A stretch of DNA of 38,335 nt from positions 1-38,335 of the IMG/VR virus record IMGVR_UViG_3300032218_001136; one strand, 5' to 3'. This document shows positions 1 to 38,335 of this stretch, in pieces (within the stretch, counting starts at the first letter, position 1; each line of letters starts with the position of its first letter). The stretch is from a virus. Its lineage: Duplodnaviria > Caudoviricetes. Position numbers and translations under genes: made by a program. The notes under the pieces are model-generated. The model searched no databases, had not been told where the DNA came from, and saw nothing but the letters and a program-made list of their open reading frames with translations.

Positions 1-123
1 GACTGTCCCTGTCACCAACCCGACTACTACGACAGTTCAAGAAACAACTACCACAACTACGACCTCGTCAACGACCACGACCACAGTGCCAGAAACGACA
101 AGTACACAAGAAACAATTTCAAC
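1..123. repeat. Terminal direct repeat (copy 1), most likely circular-assembly overlap
   Basis: Bases 1-123 (GACTGTCCCTGTCACC...AATTTCAAC) are identical to 38213-38335. The repeat lies inside a continuous ORF. Confidence 0.95.
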
Positions 124-892
124 GGTTACCTCAACTAGCCCTTCTTCCGTACCCCAAACATCATCAACAGAATCAGCGCCGACCACGACACAACCGCCAG
201 CAGTTCCAACACCTGTTACTCTCCCTCAAATATCTGAGCCAATACCCGACGTTACCGTGGTTCCCGTAGAGCCAGAGATAACCGAGACAGGGACCACAAC
301 GACGCTAGTAGAGGAACCCACCACAACGGCGATGCTTCCCGAAGAAACAACCACGACAACTGAACCATCCCCCGAGACTACATTCCAGCCAGTTGTAGAC
401 ACAACCCTACCAGAAGCCACGGACACCCCTCTAGAAGCCCCTCTAAGCGTCGAGGAAGTTGATTCGCTAATTGCAGAGGCAAAAACCACAGAAGCCCTTG
501 TAGAAGCCCTAGCCACCTTGACCCCTGAACAGGTATCTCAGGTTGTTGATGCAATCCTGGCCGCAGAACCCACACAAGAACAAGCCGTAGCATTGGCCAC
601 GAGCCAAGAAGTATTAGCGACTATCACCCAGGAACAAGCAACACAGATTTTTGAAACTTTGGATGTTGCCCAATTGTCAGACACTCAAACAGAAGAACTT
701 ATTGCAGCCGTGCAAGACGCACCAATTGAAGTACGTACTGCCTTCGAGTCCACTATCGACATCTTTAAAAATGCTTTAAATAGTTATGTACCTATTGGCT
801 CAAAAATCCCCGTAGGAACACGCCGTACACTAATTGCAGCAACGATAGGGGTATCCCTTGCCGCTGCAGGTACTAGACTTAAACGGAAATGA
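1..892 (+). CDS. C-terminal part of a junction-spanning secreted/membrane protein (Thr/Pro/Glu-rich stalk, acidic helical region, C-terminal hydrophobic segment)
   Basis: ORF 86..892 is in frame with the ORF starting at 37686 across the 123-bp overlap. It ends in LIAATIGVSLAAAG-TRLKRK, a hydrophobic segment plus basic tail. Confidence 0.85.
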   Translation, partial: TVPVTNPTTTTVQETTTTTTTSSTTTTTVPETTSTQETISTVTSTSPSSVPQTSSTESAPTTTQPPAVPTPVTLPQISEPIPDVTVVPVEPEITETGTTTTLVEEPTTTAMLPEETTTTTEPSPETTFQPVVDTTLPEATDTPLEAPLSVEEVDSLIAEAKTTEALVEALATLTPEQVSQVVDAILAAEPTQEQAVALATSQEVLATITQEQATQIFETLDVAQLSDTQTEELIAAVQDAPIEVRTAFESTIDIFKNALNSYVPIGSKIPVGTRRTLIAATIGVSLAAAGTRLKRK

Positions 893-1056
893 AAAAGATT
901 CTTGACTACATTTTAGATAACGCTTGGACATGGGCTGGAACAGGTATGGTTCTAATCACCTTATCTGGACCAACAATGCGTCAAGCAATCCTGATTACAG
1001 GCGTTGTGGTTTTGATACACTCAGCATTAACCCTCACGAAGAAAGACACAGAATGA
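889..1056 (+). CDS. Small membrane protein, 55 aa, two hydrophobic segments (holin-like candidate)
   Basis: Hand-translated: MKKILDYILDNAWTWAGTGMVLITLSGPTMRQAILITGVVVLIHSALTLTKKDTE. ATGA overlaps with both neighbours. Not in the ORF track. Confidence 0.75.
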   Translation: MKKILDYILDNAWTWAGTGMVLITLSGPTMRQAILITGVVVLIHSALTLTKKDTE

Positions 1057-1286
1057 AAAAGGCACAAGACATCGCAGGTCGAATCGTTGCAGTATTCCTT
1101 TCCTCAGCACTTGCAATCGTAGGCGGCAGCGCAGTAATCGCCCCTGAATTGCCTATTTACAAGAGCGCAATCCTCGCTGGTTTTGCTGCATGTGCATCAG
1201 TAATCCAAAAACTTGCTCAGGCTTCACTTGATGGCAAACTTACTGCCGAAGAAATTAACGCAGCATTTGGCGCCAAGGCTGAATAA
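1053..1286 (+). CDS. Putative holin, 77 aa, two TM segments
   Basis: True start is probably ATG 1053 (ATGA overlap) within ORF 924..1286. Hydrophobic IVAVFLSSALAIVGG and AILAGFAACASVI; directly upstream of the endolysin. Confidence 0.65.
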   Translation: MKKAQDIAGRIVAVFLSSALAIVGGSAVIAPELPIYKSAILAGFAACASVIQKLAQASLDGKLTAEEINAAFGAKAE

Positions 1287-1831
1287 TGACGCAGCCTGCA
1301 TGGCCCGTCAAACCAATTCACTGGTGTGAACATCTTAAAGGCAAGAAACCTTCTGAGATTACCCCAGTTATGGTCGCCCCCATTACGGGAGGTGGCAAGT
1401 TGGAAAAATGCGCTGCTGCGGCATGGGAAGAAATGGTCATCGCTGCTAAAGCGGATGGTATAGAACTTAAACCAACATCTGCTGGCGATGCACTACGCTC
1501 AATTGCACAGCAAACAGCAGGGTTTACTAGTCGATACCAGAAAGAACCTATTGCTGGTGCATCTACTAAGCATTGGAACAATGAAACATGGTATCTAAAG
1601 CCTGGTATGGCCATGCTTGCTACGCCATACGATGACCCAGCAAACGATAAAGCACGTGGTTCAAAACATTTGTATGGTATCGCTGTCGATGTTGCAAATG
1701 CTAACGGAAAAGTTTTGGCTTGGCTACTAGCACATGAAGTTTCATTTGGATTTTCGCATGAAGTTTTAGGTGATGCTTCTGGTAAAGGCGCAGAATCCTG
1801 GCATATACGTTTTGTCGGAAAGCCTGCTTGA
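1286..1831 (+). CDS. Endolysin, zinc peptidase M15 (VanY / D-Ala-D-Ala carboxypeptidase-like)
   Basis: Motifs SKHLYGIAVD (SxHxxGxAxD) and ESWH (ExWH); flanked by small membrane proteins. Confidence 0.85.
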   Translation: MTQPAWPVKPIHWCEHLKGKKPSEITPVMVAPITGGGKLEKCAAAAWEEMVIAAKADGIELKPTSAGDALRSIAQQTAGFTSRYQKEPIAGASTKHWNNETWYLKPGMAMLATPYDDPANDKARGSKHLYGIAVDVANANGKVLAWLLAHEVSFGFSHEVLGDASGKGAESWHIRFVGKPA

Positions 1832-1832
1832 T

Positions 1833-2054
1833 GTGGATGCCACTGGCTGGGCTGGCGTTTTTGCTGCTGTTGTCACTGGTGCTTTTGGTCTGCTAGCAGT
1901 CTTAATCCAACAGTTTAAGAAATCAAACTCAGAGGACCATGAAGTTGTTCAAGGTATCCTGAGGGTTATCCACAAGACACAGCAGCGCACTGAAGATAAA
2001 CTTGATAAAGTGTCTGACCGTTTGACGACTCATATAGAAAATCACAAAAACTAA
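1833..2054 (+). CDS. Lysis-cassette membrane protein (N-terminal TM, C-terminal coiled coil)
   Basis: GTG 1833 just after the endolysin stop, inside ORF 1770..2054. WAGVFAAVVTGAFGLLAVLI followed by an amphipathic tail ending LTTHIENHKN, as in actinophage lysis cassettes. Confidence 0.7.
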   Translation: MDATGWAGVFAAVVTGAFGLLAVLIQQFKKSNSEDHEVVQGILRVIHKTQQRTEDKLDKVSDRLTTHIENHKN

Positions 2055-2094
2055 TCGCATAACAGTTCCCCCGTCAGGTATCTTGGCAGGTCTT

Positions 2095-2247
2095 ATGACA
2101 AGGGATACGCTTTTCACAATCAGAAAATACCTAGTAACTGCAAGGGTTAGCCGCCCCGAAGAGGACGAATTTTTTCAAGCCTTACGGGAATTGGACAATC
2201 TGATTACGCAGGTATCTACTCCCAAACCGAAGCAACGGGTAGCATAG
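2095..2247 (+). CDS. Hypothetical protein, 50 aa
   Basis: Hand-translated: MTRDTLFTIRKYLVTARVSRPEEDEFFQALRELDNLITQVSTPKPKQRVA; fills the gap between genes. Confidence 0.55.
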   Translation: MTRDTLFTIRKYLVTARVSRPEEDEFFQALRELDNLITQVSTPKPKQRVA

Positions 2248-2251
2248 AACC

Positions 2252-2383
2252 ATGTCCACTCAGGATTGGTTGCTCTGCCCAAATTGTGATAACAGTTGGT
2301 CGGTGGACCAGGGTAAGTACTGCCCTATCTGCAAAGTGAAAGGGGTACACGATGAGCCAACAGGAAATTCTGACATCGACTAA
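2252..2383 (+). CDS. Small zinc-ribbon protein, 43 aa
   Basis: Hand-translated: MSTQDWLLCPNCDNSWSVDQGKYCPICKVKGVHDEPTGNSDID (two CxxC). TAGCAT 6 nt before the ATG suggests a leaderless transcript. Confidence 0.6.
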   Translation: MSTQDWLLCPNCDNSWSVDQGKYCPICKVKGVHDEPTGNSDID

Positions 2384-2627
2384 CTACTCTGTTGTTCACG
2401 TTAAGTGGGCAGATACGCATTTGTCTGAAGGTGGATGGTTGATATTGGCAGACTATGAAGACGATGGCGAGTGCATTGTAGATTCCGTTGGCTATTTAAT
2501 CCCAGTTGGAGATGCGGGTTCTAAAGATAAACACGTGACGATTTGGCAAACTTTGTGTAAGGAAGAAGGCATACACGCAATTCATATCCCAGTGGGAATG
2601 GTGCGTGAAATAAAAATCTTGGAGTAA
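2352..2627 (+). CDS. Hypothetical phage protein (WxD..GW motif)
   Basis: 91-aa ORF with RBS AAGGGG upstream; VxVxWxD...GW...SVGYL pattern seen in small phage proteins. Confidence 0.7.
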   Translation: MSQQEILTSTNYSVVHVKWADTHLSEGGWLILADYEDDGECIVDSVGYLIPVGDAGSKDKHVTIWQTLCKEEGIHAIHIPVGMVREIKILE

Positions 2628-2630
2628 TGC

Positions 2631-2659
2631 TTGACAGTGATACCATTAGTCTGTAAGGT
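2631..2659 (+). promoter_or_regulatory. SigA/sigma70-type promoter for the recombination module
   Basis: TTGACA (2631-2636), 17 nt spacer, TAAGGT (2654-2659). Confidence 0.7.
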
Positions 2660-2694
2660 GATACATGAAGTCACCACAACGAAGGGAATCGTCA

Positions 2695-3651
2695 ATGAAT
2701 ATCAAGCGATATCGCATCACCAAGCCAACTCACGGAGAACAAGACTGGCTTGACATCCGTTTCTGGGATGAAAATAAAAAGAAGCGAGTGTCAGCATCAG
2801 CAGTAGCCGCTATCTACGGACTGCACCCATTTGTCCCAGCCGAGAAATATGCTGCGGAATTACTAGGTGATATACCCCCTGCGCCTATCCCGCCATCTTG
2901 GGCAATGACACGAGGCAACGACCTCGAACCATTGTGCATTACCTGGGGCATACAACGCACTGGTATTCAGTGGACAACACCAGAAGAAATGTTTGTTGCA
3001 GAAACAGACACAGGCGCACGAATGATTGCCACCCTTGACGGTTTCTTTGAGGACGGTGACACCAGAATGATTCTGGAAATCAAGACAATGAACCGTGAAT
3101 GGTCTGGCCAATTGCCCAACTACTGGCTTATCCAGGGTATTCAGCAGGCTATCTGCGCTGATGTAGACAAGGTGACTTGGGGTGTATTTGACTCCAGCAT
3201 GACATTCTATATTCACGAACAGTTGATTACAGAGGAAGAGAAGCAGGAACATTGTGATGCTGTTGCCCAGTGGTTGGCTTCGGTGGATATGGGAATGACC
3301 CCCGATGGTGTGCATTGGTCATATGAAACCATCACTGCCCGTTACCAACGTCCAACTGACACAACAATTGAACTTGACAGCAGTGTTAAAGACCTGATAG
3401 CAAGGTTGAAGCACGTGAAATCAGAACTCAAATCTTATGGGGAACTAGAGAACCAACTCAAAGCAGAACTCTGTGACCTCATCGGACCAAACGAATACGC
3501 AACCGTAGATGGGAACGTAGTTGCAACCTGGAAAGGAAAAACGTGGGCCAGTCTTGACATCAAAGCGCTTAAAACCTACGAACCTGACCTTTGTGCAAAA
3601 TATAGTAAGCCAGTAACCAATAGAACACTTCTCTTGAAGGGAGAAAAATAA
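2695..3651 (+). CDS. YqaJ-like viral recombinase / lambda-type exonuclease
   Basis: WLDIR...VSASAVAAIYG, RGNDLEP, ATLDG, ILEIKT and Q-GIQQ motifs. RBS GAAGGG favours ATG 2695 over 2665. Confidence 0.88.
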   Translation: MNIKRYRITKPTHGEQDWLDIRFWDENKKKRVSASAVAAIYGLHPFVPAEKYAAELLGDIPPAPIPPSWAMTRGNDLEPLCITWGIQRTGIQWTTPEEMFVAETDTGARMIATLDGFFEDGDTRMILEIKTMNREWSGQLPNYWLIQGIQQAICADVDKVTWGVFDSSMTFYIHEQLITEEEKQEHCDAVAQWLASVDMGMTPDGVHWSYETITARYQRPTDTTIELDSSVKDLIARLKHVKSELKSYGELENQLKAELCDLIGPNEYATVDGNVVATWKGKTWASLDIKALKTYEPDLCAKYSKPVTNRTLLLKGEK

Positions 3652-4283
3652 TGAAACTAGAAGAAATATTAGGTAAGTATGGAGTCCCAGATAAATCATT
3701 GATTGGAAAACTGCCACGTGGTGGAAGTTCGCTTGACTTTGTGGGACACGCTGATGTAACTAAAATGCTTATTGAAATTGATAGTGAGTGGACATGGGAA
3801 CCAACTGCATTTGATGTCAATGGTTTGCCTGCTTACCGTGTCGAAAATGGCATGGCACATATGGCAGGATGGATGACCATTCACGGTGTGCGCCGTTTGG
3901 GTATCGGTTCAGTCCAAGCATCTAAGCCAGACTTGCTCAAAGAATTGGCTAGCGACTTCATCCGTAATGCGGCCATGCGTTTTGGTGTATGTCTCTCGTT
4001 GTGGACAAAGCAAGAGTGGGACGATGTAGCACCAAGTGCTACGCCAATCAAGCAAACCGTCAAGGAAGCCAAACCAGCACCAATAAAGGCTGAACCAGAA
4101 GCAGATAAGGCGCTCACTTCTGCACAAGTAAAACAGTTTGTTGATGCCTGCGACAAGATTGGCCTTGACCCAGCAATCGTGGCAAGCAAAGCAAAATTAA
4201 ACTGGGACGCTGAAATTATGCAATCACAGTTGCCATTGTTGCGTGACGCTTTCACTGCACTTAAGAATGAGACGGCCAACTAA
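3651..4283 (+). CDS. Rad52/Sak-like single-strand annealing protein
   Basis: LDFVGHADV...WTWE...SDFIRNAAMRFGVCLSLW matches the Rad52/Rad22 family pattern; translationally coupled to the exonuclease. Confidence 0.78.
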   Translation: MKLEEILGKYGVPDKSLIGKLPRGGSSLDFVGHADVTKMLIEIDSEWTWEPTAFDVNGLPAYRVENGMAHMAGWMTIHGVRRLGIGSVQASKPDLLKELASDFIRNAAMRFGVCLSLWTKQEWDDVAPSATPIKQTVKEAKPAPIKAEPEADKALTSAQVKQFVDACDKIGLDPAIVASKAKLNWDAEIMQSQLPLLRDAFTALKNETAN

Positions 4284-4468
4284 TGGCTGCATCACGGACA
4301 GTAGACCCAGAAGGCAAGTCACGTTCTGCACGAATGGTATCGCTACGCCTCACACTGGAACAGATGGACACCATTGCAGAATTATGTAAACAGCGTGGTG
4401 TAGGTCGAAGCAAACTCATTCGTGAGTTGTTGCGCGAGGAGTGGATACGTGTCCAAACAAAGGGCTAA
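4283..4468 (+). CDS. Ribbon-helix-helix DNA-binding protein
   Basis: MVSLRLTLEQMDTIAELCKQRGVGRSKLIRELL shows the beta-helix-helix CopG-like pattern. Confidence 0.75.
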   Translation: MAASRTVDPEGKSRSARMVSLRLTLEQMDTIAELCKQRGVGRSKLIRELLREEWIRVQTKG

Positions 4469-4784
4469 AGGCACATCATTTGAGACGTTCATTGTGAACT
4501 ACCTCAAAAACTTCTATCCGTTTGTAGAACGCAGAACACTACATGGAACTCTTGATAAGGGAGACATCGCTGGCACAGACCCACGTCTTGTATGGGAATG
4601 TAAAAACCAGAAAACCCTGGAGTTTTCAGCGTGGCTACATGAAGCAGAGAATGAACGGAAAAACGCTAGCGCTGAACTTGGAATTGTTGTAGCCAAACGC
4701 AGAAATTATGGTAACCCAGCAGACCAATACGCAGTATTAAGACTAGAAGACCTAATGAAAATACTTAAACAGGCAGGATATTAA
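4449..4784 (+). CDS. Holliday junction resolvase (Hjc-like PD-(D/E)XK)
   Basis: KGTSFE...DKGDIAG...VWECKN motifs; GTG 4449 preceded by GAGGA. Confidence 0.8.
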   Translation: MSKQRAKGTSFETFIVNYLKNFYPFVERRTLHGTLDKGDIAGTDPRLVWECKNQKTLEFSAWLHEAENERKNASAELGIVVAKRRNYGNPADQYAVLRLEDLMKILKQAGY

Positions 4785-4951
4785 TGACAAACCTTACAGA
4801 AAAAACTATAGCAGAACTTGTGGCCGAAGTAAAAAAGTGGCGGCTAATTGCAACAGCACTTGTTGAAGCAAACTATGAACGTGATGGAATACAAATGAAC
4901 CATGCAGTTGCTGCATACGAAGAAGCCTGGGTAACAATCAACGATGATTGA
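4784..4951 (+). CDS. Hypothetical protein, 55 aa
   Basis: Hand-translated MTNLTEKTIAELVAEVKKWRLIATALVEANYERDGIQMNHAVAAYEEAWVTINDD; TAATG coupling to the upstream gene. Confidence 0.65.
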   Translation: MTNLTEKTIAELVAEVKKWRLIATALVEANYERDGIQMNHAVAAYEEAWVTINDD

Positions 4952-5378
4952 GCGCACTGAAGGTTACGTCCCTTCGCACGACATCAAAGCATTTGACTTT
5001 ACCAAAGACTTAGAGTTCGGACATCAAGGCGAAGAACTTGTACTTACATTTCTTAAAGACCTGAGCAACGGTTCATTTGAAGTGAAGTATGACAGATACC
5101 GAAACGGTAGAATGTTTATAGAATTTGAGCAAAACCCGCGCAATACAGGGTGGAAACGAAGCGGCATACAAATCACAACTGCTAAGTGGTGGGTGTATTT
5201 GTTTGCGCCCAATGCTTTTGTTATAGTAGAGACAGACAGATTGCGCCGCTACATACACGAAAACAGAGAGAAGTTACCTCAGAGAATTGCGGCAAGCCAG
5301 TCAGACAACCCAGCGAAAGGATATCTCGTATACCCAGAAGCAGTAAAGGAGTTGATGTCTTTATCCATCTACGATTGA
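4944..5378 (+). CDS. Putative PD-(D/E)XK nuclease-like protein
   Basis: G..GEE, FEVKYD, G.MFIE and SGI..T.A.WW pattern of restriction-endonuclease-fold phage proteins. Confidence 0.55.
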   Translation: MIERTEGYVPSHDIKAFDFTKDLEFGHQGEELVLTFLKDLSNGSFEVKYDRYRNGRMFIEFEQNPRNTGWKRSGIQITTAKWWVYLFAPNAFVIVETDRLRRYIHENREKLPQRIAASQSDNPAKGYLVYPEAVKELMSLSIYD

Positions 5379-5384
5379 GGAAAA

Positions 5385-5861
5385 ATGAAGAAACAAATAG
5401 CGCTAATTTCATTAGGAGTTTTATTACTTGCCAATCCAGCACTAGCCAAAGCACCAGCAGATAGCCAGAGCCAACCGTCAAGTACCGTAAATAGCAGAGC
5501 AGTAAGAGAAGAACCACTACCACCACCGCCAGTAACAGCAAAGGCGGGCCAATGGTGGGAGTTAGCACGAAGGGTGGGCTGGACAGAAGCAAATCTTCCA
5601 ACCCTGGATTACATCATTTACAGAGAAAGCAAGGGAGACCCAAACGTATGGAACAAGCAAGACCCAATGGGGGGAAGCCGTTGCTTAGTCCAGATAAATG
5701 GGTTCTGGACAAAGTTTCTACGCCAACAAGGAGTATTGAACAAAGCCAACGACCTATTCGACCCAGCCACTTGTCTCACTGCGGCTCTAGCCATCTACCA
5801 ATACGAGGTGGACAATTACGGGTGGGGCTTTGGGCCTTGGGGTATTACACCCAACCACTAG
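5385..5861 (+). CDS. Secreted lytic transglycosylase (SLT/lysozyme-like)
   Basis: Signal peptide MKKQIALISLGVLLLANPALA, Ser/Pro linker, catalytic IIYRES, CLVQIN (GLxQ-like) and GFGPW. Confidence 0.78.
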   Translation: MKKQIALISLGVLLLANPALAKAPADSQSQPSSTVNSRAVREEPLPPPPVTAKAGQWWELARRVGWTEANLPTLDYIIYRESKGDPNVWNKQDPMGGSRCLVQINGFWTKFLRQQGVLNKANDLFDPATCLTAALAIYQYEVDNYGWGFGPWGITPNH

Positions 5862-5871
5862 GGTTATCTAT

Positions 5872-6018
5872 ATGAGAGGGGATACCAAAAGCGAATGGGT
5901 ATGCAGTGAATGTACCATGCGCTTAGTCACCTACGTCAAAGTCTCAGAACCGCCTACCCATGTATGCGTGAAGAGGGATAGTAAAAACAAAATCCAACCA
6001 CTAACAGAAAGTAAATGA
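5872..6018 (+). CDS. Small Zn-finger-like protein, 48 aa
   Basis: MRGDTKSEWVCSECTMRL...PPTHVC (CxxC...HxC); ATG 5872 inside ORF 5830..6018. Confidence 0.6.
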   Translation: MRGDTKSEWVCSECTMRLVTYVKVSEPPTHVCVKRDSKNKIQPLTESK

Positions 6019-6019
6019 C

Positions 6020-6421
6020 ATGAATAACATCACCATTGTCGGCAATGCTGGCAAACCTATTGAGTTGAAATACACCCCAGGCGGCATGGCTTCGGGGTCA
6101 TTCTCCGTTGCTACTACATCAGGCAAAGATGAAAAGAAAGTTACCGTCTGGCACAATGTCACTGTCTTTGGGCAGATGGCAGAACACGCTGCTGCTTCAA
6201 TCGAAAAGGGTTCACGAGTAATTGTTGTAGGCAAACTTGATATCTCGTCATACGAAAACAAAGAAGGTGTCAAGGTTTGGACAACCAAGATACTTGCAGA
6301 TGAAGTTGGCCTTACAATGCGCTTCAATGCAGTGTTTGCAGATAAGACGGAGAAGAACCTGGCGATAGTCAAGGAAAAGTTTGGTGCAATTCCATTCATG
6401 TCAGATGAAGAGCCGTTCTAA
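6020..6421 (+). CDS. ssb: Single-stranded DNA-binding protein
   Basis: ITIVGN...ELKYTPGG...WHNVTVFG..AE...KGSRVIVVGKL, with acidic C-terminus DEEPF. Confidence 0.95.
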   Translation: MNNITIVGNAGKPIELKYTPGGMASGSFSVATTSGKDEKKVTVWHNVTVFGQMAEHAAASIEKGSRVIVVGKLDISSYENKEGVKVWTTKILADEVGLTMRFNAVFADKTEKNLAIVKEKFGAIPFMSDEEPF

Positions 6422-6672
6422 TGGACTTGCTCAAAATATCTTTTGACCAATGGCTTGAGATAGGACTGAGGGCTGGACATTGTTCGCCCCCAGTCTGCTC
6501 TACCCATGACGGTATTCCACAGACCATTACGGAAGACGTGGAGTTTATGGAAGGTTCAGACCCCTGCGTATTTGTTATTCGTCCTTACTCAGACAAAGAA
6601 GAGAAGGAAGCAGTAGAAGCCAACTCGCTACCTACACAATGGAGAAACCCTTTTCATGGCGACATCAATTGA
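6421..6672 (+). CDS. Hypothetical protein with C-x4-C-x2-H...C pattern
   Basis: 83-aa ORF coupled to ssb; CSPPVCSTHDGIP...DPC. Confidence 0.7.
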   Translation: MDLLKISFDQWLEIGLRAGHCSPPVCSTHDGIPQTITEDVEFMEGSDPCVFVIRPYSDKEEKEAVEANSLPTQWRNPFHGDIN

Positions 6673-6976
6673 CGGTGCAGACATTCTTGTAGAGGCTTAC
6701 AACCTCATTACAGGTGACAGGCATGATGCTTACAACCACCCGTTGTATGACTATCAACAGACCAGAGATATCTTTGAGGCAATGACAGGAATTGACCTTA
6801 CTGTTGAACAAGCAATCTTGTTCATGGTGGCAGTCAAGTTATCACGTTTGCGTACTGCATTAGACGAGGGCAAATGGGCACACGACACAGTTGTAGATGT
6901 CGCTGGGTACATTGGTTGTCTATCTATGGTGAACCAGGCTCGTACTGCGTGGCACATACCAATCAAGGCCGACTGA
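6656..6976 (+). CDS. DUF6378-like protein
   Basis: ILVEAYNLITGDRHDAY..P, MVAVKLSRL and HDTVVDVAGY match the recalled family pattern. Confidence 0.7.
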   Translation: MATSIDGADILVEAYNLITGDRHDAYNHPLYDYQQTRDIFEAMTGIDLTVEQAILFMVAVKLSRLRTALDEGKWAHDTVVDVAGYIGCLSMVNQARTAWHIPIKAD

Positions 6977-7074
6977 TGATAGCCAAGGGTGAGCGTAAAC
7001 CGTGCGACTGTGATGAATTGGTAAGGGGCAACGTCACATACTGCGGCAAGCCAGAAGAAGATGATGACGACTGA
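6976..7074 (+). CDS. Tiny Cys-containing protein, 32 aa
   Basis: TGATG coupling; MIAKGERKPCDCDELVRGNVTYCGKPEEDDDD. Confidence 0.45.
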   Translation: MIAKGERKPCDCDELVRGNVTYCGKPEEDDDD

Positions 7075-7261
7075 GTTCCCATCAGGAAACTGCGTCCACC
7101 CTTGCAAGCACCAGGGTATATGCGACCATTGTGGAACTATCTCCAATGCTGTTGCTGTATGGACAGACTTCGAGATAGAAGGGTGCAACTGCCTGTGCCA
7201 TCAAGCCAGAAAACTATTTGTAACCAACATAACTAAAAAGAAAAAGGGGAGTAAGAAGTGA
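7061..7261 (+). CDS. Cys-rich hypothetical protein
   Basis: CVHPCKH...CDHC...CNCLCH, basic C-terminus; GTGA overlap with whiB. Confidence 0.6.
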   Translation: MMTTEFPSGNCVHPCKHQGICDHCGTISNAVAVWTDFEIEGCNCLCHQARKLFVTNITKKKKGSKK

Positions 7262-7518
7262 CGATTACCAAAACCGAATGGTACGAAGAGGCCAACTGTA
7301 AAGGAATGAACGGTGACATATTCTTCCCAGAAGTACCGATTGGTATTTCGCATAAGGGTTTATTTGATGAGGCTAAAAAAGTCTGCTCGACCTGTCCAGT
7401 AAAGAAACGCTGTCTTGATTTTGCAATGGCAATGGAAGTAAACGACATTAGAAGGTTCGGTATTTGGGGTGGCCTAACCCCTCGTGAAAGAGACAGTTTG
7501 TACAAGAAAAAAAAGTAG
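7258..7518 (+). CDS. whiB: WhiB-family Fe-S transcription factor
   Basis: W..EANC...IFFP...AKKVCSTCPVKKRCL...GIWGGLTPRER: four Cys plus the G(I/V)WGG turn. Confidence 0.95.
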   Translation: MTITKTEWYEEANCKGMNGDIFFPEVPIGISHKGLFDEAKKVCSTCPVKKRCLDFAMAMEVNDIRRFGIWGGLTPRERDSLYKKKK

Positions 7519-7568
7519 CCACGCTACAACGTTCAGGAAGGGGAATACCGAACGGAGCGTGGCTACTT
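7504..7568 (-). terminator. Intrinsic terminator at the convergence of the two operons
   Basis: 13-bp inverted repeat AAGTAGCCACGCT (7513-7525) / AGCGTGGCTACTT (7556-7568), inner CGTTC/GAACG pairing, U-tract on the minus strand. Confidence 0.7.
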
Positions 7569-7586
7569 ACTAACGGTAGCACATAT

Positions 7587-7862
7587 TTATTTGACTTGCT
7601 CTACCCCATATGTGCAGTGTCGGTAAAGACTGCTGTTCTCTGCTGTTTCCATAGCCCCATCATATGTACGGAACTTATGGGCGTACTTGATGTCTGAAAA
7701 AGTGTGACCGCCGTAAGCGTCAGGGCCTCGCCAGTACCCATACCCTTTACCAAATACATACTTGCGAATAACGTATAGTCTCTTGGGTTTTTTATACCTG
7801 CCCATTTTTTTGTAATGCAAACCCCATATGAATCCTTGGTACATGGATAGGGGTGACTTCAC
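7587..7862 (-). CDS. Hypothetical basic protein
   Basis: 91-aa ORF; GTGA overlap with the upstream gene, RBS GAGGAG. Confidence 0.6.
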   Translation of the reverse strand: MKSPLSMYQGFIWGLHYKKMGRYKKPKRLYVIRKYVFGKGYGYWRGPDAYGGHTFSDIKYAHKFRTYDGAMETAENSSLYRHCTYGVEQVK

Positions 7863-7999
7863 TTCTTCTCCTCTCTTGGTTGTTCAGTAGATAGGTTTCC
7901 CCAACGCTGTTCGAGAATTTCAAGCACCTCTCGTGCCATACGGTCAGTCGTGACTACCGAGTTGATGTAGTCAGCCAGTGCCTCGTTCATAGTCCTCAT
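7859..7999 (-). CDS. Hypothetical protein, 46 aa
   Basis: Hand-translated MRTMNEALADYINSVVTTDRMAREVLEILEQRWGNLSTEQPREEKK; 4-nt overlaps on both sides. Confidence 0.65.
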   Translation of the reverse strand: MRTMNEALADYINSVVTTDRMAREVLEILEQRWGNLSTEQPREEKK

Positions 8000-8160
8000 G
8001 CCTTATCCCCCATGAACGGTGTTCCGTTGAGTGTCTCTCGTTCCATGCGCTCAAACCATGCGGGGTGCGCTCGCATTGCTCGCTTGCGCTTGGTTGTTTG
8101 TAGTTTGTGTGTGCTGTATCCAATAGTGAAATACAGTGCGGCTATCAGTACTGCGCTCAT
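7996..8160 (-). CDS. Small protein with N-terminal hydrophobic anchor, 54 aa
   Basis: Hand-translated MSAVLIAALYFTIGYSTHKLQTTKRKRAMRAHPAWFERMERETLNGTPFMGDKA; RBS AAGGAG. Confidence 0.65.
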   Translation of the reverse strand: MSAVLIAALYFTIGYSTHKLQTTKRKRAMRAHPAWFERMERETLNGTPFMGDKA

Positions 8161-8327
8161 TGTGCTGTCTCCTTGTATGTTGCTTCTAGTTCCCGTTCAT
8201 GCCAGCCGATAACCTGAACACCGTCAGTGTGGATATAGTCCATTGCACATCCGTTGTCGTGTGTATCTATGTCTATCGCTAGTACGAGAGTTACCTCTAC
8301 TAGTTTGATTGTCTCTAATGCTTTCAT
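8157..8327 (-). CDS. Hypothetical protein, 56 aa
   Basis: Hand-translated MKALETIKLVEVTLVLAIDIDTHDNGCAMDYIHTDGVQVIGWHERELEATYKETAQ; RBS AAGGAG, ATGA overlaps. Confidence 0.65.
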   Translation of the reverse strand: MKALETIKLVEVTLVLAIDIDTHDNGCAMDYIHTDGVQVIGWHERELEATYKETAQ

Positions 8328-8545
8328 TGCTGTTCTCCTTCGTTGTTTGTTGGGCAGTCTGTGTATGGGTTTTCGTTTCCTTTGTTGTCTTCACAACTAC
8401 ACCAGCCAAATATCTCTACCTGTGTAGCGTGTGTAAGTTCGGCCAGTTCTGACTGATGAAATGACCGTTGTGATGGGTCTATTGTGCAGTCTTCGCACAT
8501 TCCCTCGTCTTGGTGGGGGCAAAACCCCCATTCTTTTACGTTCAT
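8324..8545 (-). CDS. Cys-rich hypothetical protein
   Basis: 73-aa ORF with CPH..CEDC and WCSCED..DCP; TAATG coupling. Confidence 0.65.
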   Translation of the reverse strand: MNVKEWGFCPHQDEGMCEDCTIDPSQRSFHQSELAELTHATQVEIFGWCSCEDNKGNENPYTDCPTNNEGEQQ

Positions 8546-9054
8546 TACTTTCCCCCTTCGCTGTTAGACGTTGCCATATCGAACGGGCACTCGGCCTTCT
8601 CACCGAATACCAACTCGTACATCATGCGCCCTGCTGCCCATTCGTCCCAGTTTCCATCAGAAGAGACGGAGACACAAGAGCCGTAGATATGCTTTGCCCT
8701 AATCAAAATGGCCGTAACCACTGCGTCATAAGGCTTATAGTTTGTTTTGCAGAAGTCAAAGATAGTTTCCTCACCCTTGCGCCATTCAGTCTGAGTAGGT
8801 ATTCCTGCCCAGTGAAATGTCTCGTGAGAATAATCTCTCCGCTCTCCCTCTTCGTCAATGGCCCGTGCGTCTCCATTGATTGCAAAGTAAGCCTCGTTGA
8901 AGTCTGGCTCTGCCTCTCCTTGATAATCGCGTACTCGTATGCCGTTCTCATTCGCCCAGTCACAAAGTTTCTTTGCGTCAAGCGATAGTTTCCCGAACAT
9001 ATAAGCCGAACCAGCGTTCTTGACTGGCCTATCCCAATAGTGTGTGTATCCCAT
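8545..9054 (-). CDS. Conserved hypothetical phage protein (MGYTHYW...FCKT..KPYD...SSDG)
   Basis: 169-aa ORF with strong RBS AAAGGAG. Confidence 0.8.
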   Translation of the reverse strand: MGYTHYWDRPVKNAGSAYMFGKLSLDAKKLCDWANENGIRVRDYQGEAEPDFNEAYFAINGDARAIDEEGERRDYSHETFHWAGIPTQTEWRKGEETIFDFCKTNYKPYDAVVTAILIRAKHIYGSCVSVSSDGNWDEWAAGRMMYELVFGEKAECPFDMATSNSEGGK

Positions 9055-9296
9055 TACTTATCTCCTTTGTTGTTGTTGTGTGTTACTGTATTACATTTAG
9101 AGGCAAAGGTCAAGTCAATGCCCGTAGCCTCGTGCCACGTCTCACCCTCGCCAGATATTGGCCGCACCTTGTAGTCCATATTGCCGTACCTATTGCGAGC
9201 GTCAAGTATCTCTACCTCAAAGGTCAGGCCAGTGCCAGAGACCCTGAGTAGGCCGCGCTTGCCTATATTTAGTGCTAATTCTCGTGCTGTTGCCAT
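9054..9296 (-). CDS. Hypothetical beta-rich protein
   Basis: 80-aa ORF with RBS GAGGA and TAATG coupling. Confidence 0.7.
   Translation of the reverse strand: MATARELALNIGKRGLLRVSGTGLTFEVEILDARNRYGNMDYKVRPISGEGETWHEATGIDLTFASKCNTVTHNNNKGDK
9085..9113 (-). promoter_or_regulatory. Internal SigA-type promoter
   Basis: Minus strand TTGACC, 17 nt spacer, TACAGT, followed by a CAA-rich leader and the RBS of the 8545..9054 gene. Confidence 0.6.
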
Positions 9297-9481
9297 TATT
9301 CCTCAATCCTCAACATTCCAAAGCCCTCATGGGTGCAATGTTCGTGGTAGCACTCCTCACAAAGCACCTTCTCCCAGTCATAGAGCCACCTTGACCCATG
9401 CTTAGTCTGGCCGACAGGGAATAAATTCCAGTCTTCTACTAGGTCGATATTGCAGTAATGGCATTGCTTTACTCTGTCCAT
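9296..9481 (-). CDS. Small Zn-finger-like protein
   Basis: CHYC...CEEC; TAATG coupling. Confidence 0.65.
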   Translation of the reverse strand: MDRVKQCHYCNIDLVEDWNLFPVGQTKHGSRWLYDWEKVLCEECYHEHCTHEGFGMLRIEE

Positions 9482-9636
9482 TAGTTCCCCCTCTTGTTTC
9501 TTTCGTTGTCTAGTTTGTATTGAGTTTGTTTGATGAACTTCTGACGGTCACGCTCTAGGGTTATCCCGAACCAGGTGCACAAGTAACAAAGACCAAGAAG
9601 GCCGACAAAGATTAGGCTTTCAGTAGTCGTGGTCAC
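9481..9636 (-). CDS. Small membrane-anchored protein, 51 aa
   Basis: GTG 9636 (GTGA overlap, RBS GGGAG); LIFVGLLGLCYLCTWFGITL then a charged tail. Confidence 0.6.
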   Translation of the reverse strand: MTTTTESLIFVGLLGLCYLCTWFGITLERDRQKFIKQTQYKLDNERNKRGN

Positions 9637-9842
9637 TTTGTCATCTCCCTGCAAACTACGCATGGCCGAGGCTCTGAAGAATAGCGCCTATCCCAGCCCC
9701 AGCGAATACCCGTCTCCTCTTCTTCGGCTAAACGTGCGTGCACGTTAGTCCCGTATTTTGGGTGAGTTTCCCAGCGCTTATCGGCGCATGAGTCACACAT
9801 AACTACGTCTAGGTCTAAATTGTTGGCAATGAAGTAAGTCAT
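9633..9842 (-). CDS. Small Zn-finger-like protein
   Basis: CDSC...CVVC; RBS AGGGG. Confidence 0.65.
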   Translation of the reverse strand: MTYFIANNLDLDVVMCDSCADKRWETHPKYGTNVHARLAEEEETGIRWGWDRRYSSEPRPCVVCREMTK

Positions 9843-10141
9843 TATTTCCCCTTTACTATTTCGGTCACTGCTTCGATTGCTTCTTCTGCTGTTTCGTAGG
9901 CTTGAAAGTCGCCTACCGTATCTATCTGCCCATCACGGTAGGCGATTCGGATAGTGAACTTCCGTGCATAGTTGCCATAGGTATCCTCTTCGCTTGAAAT
10001 AAAGTACTTGCCACCGTAAATAGTTGGCAGAACGTGAGAGGCGAAAAACCTCATAGTCTCGGGTGCAAACCAAGTGTGACCAATAGCCGCATTTAGTTTC
10101 TTGACCTGTTCAATGGTTCGGAAATAGTAGTCCGTTTTCAT
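9842..10141 (-). CDS. Hypothetical phage protein (WFAPETMRFF..YFISSE pattern)
   Basis: 99-aa ORF with RBS AAGGGG and a CA-rich leader. Confidence 0.75.
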   Translation of the reverse strand: MKTDYYFRTIEQVKKLNAAIGHTWFAPETMRFFASHVLPTIYGGKYFISSEEDTYGNYARKFTIRIAYRDGQIDTVGDFQAYETAEEAIEAVTEIVKGK

Positions 10142-10176
10142 AGTTTCCCCTTGTTGGTGTAGTTGGTTTGTGTGTC

Positions 10177-10229
10177 GGCTTTCGCCTTGTCCCTAGTTAC
10201 GATTGAACGTCACGCCCGAAGCGCTAGGG
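10177..10229 (-). other. Structured intergenic element (three-way junction with T-loop-like arm plus GAAA hairpin)
   Basis: CCCTAG/CTAGGG closing stem enclosing CGC-TTCGG-GCG and ACG-TTCAAT-CGT, followed by GGC-GAAA-GCC. Confidence 0.55.
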
Positions 10230-10236
10230 GTACGGA

Positions 10237-10419
10237 TTAGAGTCCGCAAGCCTTTAGAAACTTTTCTTCGTCAAAACGGTCATTTGTCTCACAGCATCGG
10301 CTAGTAACTTGAAGAATTAGCCTTTCAATCTGAATAGTTTCGGCTTTCCCTTTGTTCTTTGCGTGTTCGTAACTCTCTCTCAAAGTCTCTGCGATTAGTT
10401 GGTAGTCTTTGCGTGTCAT
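10237..10419 (-). CDS. Hypothetical phage protein (MTRKDY..IA...RFD..KF..AC), 60 aa
   Basis: ATG 10419 preceded by RBS AAAGGGG; first gene of the minus-strand cluster. Confidence 0.75.
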   Translation of the reverse strand: MTRKDYQLIAETLRESYEHAKNKGKAETIQIERLILQVTSRCCETNDRFDEEKFLKACGL

Positions 10420-10479
10420 GTAATCCCCTTTGTTGTGTTGTTTTCTTCCTGTACTAATCATAAGGCATAGGTAAGACAC

Positions 10480-11221
10480 TTGATAGCACCAAACAATCTC
10501 TTCTAGTACTACTAAGGCCAGTAAACCCTTGCAGGCAAAGGGCTAGAAATTGTAACCAAATTGTCACAAATAAAATGCCACGAAGAGCCACAGCAAACCG
10601 CACTAGTTAGGTATTCCTAACAACCAGAGCCAAAGCAAGCCGAAGAACAGCAAGTGCTAACAAAAGCAAGCATGGCACACACAACAGCAAGCACCTAGGC
10701 GAGACTCACACAAAGGCACTTTCTCCCGACTGTCGCCATTCGTACAGCACCGAGGGCAAGGGAGGGTAGGCCGAGTAGGTCAGTGGTTTGCATGAAAATT
10801 GAGTACCAGTAGGGGAGTTGGTATTGGCCGAGCACGTTCTCCATGTAGTAGGCCAGTGTGCGGATACCACCCGCAAGGCTGAGGGTTATCAGACAGAGAG
10901 ACTGGGGTATCTGCCGAGGCAGGTAGGGGTACCTCTAGGTGATATCACCGCTCGATAGTTTCACTCTTTTTGCTGTTCGGGTATCGTGTGAGTTTAGCGT
11001 CATACACTCAGGTTTTACCCATGCTCTAGAGGCGGGGTGGCTGCTTGCGTAACACAGATGTTTGACCTCTCGTTTTGAGAGCATGGTTTTATGTTCAACC
11101 GCAGAGTCTGAGGTGTGTGAGTAGTCAAAGTGTTTCGTTCGAGGGCAAGCCGCTTTAGCGGTGCGCCAGCCCAACGAGGCGTTAGCCGAGGCGGGAGTTG
11201 TTACCAACAGAGGAATAAAGC
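10480..11221. other. Non-coding control region (candidate origin and/or packaging site)
   Basis: No credible ORF; short direct repeats, several palindromes and an A/C-rich to G-rich compositional switch. Confidence 0.5.
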
Positions 11222-11436
11222 ATCCCCCCACTGTTTACCACCAATCGTGGAAGGTCGCCGTAGCCAATTTCTTTTAGCCGACACCTTGATTTGATGAGTT
11301 GACGTTCATCACGCTGCTTACCTATTTCAAAGAATAGATACCTACCCAGGTTCCCCTGTTTACGTCCCGCACCTTGCAACAGGTGTACGACCTTGCTTGC
11401 ATCGCTATTTACCAACAGTGACGACTTGTGAAGTTG
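11222..11436 (-). ncRNA. Candidate large structured ncRNA with multiple pseudoknots
   Basis: Dedicated promoter, two long-range stems, six internal hairpins, G-U pairs favouring the minus strand, and three loop-to-linker complementarities (details in findings). Confidence 0.7.
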
Positions 11437-11442
11437 TCTGTG

Positions 11443-11471
11443 ACTTTAGCAGGTAACATACATGATTGCAA
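11443..11471 (-). promoter_or_regulatory. SigA-type promoter driving the candidate ncRNA
   Basis: Minus strand TTGCAA, 17 nt spacer, TAAAGT with extended TGn. Confidence 0.7.
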
Positions 11472-11474
11472 CTA

Positions 11475-11483
11475 TGGTATATT
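11475..11483 (+). promoter_or_regulatory. Extended -10 promoter, probably leaderless
   Basis: TG-G-TATATT, then 6 nt, then ATG 11490; no SD sequence. Confidence 0.55.
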
Positions 11484-11489
11484 CATTTC

Positions 11490-12080
11490 ATGGACTGGAA
11501 CAATAATCTTTCTGATTGGAAAAATGAAGTAACCAAAATTGCTGGTACGGCTGGAAAAGTTGCAAAAACTGTAAACCATATTGCTGAAGAAGCAGTAGGT
11601 GTTGGTGATGCAAAGCGTTTTTTGAAGCACCCAACACTAGGTGGCGGTTTGAAAGTTGGTTTAGATATTGCCGCAGCAGCATTTGCCCCAGAAGCCATTG
11701 TCGCTCGTGGTGCAATAGAAGCAGAAAATGCTGGTCGTGCCGCTCAAGCCGTTTACAATGCTGGTCGTGTTGCAGAAGTTGAAGCAAAAATGGCACAACC
11801 GCTTACTCGAACAATGACTTTTCTTGGTCGAGAAGGTGCAATCCATGCTGGTCCAACTTCCACACGTGTAGTTGCAGATGCAGCATCAACTGGAGTATCC
11901 GCAGCAAGGCGTTTGGCTGGTTTAGAAAATGCTTCCGCAACTGGTGCTCGACAAGCATTTACCAATGCGGCAGCACCAGTCATTAGCAAAGCAGAACATT
12001 TGTCAAGAATTGTTAGTGGACTTGCAGGAGCACACGCTGGTTACAACGTTGGAGCAGCACCAAAGGTAAAAAAGAAGTAA
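11490..12080 (+). CDS. Ala/Gly-rich hypothetical protein upstream of the terminase
   Basis: Long ORF with phage-typical codon usage; ATG 11490 preferred over TTG 11466, which falls in the divergent promoter. Confidence 0.7.
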   Translation: MDWNNNLSDWKNEVTKIAGTAGKVAKTVNHIAEEAVGVGDAKRFLKHPTLGGGLKVGLDIAAAAFAPEAIVARGAIEAENAGRAAQAVYNAGRVAEVEAKMAQPLTRTMTFLGREGAIHAGPTSTRVVADAASTGVSAARRLAGLENASATGARQAFTNAAAPVISKAEHLSRIVSGLAGAHAGYNVGAAPKVKKK

Positions 12081-12093
12081 CATTCCCCCCCTT

Positions 12094-14073
12094 ATGGGAA
12101 CCAAACGTAAAGTAGCACCTGAAGATAAAGCAAAGTTTTTTGCTGCAGTAGCAGCAGGCTCATCTATCAGCCAGGCTTCTCGCATTGCTGGAGTACACGT
12201 CAATACTGGTTCCAAATGGCTTGCTAAATCAAAAGAAGCCAAAGCAAAACTAGACCAAGCAGTACTTGAATCTTCACGTGCCAATGCCCGTTCTGGTGGC
12301 AGACAACAAGCCAAATACGAACAAGACCTAGATGATGCAGTAAATCTACCCCCAGCGATTCCATATGGTCGGCTATGCCCAGAAGCAGAACGTGGTCTCA
12401 AAGACTTTGATTTCTTTCGCCGTTACTACTTGGGCCGTGTTCCGTCACCTTGGCAGGTAGAGGCAGCAGTAACCCTTGTAGAACTATTAGAACACCCCGA
12501 CAAAGAGTTTGTGGTACTCAATGTTCCACCAGGTGCTGGTAAATCCACCCTGTTCCACGATGTTGCTGTATGGGCAATCGTGCGCAACCGTTCAATCCGT
12601 GTGATGATTGGCTCAATTTCGCAGGCAATGGCAAAGCAGTACTCTCGCCGTATCCGTGAAACCCTAGAACGACCTCAACCAATCCAACCAGACCCAGAAG
12701 TAGTTAAAAAAGGGTTAGCGGTCAATGCCGAGGGATGTCTCTCAATCGACTATGGTCGTTTCAAACCATCAGATAAAGGCGCACTATGGCGGGCTGAAGA
12801 GTTTGTAGTAGAGCAACTAGACGGAAATGGCCTGGATAACAAAGAACCAACCGTTCGAGCATACGGAATTGACTCTGAATACATCGGACACCGTGCTGAC
12901 CTATGCCTATTTGATGACGTTGCCTCTGTGGATAACTGTCGTGAAGGTGCAACCCGTGACAAACTACTAGAAAGATGGGACCAAGTGGCCGAAGCACGTG
13001 TTGACCCATCTGGATTACTGGCAGTTGTCGGACAAAGACTGGGTTCTGGCGACCTATACGCCCATTGCTTAGCCAAAATCACCTATGAACTAGACGATGA
13101 AGAATATGACGGAGAAGATATGCTTACTCCAGAACAAGTTCAAAACCGTGAACCAATGAAGTCGTCTAAGTACAAGCACATTGTGTACAAAGCGTATTAC
13201 GCAGAACTAGATGATGGCCCTAAATCACGGCGCTTTGATGCTGAACCATACCCCAAAGGACCGTTACTAGACCCAAAGAGACTTTCATGGAAGGACTTGT
13301 CCTATATCCGTTACTCAAATCCCAATACGTTCAAAGTGGTGTATCAACAAGAGGATTCCCTGTCCGATACCAACCTCATAAACCGAACATGGATAACAGG
13401 CGGTCTAGGAGACGATGGCGTTTTGTATCAGGGTTGCATCGATAACGACAGATTGCCAGGCAAAGTCCCAGAAGGACTAAAACCACCAGTGATATCCCTC
13501 ATATCTGTCGACCCATCCCCATCACAATTCTGGGGTATCCAATGGTGGTTATACCAACCTGAGACAAACCTACGTTATTTGATTGACGTTGAACGAATCA
13601 AACTAACAGCCGAAGAATTACTTGGATATAACACAACAACAGGAGAGTACTCAGGAATCCTAGAAGAATGGACCAACCGTGCCTTTGCATATGGATACCC
13701 AGTTTCCCATATCGTGGTAGAAGTAAACGCAGCCCAGCGTTTCCTATTGGCTCACGACTTTGTACGTAAATGGCAAACCCGTCAGATGGTAAACGTTATC
13801 CCTCACACCACTCATAGAAACAAGTTCGATGAGAAACTAGGAATTGAAGCATTACTCCCACCGCTATATCGTTCTGGCGCTGTACGACTTCCATCCATGC
13901 GTGGCAACTGGAAAACCCTGGCCCTTGTCGATGAACTCACCAAATGGACTCCAGACAAAAAGAGTGGGACAGACCTTGTAATGGCTAACTGGTTTGCTGA
14001 ACTTCATTTCCCTAACGTGGGTGGAATAAAAATGCCGCCTCGACAATGGCGACCTTCGTGGATGCTAACGTAG
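12094..14073 (+). CDS. terL: Terminase large subunit with N-terminal HTH extension
   Basis: Walker A VPPGAGKST, Walker B LCLFDD, nuclease ISVDPS and TDLVMA; adjacent to the portal gene. Confidence 0.9.
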   Translation: MGTKRKVAPEDKAKFFAAVAAGSSISQASRIAGVHVNTGSKWLAKSKEAKAKLDQAVLESSRANARSGGRQQAKYEQDLDDAVNLPPAIPYGRLCPEAERGLKDFDFFRRYYLGRVPSPWQVEAAVTLVELLEHPDKEFVVLNVPPGAGKSTLFHDVAVWAIVRNRSIRVMIGSISQAMAKQYSRRIRETLERPQPIQPDPEVVKKGLAVNAEGCLSIDYGRFKPSDKGALWRAEEFVVEQLDGNGLDNKEPTVRAYGIDSEYIGHRADLCLFDDVASVDNCREGATRDKLLERWDQVAEARVDPSGLLAVVGQRLGSGDLYAHCLAKITYELDDEEYDGEDMLTPEQVQNREPMKSSKYKHIVYKAYYAELDDGPKSRRFDAEPYPKGPLLDPKRLSWKDLSYIRYSNPNTFKVVYQQEDSLSDTNLINRTWITGGLGDDGVLYQGCIDNDRLPGKVPEGLKPPVISLISVDPSPSQFWGIQWWLYQPETNLRYLIDVERIKLTAEELLGYNTTTGEYSGILEEWTNRAFAYGYPVSHIVVEVNAAQRFLLAHDFVRKWQTRQMVNVIPHTTHRNKFDEKLGIEALLPPLYRSGAVRLPSMRGNWKTLALVDELTKWTPDKKSGTDLVMANWFAELHFPNVGGIKMPPRQWRPSWMLT

Positions 14074-14114
14074 TATTGTAAACGCTGTAAATCAACCGCA
14101 GGAGAACTACGACA

Positions 14115-15938
14115 TTGCAATCCGTTGAACAAATAGTATCTCTGTACAATGCAAGGCGTGAGGCTCAAGGACCTGTCATGCGCCGTATGCGTGAAGTACG
14201 AGATTTGGCAAACGGGGACATAGTAATACCTTTGTCGGAGTTAGACCGTAACGCGCGTACTAACGTTGCAAACCTGCTCGTACAAGGTCTTGACCAAACA
14301 TCTATGCGTATCGCATCAACAATGCCAATGCCATATTTCCCACCAGTAAAAATGGGTTCGGCAGATTCACAGGAATTGGCACGACTTCGCAAAAAAGTAA
14401 TTCTTTCTTATTGGGATGCAAACAAATTGTCTCTTAAAATGCGCCGCCGTGCTCGTCACTTCCTTGCGTATTCTTCAGCACCAGTATCTATGCGCCCAGA
14501 TTTTCGCAAGATGCAGCCAACTTGGGCAGTGCGAAATCCACTAGATACATACCCAGCAGTTTCTGATGACCCAGACCAGTTAGTACCAGACGATTGCATT
14601 TTTACATACACCAAATCTGCACAATGGCTAATTGACAATTACGGTTCTAAAGTAATTGGACGACTACGCATGGGCAGAGTATCTTTTGATACTCGGTACA
14701 CGCTTATTGAATATATGGATGACCAAGAAGTTGTTGTCTGTGTTATGGGTGCACCAGTATCAGGAGACATGACTCCAGTAGAACGTGCTGGTCTTGAAAC
14801 TGTAGAACTTGAGCGTATGCCAAACCGTACTGGTATGCCACTTGCTGTCATTCCACAACGCATTTCACTAGACCAACCACGTGGTCAGTATGACGGTGTA
14901 CTTGGAATGTACTTTACTCGTGCACGTCTAACTGCTCTCACCGAAATTGCTATTGAGCGAGGAATCTTTCCTGATGAATACCTTGTTGCACGTCCTGGAG
15001 AAAACCCAGAAATTATCCAGATGGCTGATGGAAAGACTGGTCAACTTGGTGTTGTAAAGGGTGGCGACATTCAACAACTACAAACCAACCCTGGCTATAA
15101 GACCGACACAGCGCTTGACCGCCTTGAGCGTCAGGAACGTCTTGAAGGTGCAATTCCTGCAGAGTTCGGTGGAGAATCTGGAACAAACATTCGTACTGGC
15201 CGTAGAGGCGAATCTGTTCTTTCAGCAACAGTTGACTTCCGTGTTCAAGAAGCACAGGCCATTTTTGAAGAAGCCCTCTATGAAGAAGATAAGATTGCTA
15301 TTGCAATCGAAAGGGCTTACTGGGGTAATCAAAAGAAATCATTCTTCTTGCCAGGTCGTGTATCTGGTGGAATGACCAACTATGTTCCTGCAAAAGTATT
15401 TGAAACGGACTTTCACTATGTCAATTATCCATCATCGGGCACGGATGTCAATGGTCTTATCGTTGGTCTTGGCCAGCGCCTTGGCACTGGTCTCATGTCG
15501 AAGGAATCGGCCCGTGAAGCAGACCCACTTATCTCTGACCCTGAGTTGGAAAAGGACAGAATCACAGCAGAAGGAATGGAAGCCGCCTTACTTTCTTCGA
15601 TTCAGACTCAGGCTGCTGACCCTAATGGACCTTATCAACCAGAGGACCTTGCCTTCCTCACCATGCTCACAGTCGAAAAAAATGTTCCGCTCTACGAAGC
15701 AGTCTCGCAAACTCAAGCAAGAGCGCAAGCCCGTCAAGCGGCATTAGCACCAGCAGGTGCACCAGAAACAATGCCAGGACTTGCAACGCCAGGTATGGGA
15801 GCAGAGATGGGCGCAGCACCACCTGCAGGCCCACCTAACGTTCAGGGATTGTTAGCAGCATTACATCAAGCACCAAGCGGTGCTGCAGCGCAACCAGGAA
15901 CTCCTGGTGCTGTATTGAGCCTTGGACAACGACTCTAA
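14115..15938 (+). CDS. Portal (head-tail connector) protein
   Basis: 607-aa mostly helical protein right after the terminase, Pro/Ala-rich C-terminal tail as in podovirus portals; TTG start with RBS AGGAG. Confidence 0.8.
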   Translation: MQSVEQIVSLYNARREAQGPVMRRMREVRDLANGDIVIPLSELDRNARTNVANLLVQGLDQTSMRIASTMPMPYFPPVKMGSADSQELARLRKKVILSYWDANKLSLKMRRRARHFLAYSSAPVSMRPDFRKMQPTWAVRNPLDTYPAVSDDPDQLVPDDCIFTYTKSAQWLIDNYGSKVIGRLRMGRVSFDTRYTLIEYMDDQEVVVCVMGAPVSGDMTPVERAGLETVELERMPNRTGMPLAVIPQRISLDQPRGQYDGVLGMYFTRARLTALTEIAIERGIFPDEYLVARPGENPEIIQMADGKTGQLGVVKGGDIQQLQTNPGYKTDTALDRLERQERLEGAIPAEFGGESGTNIRTGRRGESVLSATVDFRVQEAQAIFEEALYEEDKIAIAIERAYWGNQKKSFFLPGRVSGGMTNYVPAKVFETDFHYVNYPSSGTDVNGLIVGLGQRLGTGLMSKESAREADPLISDPELEKDRITAEGMEAALLSSIQTQAADPNGPYQPEDLAFLTMLTVEKNVPLYEAVSQTQARAQARQAALAPAGAPETMPGLATPGMGAEMGAAPPAGPPNVQGLLAALHQAPSGAAAQPGTPGAVLSLGQRL

Positions 15939-16352
15939 ATGGCAACACAATATCCACAACGTAGTGACCTTCGGAATCCTATGAAGAAACTTGCAGCAAC
16001 AGCAGTACCAGGTCAGACTTATGGCGCAGCAGGCGCACAACTTGCTGCACAAAAAGCAGTACCTATGGCAGCCCCAAACGCACCACAAGCACCACAGCCA
16101 AATCCAAATGCTGTTCCACCTGGTGGTCATGGGCCATTTGATAGAGGAACAGAACGACCACTAGAACCAGTCACCGCAGGTAACCCCCTTGGTGCTGGCC
16201 CAGGTCCAGAAGTAATTTCACAACGCTACCCAGCAGGGTTTGAACCAGGGGGGAAAATCCACATGGCAGACCAACTTCGATATCTATATTCACGTTATCC
16301 AAATCGTGCTTTGCTTGACCTGATTTACCAAGTAGAAAACACTGCTTCGTAA
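15939..16352 (+). CDS. Pro/Gly-rich virion-associated hypothetical protein
   Basis: 137-aa ORF abutting the portal; GQTYG and TERPLEPVTAG.PLGAGPG motifs. Confidence 0.75.
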   Translation: MATQYPQRSDLRNPMKKLAATAVPGQTYGAAGAQLAAQKAVPMAAPNAPQAPQPNPNAVPPGGHGPFDRGTERPLEPVTAGNPLGAGPGPEVISQRYPAGFEPGGKIHMADQLRYLYSRYPNRALLDLIYQVENTAS

Positions 16353-19300
16353 TGCGCTCAGACCAGATTGAAGAACTGGCAAAAATTGACGAAGTAACAA
16401 AACAACGTCAACTTGATAACCAGCAAACGCTTACATGGGAACACGCAGACCGTGCTGGCCGCGCAGCACATGGTGGTTGGTACACAAACCCAAACATTAC
16501 AGCAGCAGCAGGATTATCACCAGTTCCAGTTGATGCACAAGCAATTCATACATCTGTTCAACAGCAAATGGCTAATGCTCATGTTTTATTAGAAGACCCG
16601 TCACGACACATTGCTGGTGCAGATTCAACTGTAACAAAAACATATCAACCAACGTTGACGGATTTGTTAGCAATGGACCCAAATATATTTAATGCACCTC
16701 GTCATAGCCCAACTCCATCATGGTGGGAACAAGTAGACCCTGGCGCTCAATGGCGCAATGTTGAGGTGGATAAAAGCACTGTCAAAACTGCCAATGATTT
16801 CATTTCATTAGACCAAGCACAAGCGTTCAAAGTAATTCATCAACTTGGATATCAACAAATAAAAGATTTGCCAGGCTGGACAAAAACTATTTTTGACCCA
16901 AAAGTAAAATCACGTCAAATTACTTATGACAAATATGGAAACCCAAACCTTACAACCATAGACAACGGAACGTTAGATATCGCTAAAGCCAAGTTTCCAG
17001 AACTCTGGCAGGCAGTTGAACAAATGGACCCAACCATTATGGACAACCATTTTCAACCAGAAAAAAAGCGTGAAGGCTGGGGAAAAGTTACTGGTTATCT
17101 AAAAGATGTAGAACATACGGCTGAAGTTGGTGCACAATTTTGGAATGACCAAGCCGTGAGTTTATATAATGCAGTAAAAGGTTTACCACCTGCAGCAGTT
17201 GAATCGATGGGTGTTGATTCAGGACATTTCAATTTTCTTGCAACTGGAATACGTGGTTTAGCAAAGACTGCAACAACAATTCTTACAGGTGCAGCCCAGG
17301 CAACCAAGGGTGAGGCTGAGTATTTGCTCACTCATATAGGCGGGCCTGATAATAAAAGTATTGGTCAAGATTTTGGTGATTGGAAAAATCTTGTTATCAA
17401 TGGAAACGTACTTACACAAGCAGCAGAAAATATTGTAAAAACTGGAAATCCACAACTTGGTGCTGGATATTTTCCAGCAGGAAAGTCTTTAGCAGATGCA
17501 ATAAGCGCACATGATAAAGGACTTCCAGAAGTTGGTGGTCACGTATGGACACTGGGACGTGCATCAACTGAACCATTGGTACAAATGGGTGTATTGAATC
17601 GTGATGGATATGCTGCTCATGTTGTATCTGGTCTTATTGATGCAACATTTACTGTAGCAACTGACCCTTCAATGTATTTTGACCCACTCAAACTGGGAAT
17701 GGAAGCACTTTCTATTGACCGTGTTGCAGCAACTCACGTACTTGAAGGCCGTGCTGCACAAAAAGTATTGAAATACTGGGAAGCAGCACGTGAATCGGCT
17801 GGTCTTGGAAAAATTATTAACGTTTCAGATGAATTAGCGCCTGCATATTACGACCTTGGCGGTGCTGGAGAAGATTTTATTCATGGTGCTTGGCAACGTG
17901 TTGATTCAATTACCCCAGAGTTTGATAAAGCAGCAGAAGAACTTGCTGCAAAAACTGTAGATGGTATCGACCTCGCTGGAATGGATTCACCACCTGTACC
18001 AAAGTTTGAGGATTCGAGTATCGAAGGCGTAAAGATGGCACACGGTCTCATTCCGCAAGCAGATGGTGGATATGCAATGTCACCACTTGATATTGATTTG
18101 TTGCAAGCAACCAAGTCTGGTCGCCGAACTCTACAAAAACTTACTGAATATGATTCTGTTGGTCAACTTTACGAGAAAAATCTGGGAAGAATACCTACTG
18201 GACTTGCCCATGAAATCCAGACTTATGTTGAGGGTGAACGTGTATTAGGAAAAGCACCAGATTTGGATAAGGTATTTGAAATCTTGAAAAAGGGCGCATT
18301 GTCTGGTGACCCTCTATACAACTTGGCTGAACGCCCTGGAATGATACGTCAACTTGTGCATGATACTGGAACTCAGGTTTCGTATTGGACATCAAATAAG
18401 ACTCGTCAACTACAAGCAGCACCACGTGAGTTTTGGTTTGACTGGCATGACCCAGAGAGTTCATTGAAAAATATGAAACTCATTATGACCAACATGAAAG
18501 TTCCTGCAGCAAAACGTGAAGAAATGCTGACTGCAGCAATTAAAACATTGGTTGAAAAAGGACCAAAGGGTAAGTTTGATTTGGCCACAAAGTTCCAACA
18601 AGAAATTTTGCGGCCAGCACTAGAGGCTGCTGGTATGGATGATAATGCTATTAAAGAATGGACACGTTGGTCCAAATACGATAACTCAATCAAACAGACT
18701 TTGATGGACCGATTTGGTAATTCTTATCCAATGGACCATCTAACAAAAGGAACAGATGTTGTTCGTGAAGTAGACATGATGAACAACGGTTTCAAAATGA
18801 TAGACCCAGAATCATATAACCGTCTCATGCGTGAAACCGCAGCATGGACCAAAATGATAAAGCCACTACGTGAATCTGAAACTGTTGGTGGAATAGTAAA
18901 TGATTTCCTAGACAAGTACAACGTTTCTGCTCAATGGATTTCTAATGCTCAAAATAAAGTTCTAAAGCCTTTGTCTATGGGTGCACCATTCCCTATTGCG
19001 CTTGGTGTTCGAATGGCTATCACTGATGCTTTGATGACAATATCTGCTGGAGAAACTCCACTTGAGTTTATGCAAGTTGTTCATGCTTTTGGTCATGGTG
19101 GTTGGGATACTCACGGTGAAGTAATTAAGGGTGCACGTGAAATTACAAAAATTGGTATTCAAATGGAAGAACGAGCAAAACTCGGTCAATATCTAATTGA
19201 TGCCCAACTTGCTGGAGATACTACAAAAGAAGTAAAACTATTATCACGCATTGCTAAACACGAAAAAGAATATGGAACTGTTGATGAAATGCGGAAGATG

Positions 19301-21859
19301 ATTGACACATATAACGAACGTGCTGACATGATTCTTCCTGGAATGAATCGTAATGCTGCAAGTCGCCTTCGCGGCCTTGGCCAAGAAGAAATGAAAAACC
19401 CTCAAATGATTAGATACCGTGCGGCTAACGGTGCACAAACTGCAGACCGTTTGGAAAATCCTGAACAATGGGTAATTGGTACAGCACGTGACCTTGCACG
19501 TCAATCAGCATCACCAACCTACCGTGAGGTAGCAAAAGAGATTATTACCAATGGACCAGATAAAGCATTGGAAAATCTAACCAAACGTTTCCATAGTGGA
19601 GACCTTCGAGATATGTTTGTCAACAATCACCTTCGAGGTGTAGCAAATCAAGACCCAACATATGTTTGGGACTCAGTTACTGGGATAAACAAATGGTTAA
19701 AAGACATCATTATCCCAGACATTATGACTCGCACTAACGGAGATACAAATCTTCTTAATGTAGTTGCTTCTGGAATGATTGACGGAACTCGCGCAGAAAT
19801 CAAAGTTGCCGAACGACTTTATGAAGCGCACCCATATTTGAAAAAGTATGTACGTGAAACACTGCTGGAAGACCCAACCGCTCCAAATAAGGTGCTATTC
19901 CACCCTGACTTTGTTACTAAAAAAACAATGGAAAGCAGTGGAAATATGTTAATGACAGGAATGTCAAAAACATTGAATGTTGTATCTAGCAAACTCATGC
20001 GTGAACCATTGGGTCAATATTGGAAATGGACAGCAGTTAGCGAACTTATTCCAGCAATGAAACCATCAGAAGCAAAAGCAATGTTGGCAACAGTTGAAAA
20101 ACTTTCAGATTTTCCTAAATCACTTATTGAAACCATACGTGAATTAGTTCCAGAAGCACGTGGCACTGCATCACGCAAAGAAATTGAACTACTTGGAACG
20201 CTTGCATCGCAACGAAAAATATCAGACTTATTTTATGAGGCTGGACAAAAGTCATTTTTTGGTCGTAGGCACAATTTAATGTACGCATTTATGGACCCGT
20301 ATATCCAACATTGGATGAAATGGGGTCGTGCTATTGCAATGAAACCAACAATTCTTGAACAGGGACGTGTGCTTCAGCAGGGTATGCAAAATATTGAAGT
20401 TCCATCTTGGGCTGGTGGTCAACCATCAAAGGGATTTGAATTTAATGACCCAAGTGTTGGTCGTGTATTTGGATTTCCTATAAGTAATTTGCCAACAGAA
20501 CAACTTGGTTTGCATACAAGAGAATTAATTCCAACAAAAAATCTTTCACTTGCCCCAATGGCGGCACCAGGAGCATTTGGTATTGGTGCATATGGATTAG
20601 ATATGGCATTGAGTCAATTTGGAAAAAATAACCCATATACAAATTCATTACGACATATCTTTTTTCCACGAGGGACAACAACTATCCCTCAATCTTTACC
20701 AGATTATTTTATTCCAGCATGGGGTCAAGCAGTTTTAACTGGTGCTGCTGGTGTTGCAGTAAAGGCTGGAATGAATCCAGATATATTTGACAAAATGACA
20801 AACCTTTTTAGTGGTCAGCAAAATGGTCGCAATCAGGCTCAGATTGCACAAAAGGTAATGACAGCCAATGCGGCCAACTGGGGAGAACTTGATACACCAG
20901 AAAAACGTTCTGCATTTATCCAGGATTCACAATCAAAAGCAGTATGGGTTGGTTTGCTTCAAGGCGTATTTAAGTGGCTAGTTCCTGGTTCCCCGTATAC
21001 GCAGTATTACACCAAAATTGGCGACACTATTGTAAGTCAGGGTGAGGCAATTAGTGACCTTCGAGCAACTACAAATAATGCTTTATCTAATGGAAAAACA
21101 TATGATGAAGGTGTACAAGAATGGTTGCAAAAAGTTGGTCCAGATGGTTGGATTTATCTTACTGGTGCATCAAAAACAACTCCTGGTATGCAGCCAACTA
21201 AAGAATGGTATTCATGGTGGCAGCAAAATAGTCATGTCATGGACAAGTATCCAAATGCTGGTGGTTTTTTAGGACCACAATTTGGTGTATTTTCACCTGA
21301 CGCGAACCGTGAACTTATTGCTTCACAAGACCGAAAATATAAAACACTTAATGAACGTTTGTGGGATTCACAGGCTTCACTTGCTAAATCTATTATCAAT
21401 AATGCTATTGAAAATTATGTAAAACAGGGTGAAACTATTGGATTGACCCGTGACAAAGTATTTAACAACGACAGTTTTATCCAAAATATGAAAATTATTA
21501 AAGACCAAGTTCGTACAAAGTATCCAGCATATGACCCTAAATTATATTCTGCAGAAATGGAAGCACTGAGAACTAAACAATTCGATGAAATTGCCCTTAT
21601 GGCAAAAGACAAAAATGTACTTAATGCAGACTCTGGTAAAGGTCTTGCTACCTATTGGGATTTTAGAACAAATATGGTTAGCGCATGGAAATCTGCATAT
21701 CCAAGTCAAACATATGATACTTGGAAAACTTCTACTGCATCAGCAAACTTCCGTCAAGCGCTATATGACAAGGGTATTGAACAAGTAAAACTGCACCCAG
21801 AGTTCAGTTCTATTTGGGAAAAAGTACTTTCACGAGAGTTTGACCCGCCAATACCATGA
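16352..21859 (+). CDS. Large putative internal virion / DNA-ejection protein, 1835 aa
   Basis: Very long ORF in the structural operon with no tape-measure context (no tail tube or chaperone genes nearby). Function inferred from size and context. Confidence 0.6.
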   Translation: MRSDQIEELAKIDEVTKQRQLDNQQTLTWEHADRAGRAAHGGWYTNPNITAAAGLSPVPVDAQAIHTSVQQQMANAHVLLEDPSRHIAGADSTVTKTYQPTLTDLLAMDPNIFNAPRHSPTPSWWEQVDPGAQWRNVEVDKSTVKTANDFISLDQAQAFKVIHQLGYQQIKDLPGWTKTIFDPKVKSRQITYDKYGNPNLTTIDNGTLDIAKAKFPELWQAVEQMDPTIMDNHFQPEKKREGWGKVTGYLKDVEHTAEVGAQFWNDQAVSLYNAVKGLPPAAVESMGVDSGHFNFLATGIRGLAKTATTILTGAAQATKGEAEYLLTHIGGPDNKSIGQDFGDWKNLVINGNVLTQAAENIVKTGNPQLGAGYFPAGKSLADAISAHDKGLPEVGGHVWTLGRASTEPLVQMGVLNRDGYAAHVVSGLIDATFTVATDPSMYFDPLKLGMEALSIDRVAATHVLEGRAAQKVLKYWEAARESAGLGKIINVSDELAPAYYDLGGAGEDFIHGAWQRVDSITPEFDKAAEELAAKTVDGIDLAGMDSPPVPKFEDSSIEGVKMAHGLIPQADGGYAMSPLDIDLLQATKSGRRTLQKLTEYDSVGQLYEKNLGRIPTGLAHEIQTYVEGERVLGKAPDLDKVFEILKKGALSGDPLYNLAERPGMIRQLVHDTGTQVSYWTSNKTRQLQAAPREFWFDWHDPESSLKNMKLIMTNMKVPAAKREEMLTAAIKTLVEKGPKGKFDLATKFQQEILRPALEAAGMDDNAIKEWTRWSKYDNSIKQTLMDRFGNSYPMDHLTKGTDVVREVDMMNNGFKMIDPESYNRLMRETAAWTKMIKPLRESETVGGIVNDFLDKYNVSAQWISNAQNKVLKPLSMGAPFPIALGVRMAITDALMTISAGETPLEFMQVVHAFGHGGWDTHGEVIKGAREITKIGIQMEERAKLGQYLIDAQLAGDTTKEVKLLSRIAKHEKEYGTVDEMRKMIDTYNERADMILPGMNRNAASRLRGLGQEEMKNPQMIRYRAANGAQTADRLENPEQWVIGTARDLARQSASPTYREVAKEIITNGPDKALENLTKRFHSGDLRDMFVNNHLRGVANQDPTYVWDSVTGINKWLKDIIIPDIMTRTNGDTNLLNVVASGMIDGTRAEIKVAERLYEAHPYLKKYVRETLLEDPTAPNKVLFHPDFVTKKTMESSGNMLMTGMSKTLNVVSSKLMREPLGQYWKWTAVSELIPAMKPSEAKAMLATVEKLSDFPKSLIETIRELVPEARGTASRKEIELLGTLASQRKISDLFYEAGQKSFFGRRHNLMYAFMDPYIQHWMKWGRAIAMKPTILEQGRVLQQGMQNIEVPSWAGGQPSKGFEFNDPSVGRVFGFPISNLPTEQLGLHTRELIPTKNLSLAPMAAPGAFGIGAYGLDMALSQFGKNNPYTNSLRHIFFPRGTTTIPQSLPDYFIPAWGQAVLTGAAGVAVKAGMNPDIFDKMTNLFSGQQNGRNQAQIAQKVMTANAANWGELDTPEKRSAFIQDSQSKAVWVGLLQGVFKWLVPGSPYTQYYTKIGDTIVSQGEAISDLRATTNNALSNGKTYDEGVQEWLQKVGPDGWIYLTGASKTTPGMQPTKEWYSWWQQNSHVMDKYPNAGGFLGPQFGVFSPDANRELIASQDRKYKTLNERLWDSQASLAKSIINNAIENYVKQGETIGLTRDKVFNNDSFIQNMKIIKDQVRTKYPAYDPKLYSAEMEALRTKQFDEIALMAKDKNVLNADSGKGLATYWDFRTNMVSAWKSAYPSQTYDTWKTSTASANFRQALYDKGIEQVKLHPEFSSIWEKVLSREFDPPIP

Positions 21860-21874
21860 GGCTAAGGAACTAGT

Positions 21875-22780
21875 ATGTCTAATATGCAGCCAGAATTGAC
21901 CCCACAAAAACAGGAACCAATACCAACAACGACTGTTCCCGTCACTCCTTCATCAACAATTCCTGGCAAGTCAACGCCTTCTAGCACAATTCCACCAGTA
22001 ACTACCCCAACTACGTTGCCTTATGTTCCAACAACTGTATCGCCTACTCAAACCACAACCCCAGCAACTACTGGAACGACACTTCCACCGTTAGTTATTG
22101 TCGGCAGTGGCACTGGTCAAAAAGGTGACTGGGACCCCGCATATCAAATGCCTTGGAATAACCCAGCAACGGCAGCAAAGTTTGACTCAACTGTAATCAA
22201 GACAGATGCTGCATATCAATACACAGGTAAAGATATCAACATTTGGTTGCGTCAAACTCCAGCAGATGCAAAGCGTTGGCAAAGTCTTATGGTCCAGGCT
22301 TTTCCTGGAAAACTTACGCTTAGCCAAGCACAATACGGAAACGTTGCAGATAAAGAAACACAGTCGTTTTTCAAAAATACTTTGCTTTTGTATATCAATA
22401 CTTCACCAGATTTGCGTGGTATGAAAATTGAAGATGCTCTCACTTATTTAGCAGCCAACCCAGTTCAACTTGGTGGTGCTGGTGGTGGAAGAAAAGTCAG
22501 CCTTACAAATAAAGCAGACCTTGAAGAGTCGCTGAACCAAACTGCAGAATCAGTACTTGGAAGGCGACTTGGCCCACAAGAAGCCCCACTTCTAAAGGCT
22601 TTTGTCAATCAGTTCCATAAAGCCGAAACAACATATCAAACTGGTGGAAGCGGTAGAGAACAAGCACCTGCTGCTTCAGTTGCAGCAAAACAAATGCTGA
22701 CTGAAAAACTTCCAACAGAGGCTAAAGCCAATGATTACAGCAGTTATATTGGCGCACTATCCAAGTTGCTCGGAGCGTAA
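21875..22780 (+). CDS. Putative internal virion protein with Thr/Pro-rich N-terminus
   Basis: 301-aa ORF with RBS AAGGA, within the structural operon. Confidence 0.6.
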   Translation: MSNMQPELTPQKQEPIPTTTVPVTPSSTIPGKSTPSSTIPPVTTPTTLPYVPTTVSPTQTTTPATTGTTLPPLVIVGSGTGQKGDWDPAYQMPWNNPATAAKFDSTVIKTDAAYQYTGKDINIWLRQTPADAKRWQSLMVQAFPGKLTLSQAQYGNVADKETQSFFKNTLLLYINTSPDLRGMKIEDALTYLAANPVQLGGAGGGRKVSLTNKADLEESLNQTAESVLGRRLGPQEAPLLKAFVNQFHKAETTYQTGGSGREQAPAASVAAKQMLTEKLPTEAKANDYSSYIGALSKLLGA

Positions 22781-22782
22781 CA

Positions 22783-23823
22783 ATGTTTTCACAAGACCAA
22801 GTAGACCAAACGTTCCTTGACAAAGTTGCTCAACTTCATGCACAAAGTGGTGTAGTTGACGACCTTGCTAAAGCAAAAGCAAAGTTTCCAAAACTCTATC
22901 AAGAGACGCTAACTGCCGTGCAAAATGCAGCACAAAATCCAGCCGATACTTCTTGGCAGGAGTTTGCTCGAACCCAATACGGTTGGGTACTAGACCTTTA
23001 CAATGCAGTTCCAGAACTTCAATCAATTATTGACGCAGCAGTTGCTTCCAAATGGACTGCAGCACGTTTCACTAATGCAGTTGAATCAACTAACTGGTGG
23101 AAAACAACAGAAGCCAAGCAACGTAATTATGTAAACCTGCAAAATACAGACCCATCTACGCTTGCCCACAACATTTCGCAAATGAAAGACCAAGTGGCCA
23201 AAGTAATTGGCGCTACTGGATATACCCTTGATGATGCAACTATTCAGGCACTTGCTGATAAAGCATATAAGTTTGGTTGGACTTCAACCGAACTAGATAA
23301 ATATGTAGGTTCAGAAGTAATCAAACATAGGGCTGGTGCTTCTAGCGGTCAGGATATTACCGAAGGCGCTGATGCTGCCAATGTCCGTCAACTCGCTATG
23401 GATTACGGGTTATCCCTCACGCCAGATGCTATTGATTCATATACCAAAGCACTGGTTTCTAAACAATTTACGACAGAGCAAATCAAGCAACATATGCAAA
23501 TGGATGCAGAGAACTTGTACCCAGCACTTAAGGGCCAGTTGCAAATGGGACGAACGGTTGGTCAGATTACCTCTCCGTACAAGCAACTTGCAGCAACTGT
23601 GCTCAACATTGACCCAAACGCAGTTGACTTTACTGATGCAGAAAAGTGGGGTCGTTTGCTTTCTTATCAAGACCCTAAGAGTAATGAGACCAGAATGATG
23701 AACGTATCCGAGTGGCAGCGTTATTTGCAAACTCTTCCAGAGTGGCAGCAAACAGATGATGCTAAGAACATTTATCGGTCATTAGCGTCTACGATTACAC
23801 GTGACTTCGGAAAGGTAAAATAA
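22783..23823 (+). CDS. Putative internal virion protein
   Basis: 346-aa helical ORF tightly coupled to its neighbours. Confidence 0.6.
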   Translation: MFSQDQVDQTFLDKVAQLHAQSGVVDDLAKAKAKFPKLYQETLTAVQNAAQNPADTSWQEFARTQYGWVLDLYNAVPELQSIIDAAVASKWTAARFTNAVESTNWWKTTEAKQRNYVNLQNTDPSTLAHNISQMKDQVAKVIGATGYTLDDATIQALADKAYKFGWTSTELDKYVGSEVIKHRAGASSGQDITEGADAANVRQLAMDYGLSLTPDAIDSYTKALVSKQFTTEQIKQHMQMDAENLYPALKGQLQMGRTVGQITSPYKQLAATVLNIDPNAVDFTDAEKWGRLLSYQDPKSNETRMMNVSEWQRYLQTLPEWQQTDDAKNIYRSLASTITRDFGKVK

Positions 23824-24872
23824 TGAGTAACGTACCTGGACCTGCATCACAGTATGGAAACCCAATGTTTGGTATCCAAGAACGTATGGCTAACTGGCAA
23901 GGCCCAGGTCCTGGTCCAATCATTCCCCCAACCTCACCCACTGAACCAGTTATTCCAAACATTGTTTATACATTGCCAACCACGACTTATGCTCCAATAG
24001 CCCCATCGACCCCTACGCTGCTCGCAGAGCAGACTTCCGCACAAGATGAACTAAAGGCAGTGTTGGCCCGCTACGGTCTCTCTGGACTCTTTGCTGACCT
24101 TAATGCCGCAGTTATTGCAGACAAAACACTAGTAAATAACTCTGATGCTTTGTTTGCCAAGGTTCGTAATAACCCTGTATATATTGAACGATTTAAAGGT
24201 AATGCCCAACGAGTAGCGGCTGGTCTTCCTGAACTTACTCCTGCTGAATACATTGCTCAAGAACAGTCATACAAGTCAGTGTTAGTCAATTCTGGGCTAC
24301 CACGTGGTTTTTACGATAGTCAAACCGATTTTGCTAACTTCATATCAAAGGACATATCCCCAGCAGAACTCAGTAATCGAATTGAAATGGGATACAAGCA
24401 GGTAATGAACGCTTCCCCAGACGTAGTTGCTCAACTCAAGCGCATGGCAAACCTCACCGATGGCGACATTGCCGCTTATTTTCTTGACCCAACTAAGTCA
24501 CAAATCGATATTGAACAGAAAGCCCGTGCAGCCAATATCGCCGCCCAGGCTTCTGGCGGTGCTGGGTATCAACTTACTATGGAAGAGGCACAAGCCCTTG
24601 CCAAACGTGGAATTACTACAGCCCAGGCTGAAGCAGGTTTTGGTCAGATTGGACAACAGGCTGAACTGTATAAGACCCTTGAAGGTGAGCAACAGATTAG
24701 CCAGGCTGATGTAATTGCTGGAACTTTCACAAATGAACAAGCAGCACAGGCCAGAATTGCTCAGCGTAAGCGTCAGCGCCAAGGTTCATTTGAAGCAGGC
24801 GGTGGTTACGCAACATCCAACTCACTCACTTCTTCAACCAAGAACGTGGGACTTTCCACAGTCGGACAATAA
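23823..24872 (+). CDS. Putative internal virion protein
   Basis: 349-aa ORF, Pro-rich N-terminus, Ala/Gln-rich helical C-terminus. Confidence 0.6.
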   Translation: MSNVPGPASQYGNPMFGIQERMANWQGPGPGPIIPPTSPTEPVIPNIVYTLPTTTYAPIAPSTPTLLAEQTSAQDELKAVLARYGLSGLFADLNAAVIADKTLVNNSDALFAKVRNNPVYIERFKGNAQRVAAGLPELTPAEYIAQEQSYKSVLVNSGLPRGFYDSQTDFANFISKDISPAELSNRIEMGYKQVMNASPDVVAQLKRMANLTDGDIAAYFLDPTKSQIDIEQKARAANIAAQASGGAGYQLTMEEAQALAKRGITTAQAEAGFGQIGQQAELYKTLEGEQQISQADVIAGTFTNEQAAQARIAQRKRQRQGSFEAGGGYATSNSLTSSTKNVGLSTVGQ

Positions 24873-24892
24873 CTACATTTCTTTTTTGATTG

Positions 24893-25011
24893 TGGTACAG
24901 TAAAACTACCTGCACGGGAGACCCCCGACCTGTGTGGAGCATATGGGGTGACCAATCAACAGCAGCCACCGTGTACCTCGGACATGGTGTGGGCAGAAAC
25001 GAGAGTGCAAT
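24893..25011 (+). promoter_or_regulatory. Extended -10 promoter and structured 5' leader of the scaffold/capsid operon
   Basis: TG-G-TACAGT (24893-24901) followed by two hairpins whose loops match downstream sequence. Confidence 0.6.
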
Positions 25012-25455
25012 ATGTCAGATTTTGACAACTACGAAACAGAAGACCAAAACGAAAATGTCCAAAACCCTGTTAGGGCAAGGATGAAACAACTGGAAAAGGA
25101 AACTGCAGAATTGCGAAAGCAAGTTGCAGAAGCCCAATCAGCCCAACGAGAATTAGCATTTGTAAAAGCAGGCATCGACCCGCTTGCACCAATGGCAAAA
25201 TATTTTGTTAAAGGCTATGAAGGCGACATGACTCCAGATGCAATTCGTCAGGCTGCTGTTGAGGCACAACTGATTAGTCCCCCAGATTCCACACCGTCAG
25301 CAGATGAAGCACAGGCTTGGCAGCGAACACAAAAAATCGCTGCAGGTAGTCAGACAGCACAACCACCTGTTGACTGGAACCGAAGGATAAGCGAAGCACG
25401 TTCACCTCAAGAAGTTGACCAAATTTTGTCAGAAGCACGAGCAGCACAAAATTAA
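25012..25455 (+). CDS. Capsid scaffolding protein
   Basis: Acidic N-terminus, coiled coil, directly upstream of the major capsid gene. Confidence 0.75.
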   Translation: MSDFDNYETEDQNENVQNPVRARMKQLEKETAELRKQVAEAQSAQRELAFVKAGIDPLAPMAKYFVKGYEGDMTPDAIRQAAVEAQLISPPDSTPSADEAQAWQRTQKIAAGSQTAQPPVDWNRRISEARSPQEVDQILSEARAAQN

Positions 25456-25483
25456 TCCCTCAAACTTCTAAAGGAAAATCAAC

Positions 25484-26455
25484 ATGGCAAACGAGACCTC
25501 AACCTCGTCTCTCGCAGTTGACCAGGTAGCATTTGACCGCCTTGCGTACTTCGCATTGCGTTCAGAACTCCTCTTCGACCAAGCAGCAGACGTACAACCA
25601 ACACAGCAAGCAATGCCAGGAACTGGCGTTACTTTCACAATCTTCAGCGACATTGCAGCAGCAACGTCAACTTTGTCTGAAGCGACTGACGTAACCCCAA
25701 CCGCATTGTCCGACTCACAGGTAACTGTGACCTTGAACGAATACGGCAACGCCGTAGTTACCACCGCCAAGTTGCGTGGTACAGCGTTCTTGGACGTAGA
25801 TGCAGCAGCAGCAAACATCATCGGCTACAACGCTGGTGACTCAATGGACCTCGTAGTACAGCAAGTTCTTGCTGGTGGTACGAACGTTGCTTACGGTGGT
25901 GGCGGTGCAACGCTTCCAACAAGCCGTACGACTGTACAGACCGAAGACGTTCTTGTTGCTAACGACATCCGCAAGCAGGTTGCTGCTTTGCGTAGTGCAA
26001 ACGTTGCAACATACAACGGTTCATACATCGGCTTTATCCACCCAGACGTATCGTACGACTTCCGTATCGCTACAGACGCAGCAGCATGGCGCACGCCAGC
26101 GAACTACGTTGACCCATCGGGTATCTATAACGGCGAAATCGGCTTGTTCGAATCCGTACGTTTCGTAGAAACTCCACGTGCCTACAAGCGTGTAAACGTT
26201 TCAAACGGTTCGGGTGCAACTGGCAACATTGACGTATACGATACCTACATCATGGGTCGCCAGGCACTTGCCAAGGCATACAGCACCCAAGATGGAAACG
26301 GTGCAGTACCGAAGATTGTTCGTGGAAACACAACTGACTACCTCATGCGCTTGCAGCCATTGGGTTGGTACTGGTTGGGTGGCTACGGTCGCTTCCGTGA
26401 AGCAGCACTTCGCCGTATTGAATCGGCCTCGTCAATTGGTGTAAACGCATCGTAA
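25484..26455 (+). CDS. Major capsid protein (N4-gp56-like, HK97 fold)
   Basis: LSEATDVTP..LS...VTVTLNEYGN, YIGFIHPDVSYD and GEIGLFESVRFVETP; strongly biased codons, RBS AAGGA, terminator downstream. Confidence 0.9.
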   Translation: MANETSTSSLAVDQVAFDRLAYFALRSELLFDQAADVQPTQQAMPGTGVTFTIFSDIAAATSTLSEATDVTPTALSDSQVTVTLNEYGNAVVTTAKLRGTAFLDVDAAAANIIGYNAGDSMDLVVQQVLAGGTNVAYGGGGATLPTSRTTVQTEDVLVANDIRKQVAALRSANVATYNGSYIGFIHPDVSYDFRIATDAAAWRTPANYVDPSGIYNGEIGLFESVRFVETPRAYKRVNVSNGSGATGNIDVYDTYIMGRQALAKAYSTQDGNGAVPKIVRGNTTDYLMRLQPLGWYWLGGYGRFREAALRRIESASSIGVNAS

Positions 26456-26476
26456 TTGACTAAGCAGTAAAGAATT

Positions 26477-26509
26477 AGCCCCCTGCTTCGGCGGGGGGCT
26501 TTTTCTTTT
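26477..26509 (+). terminator. Rho-independent terminator after the capsid gene
   Basis: AGCCCCCTGC-TTCG-GCGGGGGGCT followed by TTTTCTTTT. Confidence 0.9.
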
Positions 26510-26539
26510 GCTACACTTCTCCTAGAACGAAAGGTTTGT

Positions 26540-26908
26540 ATGTCGATTTCTAACTATGCAGAACTAAAAATCCTGGAGCACACCACGGGTAAGACCGCGT
26601 GGACTATGCCAACAACTGTGTATGTGAAACTTCATACTGCTGACGCTGGTGAGGATGGGACTACGGCTGCTGCGACTAATGCGACCCGTACTTCTGCTGC
26701 TTGGGCTACTGCTGCTTCTGGCTCGATTGCGACTAACGCGACGATTACTTGGACGAATGTTTCTACTACTGAAACATATTCGCATTGGTCGTTGTGGGAT
26801 GCTTCTACTGCTGGTAACTGTTTGTGGACTGGCGCGTTGTCATCGTCTGCCGCTGTGACTGCTGGTGATACTTTTCAAATCACGGCACTGACGCTGTCGC
26901 TGGACTAG
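26540..26908 (+). CDS. Virion structural protein (tail-fibre-associated, beta-rich)
   Basis: SNYAELKILEH...VYVKLHTAD.G..GT...LWDASTAGNCL pattern common in phage structural regions. Confidence 0.7.
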   Translation: MSISNYAELKILEHTTGKTAWTMPTTVYVKLHTADAGEDGTTAAATNATRTSAAWATAASGSIATNATITWTNVSTTETYSHWSLWDASTAGNCLWTGALSSSAAVTAGDTFQITALTLSLD

Positions 26909-26922
26909 GAAGGTAGCCCCTA

Positions 26923-27159
26923 GTGGCAACAGGCTTTCCTACCTCGCTTGATGCGTTGACTAACCCGCTTTCTACGGATGCGCTTACTAGTCCTTCTCAT
27001 GCTGACCAACATGCGAACGCTAACGATGCTATTGAAATGTTGCAGGCTAAAGTTGGTGTGGATGGTTCGGCTGTGACTACATCGTTGGATTACAAGATTT
27101 CGCAGGTTCCTACGCTTAATGCGTTTATGGCAATTCTTACTATGGATATTGGAGTTTAG
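26923..27159 (+). CDS. Small virion protein
   Basis: FPTSLDALTNP...HADQHANANDAIE.LQAKVG; RBS GGAAGG. Confidence 0.7.
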   Translation: MATGFPTSLDALTNPLSTDALTSPSHADQHANANDAIEMLQAKVGVDGSAVTTSLDYKISQVPTLNAFMAILTMDIGV

Positions 27160-27161
27160 TT

Positions 27162-27500
27162 ATGGCTATTGGCGACAGAAGCGAATCACGACTTGGTGGA
27201 CCTACACAGTTGGGTACGTCAACTACGACTTTGGTTACGGCTGCTACTGGTTATGCGAACATTATTAAGCAGGTTGTTATTACTAATACGGATACGGTTG
27301 ACCGTACTGTGACATTGGCTGTTGGTTCTGCTGCGACTGCGGCTAACCGTTTGTTTTCTTCGTTGCCGATTGGTGCGAATGATGTAATGGTGTGGGATAC
27401 GGCTTTGGTGTTGGCTGCTGGTGAAACGTTGCAGGGTTTGTCTGATACGGCTTCTAAGGTGACGGTTACTGTTGTTGGTTGGACGAAGCAGACTGCCTGA
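27162..27500 (+). CDS. Beta-rich virion protein
   Basis: 112-aa ORF, IIKQVVITNTD...LVLAAGETLQG; RBS GGAG. Confidence 0.7.
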   Translation: MAIGDRSESRLGGPTQLGTSTTTLVTAATGYANIIKQVVITNTDTVDRTVTLAVGSAATAANRLFSSLPIGANDVMVWDTALVLAAGETLQGLSDTASKVTVTVVGWTKQTA

Positions 27501-28639
27501 TGGGTTTAGATAATGGTTATGGTGTTGGTCTTGCGGGGTTGAAGCCTGGGGTTTGTACTAGTACAACTAAGCCTGCTTCTCCGTATGTGGGTCAGGTTAT
27601 TTATATGTCTGATGTTGCTCAGACTGCAGTGTGGGATGGTACAGCGTGGACTGTGTTGGCTCCTATTGCTGGTGGCAGGAATGTGATTATCAACGGTGCG
27701 ATGGATGTGTGGCAACGAGGAACATCATTCGCTAATGCCTCGGCAAGCCCGTACTACACGGTAGATAGGTTTCAAACGTACAGGTCAACTGGAAATGCTG
27801 GTCTTACTGCATCTAGGCAAACATCAGCGTTGGACGGATTTACTTATGCTTTGAGGATGCAACGAGATAGTGGAAACACATCTACAACAGACATTATTCT
27901 TGCCCAAACATTTGAAACACAAAATGTTCGCAAATTCCACAACAAGTTTGTCACGTTATCCTTTTATGCAAGATGTGGAGCAAACTTTTCATCCGCTTCA
28001 TCGGCTTTGATTTATGCAATAACGACTGGAACTGGAACCGATGGAAGTATCGCCAACGGTTTGACTGGTCAGACTAACTCAGCCTCAGCCACAGCCACTT
28101 TGACTACAACGTTTCAACGTTTCACTGTTTCTCTTTCTGCTGTTCTGCCAACAACAAAAACTCAACTTGGGATTACCCTTTCATATACGCCTGTTGGCAC
28201 TGCAAGCACTAACGACTGGTTTGAGATTACGGGTGTGCAGTTAGAGGCTGGTTCTGTTGCTACACCATTTGAGTTTGAAGATGCACAGGTAACACTCGCC
28301 AAATGCCAGCGGTATTATTGGAGAAGTACCAACCAATCAAGCAACGTATACAACTATGTATCAGGTGCAGGGTTTGCACTTAGCACAGTAAACACCATAG
28401 GTTGGATTCCGCTTCCAGTAACAATGAGAACCACACCATCTGCTGTTGAATACTCAAATATTGCTTGGCGTAAGTATGATGGCGCACTTTATGCTTTAAG
28501 TGCTGTTGTTATGGACCAACCAAATAGCCAAAACATTGGCGTAGTTGGGACTACGACTGGTCTTACAGCAAACTGGTCTGGAAACTATTTCAATAACAAC
28601 ACAGCATCTGGTTATATTGCGTTTACGGCAGAGTTATAA
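27500..28639 (+). CDS. Tail fibre / receptor-binding protein with carbohydrate-binding-like domain
   Basis: ATG 27500 (TGATG); RNVIINGAMDVWQRGT and ITGVQLEAGSVATPFE...CQRYY motifs typical of phage fibre proteins. Confidence 0.75.
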   Translation: MGLDNGYGVGLAGLKPGVCTSTTKPASPYVGQVIYMSDVAQTAVWDGTAWTVLAPIAGGRNVIINGAMDVWQRGTSFANASASPYYTVDRFQTYRSTGNAGLTASRQTSALDGFTYALRMQRDSGNTSTTDIILAQTFETQNVRKFHNKFVTLSFYARCGANFSSASSALIYAITTGTGTDGSIANGLTGQTNSASATATLTTTFQRFTVSLSAVLPTTKTQLGITLSYTPVGTASTNDWFEITGVQLEAGSVATPFEFEDAQVTLAKCQRYYWRSTNQSSNVYNYVSGAGFALSTVNTIGWIPLPVTMRTTPSAVEYSNIAWRKYDGALYALSAVVMDQPNSQNIGVVGTTTGLTANWSGNYFNNNTASGYIAFTAEL

Positions 28640-28812
28640 TGTTTTACTATCTTGATATTGAAACAATGAATGGTATACAACGCCACATTCTGCAACCGCT
28701 ATCCGATGGTGGAGTTATGTCATTCCCTTTGATTGACGATAACCCGAACAAAGCCGCATACGACTTGTGGGTTGCTGAAGGTAACACCGCCGAAGAATGG
28801 CAACCACAATGA
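28639..28812 (+). CDS. Small fibre-associated protein (assembly-chaperone-like), 57 aa
   Basis: Hand-translated MFYYLDIETMNGIQRHILQPLSDGGVMSFPLIDDNPNKAAYDLWVAEGNTAEEWQPQ; coupled on both sides. Confidence 0.7.
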   Translation: MFYYLDIETMNGIQRHILQPLSDGGVMSFPLIDDNPNKAAYDLWVAEGNTAEEWQPQ

Positions 28813-28967
28813 CAATTTCTGCAACAACACAAGGGCGCAAACCAGGCATCTGCACAAGCACAACACGCCCCGCAAACCCGTCCACAGGACAAACCATCTA
28901 CGAAACCGACACCCAACTACTCAAAGTATGGCTCGGCTCATCATGGTCACTAGGACAAACCCTATGA
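28809..28967 (+). CDS. Stand-alone copy of the fibre N-terminal module, 52 aa
   Basis: Hand-translated MTISATTQGRKPGICTSTTRPANPSTGQTIYETDTQLLKVWLGSSWSLGQTL; ATGA overlaps on both sides. Confidence 0.75.
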   Translation: MTISATTQGRKPGICTSTTRPANPSTGQTIYETDTQLLKVWLGSSWSLGQTL

Positions 28968-29980
28968 CCGTCACAGCAACAACCACAGGTCTACAACCAG
29001 GAATCTGCACCAGCACCAACCGACCAGCCAACCCCTACACAGGTATGGTCATCTTTGAAACAGACACCAGCACCATGAAAGTTTGGTTAGGTTCCTCATG
29101 GTCAACTGGATACCAACACCTCTCAACATTCCCAATCGACTTCCTCGTTATTGCTTCAGGTGGTGGTGGTGGAAACGGTCACGGTGGTGGCGGTGGCGGT
29201 GCAGGCGGATATCGCACATCATATGGAACATCAGGTGGTAACGCTGCACAAGAATCACAATTAACAGTTAACGGCAACGGAACCACATACACGGTTACGG
29301 TTGGTGCTACAACAGCCGCAAACACAAACGGCAATAACTCGCAATTTGGTTCCATCATTTCTACTGGTGGTGGTCGTGGTGGTTATGAAGGAACGACTAA
29401 CGCCGCAGACAACGGTCAAACTGGTGGTTCTGGTGGTGGTGGTAGCGGTGAATGTTGCGGTATTTGGTCTGCAGGTTCAGCAACATCTAACCAAGGTTCT
29501 GCTGGTGGTGCAGGTAACACAGGTAACAACGCAACGTATGGTCGTGGTGGTGGTGGTGGTGGTGCAACATCTGCTGGTGGTGCTGGCGGTAACGGTGCTG
29601 CTGGTGCTGGCGGTAACGGCGGTAACGGTTTGTCTAACTCTATTACTGGTACTGCGGTAACTCGCGCTGGTGGCGGTGGCGGTGGTGGTTATGTTGCTTC
29701 TTCTGCTGGTACTGGTGGTGGTGGTGCGGGTGCAGCGTCGGGTGCTGGTGGTAACGGTACGGTGAACACGGGTGGTGGTGGTGGTGGTTCGGGTACTGCT
29801 GGTGGTGCTGCTCGTATTGGTGGTACGGGTGGTTCGGGTTTGGTTGTGATTGCGTATCCTTCTTCGTATCCTGCGTTGGCTTCTATTGGTGGTGGGTTGA
29901 CTTATACTGTTGATACTTCAAGTCGTGCGAATACTCGTATTTATACTTTTACTGCTGGAACAGGAACGGTGAACTGGTAA
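28964..29980 (+). CDS. Glycine-rich tail fibre / adhesin protein
   Basis: True start ATG 28964 within ORF 28733..29980; shared N-terminal module, polyglycine tracts, GGSGLVVIAYP. Confidence 0.78.
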   Translation: MTVTATTTGLQPGICTSTNRPANPYTGMVIFETDTSTMKVWLGSSWSTGYQHLSTFPIDFLVIASGGGGGNGHGGGGGGAGGYRTSYGTSGGNAAQESQLTVNGNGTTYTVTVGATTAANTNGNNSQFGSIISTGGGRGGYEGTTNAADNGQTGGSGGGGSGECCGIWSAGSATSNQGSAGGAGNTGNNATYGRGGGGGGATSAGGAGGNGAAGAGGNGGNGLSNSITGTAVTRAGGGGGGGYVASSAGTGGGGAGAASGAGGNGTVNTGGGGGGSGTAGGAARIGGTGGSGLVVIAYPSSYPALASIGGGLTYTVDTSSRANTRIYTFTAGTGTVNW

Positions 29981-30519
29981 TGCCTTTATCTAGTGTTGTT
30001 GGCGCACAGTCAATTGTTAAGCCTGGTGTGTGTACCTCGTCTACTCGTCCTGCGTCACCGTTTGAGGGGCAAATGATTTATGAGACTGACACAGGAAACA
30101 TATTGGTGCGAAACTCCTCTGCATGGGTTTGCATCACACCAAAATCATCATTAGATGAAACAACAAGAACTAACACCGTTACGGGTTGGCAAACGCAAAC
30201 AGGAGCACCTTCTGTTACTTTGCAAACTGGCACAAAGGCTTTAGTCACGGTTAGTGGAATGATGTCAATGGGTACAACCACTGGTTACGCATCTTTTGGA
30301 TGTTCTGTGTCTGGTGCTTCAACTATTGCTTCTTCAACAACAAAAGCAGCCTCAATATATTGGAATACTGGTGATTTAGGAAATGACAAAACAACATCAT
30401 TTACATATTTGGAAACTGGGTTAACTGCTGGTTCAAATACATTTACTTTTCAGGTCAACGGACCTGGCTCAACGATGACCGTTAAACAAAAGTCAATCAC
30501 CGTTGTAGGACTTCCATAG
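29980..30519 (+). CDS. Fibre-type virion protein with the shared N-terminal module
   Basis: KPGVCTSSTRPASPFEGQMIYETDT followed by a beta-sandwich-like domain (TGLTAGSNTFT). Confidence 0.72.
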   Translation: MPLSSVVGAQSIVKPGVCTSSTRPASPFEGQMIYETDTGNILVRNSSAWVCITPKSSLDETTRTNTVTGWQTQTGAPSVTLQTGTKALVTVSGMMSMGTTTGYASFGCSVSGASTIASSTTKAASIYWNTGDLGNDKTTSFTYLETGLTAGSNTFTFQVNGPGSTMTVKQKSITVVGLP

Positions 30520-30526
30520 GTAGCAA

Positions 30527-31525
30527 ATGGCTACCTCCTATAACCAAGTTGGGTACGTTTACAACCAAGTAAACGCAATCTACAACCAAGCCAACGTAGA
30601 ACGCACCGCCACAGGCAGCGGAACAGGCACACAAACCGCAACCCGTGTCATCACCAAACTACGCACCGCCACAGGCACAGGCGCAGGAACCGCCACATCA
30701 ACAGGACTTCATGTCGCACCAAGAACAGCAACAGGTTCAGGCACAGGCACAGCCACAACCACCAGACTCATCACACGGTCATGCACCGCAACAGGTGCAG
30801 GAGTTGGCACAGCAACCACCACAGGACTCCATAAAGCCCCACGGACAGCCACAGGCACAGGCACAGGAACACAAACCGCAACAGGACTACACACAGCCCC
30901 ACGCACAGCAACAGGGTCGGGTGCTGGAACACAGTCTGCAACACGCCGACTCACCGCCATCCGCACAGGCAACACCTCAGCAGGCTCAGGCTCATCAACC
31001 GCCAGCCGTGTCATCACCAAACTCAAAACAGGAACAGGCAGCGGACAAGGAACAGCAACTAGCATTGCTCTCCATGTTGTCGTTAGAACTTGCACGGGCG
31101 CTGGTCAAGGAATCTCGTCGGGAACGGCGTTCATCACGCGCTTCCGTACGGCGACGGGTAGTGGCACGGGAACACAAACTGCTGCGAAACTCCTCACCGT
31201 TATTAGAAGCGGAACTGGGGTTGGGTCAACAGTAGATACGTTTGCGGTGTGGATGAAATCTCATATCTTCCGACCACCATCAAGGGATAAAGTCAAATTC
31301 ACAGAACGTTTTAGTCCAGCAGATGGCGACCGATTGTTCCACTTTGCGGTCCACCGACCACGTGGGGATAACTTATATCGGCTTATCGATGGCTCACACA
31401 CCATTGTTGACCCACGTAGACCAGAACTTATTTCCCGCACCTACCTTGGTGGGCATGAATACTTCCTGGCAGACGATGAGATAGTAGAGTTGACTGCTGC
31501 AGGATATGGAGCAAACATTACCTAA
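30527..31525 (+). CDS. Virion protein with ~20-aa RTATGxGxG tandem repeats
   Basis: About 10-11 repeats, then a C-terminal domain paralogous to the next gene. Confidence 0.75.
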   Translation: MATSYNQVGYVYNQVNAIYNQANVERTATGSGTGTQTATRVITKLRTATGTGAGTATSTGLHVAPRTATGSGTGTATTTRLITRSCTATGAGVGTATTTGLHKAPRTATGTGTGTQTATGLHTAPRTATGSGAGTQSATRRLTAIRTGNTSAGSGSSTASRVITKLKTGTGSGQGTATSIALHVVVRTCTGAGQGISSGTAFITRFRTATGSGTGTQTAAKLLTVIRSGTGVGSTVDTFAVWMKSHIFRPPSRDKVKFTERFSPADGDRLFHFAVHRPRGDNLYRLIDGSHTIVDPRRPELISRTYLGGHEYFLADDEIVELTAAGYGANIT

Positions 31526-31824
31526 TGGCCACTTTTTCACCACCAACAGATAACTTTGTTATTTCAGCCCAGATTGCCGACTTCTATGGCAACATGCCAT
31601 TAGTTAAAGAAGAACGTCTTGGCAATAAGTTGGGCCGCCACATCAAAACATCACCACGCGGCAGAAATCTATTTTTGCTGACCACTGGTGTATATACGGA
31701 AAATCAACCGTATGACCTATCCACCATAGACAAGGTTTATTATGGTGGTCATGTCACTACACTCACTGCAGCAGAAGTAACATCACTTACCAACGCAGGA
31801 TATGGGGCATACATAATAGCATGA
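31525..31824 (+). CDS. Virion-associated protein, paralogue of the C-terminal domain of 30527..31525
   Basis: Shared FxPP, PRGxNL, YxGGH and LTxAGYGA motifs. Confidence 0.72.
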   Translation: MATFSPPTDNFVISAQIADFYGNMPLVKEERLGNKLGRHIKTSPRGRNLFLLTTGVYTENQPYDLSTIDKVYYGGHVTTLTAAEVTSLTNAGYGAYIIA

Positions 31825-32108
31825 AACATCAGGAAACCCACCCAGGTTTAGACGTAGAAGGTTGCTTTGGATGCCGCATAGCGGGAGTGCGAATGGGAAT
31901 GAACACCACTACTACTCGTGGCAAAGATGTAGATGCCATTAATCAGACTGAGCGCAACTGGAATAAAGACATGCCAGCATACAAGCGCCTTCGAGCCAAT
32001 GGTTTACAACCCAAACAGATTGACGGTTCTGCAGATGTAGAAAAACGGGCAACTGAAGGATGGCAAGTACAGACTGGTATTCTCCCAGACCGAAAACATT
32101 TGCAGTAG
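31821..32108 (+). CDS. Hypothetical protein (H..HP...GCFGC)
   Basis: 95-aa ORF with ATGA overlap. Confidence 0.7.
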   Translation: MKHQETHPGLDVEGCFGCRIAGVRMGMNTTTTRGKDVDAINQTERNWNKDMPAYKRLRANGLQPKQIDGSADVEKRATEGWQVQTGILPDRKHLQ

Positions 32109-32118
32109 GATTTGAGTT

Positions 32119-32289
32119 ATGAAGAAACCAACTAAAGCCCAGAAAAAAATGACCAAGGTTATGCACGAGTTCAAGGGTGGGGCACTTCATTCTGGTTCAA
32201 AGAAAGGCCCAGTTGTAACTTCACGTAAACAGGCTATTGCTATTGCCATGTCTGAGGCAGGGAAAACAAAGCCAAAGAAGAAGAAGTAA
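32119..32289 (+). CDS. Lys-rich small protein, DUF6496-like, 56 aa
   Basis: Hand-translated MKKPTKAQKKMTKVMHEFKGGALHSGSKKGPVVTSRKQAIAIAMSEAGKTKPKKKK. Confidence 0.8.
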   Translation: MKKPTKAQKKMTKVMHEFKGGALHSGSKKGPVVTSRKQAIAIAMSEAGKTKPKKKK

Positions 32290-32681
32290 TGGCTTCTGAA
32301 AAGCCTATCAATGGTTGCCCACCTGCAACTCAAGATATTTCTGTCAACATTGCTAATCGTCAGATTGCTATTGATAAGGCCAACTATGGACCAATGAACC
32401 CTGGTTTGCCAAATGATGATTTCTGGAAAAAGAAAGCGGCTATTTTCAAGACAACTTCCGATGTTGCCAAGACTGCCCGTTGCAAAAATTGTGCCGCATT
32501 TATTCAGACTTCGCAGATGCTTGAGTGCATTACCAAGGGTTTAGGCGATGAACCAGGCAATATGTCTAAAGAGGTTATAGACAAAGCAAATCTGGGTTTC
32601 TGTGAAATTTTTGACTTTAAATGTGCAGGTGACAGAACCTGTGATGCCTGGGTATTTAACGGACCTATAACCCGTAAATAG
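32289..32681 (+). CDS. Cys-rich protein with HiPIP-like cysteine pattern
   Basis: CKNC...GFCEIF...CAGDRTCDAW. Confidence 0.65.
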   Translation: MASEKPINGCPPATQDISVNIANRQIAIDKANYGPMNPGLPNDDFWKKKAAIFKTTSDVAKTARCKNCAAFIQTSQMLECITKGLGDEPGNMSKEVIDKANLGFCEIFDFKCAGDRTCDAWVFNGPITRK

Positions 32682-32714
32682 TCTGGTAAAGTCTAGCCAT
32701 CGAAAGGATTCTCT

Positions 32715-32837
32715 ATGAGCATGAAGTCTGAAAAATATAAATCTAAGGCTGCTATGAAAAAACATGAAGGCATGGAAACTCCTGGCAAAAAGAAACAAGA
32801 ATCATCTATGATGAAGAAGCCTAAGAAAAAGAAGTAA
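32715..32837 (+). CDS. Lys/Met-rich peptide, 40 aa
   Basis: Hand-translated MSMKSEKYKSKAAMKKHEGMETPGKKKQESSMMKKPKKKK; RBS AAAGGA, extended -10 at 32684-32692. Confidence 0.7.
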   Translation: MSMKSEKYKSKAAMKKHEGMETPGKKKQESSMMKKPKKKK

Positions 32838-33725
32838 ATGACTACAGCCGCAAACGTCATTGATAGGACGTTGCGACAACTGCTATCGGGGACAGTTGAA
32901 CCACGCAACAAACTTGCCTCAACACTCGATTCCACATCAACGAGTGTTACGGTCTCTTTTGCTATTGAAGGACTTCGTGCTGGACAGGTTTGTGAAATTG
33001 AATCAGAACTTATGTACATCTGGTCAACTGATGCAGGAACAAAAACTCTAACAGTTCAACGTGGGTTTTCTGGAACTACTGCAACTACTCATGCTGCTGA
33101 TTCAATTGTTACAAGTAGCCCACGTTTTCCAAGGGCACAAATTTTAGAACTTATCAACTATGAACTGTTGGACCTTTCATCTCCACTAAACGGTTTATTT
33201 CAAGTTAAGACACTTGACATTAATTACAACGGTTCAGACCCAATGATTGACCTTGTTGGAATTGGTTCTGTTATCGACTTAATCCAAGTATCAGTTCGCT
33301 ACATGGTTGATGATTACCCTGTCGCCCGCAAAGTACGACTAATGCGTGATGTTCCGACAGATGATTTTCCTTCAGGATATGCGTTACGTTTTGACCAGCC
33401 AGTATTCCCTGGACGTTTACGCATCGTATACAAAGCACCATACGTTACTGCAACAAATGAAACTGTAGATATCAATTCCACTTGTGGTATCCAGGAAACT
33501 GTTACCGACATTGTTTTGCTTGGGGCGCAAATCCGATTGATGGCCCCACGTGAAATTAAACGCAACTTCACGGAATCACAAGGTGAAACACGACGCGCAG
33601 AAGAAGTTCCAGTTGGCGCTATTGGCAACTCAGCAACTCAACTTATGCGTATTCGTCGTGACCGTATTCAAGCAGAAGCAGCCCGTCTATCGAGGTCATA
33701 CCCAACATTTTTGTCAAAGGACTAA
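32838..33725 (+). CDS. Putative tail adaptor (tubular protein A-like)
   Basis: 295 aa, starts MTTAANVIDRTLRQL; precedes a ~620-aa beta-rich protein as in podovirus adaptor/nozzle pairs. Inferred from position. Confidence 0.55.
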   Translation: MTTAANVIDRTLRQLLSGTVEPRNKLASTLDSTSTSVTVSFAIEGLRAGQVCEIESELMYIWSTDAGTKTLTVQRGFSGTTATTHAADSIVTSSPRFPRAQILELINYELLDLSSPLNGLFQVKTLDINYNGSDPMIDLVGIGSVIDLIQVSVRYMVDDYPVARKVRLMRDVPTDDFPSGYALRFDQPVFPGRLRIVYKAPYVTATNETVDINSTCGIQETVTDIVLLGAQIRLMAPREIKRNFTESQGETRRAEEVPVGAIGNSATQLMRIRRDRIQAEAARLSRSYPTFLSKD

Positions 33726-33728
33726 ACA

Positions 33729-35594
33729 ATGGCAAGTCCTAAACTTTACAGGTTCACTGACTCTTTTCTGCCATCGCCAAGATTCTTCAGTGGCAGCACA
33801 ACTAACGCATTAGTCCCAGACATTTTCCCTGTAGCAATTGACGGACGACCATTTCTTATCGATTTTAAATCAAACTTGATGACTAGAAGTTTTGAAGCAC
33901 GTGTTCGAGATTCAGTAGACCAATCAACTAGTCCTGGCGAGGCTGCGATTAACCCACAAGGTTTGTGGCGCAGAGGTGAAACATCATGGCATGCTGGTGC
34001 TGGACAAAAATATTCAGACACGGCCGATTCTGCAGAGTACCGTTTCTATAGCAGCAAAGGAATAAACCCTTGGACTAAAGGTGAATTAACTTTACTTAAC
34101 GCAACAAAGTCTGTTTTGACATCATCAAATACCAATCTTAAGATGGTTGTTGCCAATAGTTCTGTGTATGTAACTGATGGAACTGCAGTCAAATACTCAA
34201 CAGACCCATTTGCTGCAACTCCAACATGGACTGCTATCACTGGATTGCCTTCTCTTACCCCTCGCGACATTGCTTCCGATGGTCAAAACGTCTACTTGAC
34301 TTATGCAGGAACTACCAGTTCGTTTGGATTATGGAAAGTTGATTCTTCACGTGTAGCAACCAACCTTGCACATGGAACGGGACATGAACTGGGAAACATT
34401 TCTTTTGCCAAGGGTCACTTGATGGTGTCTGGTGCTACAGCCGCTGACTCTATAGACATTTACTATGACCCAGCAGGGAGCATTGGTACGGACAGTTACT
34501 CTCACCCAATTCCAGGCTGGACATGGACCAACTTCGCGGCAGGTCAGAACGCCATTTATGCTGCTGGCTATGTTGGTGACCGAGGTGCAATCTACAAAAT
34601 CACCATCACCGCAGCAGGTATTCTTGACCAGCCAGTAGTGGCACTTGAACTACCAATTGGGGAAATCCCTCAAGTCATTGAAGGTTATCTTGGAGCAATT
34701 CTAATTGGAACGAACAAAGGGGTTCGCTATGCAACTACTGATAGCCAAGCGAACCTGACATCTGGTGCACTAATTCCTACCCCAAACGCAGTAAAAGCCT
34801 TTACTTTTGAAGACCGTTACGCATGGTTTACATGGTCCAACTACGACGGTACATCAACTGGATTAGGGCGTTTAGATTTAGGAACATTTATCGCAGTTAA
34901 TACCCCTGCATATGCAACAGACTTAATGACTGCAGCCACAGCAAACGTAACTTCAGTAATTACCTTTGCCAAAAAACGTTTGTTTGCGGTAACAGGAATT
35001 GGATTCTTTGGAGAAGACACAGATAATCTTGTTACGTCTGGGCAAATTATTACAGGAACATATCGTTGGGGAATCCCAGACCGTAAGTTTATTGCGAAAT
35101 TTGACCTTCGAAGTCAACCACTTGTCGGAACAATCTCACCATACATATCCCTTGATAGCGCAGATTATGTGACGCTATCCCCACACTCCACTACTGGCAC
35201 AAGTGAAGCAGTAGCAACTGGCCCACAAACAAAGTTTATTGAAGCAAAAATCAAAATAGAATTAACTCGTGCAACAGCCACAACAGGGCCAACACTTACC
35301 CGTTGGATGGCAAGAGCCTACGCAACACCAGCCAGAAGCCAAGTATTCAGAGTTCCATTACTCATGCACCACACACTGCGACTCAAAGACTCCGATTACT
35401 ACATGGATGTAGACACCGAATTAATCAACCTTCGAGACCTGGTAACCAATCCAAGAGTTATTACCTACCAAGAAAACAATGAATCTTTCTCGGTAATTGT
35501 GGAAGATATGGAATTCCAGGTCATTGATGGCTACCAACAAAACTGGGACCTAGAAGGAACCTGTACTGTTACAATGCGTTCTGTACAAGATTAG
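33729..35594 (+). CDS. Putative tail nozzle (tubular protein B-like, beta-propeller)
   Basis: 621-aa beta-rich ORF, SWHAGAGQKY and SKGINPWTKGELTLL; RBS AAGGA. Confidence 0.6.
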   Translation: MASPKLYRFTDSFLPSPRFFSGSTTNALVPDIFPVAIDGRPFLIDFKSNLMTRSFEARVRDSVDQSTSPGEAAINPQGLWRRGETSWHAGAGQKYSDTADSAEYRFYSSKGINPWTKGELTLLNATKSVLTSSNTNLKMVVANSSVYVTDGTAVKYSTDPFAATPTWTAITGLPSLTPRDIASDGQNVYLTYAGTTSSFGLWKVDSSRVATNLAHGTGHELGNISFAKGHLMVSGATAADSIDIYYDPAGSIGTDSYSHPIPGWTWTNFAAGQNAIYAAGYVGDRGAIYKITITAAGILDQPVVALELPIGEIPQVIEGYLGAILIGTNKGVRYATTDSQANLTSGALIPTPNAVKAFTFEDRYAWFTWSNYDGTSTGLGRLDLGTFIAVNTPAYATDLMTAATANVTSVITFAKKRLFAVTGIGFFGEDTDNLVTSGQIITGTYRWGIPDRKFIAKFDLRSQPLVGTISPYISLDSADYVTLSPHSTTGTSEAVATGPQTKFIEAKIKIELTRATATTGPTLTRWMARAYATPARSQVFRVPLLMHHTLRLKDSDYYMDVDTELINLRDLVTNPRVITYQENNESFSVIVEDMEFQVIDGYQQNWDLEGTCTVTMRSVQD

Positions 35595-35604
35595 GAGTAT
35601 TTAA

Positions 35605-36489
35605 ATGGCATACGCAACAAGAAGGTCTTACGCTGGAGCCGCACCAGCCTGCACTCTAACCAGTGGCATCACCTCTAGCGCTACGTCAATGACCCTTACT
35701 GGAGATACAACCAACTGGAACAATACAGCAAACGGTCCGTTTTATATTGTTATCGACGCAGGTCTAGCAACTGAAGAAAAGATTCTTGTAACAGCCCGTA
35801 CCAGTGGAAACATCACCACAATGACTCGTGGGCAAGATGGAACAACTGCTGCTGCTCATGCTGCTGGCGCAGTAACATATCCAATTTTTACTGCAACTGA
35901 TGCAGACCAAGCAAATAAAATTGCTTCGGCGTTAACTACCAAGGGTGATGTTCTGGGCACTGATGGTTCAACGCTCAATCGTTTGGCCGTAGGGACTAAT
36001 GACTATGCGCTACTTGCTGATTCTGCTGCAACAAATGGATTTTCCTGGAAACAAATTCCTGCTGCTGGCCTTGCAACAGATTCTGTTACTACGGTAAAGA
36101 TTGTTGATGCAAACGTTACTGCTGCAAAACTTGCTACTGATGCTGTAACTAAAGCAAAAATTGCTGACCGTTCTATTGGCTCGGCTGAACTTGATGGTAT
36201 CTCGATTAACGCTGGTACAACTAGTGCATACACCCTTGTGGCTGGTGACGCTAACCGTGTTGTTACTTTTAGTGCGACGACTACGGTGACTATTCCTGCG
36301 TCAGTGTTTTCTGTCGGTGACCAAATCAACATCTTGCAAACTGGTACTGGTCAGGTAACTATCGCGGGTCCAGGCGTGACTTTGCGTAGTGAATCTTCGC
36401 GTCTAAAGACTCGCGCACAGTATGCGATGGCTACGGTAATTTGTATTGCCAGTAATGAGTTTGTCGTTCTCGGCAACGTTGTTGCATAG
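35605..36489 (+). CDS. Tail fibre protein
   Basis: TRGQDGT.AAAHAAG, LTTKGD.L, VTxxKI/LA repeats, C-terminal YTLVAGDA...FSVGDQINILQ.G.GQVT fibre motifs. Confidence 0.75.
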   Translation: MAYATRRSYAGAAPACTLTSGITSSATSMTLTGDTTNWNNTANGPFYIVIDAGLATEEKILVTARTSGNITTMTRGQDGTTAAAHAAGAVTYPIFTATDADQANKIASALTTKGDVLGTDGSTLNRLAVGTNDYALLADSAATNGFSWKQIPAAGLATDSVTTVKIVDANVTAAKLATDAVTKAKIADRSIGSAELDGISINAGTTSAYTLVAGDANRVVTFSATTTVTIPASVFSVGDQINILQTGTGQVTIAGPGVTLRSESSRLKTRAQYAMATVICIASNEFVVLGNVVA

Positions 36490-36491
36490 TT

Positions 36492-37232
36492 ATGCAGATT
36501 CTTGCTGCTGTCGGCGGAACTTACGATGGTGTGGCTCCCACGATGGGGTCTGCTACTAGCGCGGTTGGTGGTTGGTCTGCAACAATAACTAACTATGACG
36601 CTGCTTACACCTATTCGGCTACGACTACTGCTGGTTCTGTTTCTGTTTCTACTAGCACTATTACGCAGTCTGGACTATCTAACGGCGCGTCTTCAACGGT
36701 AACTGTTACAACTACCCGCAGCGGTTATGAGTCTGCAACGGGTACGGTATCGGGTTCAGCACAAAACGTTTTGGCAACCCCAACCTTTAGTGCAACAACT
36801 GCAACCTATGGCGGATTTACGTTCACGATTACCAACTATGATGCAGCAAATACTTATACTGTTTCAACGTCTGCTGGTTCAGCATCGCAAACTAGCGGAA
36901 CCGCAACACAAAGTGGTTTAGGGAATGGTGCTTCTGCAACAGTTTCTATTTATGCAAGCCGAAGTGGTTACGCAACTTCTGCTACGGGGACCAGAGCAGG
37001 GACATCTATTGCTGCTTGCTCTAATACTGGTTACAGTTACACAACTACTGAAGGTGGCAACCTTTCAACTTGTGGAATTATCCCTTGTGGTGCTGGACAA
37101 AACCCTGCATACGACATCTTGCATGTTCAAGTAACACCAGACCCATGTATTAGCGGTACGACTAGAGTTAATGGTGGATATATTGACTACATTGGCGGTT
37201 GGTACTGCCTAACCACTGGAAACACCTGCTAA
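36492..37232 (+). CDS. Ser/Thr-rich virion protein with a duplicated ~80-aa domain and Cys-rich tip
   Basis: Two copies of PT..S.T...GG...TITNYDAA.TY..T.AGS...TQSGL.NGAS.TV...RSGY; six Cys near the C-terminus. Confidence 0.7.
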   Translation: MQILAAVGGTYDGVAPTMGSATSAVGGWSATITNYDAAYTYSATTTAGSVSVSTSTITQSGLSNGASSTVTVTTTRSGYESATGTVSGSAQNVLATPTFSATTATYGGFTFTITNYDAANTYTVSTSAGSASQTSGTATQSGLGNGASATVSIYASRSGYATSATGTRAGTSIAACSNTGYSYTTTEGGNLSTCGIIPCGAGQNPAYDILHVQVTPDPCISGTTRVNGGYIDYIGGWYCLTTGNTC

Positions 37233-37244
37233 TAAAGGAACATC

Positions 37245-37460
37245 ATGCCAAACAACGGACCAGACCTCACCAAACCACACAACTTTTTTGCTTTTGTTAT
37301 TAACGGCGAAGTCGTGTGGAAACATTTGCTTCACGAAGAACTAGAGCACATGACTGCCGTTTATTCTTCTGACCCAAAGGTTGTCATCATTCCAAAAGAA
37401 CTTGGCGAAAGTGTTGCCATGGGTTGGAAGTACAACGGGTCTACCTTCTCTCCAGAATGA
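37245..37460 (+). CDS. Small fibre-associated protein
   Basis: Ends MGWKYNGSTFSP (GWxYxGxxF, typical of genes following fibre genes); RBS AAGGA. Confidence 0.65.
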   Translation: MPNNGPDLTKPHNFFAFVINGEVVWKHLLHEELEHMTAVYSSDPKVVIIPKELGESVAMGWKYNGSTFSPE

Positions 37461-37684
37461 GCGCGTGGGAAGAATATAAAAAAAGGTTAGGTACTACCCG
37501 ACCTTGGGATTTGGTTAACCCAAACATCCCTCGCGTAGAGGATTCAGTAGCAGACGAACGTATGGACATCTGTCTTGCATGCCCTGAACTGATTGGTTTG
37601 ACTAAGCAATGCAAACAATGTGGTTGCCTTATGACGGGGAAGGTTAAGTTGAGGGACGCTGTATGTCCCATAGGTAAGTGGTAA
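37457..37684 (+). CDS. Cys-rich small protein (DUF6171-like)
   Basis: ATG 37457 (ATGA overlap); RMDICLACPEL...QCKQCGCLM..K......CPIGKW. Confidence 0.7.
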   Translation: MSAWEEYKKRLGTTRPWDLVNPNIPRVEDSVADERMDICLACPELIGLTKQCKQCGCLMTGKVKLRDAVCPIGKW

Positions 37685-37685
37685 C

Positions 37686-38335
37686 TTGCGTAGCAAGTGG
37701 ATGATACTTGTTCCCGCTATCGGGTTTGCGCTATTCGCTAAACCTGCTAAAGCAGATGTGCTGGGCAACTGGACATTCAGCCAGTCACAAAACTGTGGTG
37801 GTTCAATCGAGGTTGTAGATAACACCATCATTCTGCATGGTCCCGACAATGGGACGCAACAGTTCGGTATGTGTGGTGGTCAAGCCAACTGGGTCAAGAT
37901 TGAAACTGCTATCCCGACGGGTGTGAATACAGTGAACTTCAAGTGGGCTTATCAAACTAACGATGGTGCATACTATGACCCGCCTCAGTATGCAATCAAT
38001 GGCGTATATGTTCAGTTGACAAATGAAAACAATGCAACAGGAACCAAATCAATACCCGTATCTGAGGGTGATATTTTCACGTTCCGTCAATACTCAATAG
38101 ATACTTGCTGCCAACCTGGGCATCTGAGTATCGGTAACCTGTCGCTATGGGAATTTACAACAACATCCACGACTTCAACAACGACGACAACTACCACTAC
38201 TGTCCCGTCAACGACTGTCCCTGTCACCAACCCGACTACTACGACAGTTCAAGAAACAACTACCACAACTACGACCTCGTCAACGACCACGACCACAGTG
38301 CCAGAAACGACAAGTACACAAGAAACAATTTCAAC
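37686..38335 (+). CDS. N-terminal part of the junction-spanning secreted protein (full gene 37686..38212 + 1..892, ~472 aa)
   Basis: Hand-translated open frame: MRSKWMILVPAIGFALFAKPAKA (signal peptide, AxA site), a ~135-aa beta-rich domain with four Cys, then poly-Thr continuing into ORF 86..892. Alternative start ATG 37701. Confidence 0.85.
   Translation, partial: MRSKWMILVPAIGFALFAKPAKADVLGNWTFSQSQNCGGSIEVVDNTIILHGPDNGTQQFGMCGGQANWVKIETAIPTGVNTVNFKWAYQTNDGAYYDPPQYAINGVYVQLTNENNATGTKSIPVSEGDIFTFRQYSIDTCCQPGHLSIGNLSLWEFTTTSTTSTTTTTTTTVPSTTVPVTNPTTTTVQETTTTTTTSSTTTTTVPETTSTQETIS
38213..38335. repeat. Terminal direct repeat (copy 2)
   Basis: Identical to bases 1-123. Confidence 0.95.

Follow-up and report, generated by a model that had tools for sequence, protein, structure and literature searches.

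A widespread, uncatalogued two-pseudoknot RNA of freshwater phages and its possible role as a replication-origin transcript

The minus strand of a freshwater bacterial virus genome (IMGVR_UViG_3300032218_001136, a complete virus record of 38,335 nt, analysed over its whole length and termed the window below) carries an element of ~215 nt, with a core at 11223-11395 and a predicted sigma-70-type promoter ahead of it, which is a genuine, uncatalogued family of non-coding RNA whose function we infer. The family is widespread among phages and described by a covariation-backed model with two pseudoknots. The RNA may well act in cis as the transcript of an R-loop-type replication origin, a reading that we place a little short of an even chance. 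An earlier note on this DNA had proposed a compact, promoter-preceded, pseudoknotted minus-strand RNA, a proposal that the analysis supports; the promoter, the coordinates and every complementarity listed in that note are present in the sequence.

The plus strand of the window encodes the terminase large subunit (TerL), portal, major head and tail genes, and the genome contains a recombination module composed of a RecE-like exonuclease, an annealing protein, RusA and SSB. An actinobacterial host is proposed because the phage encodes WhiB, described as a marker of such hosts in part of PMC10202952. The two genes used below as landmarks are:

7258..7518, plus strand: WhiB (PF02467, E 6e-18), actinobacterial-host marker.
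12094..14073, plus strand: terminase large subunit (phrog_38), with an N-terminal HTH-like region.

The early block consists of small minus-strand genes ending at 10141 (or 10479), and the interval 10480-11465, in which no ORF has a family match, holds the RNA at its late-gene side. No significant polymerase, primase, helicase or initiator match was obtained for the window ORFs that were scanned. A second conserved structured stretch, found in about 12 of 70 relatives, lies on the minus strand at 10136-10260, just upstream of the first early gene; it adopts a three-way fold at -31 kcal/mol, has no Rfam match and is likely a 5' leader or small RNA. On the other side, positions 11466-12080 and the equivalent slot in relatives are hypervariable, with 0-4 unrelated genes between the RNA promoter and terL whose products have basic N-termini. 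In one subgroup (L075, L130, L138, L180, L574, L636) a hairpin with GTTGG...CCAAC arms is located in this slot, ~60-130 nt upstream of the RNA promoter, and may be a late-strand leader. Elsewhere, 16352-21859 encodes an 1835-aa protein without PHROG or Pfam match, for which the closest Atlas clusters with a name hold large polyvalent or MuF-associated proteins; Atlas searches with this and a 144-aa protein assigned no family.

The 5' region of the transcription unit comprises two features:

11443..11471, minus strand: sequence-predicted sigma-70-type promoter, with -35 TTGCAA at 11466-11471 and extended -10 TG-C-TAAAGT at 11443-11451.
11402..11437, minus strand: predicted start ACAAC (11433-11437), a putative start site, and an optional leader hairpin.

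Of 189 subtype-A members, 141 have an extended -10 no more than 95 nt upstream, where shuffles expect 15.7, and 89 have a TTG -35 along with it; a simple promoter scan of the window did not list the 11443-11471 site. RCAAC was found upstream of the RNA in 99 of 195 members. The leader hairpin (CUGUU 11414-11418 with AAUAG 11405-11409, closed by a GGUA loop) forms in 79 of 191 homologues, the leader being missing from many family members. For the 215-nt strand the folding energy is -65.8 kcal/mol (z = -2.86), a stability equalled by 1 of 200 shuffles. Conservation forms an island at 11250-11395, matched by about 50-52 of 70 terL-anchored loci, with cover of 0-1 loci at 11100-11200 and 11450-12100. 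The element is regarded as non-coding because the frame at 11182..11415 (77 codons), named in the earlier note as the place where coding might show, is open in only 19 of 204 homologues, and because element lengths are spread over all three phases (60/64/80 modulo 3 among the 204). A role of the G-run as a Shine-Dalgarno sequence for a short ORF was ruled out, since a start codon after it is not conserved.

Covariation was assessed in an alignment of 26 non-redundant short subtype-A sequences, and pairing counts throughout refer to sequences, not to independent evolutionary events. In the corrected model 97.6% of 1036 cells are paired, against 31-51% in slid controls, and two-sided (compensatory) changes occur in 21 of the 42 pairs. 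Its elements, from 5' to 3' along the RNA, are:

11364..11395, minus strand: P1 5' strand CAAG (11392-11395), P2 (11389-11391 with 11364-11366) and a GUA/CGG internal loop, from covariation.
Within 11364..11395, minus strand: P3 (11382-11385 with 11370-11373) and its pseudoknot loop UUGC (11376-11379), from covariation.
11347..11358, minus strand: P4 hairpin with a G-GNRA-C loop, 100% paired.
11319..11340, minus strand: P5 hairpin, length-variable, 98% paired, 8 of 8 pairs compensatory.
11312..11318, minus strand: pseudoknot strand, in which GCAG (11314-11317) pairs with the P3 loop (PK1) and CG (11312-11313) with CG (11303-11304) of the P6 loop (PK2).
11293..11310, minus strand: P6 hairpin with an AACG loop, 91% paired, 4 of 5 pairs compensatory.
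11253..11285, minus strand: P7, the most conserved domain (GGU/ACC, GUCG/CGGC, GCU/GGC), with a bulged G11256, 97% paired.
11238..11250, minus strand: P8 hairpin, variable, 80% paired, 4 of 4 pairs compensatory.
11223..11235, minus strand: 3' tail, with C11233 (lone-pair partner), the P1 3' strand (11229-11232) and the G-run (11224-11229).

P2 is paired in 146 of 147 cells and P3 in 196 of 196, with compensatory changes present; in the 26 homologues the P3 stem CACC/GGUG is 100% paired and three of its four pairs are compensatory. PK1 (UUGC/GCAG) is likewise paired in all 196 cells of 49 sequences, five of which replace U-A by C-G, and in siphoviruses it takes the forms UGC/GCA (13) and UGA/UCA (6). 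PK2 is CG/CG in 217 of 226 members, AG/CU in 2 and other combinations in 7; the 20 siphovirus members divide into 16 CG/CG versus 4 AG/CU. A lone pair between the bulged G11256 and C11233, which precedes the YGUG sequence, is present in 47 of 49 sequences (G-C 31, C-G 9, U-A 6) and in 253 of 274 overall, and is broken in 16 of 20 siphovirus members. Support for P1 and P7 is weaker because both are nearly invariant in the 26-sequence alignment: the P7 GUCG/CGGC stem does not vary in it, the variation seen in P1 and P7 is G-C/G-U, and GGC/GCC replaces GGU/ACC in L835 and L837. The G-GNRA-C loop occurs in 263 of 274 members, a GNRA-like motif having been part of the member filter. The 54 invariant positions of the alignment suggest a binding or catalytic core, beyond what an R-loop model by itself would need.

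The P5 of other members carries ~60-nt multi-stem inserts. By inspection, subtype B retains P1-P4, P7, P8 and the tail, and its pseudoknot partner sits within an expanded P5. In three subtype-B members (L097, L213, L081) a hairpin inserted in P5 displays an AGUA/GAA motif, which we take to be E-loop-like. The G-run is invariant in alignments A1 and A3, the run having been part of the search pattern, and measures 4-6 G in siphovirus members recovered by the model. No partner in cis was found for 11224-11229; the 5' leader and the strand preceding P4 were both considered and rejected, since on inspection neither pairing is conserved across homologues.

The hairpins first listed for the P3-P8 regions are thus borne out by covariation in homologues, whereas the long-range pairings proposed with them gave way. 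The outer stem CACUGUU/AACAGUG forms all seven pairs in only 1 of 191 homologues (median 2), its 5' arm folding locally, and the closing helix of the corrected model amounts to only 3-4 irregular pairs. The long-range stem AAGGUC/GACCUU is paired in 56% of cells, with all pairs holding in 4 of 49 sequences. Among the three pseudoknots once suggested, ACGUC/GACGU is paired in 70% of cells and complete in 5 of 48, CUUUGA/UCAAGG in 59% and complete in 2 of 26, and UUGCA with upstream UGCAA is complete in 5 of 191; the UUGC loop finds its partner instead in GCAG at 11314-11317.

Three metatranscriptome runs from two studies, which had been selected by matching the RNA stretch, each contained one short contig of a relative. 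A 229-nt contig maps to L001 1168-1393 without a loose end: it opens on the final base of the -10 box and stops 12 nt beyond the G-run of that relative, and nothing else is covered in 8 kb. The expected start falls a few bases inside the 5' end of this contig, and the contigs are strandless. The missing terL cover proves little, because the runs were chosen by the RNA stretch. A run that is probably DNA (X16) also yielded a 189-nt piece on the same island. These contigs give a weak indication that the RNA is transcribed and ends shortly after the G-run.

Members were gathered by pattern scans and terL-anchored searches, with a member filter that included a GNRA-like motif, and at least 274 distinct homologues were present among the loci fetched; pattern scans put the totals at ~460-480 stretches for IMG/VR and near 470 for the metagenome set. 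Of the 150 loci of the window's family, 53 extend 4 kb or more upstream and 52 of these have the RNA, as do 82 of the 85 that extend 2 kb; it is present in a single copy per genome and always opposite to terL, the P7 core lying 190-3585 nt upstream of that gene (116 loci). In a second locus set the family model recovered the RNA in 68 of 80, and one fragment (L069, 14% complete) has lost its 3' two-thirds. The description of the RNA as divergent from the terminase fits this family, and not the other carriers, where it is placed differently. In 14-16-kb HK97-like siphoviruses it is found directly upstream of an HNH-terL gene in 20 of 22 loci, the other two being cut by contig ends. In WhiB phages with another terminase (L529-L531) it forms an antisense island, and it also occurs in myovirus-like phages (L528 and L562) and in a 61%-GC lineage (L553 and L555). 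The terL/portal/capsid sets beside the RNA are of three or more unrelated kinds, and neighbouring genes run with it in some cases and against it in others. A search for cellular copies with the family model gave nothing in sets of 5, 151 and 151 actinobacterial genomes, and 0 of 120 matches of a GTDB pattern scan scored as a member; this is a weak test, since the scan was loose and covered 9 of 64 parts and the genome searches included no positive control. Two further observations concern these loci. Related contigs L538 and L550 hold a different GC-rich, apparently non-coding structured stretch that matches the loose pattern and not the fold. In L763, L773, L816 and relatives among the 14-16-kb siphoviruses, an apparent fixed genome end falls ~300 nt into the HNH-terL frame; being inside the fused frame, it would therefore leave the gene whole only after circularisation.

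A transcript-dependent origin was inferred because recognisable primase and helicase genes are absent, because the RNA occupies an initiator slot in one lineage, because the layout recalls that of lactococcal phage c2, and because strand skew switches at a C-run downstream. DnaG primase (phrog_47) and DnaB helicase (phrog_19) have no match in any of 33 carrier genomes, of which 31 are 90% complete or more, and 34 carriers show no HTH_36 initiator over the cut-off and no Prim-Pol. Planktophila phage E7 and Streptomyces phage WRightOn, in which a related terminase is present and the RNA absent, both match DnaG and DnaB, the contrast comprising these two controls and a few related carrier lineages. 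Many small phages lack primase and helicase genes regardless of this RNA. Near-universal retention in 52 of 53 window-family and 20 of 22 siphovirus loci was also counted for an origin, and the association with unrelated packaging systems in both orientations suits a portable module served by host enzymes.

The DNA on the early side of the RNA contributes two features:

10904..10970, minus strand: conserved downstream DNA element (AAAAGAGTGA, C-run, GGCAGA-CCCC type motif), a candidate origin or genome-end site.
10549..10595, minus strand: terminator-like hairpin (10576-10595), then a second extended -10-like site (10549-10558) before the early genes, a promoter called from sequence only.

The C-run motif lies 117-422 nt past the RNA in 55 of 77 members. 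Keto skew climbs across the downstream element in 56 of 58 members, the strand switching from A/C-rich to G/T-rich downstream in the same proportion; genome GC skew and four-fold-site skew were uninformative. GCTNCGC mini-hairpins are enriched downstream (28 of 115, compared with 6.9 shuffled) and are not universal. The minus strand at 10580-10720 is very T/G-rich, with a T-A skew of 0.76 in 10621-10720, a 17-nt direct repeat whose copies lie 42 nt apart, and the terminator-like hairpin at its end.

In the myovirus-like carriers L528 and L562 the RNA sits directly upstream of a 123-137-aa protein that matches only the C-terminal part of replication-initiation family phrog_16167; the two initiators are 43% identical. 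A weak helicase-loader match follows the initiator in L562, and the next gene of L528 is its homologue; both labels are partial or weak PHROG matches, with no Pfam or NCBIfam support. The RNA is present in 2 of 80 loci with this truncated initiator (one phage), so the initiator-slot argument holds only by analogy, 78 of the 80 being without it. A C- or G-run motif is found in 56 of 69 related loci with 500 nt upstream of the initiator and in 0 of 77 control windows. A promoter-like site, defined by a permissive pattern with no control, usually precedes the motif by 110-145 nt; the two RNA carriers are without this motif in the slot. Between 80 and 380 nt ahead of the truncated initiator, several distinct promoter-proximal elements of 110-145 nt were observed in myovirus-like phages (L683, L687, L713, L729, L756 and relatives). 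They end at GGTTCCCCC-N-ACCCCC or the inverted G-run form, have no Rfam match and are possibly further origin RNAs.

The origin reading starts from the promoter sequence, the covariation-backed fold, the single copy and the G-run at the 3' edge. The RNA would be transcribed and terminate soon after the G-run, as the contigs hint; the folded 5' domain could then hold the G-rich 3' tail on the C-rich template as an R-loop; and host enzymes might start DNA synthesis from the RNA 3' end or from the bubble, this start replacing a phage primase, helicase or origin-binding protein. Against this reading, a fork primed by the RNA in the window would oppose most genes, the extended -10 is found in only 8 of 20 siphovirus members, and one carrier lineage retains a truncated initiator and a loader-like gene. 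A bolder form, in which the RNA is a portable RNA-only replication initiator exchanged by at least five unrelated freshwater phage lineages, replaces primase, helicase and origin-binding proteins, and may descend from the raiA core, strikes us as conceivable, though on balance improbable.

A free RNA acting in trans, raiA-like, abundant and globular, which would bind a host protein or ligand and shift host physiology or defence, possibly as a distant, rearranged raiA relative, would account for the element's own promoter and for the three lineages without a co-oriented downstream gene. Its size and high invariance resemble those of raiA, its P3 loop and partner recall raiA PK1, YGUGGGG is shared, and the element is scattered over unrelated phages, several of them WhiB-positive; raiA itself acts in trans, as parts of PMC12968392 describe. 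We nevertheless consider this doubtful: there is no model or profile match either way, the long P1 and raiA connectivity are missing, and near-universal single-copy retention in 14-16-kb genomes would be odd for an accessory gene. A trans-acting RNA also leaves the missing primase and helicase and the slot before the initiator unexplained, and about 300 actinobacterial genomes, searched with no positive control, gave no cellular copy.

The element could instead serve packaging, either because transcription through the RNA toward the genome end recruits terminase to the cut site, in a T7 phiOR-like geometry, or because the RNA itself does so as a pRNA-like cofactor. In siphoviruses 23 of 80 contigs start no more than 1 nt from a CCCC-GACCCC site that follows the RNA at a distance of 372-425 nt, and the window's family has a comparable C-run element downstream of its RNA. 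The P7 core is 190-3585 nt from terL in 116 loci, and no separate terS was recognised. The apparent fixed siphovirus genome end downstream of the RNA fits packaging as well as it fits an origin. A packaging role is nonetheless unlikely, since the RNA is found with three or more unrelated terL/portal/capsid sets and lies in the replication module of myovirus-like phages, contig ends in the window's family show no pile-up and no sharp terminus, and E7 packages with a related terL in the absence of the RNA.

That the RNA is a ribozyme or ligand-binding RNA of unknown chemistry, its position being incidental, would suit the dense invariant core, the two pseudoknots, the co-varying lone pair and the constant GNRA loop. 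It appears decidedly unlikely, as known ribozyme and riboswitch families gave no match, no signs of cleavage were seen, and P7 and the lone pair drift in siphoviruses. Finally, a cis-regulatory leader acting on downstream genes as a put-like antiterminator or attenuator is very improbable. In its favour, the RNA is close to its promoter, it points the same way as terL in siphoviruses and as the initiator in myovirus-like phages, and a terminator-like hairpin (10576-10595) precedes the early genes. Against it, the RNA of other lineages forms an antisense island flanked by genes of the opposite strand, the window's next co-oriented genes lie 0.7-1.1 kb further on and have a promoter-like site of their own, and a start codon after the G-run is not conserved.

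Large structured RNAs of unknown job are rare and prized, and this phage family is abundant. If the RNA is an origin, it would account for the replication of very small and abundant lake phages that have no recognisable replication proteins, and would extend the c2/ColE1 principle to a conserved RNA fold moving between unrelated viruses; a compact replicon for actinobacteria could follow. If it acts in trans, it would be a new phage RNA effector carrying a raiA-like module, and if an RNA-only initiator descends from the raiA core, it would offer the first mechanistic handle on raiA-like folds. At 170-230 nt and with natural variants, the RNA is suited to probing and cryo-EM.

Comparison with catalogued RNAs placed the family in none of them. 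Rfam 15 gave no gathering-score match in the window or in 12 related loci (6 member loci, 6 others) and nothing meaningful even at E <= 10; together with ARAGORN, which found no tRNA or tmRNA in the window, this agrees with the initial judgement that the RNA is not a tRNA, tmRNA, RNase P or small ribozyme. Short stretches bear a passing likeness to pieces of 23S rRNA domain V, RNase P, SRP, a group II intron and a c-di-GMP riboswitch, likenesses for which the Rfam scan was empty and which we do not claim. A blastn search of 10141-11500 against 50,697 GenBank phages gave no match, and a literature search, with subscription papers outside its range, found no account of this RNA. A core 10-mer is absent from six supplementary files of a phage structured-RNA catalogue (PMC10690425), whose files 1, 2 and 4, outside that search, may hold the RNA as an anonymous candidate.

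ROOL and GOLLD are much larger than the ~200-nt phage RNA. They are often found beside tRNAs, whereas the window has no tRNA and no match to either. Both are structured RNAs occurring in prophages, according to part of PMC5737381, which also describes ARRPOF as lying in a gene-free region that suffices for replication without rep. ARRPOF and GEBRO are structured elements linked to plasmid replication, yet they are plasmid-borne, belong to other phyla and gave no Rfam match at E <= 10. A phi29-type packaging RNA would be expected to bind proheads and to keep to one type of motor; the phage RNA occurs with unrelated terminases.

The resemblance to raiA noted at the outset survives in part. Membership was rejected: the raiA covariance model (RF03072), which scores 154 bits on real raiA, has no match at E <= 10 in the genome, family model R1 has none at E <= 1 on 9 raiA loci, nhmmer is empty in both directions, the long P1 is absent and the connectivity differs. 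The hairpin-loop pseudoknot and the 3' YGUGGGG strand do parallel PK1 and P4 of the raiA core as described in parts of PMC12968392 and PMC10861870. Both RNAs are stand-alone, ~200 nt long and contain two pseudoknots; in both, a GCRRC-type strand further downstream pairs with the loop at the tip of a two-part stem, over 4-5 bp in the phage RNA compared with 6 bp in raiA, the L041 loop letters being identical to those of the raiA loop. YGUGGGG terminates a helix in each, and some subtype-B members display an E-loop-like hairpin. In contrast, the phage RNA lacks the long three-part P1 (P1a-c), its GUGG strand pairs 5' of the PK1 hairpin, which is placed inside and not before the GUGG helix, its PK2 uses the P6 loop so that the P4/PK2 connectivity of the triangular core is not matched, and its P7 domain has no raiA counterpart. 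raiA works in trans (PMC12968392), and the phage RNA is found in phage and metagenome contigs only. Remote kinship with raiA is possible, if rather unlikely.

In lactococcal phage c2 (Ceduovirus) the origin depends on a non-coding RNA, the PE1 transcript, for which both length and sequence or structure are important; plasmids can replicate from this origin with no phage proteins, as stated in part of PMC7150918. As in c2 (NC_001706 annotation), the window's lineage, though not every carrier, has divergent early and late blocks separated by a gene-free interval, a first promoter giving a non-coding transcript and a second, same-strand promoter serving the early genes, in a genome with an Erf-like annealing protein and SSB. 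Neither sequence nor structure matches: in a comparison that covered the c2 type, the highest score was 11 bits, for ~30 nt located away from the origin. Origin types of c2 differ across groups, whereas the phage RNA is one conserved fold over unrelated phages, and origin function is demonstrated for c2 and a sequence-based proposal for the phage RNA.

ColE1 RNA II is a promoter-driven, folded primer RNA of ~550 nt with a G-run, which needs no plasmid-encoded initiator and acts through a persistent RNA-DNA hybrid, RNase H cleavage and Pol I extension. The phage RNA shares the promoter, the folding and the G-run, its 3' side being known here from the G-run and one RNA contig end, and differs in its ~200 nt and two pseudoknots. 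No antisense partner like RNA I was seen and no Rfam RNAI match obtained; searches with four families recognised no element-encoded primase or initiator in 33-34 carriers, while the myovirus-like carriers keep a partial initiator. By analogy, the phage RNA likely works in the manner of a c2/ColE1-type origin transcript, being a member of neither group.
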